A stretch of 35,662 nucleotides of DNA from Amnibacterium sp. GTDB lineage: Bacteria; Actinomycetota; Actinomycetes; Actinomycetales; Microbacteriaceae. Location: contig DASYJR010000009.1 of NCBI GenBank assembly GCA_035996305.1, positions 1 through 35,662 on the forward strand, in the 5' to 3' direction. A program made the translations under genes and the position numbers. Shown here piece by piece: positions 1-35,662 of this stretch. Each line of letters begins with the position of its first letter. Position 1 is the stretch's first letter. The notes beneath the pieces are model-generated. The model made no database searches, was not told the DNA's origin, and saw only the letters and a list, made by a program, of their open reading frames with translations.

Positions 1-410
1 ACCTCGCGGAAGGACTCGAAGAACGGGTCCATGTCGACGATGAGGTCCTTCTCGAGCGGCAGGCCCTTGATCGCCTCCACGTAGATGGGCTTCGACGGGT
101 CGAGGTCCTTCACCAGCGTCTTGCAGGCGAGCCGGTTGCGGCCGTTGATCCGCATCGCGTCCGAGCCGCAGACGCCGTGCGCGCACGAGCGGCGGAAGGT
201 GAGCGACCCGTCCTGCTCCCACTTGATCGTGTGGAGGGCGTCGAGGATGCGGTCCGTCGGCAGCACGTCCACGTCGTAGTCGCGCCAGTACGGCTCGGCG
301 TCGAGCTCCGGGTTGAAGCGCCGGATGATGAGCGTGATCGTCGAGAAGCCCTCGGCGGGCCGGTGCTTGATCGCGGGATTGATGCCGGTGTCGGCGACGG
401 TGAGGGTCAC
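1..410 (-). CDS. sdhB: Succinate dehydrogenase iron-sulfur subunit (5' part; runs off window)
   Basis: Manual translation from GTG at 410 gives ...IIRRFNPE...LTFRRSCAHGVCGSDAMRINGRNRLACKTL (2Fe-2S motif); directly downstream of sdhA. Confidence 0.95.
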   Translation of the reverse strand, partial: MTLTVADTGINPAIKHRPAEGFSTITLIIRRFNPELDAEPYWRDYDVDVLPTDRILDALHTIKWEQDGSLTFRRSCAHGVCGSDAMRINGRNRLACKTLVKDLDPSKPIYVEAIKGLPLEKDLIVDMDPFFESFRE

Positions 411-412
411 GC

Positions 413-2332
413 CTAGTACTTCCGCTCCATCGGCTGGTAGCGCGTGATCACCACGGGCTTCCAGTCCAGCTTGATGTGGTCCGCCGCATCCGCCGAATGC
501 GGATCGCCGGTGAGGTAGGCCATCGTGTGCTTCATGTACTCGGCGTCGTCGCGCTTCGGGTAGTCGTCGCGCATGTGCCCGCCCCGGCTCTCCTTGCGGT
601 TGCGCGCCGAGTAGACCACGACCTCGGCGAGGTCGAGCAGGAAGCCGAGCTCGATCGCCTCGAGCAGGTCGGTGTTGAACCGGCGTCCGCGGTCCTGGAT
701 GCCGATGTTCCTGTACCGCTCGCGGAGCCCGTGGATGATCTCGGTCACCTTCGCCAGCGACGCGTCGGTGCGGAACACCTGCGCGGATGCGTCCATGTTG
801 TCCTGGAGCTCCTTGCGGAGGTCGGCCACCCGCTCGGTGCCGGTGGAGCCGCGCAGCCGCTCGACGAGGTCGCGCACCGCCCTCGCCGGATCCTTCGGCA
901 GCGGCACGAACGACGCCGTCCTCGCATACTCGACCGCGTTGTTGCCGGCGCGCTTCCCGAACACGTTGATGTCGAGCAGCGAGTTGGTGCCGAGCCGGTT
1001 GGATCCGTGCACGGACACGCACGCGCACTCGCCCGCCGCGTACAGGCCGGGCACGACGGTGTCGTTGTCGGCGAGCACCTCCGCGTTCACGTTCGTCGGG
1101 ATGCCGCCCATCGCGTAGTGCGCGGTCGGCATGACGGGCACCGGCTCGGTGACCGGGTCGACGCCGAGATAGGTGCGCGCGAACTCGGTGATGTCGGGCA
1201 GCTTCGTCTCGAGCACCTCGGCCCCGAGGTGGGTGCAGTCGAGCAGCACGTAGTCCTTCAGTGGCCCCGCCCCCCGGCCCTCCGCGACCTCCTGCACCAT
1301 GCAGCGCGACACGATGTCGCGGGGGGCGAGGTCCTTGATGGTGGGCGCGTAGCGCTCCATGAACCGCTCGCCCGATGCGTTGCGGAGGATCGCGCCCTCG
1401 CCGCGGGCGCCCTCGGTGAGCAGGATGCCGAGCTTGGCGAGGCCGGTCGGATGGAACTGGAAGAACTCCATGTCCTCGAGCGGCAGGCCCTTGCGCCAGA
1501 TGATGCCGACGCCGTCGCCGGTGAGCGTGTGCGCGTTCGAGGTGGTCTTGTAGATCTTCCCGAACCCGCCGGTCGCGAAGACGATCGACTTCGCCTGGAA
1601 GACGTGGATCTCGCCGGTCGCGAGCTCGTACGCGACGATCCCGGAGGGGCGCTGCACGGCCCGGCCGTTCTCCACGACCGTCGTCATGGCGAGGTCGAGC
1701 GCGTAGAACTCGTTGTAGAACTCGATGCCGTGCTTGACGCAGTTCTGGTACAGCGTCTGCAGGATCATGTGGCCCGTGCGGTCCGCCGCGTAGCAGGCGC
1801 GGCGCACCGGCGCCTTGCCGTGCTCGGCCGTGTGCCCGCCGAAGCGGCGCTGGTCGATCTTGCCCTCGGGCGTGCGGTTGAACGGCAGGCCCATGTTCTC
1901 GAGGTCGATGACCGCGTCGATGGCCTCCTTGGCGAGGATCTCGGCCGCGTCCTGGTCCACCAGGTAGTCGCCGCCCTTCACCGTGTCGAAGGTGTGCCAC
2001 TCCCAGCTGTCCTCCTCCACGTTCGCGAGCGCGGCGGCCATGCCGCCCTGCGCCGCGCCCGTGTGGGAGCGGGTGGGGTAGAGCTTCGTGATCACCGCGG
2101 TGCGCGCCTTCGGGCCCGCCTCGATCGCCGCGCGCATGCCCGCGCCGCCCGCGCCGACGATCACGACGTCGTGCCGGTGGTAGTGGATGCCGTCGATCTC
2201 GCGCTCGTCCGGCCCCTCGTCCGTCCACGACAGGACGTCCTCCGGGTCGCGCTCCGGCCCCCCCGGGTTCGTCGAGCGGTCGTTGCCGCGGAGGGCTCCG
2301 CCCAGGCGCTTGAGGGGGTTCTCCGGAGTCAT
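413..2332 (-). CDS. sdhA: Succinate dehydrogenase flavoprotein subunit
   Basis: GAGGAG FAD motif, [10 protein letters not shown] covalent-FAD His motif, [16 protein letters not shown]; ATG at 2332 overlaps the sdhD stop (ATGA). Confidence 0.97.
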
Positions 2333-2778
2333 CGGACCGCCTTGCAGAAGTCGGGGAGGTTCGCGGCCAGGCCGTTGGAGGGGCACGGGTCGAACGTGAA
2401 GATCACCAGCGTGCCGAGTAGGACCAGCACGGCGGTGGCGGCCACGAGGGCGTACTTCGTCAGCCGGTTCGCGGTGGGCGACACGACGTAGTCGTTGACG
2501 ATCGTGCGCATCCCGTTGCTGCCGTGGACGAGCGCGAGCCAGAGCATGAGCGCGTCCCAGATCTGCCAGAACGGGGTCGCGTACTTGCCCGCGATGAACG
2601 CGAAGTCGATCTGCCGCACACCGTCGCCGGCGACGAGGTTGACGAAGAGGTGGCCGAAGATCAGCACGACCAGCACGACGCCGGAGACGCGCATGTAGAT
2701 CCAGCCCCACTTCTCGATGTTGAAGCGGCGGTTCGGATGCGCCCGGGCGCTGCGCGGAGGATCGATCGTGGTCGCCAT
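2329..2778 (-). CDS. sdhD: Succinate dehydrogenase membrane anchor subunit
   Basis: [11 protein letters not shown]...GHL...[13 protein letters not shown], three hydrophobic helices, operon position. Confidence 0.93.
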
Positions 2779-3224
2779 CAGCGGGGGAACTCCTCCATGA
2801 TCGTGATCAGCTGGCGCGGCGCGAACCCGGCCATGACGACCAGCCAGAGCACGACGACCGTCCAGAACATCGCCCGCTGGTGCTTCGTGCCGAAGCTCCA
2901 GAAGTCGATGAGGATGATCCGCAGCCCGTTGAAGGCGTGGAAGACGATCGCGGCGACGAGCGCCAGCTCACCGAGCCCCATGATCGGGTTCTTGTAGGTG
3001 GCGATGACCCCGTCGTAGACCTGGGGGGACACGCGCACCAGCGCGGTGTCCATGATGTGCACCAGCAGGAAGAAGAAGATCCCCACCCCGGTGATCCGGT
3101 GCAGCACCCACGACCACATCCCCTCGTGCCCGCGGTACACCGTTCCGGCCGGCGCCTTCGGCAGCGACAGTCGGGGCGAGGTGCGGGTGGGGGGCAGTTC
3201 GTGCGCGGGCCTCGTCGACACCAT
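2778..3224 (-). CDS. sdhC: Succinate dehydrogenase cytochrome b556 subunit
   Basis: [17 protein letters not shown]...HAFNGLR; ATG at 3224 preceded by AGGAGG; start is an estimate. Confidence 0.92.
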
Positions 3225-3327
3225 GCGCTGCAACGCCTCCTCTTGGTTCCCGTAAAGCTTCTCGATCCTACGTCGGCGGATCCCGGCCTCCGGCGGGCTC
3301 GTGGGCGTGCTGGCTACAGTGGCGCGC

Positions 3328-4479
3328 ATGACGGACAGCACGATGCGCTGGGCGGGCCGCGGGACGGAGCCCGACGCGGTGGACCGCTTCTATGCGGTGA
3401 TCCCCGCCGGCGGGATCGGGTCACGCCTGTGGCCCCTGTCGCGCGCGGACGCCCCGAAGTTCCTGCACGACCTCACCGGCTCGGGCCAGACGCTGCTCAA
3501 GGAGACGTGGGACCGGCTCACACCCATCGCGGGGGAGGACCGCGTGATGGTCGTCACCGGCCGGGCCCACCGGGCCGCCGTCGAGGCGCAGCTGCCGGGG
3601 CTCCCCGACCGTAACATCGTGCTGGAGAGCGAGCCGAAGGACTCGTCCGCCGCGATCGGCCTCGCCGCGGCGATCCTCGAACGACGCGAGCCGGGTGTCA
3701 TCATCGGCTCGTTCGCCGCGGACCACGTGATCGGCGACCTGCGGAGGTTCCGCCAGGCCGTCGTCGAGGCGGTCGCGGTCGCGGACGCCGGCTACATCGC
3801 GACGATCGGGATCATGCCGACGGAGCCGGCGATCGGCTTCGGCTACATCAAGCGCGGCGGCGTGCTCGAGGTGGAGGGGGCGCCGACCGCGCTCCTCGTC
3901 GAGCGGTTCGTCGAGAAGCCCGACCTCGAGACCGCGCGCGGCTACGTCGAGTCGGGCGGCTACCTCTGGAACGCGTCCATGTTCATCACGCGCGCGGACG
4001 TGCTGCTGACGGAGATGGCGAAGACGAAGCCGGGGCTCGTGCGCGGACTCCGCGAGCTCGCAGAGGCCTGGGACTCCGCGGACCGGGGCGCCGTCGTCGA
4101 CCGCGTGTGGCCCGGGCTCGAGAAGATCGCCATCGATTACTCGGTCGCCGAGCCGGCGGCCGCGGCGGGCCGGCTGGCCGTGGTGCCCGGCGACTTCAGC
4201 TGGGACGACGTGGGTGACTTCGCCTCCATCGCGAAGCTCCAGTCGGGCGGCCGGGGGAGCGACCTCGCGATCCTCGGCGCCCACGCCCGGGTGCTCGCGG
4301 ACTCCTCCAGCGGCATCGTCGTGACCGACAGCGACCGCCTCATCACGCTCATCGGTGTCGACAACATCGTGGTCGTCGACACCCAGGACGCCCTGCTCGT
4401 CACGACGAGCGAGCACGCGCAGCGGGTGAAGTCGGTCGTCGACGCCCTGAAGCTCTCGGGCCGCACGGACGTGCTGTGA
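3328..4479 (+). CDS. manC: Mannose-1-phosphate guanylyltransferase
   Basis: AGGIGSRLWPLSR..PKF, FVEKP, YLWNASMF, IDY, WDDVG motifs; TACAGT -10 lies 7 nt before ATG 3328. Confidence 0.92.
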   Translation: MTDSTMRWAGRGTEPDAVDRFYAVIPAGGIGSRLWPLSRADAPKFLHDLTGSGQTLLKETWDRLTPIAGEDRVMVVTGRAHRAAVEAQLPGLPDRNIVLESEPKDSSAAIGLAAAILERREPGVIIGSFAADHVIGDLRRFRQAVVEAVAVADAGYIATIGIMPTEPAIGFGYIKRGGVLEVEGAPTALLVERFVEKPDLETARGYVESGGYLWNASMFITRADVLLTEMAKTKPGLVRGLRELAEAWDSADRGAVVDRVWPGLEKIAIDYSVAEPAAAAGRLAVVPGDFSWDDVGDFASIAKLQSGGRGSDLAILGAHARVLADSSSGIVVTDSDRLITLIGVDNIVVVDTQDALLVTTSEHAQRVKSVVDALKLSGRTDVL

Positions 4480-4889
4480 CGGATGTCGACTGGTCGGCCG
4501 TGCGCGCCGCGGCCACCGACGCGATGCGGCACGCCTACGTGCCGTACTCGCGCTTCCCGGTCGGCGCGGCCGCCCTGGTCGACGACGGGCGCATCGTCTC
4601 CGGCTGCAACGTCGAGAACGCCTCCTACGGCGTCACCCTCTGCGCCGAGTGCGGGCTCGTCTCCGCCCTCGCGATGAGCGGCGGCGGCCGCCTCGTCGCG
4701 TTCGCCTGCGTGGACGGGAACGGGGGCGTGCTCATGCCCTGCGGCCGGTGCCGGCAGCTGCTGTTCGAGCATTCCGCGCCCGGCATGCTGCTCGAGACGG
4801 TGAGCGGTGTGCGGACGATCGACGAGGTGCTGCCGGACGCGTTCGGTCCGCGCCAGCTCGACGAGTTCGCGGCACGCCGGACGCCCTGA
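4476..4889 (+). CDS. cdd: Cytidine deaminase (homotetrameric type)
   Basis: AYVPYSRFPVGAA, GCNVENASY, CAE...PCGRCRQ zinc ligands; GTGA overlap with manC. Confidence 0.95.
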   Translation: MTDVDWSAVRAAATDAMRHAYVPYSRFPVGAAALVDDGRIVSGCNVENASYGVTLCAECGLVSALAMSGGGRLVAFACVDGNGGVLMPCGRCRQLLFEHSAPGMLLETVSGVRTIDEVLPDAFGPRQLDEFAARRTP

Positions 4890-4909
4890 CCGGGCGGATC
4901 GGGATGCGA

Positions 4910-4930
4910 CGAGACGGGGTCCCCGTCTCG
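4910..4930. promoter_or_regulatory. Perfect 21-bp palindrome (operator or terminator) between cdd and the ABC operon
   Basis: CGAGACGGGG-T-CCCCGTCTCG; a TAGCCT -10-like hexamer follows at 4990-4995. Confidence 0.45.
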
Positions 4931-5074
4931 GCTGGATAACCATCCGGCCGCCGACGCCGACGGGCCCTGGCGCGGGGGCCGCGGATCGATAGCCTGTGCC
5001 CGTCACGCATACGGGGGCCCGCGACCCGGGCCGCATCCGTCCGACTCCCTGTCGATCACAGCACTGAGGAACTC

Positions 5075-6178
5075 ATGCCCCTTACTCCCAAGAAGATCCT
5101 GCTCAGCGGGATGACGGCCGTCGGCGTCGTCGCGATGCTCGCCGGATGCGGCGCGGCCCCCAAGAGCAGCAGCTCGGGCGGCGCGTCGAGCTCGACGTCC
5201 GCGACCGCGAACTACCTGCCCTGCGTGGTCGGCGACGTCGGTGGCTTCAACGACCACTCGTTCAACCAGCTGTCGCTGCAGGGCGTCCAGGAGGCCGCGA
5301 AGGCCCTCGGCACCAAGACCCCGAAGAAGATCCAGTCGCAGAGCTCCAGCGACTACGCACCCGCCTTCTCCAGCCTCGTGGCCCAGAAGTGCAACATCAT
5401 CGTGGCCGCCGGCTTCCAGTTCCCGAAGGCGCTCGGCGCCTCCGCGCAGGCCAACCCGAAGATCAACTACGCGATGATCGACGACAACAGCCTCAAGCAG
5501 CCGAACGTCAAGGACATCGTCTTCGAGACCGACGAGGCGGCGTTCCTCGGCGGCTACGCGGCCGCCGCGTACTCGAAGACCGGCGTCGTCGCGACGTGGG
5601 GCGGGGCCAAGTACCCGACCGTCACGATCTACATGGACGGCATCGCCGACGGCGTGAAGTACTACAACCAGCAGAAGAAGAAGAACGTCAAGCTGCTGGG
5701 CTGGGACGAGGCGACGCAGAACGGCAGCTTCGTCGGCGGCTTCACCGACCAGAACAAGGCGAAGCAGCTCACGCAGGGCTTCCTCGACCAGAAGGCCGAC
5801 GTGATCATCCCCGTCGCCGGTTCCCTCTACCAGGGCGCCGCGGCCGCGATCACCGGTTCGAAGAGCTCCGCCGTGCTCGAAGGCGTCGACGCCGACCTGT
5901 TCCTCACCGACCCGAAGTACAAGGCGCTGATCCTCACCTCCATCCTGAAGAAGGTGGACGTCGCGGCGATGCAGGTCGTCGAGCAGGCGGCGAAGTCGAA
6001 GACCTTCGACAACACCACCTACATCGGTGACCTGAAGAACGGGGGCGTCGGCCTCTCGCCCTTCCACGACTTCTCGTCGAAGGTGCCGTCGAGCCTCCAG
6101 ACCGACCTGGACGCCGTGAAGGCGGGCATCCTGGACGGGTCGATCAAGGTCGCCTCGCCCTCGTCGCTGAAGAAGTAG
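5075..6178 (+). CDS. BMP-family (PnrA-like) nucleoside-binding lipoprotein of an ABC transporter
   Basis: Signal peptide with lipobox LAGC; GGFNDHSFNQ, FETDEAAFLGG, GVDAD, TSILK; GAGGA RBS. Confidence 0.92.
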   Translation: MPLTPKKILLSGMTAVGVVAMLAGCGAAPKSSSSGGASSSTSATANYLPCVVGDVGGFNDHSFNQLSLQGVQEAAKALGTKTPKKIQSQSSSDYAPAFSSLVAQKCNIIVAAGFQFPKALGASAQANPKINYAMIDDNSLKQPNVKDIVFETDEAAFLGGYAAAAYSKTGVVATWGGAKYPTVTIYMDGIADGVKYYNQQKKKNVKLLGWDEATQNGSFVGGFTDQNKAKQLTQGFLDQKADVIIPVAGSLYQGAAAAITGSKSSAVLEGVDADLFLTDPKYKALILTSILKKVDVAAMQVVEQAAKSKTFDNTTYIGDLKNGGVGLSPFHDFSSKVPSSLQTDLDAVKAGILDGSIKVASPSSLKK

Positions 6179-6191
6179 CACCTCGGCGCGG

Positions 6192-6229
6192 CGGATGCCG
6201 GGCGGGTCTGCGCACCCGTCCGGCATCCG
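6192..6229 (+). terminator. Intra-operon stem-loop after the substrate-binding gene (mRNA stabiliser or partial terminator)
   Basis: CGGATGCCGGGCGGGT / ACCCGTCCGGCATCCG, 16-bp stem with one G-U pair. Confidence 0.6.
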
Positions 6230-6256
6230 GCCGCGAGCGGATGGAAGGAGCCGCCC

Positions 6257-7770
<1,514 letters not shown>

Positions 7771-7774
<4 letters not shown>

Positions 7775-9087
7775 GCCCGAGCGACGGCACGGTGGCGCCG
7801 GTCCCCGTCGGCGAGACCGGCGTCGTCGACGGACCGCTCGACCTCGACCAGATCCCGCCGGAGGAGCGGGCACGGCTGCCCGAGCCGCCCGAGAACCGCT
7901 TCGCGGCGGCCCTCCTGCGGATCCGCGACGGCAGCGCGCTGATCACGGTGCTCGCGGTGCTCATCGCCCTCGTGGTCGGTGCCGTGCTCATCGCCGTCAC
8001 CGACGTGGCCACCCAGACGGCCGCGGTGTACTTCTTCGCCCGGCCGACCGACACGATCGCCGCGGCCTGGCACGCGGTCGCCGGGGCCTACGCCGCGCTG
8101 TTCCAGGGCGGCGTCTACGACTACACGGCTCCGAGCTTCTTCCAGGGGCTGCAGTCGCTCGGCCATTCGATCGGGTTCGCGACGCCGCTGATCGCCGCGG
8201 GTCTCGGCATCGCCGTCGGCTTCCGCTCCGGCGTGTTCAACATCGGCGGCCAGGGCCAGGTGCTGATGGGCGCGGCGTTCGCCGGCTACGTCGGCTTCAC
8301 CTGGAACGGGCCGCCGGTGATCACGATGCTCGTCGCGGTGGCGTTCGGGATGCTCGGCGGCGGCCTGCTCGCCGGCCTCGTCGGGGTGCTGAAGGCCCGC
8401 ACCGGCGCGAACGAGGTGATCGTCACGATCATGCTCAACTACATCGTCTTCTACCTGCTCGACTACGCCCTGCAGACCCCCTTCCTGCGGGCGCCCGGCA
8501 GCAACAACCCGATCAGCCCCTCCGAGCACGCGAGCGCTGTCTTCTTCCCGATCCTGCCCGCCGAGTACAAGGTCAACGTCGGGTTCCTGCTCGTCATCGG
8601 GGCGACCCTGTTCTGCTCGTGGCTGCTGTCGCGCTCGTCCATCGGCTTCAAGATGCGGGCCGTCGGCGAGAACCCGCGTGCGGCCCGGGTGGCGGGCATC
8701 GAGGTCAACCGCATCGTCATCGCCGCGATGGTGGTCTCCGGCGTGCTCGTCGGCCTCGCGGGCGTGTACCAGGTGCTCGGTACGACGACCACCGGCTTCA
8801 CCTCCGGCATCGACGCGGGCATCGGGTTCAACGCCATCACGGTCACGCTGCTCGGCCGCTCCCGGCCATGGGGCGTGTTCTGGGCGGGGATCCTCTTCGG
8901 CGTGTTCCAGGCGGGGGGCTACACGATGCAGGCGGCGCAGAGCGTCGACATCAACGCCGTTCAGATCGTGCAGTCGGTGATCGTGCTCTTCATCGCCGCG
9001 CCGCCGCTGGTCCGGGCGATCTTCCGGCTCCCGCAGCCCGGCGCGCGGCCCAAGCCGGCGAAGCGCGGGAAGGCGGTGCCGGCGTGA
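7771..9087 (+). CDS. ABC transporter permease
   Basis: FNIGGQGQ, NEVIVTIMLNY, GFKMRAVGENPRAA; many TM helices. Confidence 0.93.
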
Positions 9088-10364
9088 CCGCCGTGCGCGC
9101 CGAGCCGGCGACGGCTGCCGTCGCGTCCCTGCAGCGGCCGGGCCCGAAGGTGCCGATCGCGCTCGGTGTCTTCGCGCTGATCTCGGTGCTGCTGCTCGTG
9201 GTGCTCGCGCCGGCCGGCACGTCGACGTTCTCGCTGAGCGCCAGCGGGAGCGGCGCCGTCCAGCTGCCGCAGATCCCGCTCCATGCGCGCACCACGGGCA
9301 TCGTCGTCTCGATCCTCGCCGTGCTGATGGCGATCGGATCCGGGCTGCTCGTCCGCGCGGGGCGGCGGGTGCCGCTCTGGTACACCGTCGCCTTCGCCGT
9401 GATCCTCGTGATCGGCTTCCTCGCGTGGGCGACCGCCGGCCACACCCTGCCCGTCACCGGACTGCTCGAGAGCGCGCTCGCCCTGTCCGCCCCGCTCATC
9501 TTCGGCGCCCTCGGCGGCGTGGTCTCGGAGCGGGTGGGCGTCGTGAACATCGCGATCGAGGGGCAGCTGCTCGCCGGTGCGTGCGTCTCCGCCGTCGTCG
9601 CGTCGATCACCCAGAACCTCGTCGTCGGCCTGATCGGCGCCCTCGTCGCGGGCGTGCTCGTCTCGTTCGTGCTCGCCGCGTTCTCGATCAAGTACGTCGT
9701 GAACCAGGTGATCGTCGGCGTCGTGCTGAACGTGCTGGTCCTCGGCCTCACGACGTTCTTCTACGAGACGGTGCTCGTGAACGCGTCCGACGTCCTCAAC
9801 TCGCCGCCGCGGTTCGGCGACCTCCCGATCCCCGGCCTGTCCCTGATCCCGGTCGTCGGACCGGTGCTCTTCGACCAGTCCGTGATCACCTACCTCATGT
9901 ACGTGGCGGTCGTCGCCGTGTTCGTCGGGCTCTACCGCACCCGGTGGGGCCTGCGCGTCCGCGCGGTGGGGGAGCACCCGCAGGCGGCCGACACCGTCGG
10001 CATCGACGTCGGACGGACGCGCTTCTGGAACGTGGCGCTCGCGGGCGCGATCGTCGGCATCGGCGGGGCGTACTTCACGCTCGGCTCGGTGGGGGCGTTC
10101 AGCCAGAACATGACCTCGGGGGCCGGCTACATCGCCCTCGCCGCGGTGATCTTCGGCGGCTGGGATCCGCTGCGCGCGTCGCTCGCCGGGCTGCTGTTCG
10201 GCTTCGCGAGCAGTCTGCAGAACACGCTCGGGATCCTCGGCAGCCCCGTCCCGTCGGACGTGCTGCTGACGCTGCCGTACGTGGTGACGATCTTCGCCGT
10301 CGCGGGCCTCGTGGGCCGGGTGCGCGGTCCGGCAGCGGCCGGCCGGCCCTACGTCAAGGGCTGA
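9084..10364 (+). CDS. ABC transporter permease
   Basis: SERVGVVNIAIEG, GLRVRAVGEHPQAADT, GYIALAA, LPYVVTI; GTG at 9084 overlaps the previous stop. Confidence 0.93.
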   Translation: MTAVRAEPATAAVASLQRPGPKVPIALGVFALISVLLLVVLAPAGTSTFSLSASGSGAVQLPQIPLHARTTGIVVSILAVLMAIGSGLLVRAGRRVPLWYTVAFAVILVIGFLAWATAGHTLPVTGLLESALALSAPLIFGALGGVVSERVGVVNIAIEGQLLAGACVSAVVASITQNLVVGLIGALVAGVLVSFVLAAFSIKYVVNQVIVGVVLNVLVLGLTTFFYETVLVNASDVLNSPPRFGDLPIPGLSLIPVVGPVLFDQSVITYLMYVAVVAVFVGLYRTRWGLRVRAVGEHPQAADTVGIDVGRTRFWNVALAGAIVGIGGAYFTLGSVGAFSQNMTSGAGYIALAAVIFGGWDPLRASLAGLLFGFASSLQNTLGILGSPVPSDVLLTLPYVVTIFAVAGLVGRVRGPAAAGRPYVKG

Positions 10365-11479
10365 GCGGCGGCTCGCCGCGCCGGCATCGCCGGCACCCCG
10401 GGGGCTTCGAGGAGCCGCCGGACGACGTGGCGCGCGTCCCGGTCCATGCCCTGGATGGTCGAGGACGCGGCCGAGTACTGGAAGTCCAGCCCGACGAACC
10501 CGAGCCCCGGCACGGCGTCCGCGATCCCGCGCGTCTGCCGGGGCTGGGCGTCCTCGTCGAGGGCGCCGTCGACGTCGATCCACGACAGCTCGGTGCGGGA
10601 CCCGGTGCACCAGACGATCGTCGACGCGTCGATGCGATCCCCGTCGGCACCGACGGGCAGACCGGCCTCGACGCCGACGATCCGCCCCGTGCGCCGCACC
10701 CCGGCCGCGTCGAGGTCGGCGACCTTGTTGCGGATGAGCGGCAGCCCGTGGCCGGCCTGGCGACGCTTCGCGGCCCGGCCGACGGGGCTCGCCACGGTGA
10801 GGTGCCGCAGCAGGCCGAGGATCACGCCGCCGACGAGGAAGCCGGGAACGGTGTCGATCCGGACCGGTGCCTGTCCCGGATGACGCCCCGCCAGCACGGT
10901 CGGATGCCCGGCCGCGGCGGCCTCCAGCGCGATGTCGGTCCCCGAGTTGCCGGCGCCGACCACGAGGACGGGGCCGGGCGCGAGGTCGGCGGGGCGGTGG
11001 TACTCGAGGGAGTGCAGCTGCCGCACCGACGCCGAGATCTGTGAGGCGAACGGCGGGCGCACCGGCCGGCGGTGCGCGCCGGCGGCGACGACGACGCGGT
11101 CGGCGGTGACCCGCTCGGGGCCGTCCGGGGTGCCCAGGTCGAGCACGAAGCGTCCCTCCTCACGCCCGAGCCGGAGCACCCGGATGCTCGGCCGCACCGG
11201 CAGGGCGAACCGCGCCGCGTACTCGTCGAGGTAGTCCGCCATCCGATCGGCCGACGGGCAGGCCCGCATCCCGATCGGCAGGCGGTACCCCGGAAGGCTG
11301 GACGCCCACCTGGGGCTGAAGAGCCGGAGGGACGCGTACCGCTCGCGCCAGCCGTCCCCCGGCCGCGCGTGCGCCTCCAGCACGGCGACGTCGAGGCCCC
11401 GTTCCTGCAGCCTGCGCGCGACGCACAGTCCCGCCGGGCCGGCTCCGACGACGGCGACATCCACCTGATCTCTGCTCAT
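10349..11479 (-). CDS. FAD/NAD(P)H-dependent oxidoreductase, flavin-containing monooxygenase-like
   Basis: VVGAGPAG, GDGWRERYASLRL, QLHSLEY (FMO-like fingerprint), VVGAGNSG, IVWCTG; GGAGG RBS and TACCGT -10 upstream. Confidence 0.85.
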   Translation of the reverse strand: MSRDQVDVAVVGAGPAGLCVARRLQERGLDVAVLEAHARPGDGWRERYASLRLFSPRWASSLPGYRLPIGMRACPSADRMADYLDEYAARFALPVRPSIRVLRLGREEGRFVLDLGTPDGPERVTADRVVVAAGAHRRPVRPPFASQISASVRQLHSLEYHRPADLAPGPVLVVGAGNSGTDIALEAAAAGHPTVLAGRHPGQAPVRIDTVPGFLVGGVILGLLRHLTVASPVGRAAKRRQAGHGLPLIRNKVADLDAAGVRRTGRIVGVEAGLPVGADGDRIDASTIVWCTGSRTELSWIDVDGALDEDAQPRQTRGIADAVPGLGFVGLDFQYSAASSTIQGMDRDARHVVRRLLEAPGVPAMPARRAAAQPLT

Positions 11480-11569
11480 GACGACCTCCGGACCCGACGG
11501 TAGGCGGGGGCGAACGCCGCGGCGTCGGCAGGAATGACCATCTGCGCGCACGGGGGTGGCGCGCGATGC

Positions 11570-13183
11570 TCAGTCGGGGATCAACGCGTGCTCGTACGCG
11601 AACGCCGTCATGGCGGCGCGGTTGGCGAGCTGCAGCTTGCTCAGCACGTTGCCGACGTGGCGCGCCACCGTCCGTTCGCTGATGACGAGGTGGTTCGCGA
11701 TCTCCCGGTTGCCGAGTCCACGGGCGACCAGGCGCACCACCTCGACCTCGCGGGGGGTCAGCGGCGCGACCGCGGCGGGCAGGCCGCTCCGGTCCGCGCC
11801 GTCGAGGTCCTCGAGCTCGGCGAGAGCGCCGAGGTCCGCGAACACGTGCCGCGCCGCGTCGAGCTCCATCCCGGCGGCGTCCTCGTCGCCCAGGGCGCGG
11901 GCGGCGGCGGCGACCACCACACGGGTGACCGCCGCCTCGTAGGGGGCGGCCATCGATCGCCAGGCGACCCAGGCGCGACGCAGCACCGGCAGCGCCTCGT
12001 CCGCCCGGCCGTCGGCGACGAGCAGGCGCCCCCGCGCCCGGTCGGCCTGCGCGTGCAGGTAGGAGGTGCGCACCCGGTCCGCGAGGTCCGCCAGGGCGTG
12101 GGCGGCCTCCCGTGCGCCGTCGAGGTCGCCGACGGCGAGCCGGATCCGGCACGCCGCGTCGAGCAGGTCCGCCCGATCCCCCGGAGGCGGAGCCGCGGCC
12201 AGGGCACGGGCCACCCCTGCGAGGGCGGCCGCCGACCGGCCCTGACGCAGGCGGAGCAGCGCGAGCCCCGGTTGGGGATCGCGTCCCGCGTCGGCGGCCT
12301 CCCGGTACGCCCGCTCGGCCTCGCCCGTCGCGCCGCCCAGGCGGGCGAGCTCCGCCTCCCGGTACGCCCGCTCGCCGGGCGGCACGCCGGTCGACGGCTC
12401 GTCGAGCCCGTCGAGGGTGTTCCTCGCGTCGGACCACGCCCCGCCGATCTGCTGCAGGGTCGCCCGGTGCAGCATGCAGGCGCCGCGGAACGGCACCAGC
12501 CCCACCTGGGCGTCGCACCAGTCCGACAGGGCCGCGGTCCACTCGCGAGCGCGGGCGAGGTCACGCCGTGCCATGCAGCTGGCGATGACGGCGCAGTAGC
12601 CGGCTCCGGCGACCAGGTCGCCGGCCGCGCCGGACGCGATCTGGAGCATCACCCGATCCATGCAGGCGAAGCCCCGCTCGGTGTCTCCCGCCGCGACGAG
12701 TGCGCGCCCGCAGCCCATGAGCGCGAGGATCAGCAGATCCGGATCGCCCAGCCGATCCGCCCGGGCGGCCGCCTGCTCGAAGAGCCGCACGGCACCGGGC
12801 CCGTCGCCGGCGGACCAGCCGCGGAACGCGTGCGCGAGCAGGACCAGGACGGTCGTCGACGAGTCCGGCGGCGCGTCGGCGGCGAGCTCCACGAGGCGGG
12901 CTCCCCAGGCCCCGGCCTGGGCGCCGTCCCCGCGGTTGCCGAGGGTGAAGCCGATCCAGAAGACGCAGCGTGCCGCCGCGGTGGGATCGCCGCCCGTGTC
13001 GTACGCGCGGTGAGCGCGATCCCACGCGTGCACGGCGTCGTCCGTGCGGCCCGTCAGCTCGAGGGCGAGCCCGAGCCGCGCGAGTCCCTCGGCGCCGAGG
13101 CGTCCTGCCGCGTCCGCTCGAACGAGCGTCTCCGCCTCGGCGCGCCAGTCCGTCCGCACGGCACCTCCCGGACCGGGTTCCAC
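11570..13183 (-). CDS. LuxR-family transcriptional regulator with long helical (TPR-like) N-terminal region
   Basis: C-terminal LTPREVEVVRLVARGLGNREIANHLVISERTVARHVGNVLSKL; alternative GTG start at 13159. Confidence 0.88.
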   Translation of the reverse strand: MEPGPGGAVRTDWRAEAETLVRADAAGRLGAEGLARLGLALELTGRTDDAVHAWDRAHRAYDTGGDPTAAARCVFWIGFTLGNRGDGAQAGAWGARLVELAADAPPDSSTTVLVLLAHAFRGWSAGDGPGAVRLFEQAAARADRLGDPDLLILALMGCGRALVAAGDTERGFACMDRVMLQIASGAAGDLVAGAGYCAVIASCMARRDLARAREWTAALSDWCDAQVGLVPFRGACMLHRATLQQIGGAWSDARNTLDGLDEPSTGVPPGERAYREAELARLGGATGEAERAYREAADAGRDPQPGLALLRLRQGRSAAALAGVARALAAAPPPGDRADLLDAACRIRLAVGDLDGAREAAHALADLADRVRTSYLHAQADRARGRLLVADGRADEALPVLRRAWVAWRSMAAPYEAAVTRVVVAAAARALGDEDAAGMELDAARHVFADLGALAELEDLDGADRSGLPAAVAPLTPREVEVVRLVARGLGNREIANHLVISERTVARHVGNVLSKLQLANRAAMTAFAYEHALIPD

Positions 13184-13241
13184 CGCCGTTCGCCTCCAGC
13201 CGCCTCGTCAGCCCGAGCGTAGGGCGCGCGTCCCCGCGGCG

Positions 13242-13958
13242 TCAGGTCGGGAGGTCCCGCAGCACCGCCGTCGACGCCTCGACGATCGCGTCGAGCAGCG
13301 CGGCACCCTTCGCAGCGGTCGCCGGGCCGGCGTCGCCGAAGACCCCGCTGACCGAGAACGGATGCATCCGCATCGGCCGCACGCCGAAGTCCGAGGGGAA
13401 GGCCGGATACTCCGCGGGCCGTTCGTCGCCGACGAGGCGCGGGGCGAGGTGCAGCAGCAGCGACGTCTCGATCTCCTCGGCGTGCGCGAGGCCCGCGGCC
13501 GCGGGACGGCTCTCCCGCACCCGCTCGATCGCGGCATCGAGCCCCGGGTGGTCGAGGACGACCGCCGGCAGCACGCTCGCGAGGCGCCGCGCGGCCACGG
13601 CGAGCGGCGCCCGATTGCCCCAGTCGCCGTTCACGACGACGAGCGCGCGGGCGCCGGAGGCGGCGACGGCACGGCCGATGTCCTCCGCGATCGCGGTCAC
13701 GGTCTCCGCCCGCAGGGACACCGTGCCGGGGTAGCCGGACATGTTCCAGGTGTCGCCGTAGGGCACGGCCGGGAGCAGCAGCGCGTCGAGCCGGCCGGCG
13801 AGGGCGGCCGCGACCGCCTCGGCGGTGATCGTGTCGGTCGCCAGCGGCAGGTGCGGGCCGTGCTGCTCCAGGGCCCCGAACGGCAGCACCGCGATGCCGC
13901 GCGTGCCGGCCAGATGCGCCGCGACCTGCGGGGCGCTCGCCGTCGCCGCGACGAGCAT
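13242..13958 (-). CDS. Creatininase-family metallo-amidohydrolase
   Basis: LPFGALEQHGPHLPLATD, YPGTVSL, NGDWGN, HAEEIETS, SGVFGD..AT..KG; TGATG-coupled to the upstream gene. Confidence 0.88.
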   Translation of the reverse strand: MLVAATASAPQVAAHLAGTRGIAVLPFGALEQHGPHLPLATDTITAEAVAAALAGRLDALLLPAVPYGDTWNMSGYPGTVSLRAETVTAIAEDIGRAVAASGARALVVVNGDWGNRAPLAVAARRLASVLPAVVLDHPGLDAAIERVRESRPAAAGLAHAEEIETSLLLHLAPRLVGDERPAEYPAFPSDFGVRPMRMHPFSVSGVFGDAGPATAAKGAALLDAIVEASTAVLRDLPT

Positions 13959-15376
13959 CACGGGTTGTAGTCCTGGATGCGGCGTCCGTGCGAGGTGTCG
14001 CGCAGCTCGGGTACGCGGCGGTTCAGCTCCTCGATCGCCTCGGTGAGGTCGAGGCCCACGAGGCGCCCGTCGCGCACGACCACCCGGCCCTCCACGACGA
14101 CCGTGCGGACGTCCGTCGACTTCACGCTCAGCACCAGCGCCGCCGCGAGGTCGTGCATCGGCTGCAGGTGCGGGCCGGACAGGTCGATCAGGGCGATGTC
14201 CGCGCGATGGCCGGGCAGCAGCGCCCCGATGCGGCCGCCCTGCCCGACCGTGAGGGCGCTCTGCCGGGTCGCGAGGTCGAGCGCGTGCGCGGAGGTCAGC
14301 CAGGTCGCGTCGCGCGCCTTGTCCTTCTCGACGAGCGACAGCATCCGCATGCTCTCGAGCACGTCGAGGGTGTTGTGCGAGCCGGGGCCGTCGGTGCCGA
14401 CGCCGACGGGCACGCCGCCGTCGTGCAGCAGCCGCACCGGTGTCGTGCTGCCTTGCGCGTGCTTGAGGTAGACCTTGTCGCAGCAGGCGACCCCGATCCG
14501 GTCCGCCGCGGGGGACAGCCAGCGCAGGTCGTCCTCGGTGATGCCCGCGCCGTGCGCGATGAGCACCCCCGAGTCGAGCAGGCCGGTGTCGTGCAGCACC
14601 TGCACCGGCGTGATGCCCCGGGCGGCGAGGCTCGACTCCGTCTGGTTCATGCCTTCGGCCGCATGGATGTGGGTGAGCACGCCGAGCCGCGACGCGATCT
14701 CCGCCGTGCGGGCGAGGTCGGCGTCGTTCACCGTGTAGGTGGCGTGCGGGCCCATCGCGGCGGTGATGCGGCCGCCGGCGCGGCCGTGCCACTCTTCGGC
14801 GAAGGCGGCGGAACGCTCGAGCCCCGCCGGGCCCTCGGAGGAGAAGTAGGTCGGCGCGAGCAGGGCCCGGATGCCGGACGCCTCGACCTCGCGCGCGATC
14901 TCGTCCATCGAGAAGTAGTGGTCGGCGAACGTCGTGACCCCCGCGAGCAGCATCTCGCCGATCGCGAGCCGGGCGCCGAGCGCCACGTCGCGCGGCGTGA
15001 GGTTCACCTCCATGGGCCAGATGTGGTCGTTGAACCACGAGGAGGTGGGGACGTCCTCCGCCGCAGAACGGAACATCGTCATCGCCGAGTGGGTGTGGCA
15101 GTTGATGAGGCCCGGGATCGCGACATGGCCCCGAGCGTCGATGATCTCGGCGCCGCGCCGGTCGTCGTCGGTGAGGTCCTCGGTCGGCACCACCCAGGCG
15201 ATCGCGCCGTCGACGACGCCGATCGCGTGGTCCGGGAGCAGCACCGCCTTCGCCCGGAGCGCCTCCGGGGAGTCCGGGTATCCGGGCGCCGCCGGCTCCG
15301 TGTGCGTCAGGACGGTGGCGCCCGTGATCACGAGGGAGGGGGAGGGCGAGCCCGTCGGGCCGTCGGCGTCCGTCAC
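13958..15376 (-). CDS. Amidohydrolase, MtaD/AtzA-like deaminase family
   Basis: PGLINCHTH, GVTTFADHY, GPHATY, HIHAAE, AHG, GTDG; GTG at 15376 lies 6 nt after TACGAT. Confidence 0.88.
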   Translation of the reverse strand: MTDADGPTGSPSPSLVITGATVLTHTEPAAPGYPDSPEALRAKAVLLPDHAIGVVDGAIAWVVPTEDLTDDDRRGAEIIDARGHVAIPGLINCHTHSAMTMFRSAAEDVPTSSWFNDHIWPMEVNLTPRDVALGARLAIGEMLLAGVTTFADHYFSMDEIAREVEASGIRALLAPTYFSSEGPAGLERSAAFAEEWHGRAGGRITAAMGPHATYTVNDADLARTAEIASRLGVLTHIHAAEGMNQTESSLAARGITPVQVLHDTGLLDSGVLIAHGAGITEDDLRWLSPAADRIGVACCDKVYLKHAQGSTTPVRLLHDGGVPVGVGTDGPGSHNTLDVLESMRMLSLVEKDKARDATWLTSAHALDLATRQSALTVGQGGRIGALLPGHRADIALIDLSGPHLQPMHDLAAALVLSVKSTDVRTVVVEGRVVVRDGRLVGLDLTEAIEELNRRVPELRDTSHGRRIQDYNP

Positions 15377-15428
15377 CCGTTCATCGTAGGAGCGGCATGG
15401 AAGGATCATCTCGGCGGAAGGACGCGGC

Positions 15429-16619
15429 ATGCTCGAGCGGATACCGGGCGTCGAGCTGTGGGACGGGGAGCGCCTCCGCGGGCCGGTCGACATCCGTCTG
15501 CGCGCGGACGGGCCCGACGCGGTCGTGGACGCCGTCGAACCCGCTGCGACGGCCCGCTACGCCGCCATCCCGGGGCTGGTCGACACGCACGTGCACCTCA
15601 TCGGGGAGGCGACGGGCGCCCGGGCCGACTTCCTCACCTGGCCGCTCGTCACCCGGCCGGAGGAGCGGGTGCTGCACGGGCTCGCGAACGCGAGGGCGGC
15701 CCTGGCCGGCGGCGTGACCACGCTGCGCGACCTCGCGGCCGACGACGTGCAGTTCTCCCTCCGCCGGGCCCTCGACGCCGGAGTGGTGCCCGGTCCGCGG
15801 CTCGTCGCGCACGGCATGGTCGGCATGACGGCCGGCCACGCCGACCTCTTCACGCCGCCCGCGATCACGGACCGGCCGCCGGTCGCCGACGGCCCCGACG
15901 AGTGCCGCAGGCTCGTCCGCCGGTGGGCGCGAGCCGGCGCGGACGGGATCAAGATCGCGACGAGCGGCGGGGTGCTCTCGGTCGGGGACCGGGCCGCGTG
16001 GCGCAACCACACACCGGAGGAGATCGCCGCGATCGTGGACGAGGCGCACGCGCTCGGGATGCGGGTCGCCGCGCACGCGCACACCGAGGAGGGCATTCGC
16101 ATCGCCCTGCAGCAGGGCGTCGACTCGATCGAGCACGGCACCCTGATCACCGGGGACCAGGCCGAGGCCGTTGTGCGGCGCGGGATCCCCGTCGCACCGA
16201 CGCTGCTCATCAACGACCGGATCGCGGAGGGCCGCGGGGCGTCCGACGACCAGGCCGCGAAGGCCCGGGAGCTGCTCGAGCGGCGCGACGGCCTGCTCGG
16301 AGACGCCGCGCGGCGCGGGGTCGACTTCGTGCTCGGCACCGACGCGAACGGGTTCCACGTCCGCTTCGGCGAGCAGATGACGGAGGTGCGCCGCATGGCG
16401 GCGCTGTTCGGCTGGGACGCGGAGCGGGCGCTCGTCGCCGCCACGTCCGCGGCGGCGGGGGCGATCGGCCGCGAGGACGTCGGCCGCGTGCGTCCCGGCG
16501 CGAAGGCGGACCTCGTCGTGCTGGAACGGCGGCCCTGGGAGGACCTCGACGCGCTCCGGGTGGAGGAGATCGTGGCGGTCGTCAGCCGGGGCGAGGTCGT
16601 CGCCGGGGCGCTGCCCTGA
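15429..16619 (+). CDS. Amidohydrolase, Xaa-Pro dipeptidase/carboxypeptidase-like family
   Basis: PGLVDTHVH, GVTTLRD, GHAD, IKIATSGGVLS, AAHAH, SIEHGT, GTDA. Confidence 0.88.
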   Translation: MLERIPGVELWDGERLRGPVDIRLRADGPDAVVDAVEPAATARYAAIPGLVDTHVHLIGEATGARADFLTWPLVTRPEERVLHGLANARAALAGGVTTLRDLAADDVQFSLRRALDAGVVPGPRLVAHGMVGMTAGHADLFTPPAITDRPPVADGPDECRRLVRRWARAGADGIKIATSGGVLSVGDRAAWRNHTPEEIAAIVDEAHALGMRVAAHAHTEEGIRIALQQGVDSIEHGTLITGDQAEAVVRRGIPVAPTLLINDRIAEGRGASDDQAAKARELLERRDGLLGDAARRGVDFVLGTDANGFHVRFGEQMTEVRRMAALFGWDAERALVAATSAAAGAIGREDVGRVRPGAKADLVVLERRPWEDLDALRVEEIVAVVSRGEVVAGALP

Positions 16620-16638
16620 CCCGGATACCGTGATCGGC

Positions 16639-17937
16639 GTGACCGAAGCATTCGACGCCGTCGACCTCATCGTCGCCAAGCGGGAGCGCCGCACCCTCGC
16701 GACCGGCGAGATCGACTGGCTGGTCGACGCCTACACGCGCGGCGTCGTCGCCGACGAGCAGATGTCGGCGTGGGCGATGGCGGTGCTGCTGAACGGCATG
16801 GACCGCCGCGAGATCCGGGACCTCACCCTCGCGATGATCGCGTCCGGTGAGCGGATGTCGTTCGAGGGCCTCGGACGGCCGACGGTCGACAAGCACTCGA
16901 CCGGAGGCGTCGGCGACAAGATCACGCTGCCGCTCGCGCCGCTCGTCGCCGCCTTCGGCGTCGCCGTGCCGCAGCTGTCGGGCCGCGGGCTCGGCCACAC
17001 CGGCGGCACCCTCGACAAGCTCGAGTCGATCCCCGGCTGGGGGGCCGACGTGGCGCCCGACGCCGTGCGTCGGCAGCTCGCGGAGATCGGCGCGGTGATC
17101 TGCGCCGCCGGCGGCGACCTCGCGCCAGCCGACAAGCGCCTCTACGCCCTCCGCGACACCACGGGGACCGTCGAGGCGATCCCGCTCATCGCGTCGAGCA
17201 TCATGTCGAAGAAGATCGCCGAGGGCACCGCCGCGCTCGTGCTCGACGTGAAGTTCGGGTCCGGGGCCTTCATGCGGCGGCGGGAGGATGCGGACGAGCT
17301 CGCCGGCACGATGGTCGACCTCGGCACCGACGCGGGCGTCACCACCGTCGCGCTGCTGACCGACATGTCGGTCCCGCTCGGCCTGGCGATCGGCAACGCG
17401 GTCGAGGTCGCCGAGAGCGTCGAGGTGCTGGCGGGCGGCGGGCCGGCCGACGTGCGCGAGCTCACCCTGGCGCTCGCCCGGGAGATGCTCGCGCTCGCGG
17501 GGCAGCCCGACGCGGACCCGGCGGCCGCCCTCGACGACGGCCGGGCGATGGACGTGTGGCGGCGGATGATCGCCGCGCAGGGCGGCGATCCCGACGCACC
17601 GCTGCCCGAGGCGCGGGAGCGCACCACGATCACGGCGGAGACCGGCGGCGTGCTCGTCGAGCAGGACGCCAAGGGCGTGGGCGTCGCCGCCTGGCGGCTC
17701 GGCGCCGGCCGGGCCCGCCAGGGCGACCCGGTGCAGCCCGGGGCGGGCGTGCTCCTGCACGCGAAGCGCGGCGACCGCGTGACCGCCGGGCAGCCCCTCG
17801 CGACGCTCCTCACGGACGACGCCGGCCGCATCCCGCGCGCCGAATCGATGCTCAGGGAGGCGCTGCGCATCGCTCCCGCGGGCACCGCCGTGGAGCCGCG
17901 TCCGCTCGTGGCCGGCCGCATCGCCGCCGGCGGCTGA
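16639..17937 (+). CDS. deoA: Thymidine/pyrimidine-nucleoside phosphorylase
   Basis: DKHSTGGVGDK, SGRGLGHTGGTLDKLE, SIMSKKIAEG, LDVKFGSGAFM; GTG 16639 lies 7 nt after TACCGT. Confidence 0.96.
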   Translation: MTEAFDAVDLIVAKRERRTLATGEIDWLVDAYTRGVVADEQMSAWAMAVLLNGMDRREIRDLTLAMIASGERMSFEGLGRPTVDKHSTGGVGDKITLPLAPLVAAFGVAVPQLSGRGLGHTGGTLDKLESIPGWGADVAPDAVRRQLAEIGAVICAAGGDLAPADKRLYALRDTTGTVEAIPLIASSIMSKKIAEGTAALVLDVKFGSGAFMRRREDADELAGTMVDLGTDAGVTTVALLTDMSVPLGLAIGNAVEVAESVEVLAGGGPADVRELTLALAREMLALAGQPDADPAAALDDGRAMDVWRRMIAAQGGDPDAPLPEARERTTITAETGGVLVEQDAKGVGVAAWRLGAGRARQGDPVQPGAGVLLHAKRGDRVTAGQPLATLLTDDAGRIPRAESMLREALRIAPAGTAVEPRPLVAGRIAAGG

Positions 17938-17980
17938 ACCGGCGGGCGCGGGACGGCCCGCGCCCGGTAGCCTGGGCCGC

Positions 17981-19096
17981 GTGTCGGGGGCTTCAGGGTG
18001 GTTGCTGTGGAACGACGTGGACGCCGCGCGCCTGCCGAAGGTGTCGCTGCACGACCACCTCGACGGCGCCCTCCGCGCCGCGACGATCGTCGAGCTCGCG
18101 GATGAGGCGGGGATCGAGCTGCCGGACAGGGATCCGTCGGCCCTCGAGACCTGGTTCCACGAGCAGGCCGACTCGGGCTCGCTCGTCGACTACCTGACGA
18201 CCTTCGACGTCACCACGTCGGTGATGCAGACCGCCGCGTCGCTCACCCGCGTCGCCCGCGAGTACGTGCTCGACCTCGCGGCCGACGGCGTCGTCTACGG
18301 CGAGGTGCGCTGGGCGCCAGAGCAGCACCTCACGGGCGGCCTCGGCCTCGACCAGGCCGTGGAGGCCGTGCAGGCCGGGCTCGAGCAGGGCGTCGAGGTC
18401 GTGCGCCAGGACGGCGGCAGCATCCGCGTCGGCCAGCTCATCACGGCGATGCGGCACAACGACCGCGGCCTGGAGATCGCCGAGCTGGCGCTCCGCCACC
18501 GCGACCACGGCGCCGTCGGCTTCGACATCGCGGGCGCCGAGGCGGGCTTCCCGCCCTCACGGCACCGCATCGCCTTCGACTTCCTCGCCGAGCACTGCTT
18601 CCCCGCCACCGTGCACGCGGGGGAGGCGGACGGGCTCGACTCCATCCGCTCGGCCCTCGTCGACGGCCGCGCGCTGCGGCTCGGCCACGGGGTGCGGATC
18701 GCGGAGGACCTGGTGCTCGAGCGCGAGGACCAGGAGAACTCCTACGTCACGGTCGGGCGGCTCGCCCGGTGGGTGCGCGACCGGCAGATCCCGCTCGAGC
18801 TGTCGCCGCAGTCGAACCTGCAGACCGGCGCGATCGCCGCGTGGGGCGACCGGCTCGAGGACCATCCGTTCGACCTGCTCTACCAGCTCGGCTTCCGGGT
18901 GACCGTGAACACCGACAACCGGCTGATGAGCGACACGAGCCTCTCCAAGGAGCTGTCGCTGCTCACCGACGCGTTCGACTACGACCTCGACGACCTGCTC
19001 ACCTTCCAGCTGAACGCCGCCGAGGCGGCCTTCCTGCCGCTCGAGGACCGCGACGAGCTCGGCGACACGATCACCCGCGGCTTCGAGGCGATCTGA
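17981..19096 (+). CDS. add: Adenosine deaminase
   Basis: LHDHLDG, GFDIAGAE, HAGE, RLGHG, NTDNRLMS. Confidence 0.94.
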   Translation: MSGASGWLLWNDVDAARLPKVSLHDHLDGALRAATIVELADEAGIELPDRDPSALETWFHEQADSGSLVDYLTTFDVTTSVMQTAASLTRVAREYVLDLAADGVVYGEVRWAPEQHLTGGLGLDQAVEAVQAGLEQGVEVVRQDGGSIRVGQLITAMRHNDRGLEIAELALRHRDHGAVGFDIAGAEAGFPPSRHRIAFDFLAEHCFPATVHAGEADGLDSIRSALVDGRALRLGHGVRIAEDLVLEREDQENSYVTVGRLARWVRDRQIPLELSPQSNLQTGAIAAWGDRLEDHPFDLLYQLGFRVTVNTDNRLMSDTSLSKELSLLTDAFDYDLDDLLTFQLNAAEAAFLPLEDRDELGDTITRGFEAI

Positions 19097-19097
19097 C

Positions 19098-19379
19098 GTG
19101 GCGGTGAAGATCCTCACCATCTGCGGCGCGGGCGTCGGCACGAGCGAGATCCTGCGGGTCTCCGCCTCGCGGGCGCTCGCCCGGCTCGGCATCGAGGCCG
19201 AGGTCGTCGCCACGGACGTGCAGCACGTGCAGGAGCTCGCCGACGACGCGCAGGTCATCCTCGCGACGCCGGAGCACGTGAAGCACATCGGCCGCACCTA
19301 CGCGCAGGTGATCGTCATCCAGAACATCCTCGATCAGGAGGAGCTGACGGAGAAGCTGGCCGACGCCCTCGGCGACTGA
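19098..19379 (+). CDS. PTS EIIB subunit (ascorbate/galactitol/lactose-type fold), stand-alone
   Basis: KILTICGAGVGTSEIL phosphoryl-Cys P-loop; 93 aa. Confidence 0.85.
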   Translation: MAVKILTICGAGVGTSEILRVSASRALARLGIEAEVVATDVQHVQELADDAQVILATPEHVKHIGRTYAQVIVIQNILDQEELTEKLADALGD

Positions 19380-19458
19380 CCACCCCACACGCACACTTGC
19401 CACTTTCTGCCCTCATCCGGGTGGTTTGAGGGCAGAAAGCGGCAAGTGTGCGGTTCAG
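19376..19458. repeat. REP-like intergenic palindrome, copy 1
   Basis: 26-nt arms at 19390-19415 and 19427-19452 (25/26 complementary); homologous to 34425-34504; lies between convergent genes. Confidence 0.85.
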
Positions 19459-21089
19459 GCGAGGAGGGCGCGGACGCCCTCCCGGAGGGACGTCAGGGTC
19501 GCGTCCGTCGCCGACCGGCGGGACTCCGGCGTCGTCGCATCGGACCACACGTCGAGGTACGCCTTCAGCTTGGGCTCCGTGCCGCTCGGCCGCACGACGA
19601 GGCGGGCGCCGCCGGACAGCGTGAAGCGCAGCACGTCGGAGGGGGGCAGCCCGTCCGCCCCGTCGCGCAGGTCGTCGATCGACTCGACGTCCAGACCGCC
19701 GATGTCGGCCGGCGGCGTCCGGCGGAGCCGCGCCATGATCCGGTCGATCTCGGCGAGGTCGGCCACGCGGAGCGAGACCTGGTCGGAGTCGAACCGGCCG
19801 ATCGCCGCCTCGATCTCGGCCAGCCGGTCGCCGATCGTGCGGCCCTCCGCGGCCAGGCGCACCGCCTCGCGGAGCACGACCACGAGCGCCGAGACGCCGT
19901 CCTTGTCGCGCACGGTGGCCGGATCGACGAGGTAGCCGAGCGCCTCCTCGAAGCCGAAGAGCAGGGCGGGTGCGCGGGAGATCCACTTGAAGCCCGTGAG
20001 CGTCTGCGCGGACGAGAAGCCGAACGCCTCCGCGATGCGGCCGAGTCCTGGCGTGGACACGATCGAGGTGGCGAGGGTGCCGCCCGCCGCGTGCGTGCCC
20101 TTCGCGATCGTCCAGCCGAGCAGCAGGCCCGTCTCGTTGCCGCTGAGCCGGCGCCAGCCGCCCTCGCCGCCGGGGATCGCGACGGCCAGCCGGTCGGCGT
20201 CGGGATCGTTCGCGAGCACGAGCGCCGCGTCCGACGCCCGCGCGGTCGCGAACGCCGCGTCGAGCGTGCCGGGCTCCTCGGGGTTGGGGAACGGCGCCGT
20301 CGGGAAGTCCGGATCCGGGTCCGCCTGCGACGGCACGACGACCGGTTCCGGCAGCCCGGCGGCGGCCAGCACCCGCCGAACCGTCGCGAGCCCGACGCCG
20401 TGCATCGGCGTGTAGACCCAGGACAGGTCGCCCCGGACGCCGTCGGCCAGCTGCGCGGTCGCGGTCACGTACCGGTCGACGAGGTCGTCGCCCGCGACGG
20501 TCACGGCGTCGGCCCGGTCCGGCAGGCCACCCCGGGCGGTGACGGCGTCGATCTGCTCGAGCACCCGCGCGTCGTCGGGGCTCACCAGCTGCGAGCCGGC
20601 GTCGGCGCCGCCGAGGTAGAGCTTGTAGCCGTTGTCGGGCGCGGGGTTGTGGGACGCCGTGATCATCACGCCGGCACTCGCGTCGAGGTCGCGGACCGCG
20701 AAGGCGAGCACCGGCGTCGGCAGGGCCCGCGGCAGCAGCGTGACGTCGACGCCGGCGGCGGCGAGCACCTCGGCGGCGTCCCGGGCGAAGCGGTCGGACT
20801 TGTGGCGCGCGTCGTGCCCGATCACGGCGGACGGGCGGTCGGTGCGGGTCGCGAGGAAGCGGGCGAGCCCGGCGGAGGTGCGCATCACGACGACCCGGTT
20901 CATCCGGTTCGGTCCCGCACCGAGCGCGCCGCGCAGTCCGGCCGTGCCGAACTCGAGCCGCCCGCCGAACCGCTCCGCGAGCCCCTCGCGGTCGTCCTCG
21001 TCGAGCAGGCGGCGCAGCTCCGCGACGGTGTCGGGATCCGGATCGATCGCGAGCCACGCCTCGGCCGAGGCCCGCAGCTCGTCGTTCAC
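19455..21089 (-). CDS. Phospho-sugar mutase (PGM/PMM family; possibly phosphopentomutase activity by context)
   Basis: FGTAGLRG, ITASHNP..DNGYK, NDPDADR, FEEALG, RPSGTEPKLKAY; GTG 21089 overlaps the punA stop. Confidence 0.93.
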   Translation of the reverse strand: MNDELRASAEAWLAIDPDPDTVAELRRLLDEDDREGLAERFGGRLEFGTAGLRGALGAGPNRMNRVVVMRTSAGLARFLATRTDRPSAVIGHDARHKSDRFARDAAEVLAAAGVDVTLLPRALPTPVLAFAVRDLDASAGVMITASHNPAPDNGYKLYLGGADAGSQLVSPDDARVLEQIDAVTARGGLPDRADAVTVAGDDLVDRYVTATAQLADGVRGDLSWVYTPMHGVGLATVRRVLAAAGLPEPVVVPSQADPDPDFPTAPFPNPEEPGTLDAAFATARASDAALVLANDPDADRLAVAIPGGEGGWRRLSGNETGLLLGWTIAKGTHAAGGTLATSIVSTPGLGRIAEAFGFSSAQTLTGFKWISRAPALLFGFEEALGYLVDPATVRDKDGVSALVVVLREAVRLAAEGRTIGDRLAEIEAAIGRFDSDQVSLRVADLAEIDRIMARLRRTPPADIGGLDVESIDDLRDGADGLPPSDVLRFTLSGGARLVVRPSGTEPKLKAYLDVWSDATTPESRRSATDATLTSLREGVRALLA

Positions 21090-21931
21090 GCCGCCGCCAG
21101 GTCGTCCGCGATCGCGGCCACGATGCGCGAGAGCAGGTCGGCGAGGCGGGGCTCCGCCTCCTTGCCCGCCGCGAGGACCTCCGCATGGCTGAGCGGGGTC
21201 GACTGGACCCCCGCCGCGAGGTTCGTGATGAGCGACATCGCGAGCACCTCGACGCCGGCCTCCCTGGCGGCGATCGCCTCGAGCGCGGTCGACATGCCGA
21301 CGATCGAGCCGCCCATCGTGCGCGCCATCGCCACCTCGGCGGGCGTCTCGTAGTGGGGCCCGCGGAACTGCACGTAGACGCCCTCGTCGAGGCTCGGCTC
21401 CGCGCGGCGCGCGATCGCCCGGAGCCGGCGGGAGTAGAGGTCGGTGAGGTCGACGAAGGTGGCACCCTCGAGGGGCGACGCGGCCGTCAGGTTGATGTGG
21501 TCCTCGATGAGCACGGGCGTGCCCGCCGTCCAGTGCGGGCGGATGCCCCCGGCGCCGTTCGTGAGGACCATCACGCGCGCCCCGGCCACGGCGGCGGTGC
21601 GGACGCTGTGCACGACGCGGCGGACGCCGCGGCCCTCGTAGAAGTGGGTGCGCGCCCCGATCACGAGCGCGTGCAGGCCGTGCTCGAGCTCGATGGAGGT
21701 GAGCGTGCCCGAGTGCCCCGGCACGCCGGAGACGCTGAAGCCGGGCACGTCCTCCGCGGACACGACCGCGACGGTGCGGCCGAGCCGCTCGGCGGCGCGG
21801 CCCCAGCCGCTGCCGAGCGTGAGGGCGATGTCGTGCCGCGCGACGCCGGTGCGTTCCGCGAGCGCCGCGGCGGCGAGCTCGGCGACGGCGGTGGGTGGGG
21901 TCTCGGGGTCGTCGAGGGAGGGCTCGGGCAT
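21086..21931 (-). CDS. punA: Purine-nucleoside phosphorylase (trimeric type)
   Basis: LGSGWG, RTHFYEG, TNGAGG, GPHYETPAE, VGMST, TNLAAG..LSHAEV. Confidence 0.95.
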   Translation of the reverse strand: MPEPSLDDPETPPTAVAELAAAALAERTGVARHDIALTLGSGWGRAAERLGRTVAVVSAEDVPGFSVSGVPGHSGTLTSIELEHGLHALVIGARTHFYEGRGVRRVVHSVRTAAVAGARVMVLTNGAGGIRPHWTAGTPVLIEDHINLTAASPLEGATFVDLTDLYSRRLRAIARRAEPSLDEGVYVQFRGPHYETPAEVAMARTMGGSIVGMSTALEAIAAREAGVEVLAMSLITNLAAGVQSTPLSHAEVLAAGKEAEPRLADLLSRIVAAIADDLAAA

Positions 21932-21985
21932 GCCGCAATGCTACGAGCGACGGTCCCGGCGCCCCGATCCCGACAGAATGGCCGC

Positions 21986-23422
21986 ATGTCCTACGAGTTC
22001 GACCGCAAGCAGCGCATCGCGGTGATCGGCGGCGGCCCCGGCGGGTACGAGGCAGCGCTGGCCGGCGCCCAGCTCGGCGCCGACGTCACCATCGTCGAGC
22101 GCGTCGGGGTCGGCGGTTCCGCGGTGCTCACCGACGTGGTGCCCTCGAAGACCCTCATCGCGACCGCCGAGGCCACCGACGGCATCTCGGGCGCCGGGGA
22201 CCTCGGCGTGCAGTTCTCCGTGCCGAACGCCGCGGGCCGCGCCACCCGGCCGGACGTCGCGGTCAACCTCGCCGTGATCAACCGACGTGTGCGGGCGCTC
22301 GCTCGCCAGCAGTCCGACGACATGCGCACGAACCTCGAGAACGCGGGCGTCCGGATCCTCGCGGGGGAGGGGCGCCTCGACGCGCCCGGCCGCGTGATCG
22401 TCTCCACGGGAAAGGGCCGCACCGCCCACGACTTCGACGAGGTCGAGGCGGACACCGTGGTGATCGCCACCGGCTCGAGCCCGCGCAAGCTGCCCGCCGC
22501 GATGCCGGACGGGGAGCGGATCCTCACCTGGACGCAGCTCTACGAGCTCGACGAGGTGCCGGAGCACCTCATCGTCGTCGGCTCGGGCGTGACCGGCGCC
22601 GAGTTCGCCTCCGCCTACATGCAGCTCGGCAGCGAGGTCACCCTGATCTCGAGCCGCGACCGCGTGCTCCCCGGCGAGGACGCCGACGCCGCCGAGGTGC
22701 TCGAGGACGTCTTCACCCGCGGCGGCATGCACCTGCTGTCGCGCAGCCGTGCCACCTCGGTGCGCCGCGACGGCGACGGCGTGGTCGCGGTGCTCTCCGA
22801 CGGCCGCGAGGTGCACGGCAGCCACTGCCTCATGGCGGTCGGCTCCGTGCCGAACACGGACGGCATCGGCCTCGTGGAGGCGGGCGTGCAGCTCGCGCCG
22901 TCCGGCCACATCCGCGTGAACCGGGTCGCGAGCACCTCTCAGCCGTCCGTCTACGCCGCCGGGGACTGCACCACGTCGCTGCCGCTCGCCTCCGTGGCGT
23001 CGATGCAGGGCCGCACCGCCGTGTTCCACGCGCTGGGCGACGCCGTGACGCCGCTCGAGCTGCGCAACGTCACCTCGAACGTGTTCACGCAGCCCGAGAT
23101 CGCCACGGTCGGCTGGACGCAGCGGCAGATCGAGGACGGCATCGCGCAGGGCGAGATCTACAAGCTGCCGCTCAGCCAGAACCCCCGCGCGAAGATGCAG
23201 GGCCTCAAGGACGGCTTCGTGAAGCTGTTCGCCCGCACCGGATCGGGCACCGTCATCGGCGGCGTCATCGTGGCGCCCCGGGCGAGCGAGCTGATCCTGC
23301 CCATCGCCCTCGCGGTCGAGCACCGGCTCACCGTCGACCAGCTGGCGCGGGCGTTCAGCGTCTACCCGTCGCTCTCCGGGGCCATCACGGACGCGGCCCG
23401 CGCGATGCACATCGTGGCCTGA
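21986..23422 (+). CDS. lpdA: NAD(P)H-quinone dehydrogenase (LpdA-type flavoprotein disulfide reductase homologue)
   Basis: IGGGPGG, AVLTDVVPSK (redox Cys pair absent), GSGVTGAEFA, YAAGDC, VYPSLSG (no His-Glu dyad); CAGAAT -10 lies 6 nt before ATG. Confidence 0.9.
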   Translation: MSYEFDRKQRIAVIGGGPGGYEAALAGAQLGADVTIVERVGVGGSAVLTDVVPSKTLIATAEATDGISGAGDLGVQFSVPNAAGRATRPDVAVNLAVINRRVRALARQQSDDMRTNLENAGVRILAGEGRLDAPGRVIVSTGKGRTAHDFDEVEADTVVIATGSSPRKLPAAMPDGERILTWTQLYELDEVPEHLIVVGSGVTGAEFASAYMQLGSEVTLISSRDRVLPGEDADAAEVLEDVFTRGGMHLLSRSRATSVRRDGDGVVAVLSDGREVHGSHCLMAVGSVPNTDGIGLVEAGVQLAPSGHIRVNRVASTSQPSVYAAGDCTTSLPLASVASMQGRTAVFHALGDAVTPLELRNVTSNVFTQPEIATVGWTQRQIEDGIAQGEIYKLPLSQNPRAKMQGLKDGFVKLFARTGSGTVIGGVIVAPRASELILPIALAVEHRLTVDQLARAFSVYPSLSGAITDAARAMHIVA

Positions 23423-23430
23423 TCAGGGCG

Positions 23431-23448
23431 GACGCCCGAACTGGGGAC
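23431..23448 (+). promoter_or_regulatory. Putative response-regulator box upstream of the SGNH-GAF gene
   Basis: GACGCC-CGAACT-GGGGAC, ending 24 nt before TACCGT (23473-23478); matches boxes at 27271 and 31308. Confidence 0.55.
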
Positions 23449-23502
23449 TGCCCCTCCCGCGCGTCGCGCGCCTACCGTCGACCGACCCATCGATGGAGTG
23501 CT

Positions 23503-24717
23503 ATGGCGATGTACGAGTACCTCCGGCCGATCACCCGGCTCTGGTACGCGCGCGCCCTCGGCGCGGGACCCCTCCCGCCGAAGCCCCGTGACATGCCCGT
23601 CGTGCGTTCGGGCGACCCGGACGCCGACCGCGTCCTGCTGCTCGGCAACGGACCCGCGAGCGGATGGGGCACCCTGACCTACCAGCTCTCCCTGGTGGGC
23701 CACCTCGCTCGTGCCCTCACCGGCCGGACCGGCACCGCGTGGGACGCCGACTTCGTCGGCGAGGAGCAGATGAACATGGCCTCCGCGTCGGCCTGGCTCG
23801 GGAACTCGGACGTGGCCTCGTGCCGCGCGGCCGTGCTGGTGCTCGGCACCAACGACGCCCTCCGCCTCACGCCGGTGCAGGACTGGGAGCGGGACCTCAC
23901 GGCGCTGCTCGACCGGCTCGAGCGGGAGATGCAGGGGCGCCCCGTGGTCGTCGCCGGCATCGTCATCCCGAGTCGCAGCAGCCGGTTCGTCGGCCCGTTC
24001 GCCGGTGTCGCCGACCATCACGCGCTGGTGCTGAACGCGGCGACGGAGCGGATCGTCGCGGCACGGCCGTCCGTGCGGTTCCACCCGCTGCCGCCCGCGA
24101 AGGTGCAGCCCTTCGACTCGTCCGCCGCCTACCAGGAGCTCGGCCACAAGCTGGCCGAGGTCGTGCACGACGCGCTGCGGACGCAGCACGGCACGGTGCC
24201 CGCCGCGACCGCGCGGCACTGGGAGTGGGACGTCGCGCCCCAGATCGTCGAGATCACCCGTACCGGCGGATCCGAGGTGCTGCAGCGCATCGCGGACGAG
24301 GCCCGCGCGGAGTTCGGCGTGGCGATGGCCACCGTCAGCATCCTCGACGGCGACCGCCTCTACTACACGATCAACACCGACCGGCTGCCGAACTCGGTGC
24401 CCCGCGATCTCTCGCACTGCAAGGTGGTCGTGGACTCCGACGAGCCCCTGGTCGTGCCGAACAGCAGCCGCGACGAGCGCTTCCGCGGCAACCCGCTGCT
24501 CGGCGTCACCCACGCGGCGTTCTACGCCGGCTTCCCGCTGCACGCGGCCGACGGGCACACCGTCGGGGCCCTCTGCCTCCTCCACGGCCTGCCGAAGAGC
24601 GAGCGGTCGGTGCCGATCGCGGCGCTCGAGCGGTTCGCTCTGCAGGCCCAGGACGAGCTCCAGCGCCTCGAGCTCGCCGCACGGCGGACCGCTGTCGAGG
24701 CGGAGTCGCTCGTCTGA
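23503..24717 (+). CDS. SGNH/GDSL-like domain fused to a C-terminal GAF domain
   Basis: VLLLGNGPASGWG and VLGTNDAL (SGNH blocks I and III); RDLSHC...LVVPNSSRDERFRGNPLL...FYAGFPL...TVGALCLL (GAF); GGAG RBS. Confidence 0.82.
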   Translation: MAMYEYLRPITRLWYARALGAGPLPPKPRDMPVVRSGDPDADRVLLLGNGPASGWGTLTYQLSLVGHLARALTGRTGTAWDADFVGEEQMNMASASAWLGNSDVASCRAAVLVLGTNDALRLTPVQDWERDLTALLDRLEREMQGRPVVVAGIVIPSRSSRFVGPFAGVADHHALVLNAATERIVAARPSVRFHPLPPAKVQPFDSSAAYQELGHKLAEVVHDALRTQHGTVPAATARHWEWDVAPQIVEITRTGGSEVLQRIADEARAEFGVAMATVSILDGDRLYYTINTDRLPNSVPRDLSHCKVVVDSDEPLVVPNSSRDERFRGNPLLGVTHAAFYAGFPLHAADGHTVGALCLLHGLPKSERSVPIAALERFALQAQDELQRLELAARRTAVEAESLV

Positions 24718-24723
24718 GCGGTG

Positions 24724-26058
24724 TCAGGCGCCGGCAGCCCGCCGGCGCTCTGCGGGAACGGCGCCCAGCACGGCCTCGGCCGGGCGGCCCTTGCCGCCCG
24801 TGATCGGGAACAGCGACGGTGCGGCGATCGGCCCGGTCGGCGTCGTGGTGCGGGCGGCGCCCCGCAGCGCGGCCCCGAGGGCGGCGGTGGCCCGCAGCGG
24901 CCCGGCGGCGACGCTCGCGCCGAGGATCCGCAGCGCGGTGCGGCGCGACGGGACGTACCAGAGGAAGAACGCCGCCCGCACGGTCCAGGCGACGATGCCG
25001 GACATCCGGATGCCGTAGACGCGGGCCACGGCCTTGCCGGGCGCGAACGCGGCGACCGTGCCGATCCCGCGGAAGCCGAGCCGCCGGGCGGCGCCGCCGC
25101 GGACCTCCCTGGCGATGTTGCGGCCGACTCGGGTGCCGGCGCGGATGGCCCAGATCGCGTCCTTGGAGGCGAGGGCGCCGCCCGGCGTGCGCACCGCGGC
25201 GACGTCGCCGGCGCTCCAGATCCGGTCGGTGACGCGGAGCACGTCGTCGACCTGCAGGAGCCCGTCGGCGCGCTGCCACCGCTCGAGGCCGGGGAGGCCG
25301 GGGACCGCGTTGCCGAGGGTCGCGACGACCGTCGCGGCGGGGATGACGGCGCCGGAGGCGAGCCGCACGCCGTACTCGTCGACGCGGGCGACGCGGGCGT
25401 CGGGCAGCACCGTCACCGCTGCCGCGTTGAGGTTGCGGAGCAGCCGGTCGTGCATCCACGGCTGGTCCCGCCAGGCGGGAGCGACCGCCGGCGACGCGGA
25501 GACGAGCACCACGCGGTGCGTGCCGCCGTAGCGGCGGCCGAGGGCGGCCGCGACCTCGGTGCCCGCGAACCCGCCGCCGGCGACGACGATCGTGCGGCGC
25601 CGCCGCGCGTCGTCCGGATCCGCTGCCGGCTCGGCCTCGAGCGCCGACAGGTGGTCGATGAGCGCGCCGACCTCGCCGGGGAACCGGAGGGGGAGCCCGT
25701 GCTCGGCCAGGCCCGGCACGGACGAGGACCGCTCCCGCGCCCCGGTCGCGACGACCAGGTGGTCGTACGCCACCTCGCGCCGGGTGCCCCGCCACTCGAC
25801 CGTGACGGTGCGGCGCTCGGCGTCGACCGCGGTCGCCCAGCCGCGCACCCGGGTGGCGTGCGGGAGGCACTCGGGAAGCGGGCTCACCTGCAGCGCTGCG
25901 GGCAGGTCGCCGCTCAGCACCTCGCCGGTGAATCCGTGGAACACGTGGTCCTCGAACGGCGCGACGACCGTGATGTCGGCGGATCTGCCGAGGTGCCGGC
26001 GCAGCGCCCGGTAGCACCAGATCGCGGAGTAGCCGCCGCCCAGCAGGACGATCCTCAT
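24724..26058 (-). CDS. NAD(P)/FAD-dependent oxidoreductase, NDH-2-like
   Basis: RIVLLGGGY, YDHLVVATG, VVAGGGFAGTEVA, IWSAGDVA; ATG 26058 overlaps the upstream stop. Confidence 0.82.
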   Translation of the reverse strand: MRIVLLGGGYSAIWCYRALRRHLGRSADITVVAPFEDHVFHGFTGEVLSGDLPAALQVSPLPECLPHATRVRGWATAVDAERRTVTVEWRGTRREVAYDHLVVATGARERSSSVPGLAEHGLPLRFPGEVGALIDHLSALEAEPAADPDDARRRRTIVVAGGGFAGTEVAAALGRRYGGTHRVVLVSASPAVAPAWRDQPWMHDRLLRNLNAAAVTVLPDARVARVDEYGVRLASGAVIPAATVVATLGNAVPGLPGLERWQRADGLLQVDDVLRVTDRIWSAGDVAAVRTPGGALASKDAIWAIRAGTRVGRNIAREVRGGAARRLGFRGIGTVAAFAPGKAVARVYGIRMSGIVAWTVRAAFFLWYVPSRRTALRILGASVAAGPLRATAALGAALRGAARTTTPTGPIAAPSLFPITGGKGRPAEAVLGAVPAERRRAAGA

Positions 26059-27155
26059 GCGGCCACCTCGTCGTTCGTGGGTGCGAATCCGGCCGTGCCG
26101 CCGAGGCCCGGCACCTCGACGGGCTCGCCGAAGCCGGTCGGGGGAGCGAGGTCGAAGCCGAGCGTCGCGTAGCGGTCCGCCAGGGCGTCCATGTGCTCGA
26201 CCTGGGCGAGGGTCGGCCGGCCGATGGTGCCGTGCGTGCGGTGCCCGTCGAGGGCGAGCAGGGCGGTCTCGGCGAGGCAGGCGAACGAGCTGCCGGCGTC
26301 GATGCCGATGCTCCGGCCTCGGCGGATCAGGCCGGGCGTGAGCACGAGGCCGCCGTCGACGACCGTCACGTCGGGCCGCCGGAGCAGGAGATCGGGCGTC
26401 GTGTTCCGCGGCTGGGTGTCGTCGATCACGACGGCGCCCGGCTTCAGGTGCTCCGGCTGCAGCACCGCGTCGATCGCGGACGTCATGAGCACGACGACGT
26501 CGGCACGGCGGCAGTCCGCGAGATCGACGGAGGCGGTCGCGACGGGGCCCAGGTCCTTCGCGAGCGCGGCGAGGGGGTTCGCGCTGCGGGCGACGAGCAG
26601 CAGCTCCGCGGCGACTCCGGTGCGGGCCAGCAGCCGGGCCACGGCCGCCCCGACCGAGCCGGTCGCGCCGACCAGCGCGATCACGGCGGGCCGGCCGAGC
26701 GCCGCGGCGACGGCCGCCGTCGCGCGGGCGGTGGCGGCCGCCGTGAAGGCGTTGCCGTTCGTGACGCCGACGTCGGTGCGGGTCCGCAGCCGGGCGCCGC
26801 CGGCGGTCGCCGGCGCGGTCAGCGCGCCGAGGCCGATCAGGCGCGCGCCCCGCGAGACCGCGAAGTCGACACCCTCGTCGATCCGTCGCTTCACGAACGC
26901 GCGATCCGCGCCGAGCAGCTGCCGCGGGCTGAGCGGCAGCACGATCACCTCCCCGAGCGGCTCGCCGGGTCGGTCCTGGGCCGAGATCGTCGCCTGCACC
27001 CACGGGCGCAGCGGCAGGCTCCGGAGGGCGCGCTCGTACACGGCGGTGGGCAGGGCGCCGAGCAGCGGATGCACGGTGGCGAGGTCGGCACGCAGGTCCG
27101 TGCGCGGATGCACGAGGAACGCGAACCGGCTCCGCGGCGACGACGGACCGTCCAC
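26055..27155 (-). CDS. Acyl-ACP reductase-like NAD(P)-dependent dehydrogenase (COG5322-like)
   Basis: FAFLVHP, IGLGALT, VTNGNAFTA, VGATGSVG Rossmann motif, VVDGGLV, FACLAETALL; GTG at 27155. Confidence 0.78.
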   Translation of the reverse strand: MDGPSSPRSRFAFLVHPRTDLRADLATVHPLLGALPTAVYERALRSLPLRPWVQATISAQDRPGEPLGEVIVLPLSPRQLLGADRAFVKRRIDEGVDFAVSRGARLIGLGALTAPATAGGARLRTRTDVGVTNGNAFTAAATARATAAVAAALGRPAVIALVGATGSVGAAVARLLARTGVAAELLLVARSANPLAALAKDLGPVATASVDLADCRRADVVVLMTSAIDAVLQPEHLKPGAVVIDDTQPRNTTPDLLLRRPDVTVVDGGLVLTPGLIRRGRSIGIDAGSSFACLAETALLALDGHRTHGTIGRPTLAQVEHMDALADRYATLGFDLAPPTGFGEPVEVPGLGGTAGFAPTNDEVAA

Positions 27156-27255
27156 CTCTGCCCCCTGACCCGGATGGGGGCGCACAGCGACGGACGCCAC
27201 CACGGTGGCGGACGCGCGGACCGACCCCCGTCTGCCCGACTGATCCCCCCGCCCC

Positions 27256-27288
27256 GGCCCCCGAACGGGGAACCCCTGAACTGGGGAC
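27256..27288. promoter_or_regulatory. Tandem putative response-regulator boxes upstream of the reductase operon
   Basis: GGCCCC-CGAACG-GGGAAC (27256-27273) and AACCCC-TGAACT-GGGGAC (27271-27288). Confidence 0.55.
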
Positions 27289-27445
27289 GGAGCGACTGGT
27301 GCCACCATATCGGGGGGCACGGGCCCCTCCGCAAGTACCGGTTCGGTACCGGTCCGAGCGCGCCGCGGTCCCAGGGGATCCCGGGCATCGGGGAGCGCGC
27401 GCCGGAGGCGTCAGCGACGCCTCGCGAGCGCCCGAGCGGCTCCGC

Positions 27446-29263
27446 TCAGACGGCGGTCGCGAGCGCGGGCGAGGGGTCGAGGATCTCGAGCAGAACGGTG
27501 CCGGCCGCGACCGTCGAGCCGGCCTTCGCGGCGAGGCCCGAGATCACACCATCGCGGTGCGCCGTGATCGGCTGCTCCATCTTCATCGCCTCGAGCACCG
27601 CGACGAGGTCGCCGGCGACGACGCGCTGGCCGGACTCCACCACGACCTTGACGACGGTGGCCTGCATCGGCGCCTTGACCGTGTTCCCGGACGCACCGGT
27701 CGCCCGGCTCGTGGTGCTGCGACGACGCGGCGGGGGCGGGGGAGGGGTGAGCCCGCTGTCGCCCTTCGCGAGCGCGGACGGCAGGGACACCTCGATCCGC
27801 TTGCCGTTGACCTCGACGGTGACGCGGTGGCGGTCGTCGGCCGCAGCGCCGCGCGGGTCCAGGTCGCCGAGCGATCCGCTCCACGGCTCGAGGTCGTTGA
27901 CGAACTCGGTCTCGATCCACCGCGTGTGCACGGCGAAGACGCCGTCCTGGGCGGTGAACGCCGGGTCGCGCACCACGGCGCGGTGGAACGGGATCACGGT
28001 CGGCAGGCCGGCGACCTCGAACTCGGCGAGGGCGCGTCGGGAGCGCTCGAGGGCGTCCTTGCGGTCGGATCCGGTGACCACGAGCTTCGCGAGCATCGAG
28101 TCGAACGCGCCGGCGACCACGTCGCCGGTCGTGACGCCGGAGTCGATGCGGACGCCGGGGCCGCCCGGCACCCGGTAGGACTGCACGGGACCGGGGGACG
28201 GCAGGAAGTTGCGGCCGGGGTCCTCCCCGTTGATCCGGAACTCGAACGAATGCCCCCGCGCGACCGGGTCGTCGTAGCCGAGCTCCTCGCCCTCCGCGAG
28301 GCGGAACTGCTCACGCACCAGGTCGAGGCCGGTGACCTCCTCGGAGACGGGGTGCTCCACCTGCAGGCGCGTGTTCACCTCGAGGAACGAGACGGTGCCG
28401 TCCGCGCCGACGAGGAACTCGCAGGTGCCGGCGCCGACGTAGCCGGTCTCCTTCAGGATCGCCTTCGACGCCGAGTAGAGCAGCGCGGTCTGCTCCTCGG
28501 TGAGGAACGGCGCAGGCGCCTCCTCGACGAGCTTCTGGTGACGCCGCTGCAGCGAGCAGTCGCGCGTCGAGACCACGACGACGTTCCCGTGCACGTCCGC
28601 GAGGCACTGCGTCTCCACGTGGCGGGGCCGATCGAGGTACTTCTCCACGAAGCACTCCCCGCGGCCGAACGCACCGATCGCTTCGCGGGTCGCCGAGTCG
28701 AAGAGCTCGGGGATCTCCTCGCGGGTGCGGGCGACCTTGAGCCCGCGGCCGCCGCCGCCGAACGCCGCCTTGATCGCGATCGGCAGTCCGACCTCGTCGG
28801 CGAAGGCGAGGACCTCGCTCGCGTCGGCGACCGGATTCAGCGTGCCCGGCGCGAGCGGTGCCCCGACCCGTTCCGCGACGTGCCGCGCCGTCACCTTGTC
28901 GCCGAGCTGGTCGATGGCCGACGGCGGCGGCCCGATCCAGATCAGGCCCGCGTCGATCACGGCCTGCGCGAAGTCGGACCGTTCCGCGAGGAAGCCGTAG
29001 CCGGGGTGCACCGCGTCCGCACCGCTGCGGCGGGCGACGGAGAGCAGCTTCTCGACGACGAGGTACGTCTCCGCGCTCGTCGTGCCGTTCAGCGCGTACG
29101 CCTCGTCGGCGAGCCGAGCGTGGCGGGCGTCGCGGTCCTGATCGGCGTAGACGGCGACCGACGTGATGCCGGCGTCCCGGGCGGCGCGGATGATCCGCAC
29201 GGCGATCTCGCCCCGGTTCGCGATCAGCACCTTCGTGATCCGGCGCTGGTCTGGTCGCGACAT
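27446..29263 (-). CDS. accA: Acetyl/propionyl-CoA carboxylase alpha subunit (biotin carboxylase + BCCP)
   Basis: [46 protein letters not shown] biotinylation motif. Confidence 0.96.
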
Positions 29264-29383
29264 GATCCCTCACCCTATTCGGGGCGGGCGCTGCTCCCTT
29301 GGAAGCGTGCGACAAAGTCCTGCGGGAAGCGCCGTCCGATTCCTACAGGACGACTCCGGTGCAGGGCTGTGAGGCGGTGGCCG

Positions 29384-30007
29384 TCAGCGTGACCAGAGAT
29401 CCGTCCACTCGACGCCCGTCGCCCGCACGAGGCGGCGCAGCGCAGGCAGCGACAGGCCCACGACGGTGGAGGGATCCCCCTCGATCCGGTCGATGAAGGG
29501 GCCGCCGAGGCTGTCGATCGTGAACGCGCCCGCGACCGCGAGCGGCTCGCCCGACGCGACGTACGCGGCGAGCTCCGCATCCGTGACGTCCGCGGCGAAA
29601 CGGACGAGCGCGCGGGTGACGAGCCCGTCGCCGCGGCCGGTGCGGCCGTCGATCAGCCACTGGCCGGAGTGCAGCACGCCCTCGCGGCCCCGCTGCGCCC
29701 GCCAGCGCTCGAGCGCCCGCTCCGGGGTCTCCGGCTTGCCGTGGACGTGCCCGTCGATCGCGAAGGCGGAGTCGCCGCCGAGCACGAGCGCGTCCTCCGC
29801 GCCGTGCACCGCCGCGACCGCCTCCGCCTTCGCCCGCGCGAGCAGCAGCACGGTCTCGCCGGCGTCGAGCGGCCGGCCGATCCGCTCCTCCTCGGCCGCC
29901 ACGGTGGCGGGCTCGTCCACGGCGGAGGGCACCACCTCGGGTTCGACGCCGGCGGCGCGCAGCAGCGCGAGCCGCGCGGGGGAGGTGGAGGCGAGCACGA
30001 GGCGCAT
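29384..30007 (-). CDS. maf: Maf-family nucleoside triphosphate pyrophosphatase
   Basis: LVLASTSPAR, LARAKA, GKP, YVASGEP..VAGAF, VVGL. Confidence 0.93.
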   Translation of the reverse strand: MRLVLASTSPARLALLRAAGVEPEVVPSAVDEPATVAAEEERIGRPLDAGETVLLLARAKAEAVAAVHGAEDALVLGGDSAFAIDGHVHGKPETPERALERWRAQRGREGVLHSGQWLIDGRTGRGDGLVTRALVRFAADVTDAELAAYVASGEPLAVAGAFTIDSLGGPFIDRIEGDPSTVVGLSLPALRRLVRATGVEWTDLWSR

Positions 30008-30064
30008 GGCGTCACGCTAACGGCGCCGCCTGCGCGACCCGCCCCGATCGGGCACCCTTGAGCC

Positions 30065-31288
30065 GTGACGGATGCGGGTGGGCTCGAGGGGTCAGAGATC
30101 GACCTCGACGTGCTGCGCATCGCGCACGGCGGGGTGTCGGTGGCCGAGCACGAGGGCCGGGTCGTGTTCGTGACCGACACGCTGCCGGGTGAGCGCGTGC
30201 GGGCCGTGGTGACCGAGGACCGGCACGAGCGATGGCTGCGGGCCGAGACCGTCGCCGTGCTGGAGGCGTCCCCCGACCGCCGACCGCACATCTGGCCGGC
30301 GGCGTCCGTCGACCGGGAGCCGGCGCAGCGGGCGGGCGGCGCCGAGTTCGGGCACATCGCCCCCGACCGGCAGCGCGCGCTGAAGACCGAGGTGCTGCGC
30401 GACGCGCTCGCCCGCACCGGCCGGATGCCGCAGGCTCGGATCGACGCCCTCGACCCCGTCGTGCGGGCCGTCCCGGGACCCGACGACGGCACCCGGTCCC
30501 GCACACGGATCCGCCTGCACGTCGACCCGGGGGGCGCCCTGGGACCCTACGCCGCGCGGACGCGGCAGGTCGTGCCCGTCGACGACCTGCCGCTCGGGGT
30601 GCCGGCCCTCGAGGCCCTGCTCCCCGGCGCGCCCCGCGATCGCGACGCCGTCGACCTGATCGCGCCGTCCGCGGGGGAGCCGTTCGCCCTCGCGGCGCGG
30701 ACCGCGCATCCGCCGATCGCCGAGCGGGTGGGGGAGCGCACCTTCTCCCTCGAGGCGACCGGCTTCTGGCAGGTGCATCCGTCCGCGCCGGACGTGCTCA
30801 CCGCCGCCGTGCGGGCGGCGCTGGACCCCGTCCGGTTCGATCCGCGCGCCGGCAACCTCGACCTCTACGGCGGCGTCGGGCTGCTCGCGGCAGCCCTCGG
30901 GGACGCCGGGGGCCCGGGCACCCGCGTGACGACCGTGGAGGCCGACCGGGCCGCGAGCCGTCACGCCGGGAGCAACCTCGCGTCGTGGCGGGGTGCGACC
31001 GCCGTCTCCGCCCGCGTCGACGCGTTCCTCGCCCGCGAGCGGGAGCAGCGGCCAGGCGCGACGGTCGTGCTCGACCCGCCGCGGTCGGGCGCGGGGCGCG
31101 CCGTGGTCGAGGCCGTCGCGGCGCTCGGTCCCGCCCGCGTCGTCTACGTCGCCTGCGATCCGGTCGCTCTCGCCCGCGACCTCGCCACGTTCGCGGAGCA
31201 CGGCTGGTCGCCCGTGCGCTTCGAGGCCCTCGACCTGTTCCCGAACACGCACCACCTCGAGGCCGTCGTGGCCCTGGACCGCGGCTGA
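30065..31288 (+). CDS. TRAM-domain RNA (uracil-5)-methyltransferase, RlmD/TrmA family
   Basis: N-terminal TRAM (IAHGG..VFV..LPGERV), FWQVH, DLYGGVG, LDPPRSG, YVACDP, DLFPNTHHLE. Confidence 0.9.
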   Translation: MTDAGGLEGSEIDLDVLRIAHGGVSVAEHEGRVVFVTDTLPGERVRAVVTEDRHERWLRAETVAVLEASPDRRPHIWPAASVDREPAQRAGGAEFGHIAPDRQRALKTEVLRDALARTGRMPQARIDALDPVVRAVPGPDDGTRSRTRIRLHVDPGGALGPYAARTRQVVPVDDLPLGVPALEALLPGAPRDRDAVDLIAPSAGEPFALAARTAHPPIAERVGERTFSLEATGFWQVHPSAPDVLTAAVRAALDPVRFDPRAGNLDLYGGVGLLAAALGDAGGPGTRVTTVEADRAASRHAGSNLASWRGATAVSARVDAFLAREREQRPGATVVLDPPRSGAGRAVVEAVAALGPARVVYVACDPVALARDLATFAEHGWSPVRFEALDLFPNTHHLEAVVALDRG

Positions 31289-31307
31289 CACGCGGCGGTC
31301 GCGGGCC

Positions 31308-31385
31308 GCACCCGAACTGGGGGACGGATCAGCCCCGATCGGGGTGCACCTTTCAGTCCGTTCTGTCCCCCGAAATCCGTAGACT
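31308..31385 (+). promoter_or_regulatory. Response-regulator promoter with repeated boxes
   Basis: GCACCC-GAACTG-GGGGAC (31308-25), CAGCCC-CGATCG-GGGTGC (31330-47), half-site GTCCCC-CGAAAT (31365-76), -10 TAGACT (31380-85). Confidence 0.6.
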
Positions 31386-31416
31386 CGCTGCCGTTCGATC
31401 CAAGGAGTTGATCCTG

Positions 31417-32115
31417 ATGACCATCACGAACGCACAGCCGGAGTCGCAGACCCTGCTCGTCCGCGTCGCCGTCGTCGACGACCACGAATCCGTCCGGCTC
31501 GGCCTCAGCGCCGCCTGCATGCGGGAGGGCTTCCAGTTCGTCGAGGAGGGCGCGACCGTCGGCGAGCTCATCGAGCGGCTGAAGGGCCGCGAGACGGACG
31601 TGGTCGTGCTCGACCTGTCCCTCGGCGACGGCTCCACCATCACGGAGAACGTCAAGAACATCCAGGCCACCGGTGCCGGCGTGCTCGTGCACTCCATCGC
31701 CGACCGCGCCGCCGGTGTCCGCGAGGCGCTGGCCGCCGGTGCGGCCGGTGTCATCCCGAAGTCGGCGGCCACCGCCACCGTCATGGCCGCGATCCGCACG
31801 GTCGCCCGCGGCGAGGTGCTGAACAACCTCGAGTGGGCGAGCGCGATCGACGCGGACGTCGAGTTCGCCAAGGCGCAGCTCGGCCGCCGCGAGCGCGACG
31901 TGCTGAACCTGTACGCCTCCGGCCTCCCGCTGCGGATGGTCGCCGAGCAGCTCGGCATCGCCCCGTCGACGGTCCGCGAGTACCTGGACCGCATCCGCGT
32001 CAAGTACGTCGAGGTCGGCCGCCCTGCCCCCACCAAGGTGGACCTGCTCCGCCGCGCGGTGGAGGACGGCATCCTGCCGAACCTCGACATCGACGCCGAT
32101 GACGATGAGGTCTGA
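31417..32115 (+). CDS. NarL/LuxR-family response regulator
   Basis: Receiver VAVVDDH, VVLD (phospho-Asp), VIPKS; HTH LGRRERDVLNLYASG...STVREYLDRIRVK; AAGGAG RBS. Confidence 0.93.
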   Translation: MTITNAQPESQTLLVRVAVVDDHESVRLGLSAACMREGFQFVEEGATVGELIERLKGRETDVVVLDLSLGDGSTITENVKNIQATGAGVLVHSIADRAAGVREALAAGAAGVIPKSAATATVMAAIRTVARGEVLNNLEWASAIDADVEFAKAQLGRRERDVLNLYASGLPLRMVAEQLGIAPSTVREYLDRIRVKYVEVGRPAPTKVDLLRRAVEDGILPNLDIDADDDEV

Positions 32116-33376
32116 GGAGCCCGCGCTCACCGAGCAACCGGCGCCTGAGGCCCGCGGCTTCGTCTCGCCGATCGGCACGCGCCGCGTCGAGGTCACCCTC
32201 GCCGTCGCGATGAGCCTCTTCGGCCTGCTCTTCAGCGTGCAGAGCCTGCCGGCACTGATCGCGCAGGCCGGTTCCATGGACTCGGCGCTGGGCCGTGCCA
32301 TCGTCGTGCTCGTCTACGGCACGATCCTGATCGCCGGGCTCGCCGCCGTGCTGCGCCAGTGGACGACCCAGATCTTCCTCACCGCGGCGGCGGCCTACCT
32401 GGTCGCGCTCGCGCTGTGGGTGCCCTCCCTGCACGGCGCGTTCCCGCGGCTCGAGATCCCCTGGATCATCGGGCTCGCGGGTGTGCCGAGCGGGTTCGTG
32501 ATCGTCGCGCGCCGGGAGTGGGTCACGCCGGCGATCTACACGATCGCGATCGGGATCGTGATCGGGCTGCTGCGCTCGTCCGTCTACGGCGGGGCGGTCG
32601 ACCCGGGCCGGGCGCTGCTCGACGCCGTCTACGCCGTCGCGCTGAACCTGGGCCTGCTCATCCTCACCGTCGCCGTGCGACTCGCCGCCCGCCAGGTCGA
32701 CCAGGCGCAGACGAACGCGCTGCAGCGGTACGCGTCCGCGCAGATCGACCAGGCCATGGAGGCCGAGCGGGTGCGCACCGATGCCCTCGTGCACGACTCG
32801 GTGCTCACCACGTTCCTGTCTGCCGCGGCCGCGCAGACGGCCGAGGGGAAGGACCTCGCGGCGCGCATGGCGCGCAACGCGATGGGCCACCTGTCGCGGG
32901 CGACCGTCGCGGCGGAGACCGGCCCCCATGTCACCCTCGCGGACCTCGTGCCGCGGATCCGGGAGGACGCCCTCGCCGTCGTCGACCGGTTCGAGGTCCG
33001 CACGGAGTCCCTCGACGGCCGCGCCGTGCCGACCACGGTCGCCGAGGCGCTCGTCTCCGCGACCGTGCAGGCGATGACGAACAGCGTGAAGCACGCGGGC
33101 GGCCCGGAGCTGCGGCGGTCCGTGGTGCTCCGCGGCACCACCGCGGGCGGCGTGCAGTCGGTGATCAGCGACAACGGCGCCGGCTTCGATCCCGCCCTGA
33201 TCATGAGCGAGCGGCTCGGTGTGCGCGTGTCGATCCTCGAGCGCGTCCGCCTCGTCGGCGGCGACGCCGACATCCGCACGGCCCCGGGGCTCGGCACGAC
33301 GGTCCTGCTGTCCTGGCCCGCGGCGGCCCGCGAGGCGTCGGAGCCCGTCGACATCAGGGCGCTGGCGCTCGGATGA
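32099..33376 (+). CDS. Membrane sensor histidine kinase (HisKA_3-like)
   Basis: About 5-6 TM helices, LVHDSVL H-box, TNSVKHAG N-box, ISDNGAGFD G1, LGVRVSILER, PGLGTTV. Confidence 0.9.
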   Translation: MTMRSEEPALTEQPAPEARGFVSPIGTRRVEVTLAVAMSLFGLLFSVQSLPALIAQAGSMDSALGRAIVVLVYGTILIAGLAAVLRQWTTQIFLTAAAAYLVALALWVPSLHGAFPRLEIPWIIGLAGVPSGFVIVARREWVTPAIYTIAIGIVIGLLRSSVYGGAVDPGRALLDAVYAVALNLGLLILTVAVRLAARQVDQAQTNALQRYASAQIDQAMEAERVRTDALVHDSVLTTFLSAAAAQTAEGKDLAARMARNAMGHLSRATVAAETGPHVTLADLVPRIREDALAVVDRFEVRTESLDGRAVPTTVAEALVSATVQAMTNSVKHAGGPELRRSVVLRGTTAGGVQSVISDNGAGFDPALIMSERLGVRVSILERVRLVGGDADIRTAPGLGTTVLLSWPAAAREASEPVDIRALALG

Positions 33377-34428
33377 TCACCCTCCCGCGCCCGCTGCTCG
33401 TGGCGCTCGCCGTCGGGTTCTCGCTGTACCACGTCATCCTCGGCGTCTCCGCGGTGCTGGCCGGCGAGTACAGCGACCATGTGGAGCGGGTGATCGCGGC
33501 GCTCGTGCTGTTCGCGGTCGTCACCGTGCTGTCGGTCACCGTGGGCCGTGGCGTCGAGATGCCGGTGTGGCTCGCCGGGCTGAACGTCGGCGCCGGCCTG
33601 TCGATCACGCTGCTCGTGGCGAGCGCCATCGACCTCGGCCACAAGGGCGACCTCGGCTACGCCACCTGGTACGTGGCGGCGGTCGGCACGCTGCTCACGG
33701 TCACCGCCGTGCGCCGGCACACGACCTACGCGTGGTTCGGTCTCGGCCTGCTCGTCACCCAGACCGTGGTGTGGGCCGGCCCGATCGGATTGACGCGGTT
33801 CGGCGTGGTCGGCGACATCCTCTGGGTCGGCATCGCGCACGTCTTCACCCGCGCCCTCGCGCGTGCGACGGTCGACGTGCGGCAGTTCGCCCGCGCGGAG
33901 CGGGAGGCCGTGGAGTGGCAGGCCGCGCAGGACGCGCACCACTTCGAGCGGCAGGTGCGGCTCACGCAGACGAGCCGGATGGCGCTGCCGATGCTGCGCC
34001 GCATCGCGGAGGTCGGCGGGGAGCTGGACGAGGACGACCGGCACGAGTGCCGGGTGCTGGAGCAGTCGATCCGCGACGAGATCCGCGGGCGGCGGCTGCT
34101 GAACGACCGGGTGCGGGAGCAGGTGATCGCGGCCAGGCGCCGCGGCGCGTTCGTGCAGGTGCTCGACGACGGCGGCGTGGACGACATCGACGCCGAGCTG
34201 CTCGACCCGGTGCTCGACCAGGTGGCGGATGCGCTGAGCCGCGTGCGCTCGGACCGCATCATCATCCGCACGGCCCCGAGGGGCTCCGCGAAGGCGGTCA
34301 CGGTCGTGGGCCTGTCGAGCGGCACGTCGGCCGCGAGTGCGCTCGGCATCGAGGACGAGGACGAGGACGTCGACCTCTGGCTGGAGCTGGAGCGGCCGGC
34401 GGGTGCTCCGACCCCGGTCCAGGTCTGA
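33373..34428 (+). CDS. Membrane protein, probable degenerate histidine-kinase paralogue
   Basis: ATG 33373 overlaps the kinase stop; about 5 TM helices, coiled segment and cytoplasmic domain with no H/N/G boxes. Confidence 0.78.
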   Translation: MITLPRPLLVALAVGFSLYHVILGVSAVLAGEYSDHVERVIAALVLFAVVTVLSVTVGRGVEMPVWLAGLNVGAGLSITLLVASAIDLGHKGDLGYATWYVAAVGTLLTVTAVRRHTTYAWFGLGLLVTQTVVWAGPIGLTRFGVVGDILWVGIAHVFTRALARATVDVRQFARAEREAVEWQAAQDAHHFERQVRLTQTSRMALPMLRRIAEVGGELDEDDRHECRVLEQSIRDEIRGRRLLNDRVREQVIAARRRGAFVQVLDDGGVDDIDAELLDPVLDQVADALSRVRSDRIIIRTAPRGSAKAVTVVGLSSGTSAASALGIEDEDEDVDLWLELERPAGAPTPVQV

Positions 34429-34504
34429 CCACCCGTACGCACGCTTGCCACTTTCTGCCCCCTCAGGGGCCCGGAAGGGGCAGAAAGTGGCAAGTGTGCG
34501 TCAG
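34425..34504. repeat. REP-like intergenic palindrome, copy 2
   Basis: 25-nt arms at 34437-34461 and 34477-34501 (24/25 complementary); shares the CTGACCACCC 5' flank and TCAG 3' end with copy 1. Confidence 0.85.
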
Positions 34505-34507
34505 GAA

Positions 34508-34661
34508 GACGGCGAAGGGGCCGGCCTCCCCAGACCGGCCCCTGTACACCCCCGAGTCGAGGAGACAACCCGAATATCTCGTCGACTCGCCCCCGACGGA
34601 CGCCTGCTTACCCTGATCGGCGGTCCGCCCGGTCGCGTCGCCGTGGGTCGGCCGACGCTGT
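34508..34661 (-). ncRNA. Candidate structured small RNA (~155 nt, four hairpins, G-rich loops and linkers)
   Basis: Four stems found by eye; G-U pairs in three of them work only on the minus strand; CAGAAT -10 at 34673-34668; last stem is terminator-like; no credible ORF. Confidence 0.6.
34516..34543 (-). terminator. Terminator-like hairpin with GGGG loop
   Basis: AGGGGCCGGUCU-GGGG-AGGCCGGCCCCU followed by UCGCCGUCUU. Confidence 0.65.
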
Positions 34662-34667
34662 ACCCCT

Positions 34668-34724
34668 ATTCTGCCGCCGCCTCAAGGGGTTCGCAGTAGG
34701 CCGTTACGGGGACATTCGGGGTAC
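34668..34724 (-). promoter_or_regulatory. Putative promoter of the candidate sRNA with response-regulator boxes
   Basis: -10 CAGAAT; plus-strand GTAGGC-CGTTAC-GGGGAC (34696-34713) and CATTCG-GGGTAC (34713-34724). Confidence 0.45.
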
Positions 34725-34765
34725 AAAGCAGCACTCGACCGGTCGTTCTCCGACCCCCGTTCGGG

Positions 34766-34981
34766 TCAGCGTGGATCGTTCCAGCGGCCCTCGGTGTCGG
34801 TCGTCCGCCGGAGGCCCCTCCGGCTGCGGTTCCACGCCGACGCGACGTGGGTCGGCGGGAGCGCCTTGACGGCTGCGGCGCGCTCGAGCTGCAGCTGCGC
34901 GAACACGGCGGCGATCGCCGCGACCTCGTCGTCGGTCGCGGAGCCGCCGAGCACCCGCGGGCTCTCCGGAGCGTCGGTCAC
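34766..34981 (-). CDS. accE: Acyl-CoA carboxylase epsilon subunit
   Basis: [18 protein letters not shown]...SAWNRSRR; 71 aa; GTGA-coupled to the carboxyltransferase. Confidence 0.82.
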
Positions 34982-35662
34982 AGGGGGATGTTCCCGTGCT
35001 TCTTCGGTGGCACGCTCGCCCGCTTGCTGCGGAGCGCACGGAACGCCTTGATGACGGTGATCCGCGTGGAGGCCGGCTCGATGACCCCGTCGAGCTCGCC
35101 GCGCTCGGCGGCGAGGAACGGGCTCGCGACGTTGTACGTGTACTCGTTCGCGAGGCGGGTGCGGACCGCGTCGACGTCCTCGCCGGCCTGCTCGGCCCGC
35201 CGGATCTCGCCGCGGTACAGGATGTTCACGGCGCCCTGGCCGCCCATGACGGCGATCTCGGCCGTCGGCCACGCGTAGTTGAGGTCGGCGCCGAGCTGCT
35301 TCGAGCCCATGACGATGTAGGCCCCGCCGTACGCCTTCCTGGTGATCACGGTCACGAGCGGCACGGTCGCCTCGGCGTAGGCGTAGAGCAGCTTCGCGCC
35401 GCGGCGGATGACGCCGGTCCACTCCTGGTCGGTGCCGGGCAGGTAGCCGGGCACGTCGACGAGGGTGAGGATCGGGATGGAGAACGCGTCGCAGAACCGC
35501 ACGAAGCGTGCGGCCTTCTCGCCCGCGTCGATGTTCAGCGTGCCGGCCATGGCGCTCGGCTGGTTGGCGACGACGCCGATCGTGCGGCCCTCGATGCGGC
35601 CGAAGCCGACGACGATGTTGGGGGAGTAGAGCGGCTGCGTCTCGAGGAACTCGCCGTCGTCG
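34978..35662 (-). CDS. accD: Acyl-CoA carboxylase beta (carboxyltransferase) subunit, 3' part
   Basis: [39 protein letters not shown]-terminus; begins outside the window. Confidence 0.95.

What the first reader, a model, noticed from the sequence alone, without database searches (positions are those of the whole stretch)
34508..34661. Unannotated four-hairpin small RNA displaying G-runs, next to a NarL-type two-component operon
Seen: the non-coding gap folds on the minus strand into four stems. These are A 34658-34635 (loop ACCCA), B 34629-34595 (loop GAUCAGGGUAAGCA), C 34589-34553 (loop UUCGGGU) and D 34543-34516 (loop GGGG, terminator-like). Linkers read GGGGG and GGGGUGUAC. The G-U wobbles in B, C and D would be A-C mismatches on the plus strand, which points to a minus-strand RNA. 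A CAGAAT -10 sits just upstream. Known: CsrB/RsmY/RsmZ sponge RNAs display a repeated motif (GGA) in loops and linkers and are activated by NarL-family regulators (UvrY/GacA). Inference: this may be an analogous actinobacterial RNA that uses GGG motifs to titrate a protein or pair with C-rich targets. I do not recognise it as a known family.
Basis: partly seen in the sequence, partly recalled or inferred. Interest (0 to 1): 0.85.

Follow-up and report, generated by a model that had tools for sequence, protein, structure and literature searches.

The report
Family-wide Microbacteriaceae GGGU-loop small RNA
A four-hairpin RNA gene that matches no catalogued family is conserved in about two-thirds of the Microbacteriaceae genomes searched; it is likely switched on by the neighbouring response regulator and likely acts through a nearly invariant UUCGGGU loop, with its target still unidentified.

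Summary
The minus strand at 34661-34508 folds into the four stems described (z -3.7). The element lies at the same locus across Microbacteriaceae: 71 of 80 loci picked by the neighbouring protein and 103 of 150 family genomes, with no true homolog found outside the family and no Rfam match. All stems covary (40 of 47 pairs). It has a conserved activator site, a -10 box and a terminal hairpin, and the whole module is inverted in four genomes, so it is not an accDE 3' UTR. The activator site tracks the NarL-type regulator: it is kept where only the kinases were lost and is absent in all four genomes that lost the regulator. Loop C (UUCGGGU, 114 of 122) is the core; loop B (GGGUA) and the G5 linker are dispensable. 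The RNA fails the CsrB/Rsm and ANTAR tests. Best reading: a regulator-activated trans-acting sRNA that pairs through U-turn loops with C-rich RNA, a mirror image of 6C. Protein titration remains a strong rival. No target was found, and a discrete transcript is only hinted at.

The parts
34708..34725 (-). Predicted activator site: two C-rich half-sites TGTACCCC and TGTCCCC
   Evidence: A site pattern is present in 50 of 57 model hits and in 4.9% of shuffles; it is absent where the regulator is lost.
34695..34700 (-). Conserved ACT anchor next to the predicted -35 region
   Evidence: spacer of 21-22 nt to the -10 box in 44 of 50 site-bearing hits.
34668..34673 (-). Predicted -10 hexamer CAGAAT
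   Evidence: The generic sigma-70 scan does not call it.
34506..34661 (-). Predicted small RNA, about 155 nt; predicted start 34661
   Evidence: model R1 hit 34506-34662, E 1.9e-28; 79 of 122 homologs are 150-159 nt.
34635..34658 (-). Hairpin A; its ACCC loop is genus-specific and could kiss loop C
   Evidence: ACCC in 14 of 16 genus copies against 4 of 106 others; A-loop/C-loop duplex -9.9 kcal/mol.
34595..34629 (-). Hairpin B with GGGUA in its loop (34618-34605)
   Evidence: GGGUA in 94 of 120; covariation in 11 of 11 pairs.
34553..34589 (-). Hairpin C with near-invariant 7-nt loop UUCGGGU (34574-34568): the functional core
   Evidence: UUCGGGU in 114 of 122, CUCGGGU 5, UCCGGGU 1; 13 of 15 pairs covary.
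34516..34543 (-). Hairpin D, predicted terminator; loop CUGGGGAG conserved within the genus; weak U-tract here
   Evidence: The strict terminator scan does not call it.
31417..32115 (+). NarL/LuxR-type response regulator (receiver + GerE HTH); likely activator
32099..33376 (+). Membrane histidine kinase (HATPase_c)
   Evidence: best NCBIfam hit MacS-like, far below cut-off.
33373..34428 (+). Third gene of the operon: membrane protein of no known family; used as synteny marker
31311..31373 (+). Palindrome CCCG-N3-TGGGG and a TGTCCCCC half-site upstream of the regulator; conserved only in close relatives
34437..34501 (.). Separate REP-like 65-bp palindrome, not part of the RNA
   Evidence: 21 places in the own genome; missing at this locus in most relatives.
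34766..34981 (-). accE (acyl-CoA carboxylase epsilon), upstream neighbour
   Evidence: PF13822.

Best explanation
This is a conserved four-hairpin RNA gene with covarying stems that is likely transcribed from its own promoter when the neighbouring NarL-type response regulator binds upstream, and that likely acts in trans by pairing its exposed UUCGGGU and GGGUA loops with C-rich (ACCC, ACCCG) stretches of other RNAs. Shown: sequence, fold, covariation, synteny, module inversion, and promoter-site presence tracking the regulator. Inferred: the transcript ends, activation by this regulator, and the pairing mechanism. Long stems hold a pyrimidine-U-N-purine (U-turn type) loop open, so 5-7 mostly G-C pairs could form without an RNA chaperone. 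That is the logic published for the C-rich loops of 6C, with the polarity reversed. The target is not identified.
For: RNA: 40 of 47 pairs have double-sided changes; covariation score 0.403 against 0.08-0.12 for slid controls; 0 of 500 shuffles reach it. 46 of 47 pairs on a second, model-fitted set. No ribosome-site-plus-ORF inside in 116 of 122. Independence: the module points the other way in G013, G114, G189 and G141; partial copies with the same promoter occur at another locus in G004, G009 and G012. Regulator link: among 150 genomes, 98 have RNA and operon marker, 37 neither, 5 RNA only, 10 marker only. G069 lost both membrane genes but keeps the regulator (77% identity) beside the RNA and keeps the site. 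G031, G147, G091 and G173 have no regulator ortholog and no site. Pairing: loops B and C are 96-97% open; loop C begins UUCG and loop B CUAG in the family consensus, both fitting the YUNR motif described for loop-loop antisense recognition (PMC4485353, passages); 6C binds mRNAs through two C-rich loops without chaperones (PMC6486639, passages). In three partial copies a complement of loop C (ACCCGA or UCCCGAG) lies just downstream, and the syntenic leader in the own genome keeps ACCCGAA.
Against: No target stands out. ACCCGA ranks 82 of 904 hexamers for sense bias in 620 leaders. The candidate small-ORF leader ranks 218 of 2189 by duplex energy, and that ORF was found in only 1 of 10 further genus genomes. 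ACCCG is only mildly raised upstream of the regulator (21 of 73 against shuffle mean 13.7, maximum 18). Two or more GGG-bearing loops in 104 of 122 RNAs fit a protein sponge equally well. G030 and G146 have the regulator but no site. The related palindrome is also above control in G020, which lacks the operon marker (7 against 3). One genus genome (G015) has the operon marker but no RNA hit. Loop-C invariance is partly built in, because both the extraction motif and the model favour it. Kin are not independent. A discrete transcript is not shown.
Confidence: 0.45

Rival explanations
1. Protein-titrating sponge: the regulator would activate the RNA, whose repeated GGGU/GGGG loops would sequester an unknown RNA-binding protein. 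This follows Csr/Rsm logic with a different protein and motif.
For: 75 of 122 RNAs have two GGG loops, 28 have three and 1 has four; the D loop also carries GGG[UG] in 35 of 120; length and four-stem layout are conserved; no enriched mRNA target; extra partial copies exist.
Against: No candidate protein was found. CsrA fails and ANTAR geometry fails. The loops differ in size (about 6, 7 and 4 nt), and only loop C is kept in all lineages.
Confidence: 0.27
2. tRNA-Pro anticodon-arm mimic: loop C would present U33-C34-G35-G36-G37 and act as a substrate or decoy for TrmD, prolyl-tRNA synthetase or an anticodon nuclease.
For: The loop is 7 nt and matches the tRNA-Pro(CGG) loop UUCGGGA at 6 of 7 positions; the model's false hits include tRNA-Pro(CGG). 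An anticodon-arm microhelix is a minimal TrmD substrate in one species (PMC5372735, passages). A related promoter palindrome lies upstream of a gene I read as proS from its translation (name recalled).
Against: Loops B and D are not in anticodon-loop register; there is no CCA end or cloverleaf; the proS site was noticed after the fact and its conservation was not tested.
Confidence: 0.08
3. Sponge for 6C RNA: the UUGGGGG linker and the D-loop would pair with the UUCCCCCCAA loops of the family's 6C.
For: 6C-type RNAs with those loops exist in the genus and family. The two-loop pattern is in 78 of 103 RNA-bearing genomes against 8 of 47 others. Duplex -11.3 kcal/mol with the linker and -10.1 with loop D.
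Against: Loop C gives only 3 pairs (-5.0). All 7 inspected genomes that lost the G5 linker (G065, G151, G073, G071, G091, G173, G130) keep 6C. 25 RNA-bearing genomes lack the strict pattern. The first two linker Gs are paired (open probability 0.12). No 6C was found in the 75%-complete own genome.
Confidence: 0.08
4. Decoy for the regulator itself: the loops would mimic operator half-sites, since the reverse strand of the promoter palindrome reads TTCGGG[GT] and CTGGGG.
For: The refined palindrome is intergenic in 22 of 22 places, against a 9% intergenic background (pattern tuned after seeing the hits). Its half-sites match loops C and D. An HTH protein that binds both DNA and RNA stem-loops is recalled (Aca2), not checked.
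Against: Loop C is kept in 4 of 4 genomes that lost the regulator ortholog.
Confidence: 0.04
5. Only a 3' UTR, stabiliser or terminator array of accD-accE or of the convergent operon.
For: It lies between two convergent operons; RNA-library contigs of two studies run through the homologous gap.
Against: Own promoter signature; inversion as a unit in 4 genomes; conserved loop sequence over covarying stems; survives deletion of the whole operon.
Confidence: 0.04

Closest known systems
6C RNA (RF01066) of Actinobacteria
   Same: Actinobacterial sRNA with two motif-bearing hairpin loops before a terminal hairpin; chaperone-free loop pairing is published for it (PMC6486639, passages).
   Different: Opposite polarity (G-rich loops against C6 loops), about twice as long, different locus, no model match; 6C is a separate gene in the same genomes.
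CsrB/CsrC, RsmY/RsmZ sponges
   Same: Stand-alone sRNA with a repeated loop motif and an upstream site for a NarL-family regulator (general features recalled; one search gave listings only).
   Different: Motif is GGGU, not GGA; 1-4 copies rather than many; not tied to CsrA presence.
ANTAR-target dual-hairpin RNAs (and the recalled EutX/Rli55 sponges)
   Same: Loop B can fold as the hexaloop AGGGUA with A1 and G4.
   Different: The second loop is 7 nt without A1, and the stems are long; the element is a free gene rather than a leader (PMC8164766, passages).
Two-component-activated mycobacterial sRNAs such as Mcr7 (PhoP) and MTS1338 (DosR); recalled, no call
   Same: Response-regulator-driven, Hfq-independent sRNAs in high-GC Gram-positives.
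   Different: No sequence or model similarity found; this RNA sits beside its own regulator and spans a whole family.
tRNA-Pro(CGG) anticodon arm
   Same: 7-nt loop identical at 6 of 7 positions.
   Different: 15-bp stem, no cloverleaf or CCA; ARAGORN calls no tRNA on the homolog loci tested.

Membership tests
Any Rfam 15 family | Covariance-model score at or above gathering threshold | tested here: not met
   0 hits in the window and in 15 loci; 19 sub-threshold hits at E<=10 in 34400-34800, mostly on the REP palindrome.
CsrB/Rsm sRNA | Multiple unpaired GGA motifs in loops and linkers | tested here: not met
   0 unpaired GGA in 104 of 122, 1 in 17, 2 in 1.
CsrB/Rsm sRNA | Co-occurrence with CsrA | tested here: not met
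   CsrA not found in G002, G024, G027, G030, G031 and G033, which carry the RNA; present in the own genome.
CsrB/Rsm sRNA | Upstream site for a NarL-family regulator | tested here: inconclusive
   A site exists and tracks the regulator; binding is untested and there are two exceptions (G030, G146).
CsrB/Rsm sRNA | Binds and titrates a protein | not testable with these tools
   Needs pull-down or gel shift.
6C RNA | Two loops with six cytosines | tested here: not met
   Loops are G-rich; 6C lies elsewhere.
ANTAR-target RNA | Two hexaloops with A1 and G4, linker 2-25 nt | tested here: not met
   Only loop B fits; loop C is the 7-nt UUCGGGU.
tRNA or tRNA-like gene | Cloverleaf recognised by ARAGORN | tested here: not met
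   No call on homolog loci L245, L246, L237, L243.
Trans-acting base-pairing sRNA (broad kind) | Independent non-coding unit with promoter and terminal hairpin | tested here: met
   from sequence only, transcript ends not mapped.
Trans-acting base-pairing sRNA (broad kind) | Conserved accessible seed | tested here: met
   Loop C UUCGGGU in 114 of 122, 96% open.
Trans-acting base-pairing sRNA (broad kind) | Conserved complementary target | tested here: inconclusive
   one genus-limited candidate, no enrichment.
Trans-acting base-pairing sRNA (broad kind) | Discrete transcript | tested here: inconclusive
   Only assembled contigs of RNA runs from a relative were available.

The most novel reading that the evidence does not exclude
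An actinobacterial counterpart of the Gac/Rsm circuit built from different parts: a family-wide two-component system drives an RNA whose GGGU loops titrate a protein that is not CsrA. In the boldest form the protein is a tRNA-Pro anticodon reader such as TrmD or prolyl-tRNA synthetase, which would couple envelope signalling to translation.
Probability: 0.3. Interest if true: 0.85.

Novelty: new variant of a known kind. Interest (0 to 1): 0.68.

Why it matters
Microbacteriaceae are abundant on plants, in soil and in water and include crop pathogens, yet my literature searches turned up no sRNA described for them. This RNA is among their most conserved non-coding elements and comes with a predicted regulator, operator and single seven-base functional loop, so it can be tested directly. 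High-GC Gram-positives are noted for C-rich sRNA loops (PMC6486639, passages). A conserved G-loop RNA is the opposite design and would show either a second chaperone-free pairing code or an unknown RNA-binding regulator.

Tried and rejected
Expression: one search listed 12 RNA runs of 3 studies at small share, 0.11-0.13. 7 of the 12 were laid on a named Clavibacter locus, L052; all are assembled contigs about 90-95% alike. In X9, two short contigs inside the RNA had word depth 2898 and 3204 against 138-198 on the flanking genes. In X9 and X12 cover stops at L052:4707, 8 nt above the predicted start. X10 and X11 lack cover over most of the RNA; X5 and X6 span it in one contig, and X1 covers it with two overlapping contigs. 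The tool states that contigs cannot show level, strand or ends, and the stop is from one study, so this is a hint only. Generic promoter and terminator scan: nothing. Weak model hits outside the family: the 4 inspected are tRNA-Pro or tRNA-Leu plus terminators; 7 more out-of-family hits were not inspected; hits inspected were tRNAs, gene ends or terminators, apart from three partial copies. A 9-base complement of loop B upstream of a small gene (own genome C16) was rejected: it coincides with a -10-like hexamer and is not kept in G010. Autoregulation site upstream of the regulator: only in close relatives. An accessibility-corrected 6C duplex test timed out; only plain duplex energies were obtained. 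One search used a wrong Pfam accession and is uninformative. Earlier findings of this scan: nothing by place, sequence or words. Papers: PMC8632094 (term search: no family names) and PMC12089995 (term search: no sRNA or two-component terms); some searches were seen as listings and abstract starts. No supplements were opened, so candidate-RNA tables in comparative screens (for example PMC5737381, listing only) could hold this motif unseen. No structure or complex job was run.

Full report
Observation. The gap between accE (34766-34981, minus strand; PF13822) and the last gene of a convergent operon (stop at 34428) holds two things. Its minus strand folds into stems A-D at the stated coordinates (-89.4 kcal/mol, z -3.71, 0 of 200 shuffles), better than the plus strand (z -2.06). 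The second is a 65-bp palindrome at 34437-34501 that recurs at 21 places in the genome and is not part of the RNA. Loop G-runs are open, and linker G-runs are partly paired. Rfam has no match. Relatives at 95% protein identity are named Amnibacterium, family Microbacteriaceae.

Conservation. I picked loci by the neighbouring protein, not by the RNA. Of 80 loci, 66 gave promoter plus RNA in a motif scan, 2 more matched the model and 3 held partial copies at contig ends. Of the 9 without a hit, 5 end within about 500 nt of the gene and 4 have longer flanks. An alignment of 66 sequences (chosen from the 76, dropping one with Ns and near-duplicates) shows double-sided changes in 40 of 47 pairs. 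The covariation score is 0.403, against 0.187 for shuffles and 0.08-0.12 for slid partners. I named stems A and B by hand, and relatedness inflates the shuffle test. A model-fitted set of 59 hits gives 46 of 47. Model R1 hits 103 of 150 family genomes at E<=1e-4, in 64 of 95 genera. In an order-wide sample, 11 genomes outside the family had weak hits; the 4 inspected are tRNAs with terminators.

What is conserved. Over 122 distinct sequences, loop C is UUCGGGU in 114, CUCGGGU in 5 and UCCGGGU in 1. Loop B has GGGUA in 94 of 120, the linker has G5 in 96 of 120, and the D loop has GGG[UG] in 35 of 120. Selection favours loop C in both sets, but the most divergent hits keep it while losing loop B or the linker. 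There is no coding signal (116 of 122 without ribosome site plus ORF).

Independent gene. Upstream of 57 model hits, 50 carry a GTCCYC...ACT site (4.9% in shuffles), and 44 of these have a NANNNT box 21-22 nt further on, with an unconserved spacer. That is the signature of an activator-dependent promoter and puts the start at about 34661. The whole module points the other way in G013, G114, G189 and G141, which a 3' UTR of accDE could not do. RNA-library contigs of a relative cover the homolog but cannot show ends or level (see Tried and rejected).

Link to the two-component system. The operon encodes a receiver-GerE regulator, a histidine kinase and a membrane protein of no known family. In 150 genomes, 98 have RNA and operon marker, 37 neither, 5 RNA only and 10 marker only. 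Of those 10, G030 has the RNA, G074 and G158 have divergent copies, and 6 are small genomes. The natural deletions are informative. G069 lost both membrane genes but keeps the regulator next to the RNA and keeps the site. G031, G147, G091 and G173 lost the operon, have no regulator ortholog with this query (best 44-49% or none) and lost the site, yet keep loop C. So the site likely belongs to this regulator, and loop C's partner is likely something else. Against: G030 and G146 have the regulator without the site, the four losses come from two genera only, and binding is untested.

Mechanism. CsrB/Rsm membership fails on motif and on CsrA distribution. ANTAR geometry fails (PMC8164766, passages). 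I favour loop-loop pairing (0.45). The conserved loops fit the YUNR U-turn described for antisense recognition loops (PMC4485353, passages). The layout mirrors 6C, which pairs through two C-rich loops without chaperones (PMC6486639, passages). Complements of loop C recur nearby: in hairpin A of 14 of 16 genus copies, and downstream of three partial copies and in the syntenic leader of the own genome. But no target class is enriched, and 104 of 122 RNAs display GGG in two or more loops, so titration of an unknown protein stays at 0.27. A tRNA-Pro anticodon mimic (0.08) rests on a 6-of-7 loop match and on a review passage that an anticodon-arm microhelix can be a TrmD substrate (PMC5372735, passages). 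A 6C sponge (0.08) gains from co-occurrence (78 of 103 against 8 of 47) but does not explain loop C, and 7 of 7 inspected genomes without the G5 linker keep 6C. A decoy of the regulator (0.04) is undercut by loop C surviving loss of the regulator.

Novelty. No Rfam family matches, and no paper on it appeared in the searches (open-licence library only; supplements unseen). It is a new family of a known kind, the regulator-controlled sRNA, with an unusual G-loop design. I put the chance that it is a real independent RNA gene at about 0.9 and that this regulator controls it at about 0.75. Interest 0.68.

Noticed in passing
window 34437-34501: A 65-bp REP-like palindrome right behind the RNA; 21 places in the own genome, a second copy at window 19389-19459, and related copies in some genus relatives.
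   Followed up: partly
window 31311-31322 and 23435-23446; own genome: Promoter palindrome CCCG-N3-TGGGG: 30 of 54 intergenic against 8-11 of 28-39 at other spacings, above control across the genus. It lies upstream of genes I read from their translations as ftsH, mraZ, divIVA, lemA and proS; the direct-repeat form lies before an Flp-type and a type IV-type pilin (names recalled, not scanned). Candidate global regulon.
   Followed up: partly
L258-L260; own genome C52:2075-2339: Partial copies (promoter plus hairpins C and D, no U-tract) in the leader of a 35-40 aa ORF, with a complement of loop C just downstream. The own genome has the promoter and ORF but not the hairpins.
   Followed up: partly
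L116-L119, L133-L139: Microbacteriaceae 6C RNAs with UUCCCCCCAA loops score below the Rfam cut-off (40-44 bits against 47), so annotation misses them; the strict pattern is in 86 of 150 family genomes.
   Followed up: partly
L206 and L208 (G095, G175), about 130 nt: A second structured candidate RNA with a similar upstream palindrome and a 3' hairpin whose loop is also UUCGGGU; no Rfam match for L206.
   Followed up: no
window 33373-34428: Conserved membrane protein of no Pfam or NCBIfam family, in 108 of 150 family genomes. Weaker relatives sit in open frames of 740-950 aa, possibly fused forms.
   Followed up: partly
window 30065-31288: An RlmD/TrmA-type uracil methyltransferase gene stays next to the RNA even where the operon was deleted; loop C resembles a T-loop except at one position.
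   Followed up: no
window 24724-27320: An acyl-ACP-reductase-like gene and its neighbours lie downstream of C-rich sites resembling the operator half-site.
   Followed up: no
G026, G028, G078, G143, G145, G162: Small genomes (1.2-1.7 Mb) keep the operon marker, but no RNA was found in them; two had only very weak hits at E about 0.3-1.
   Followed up: partly
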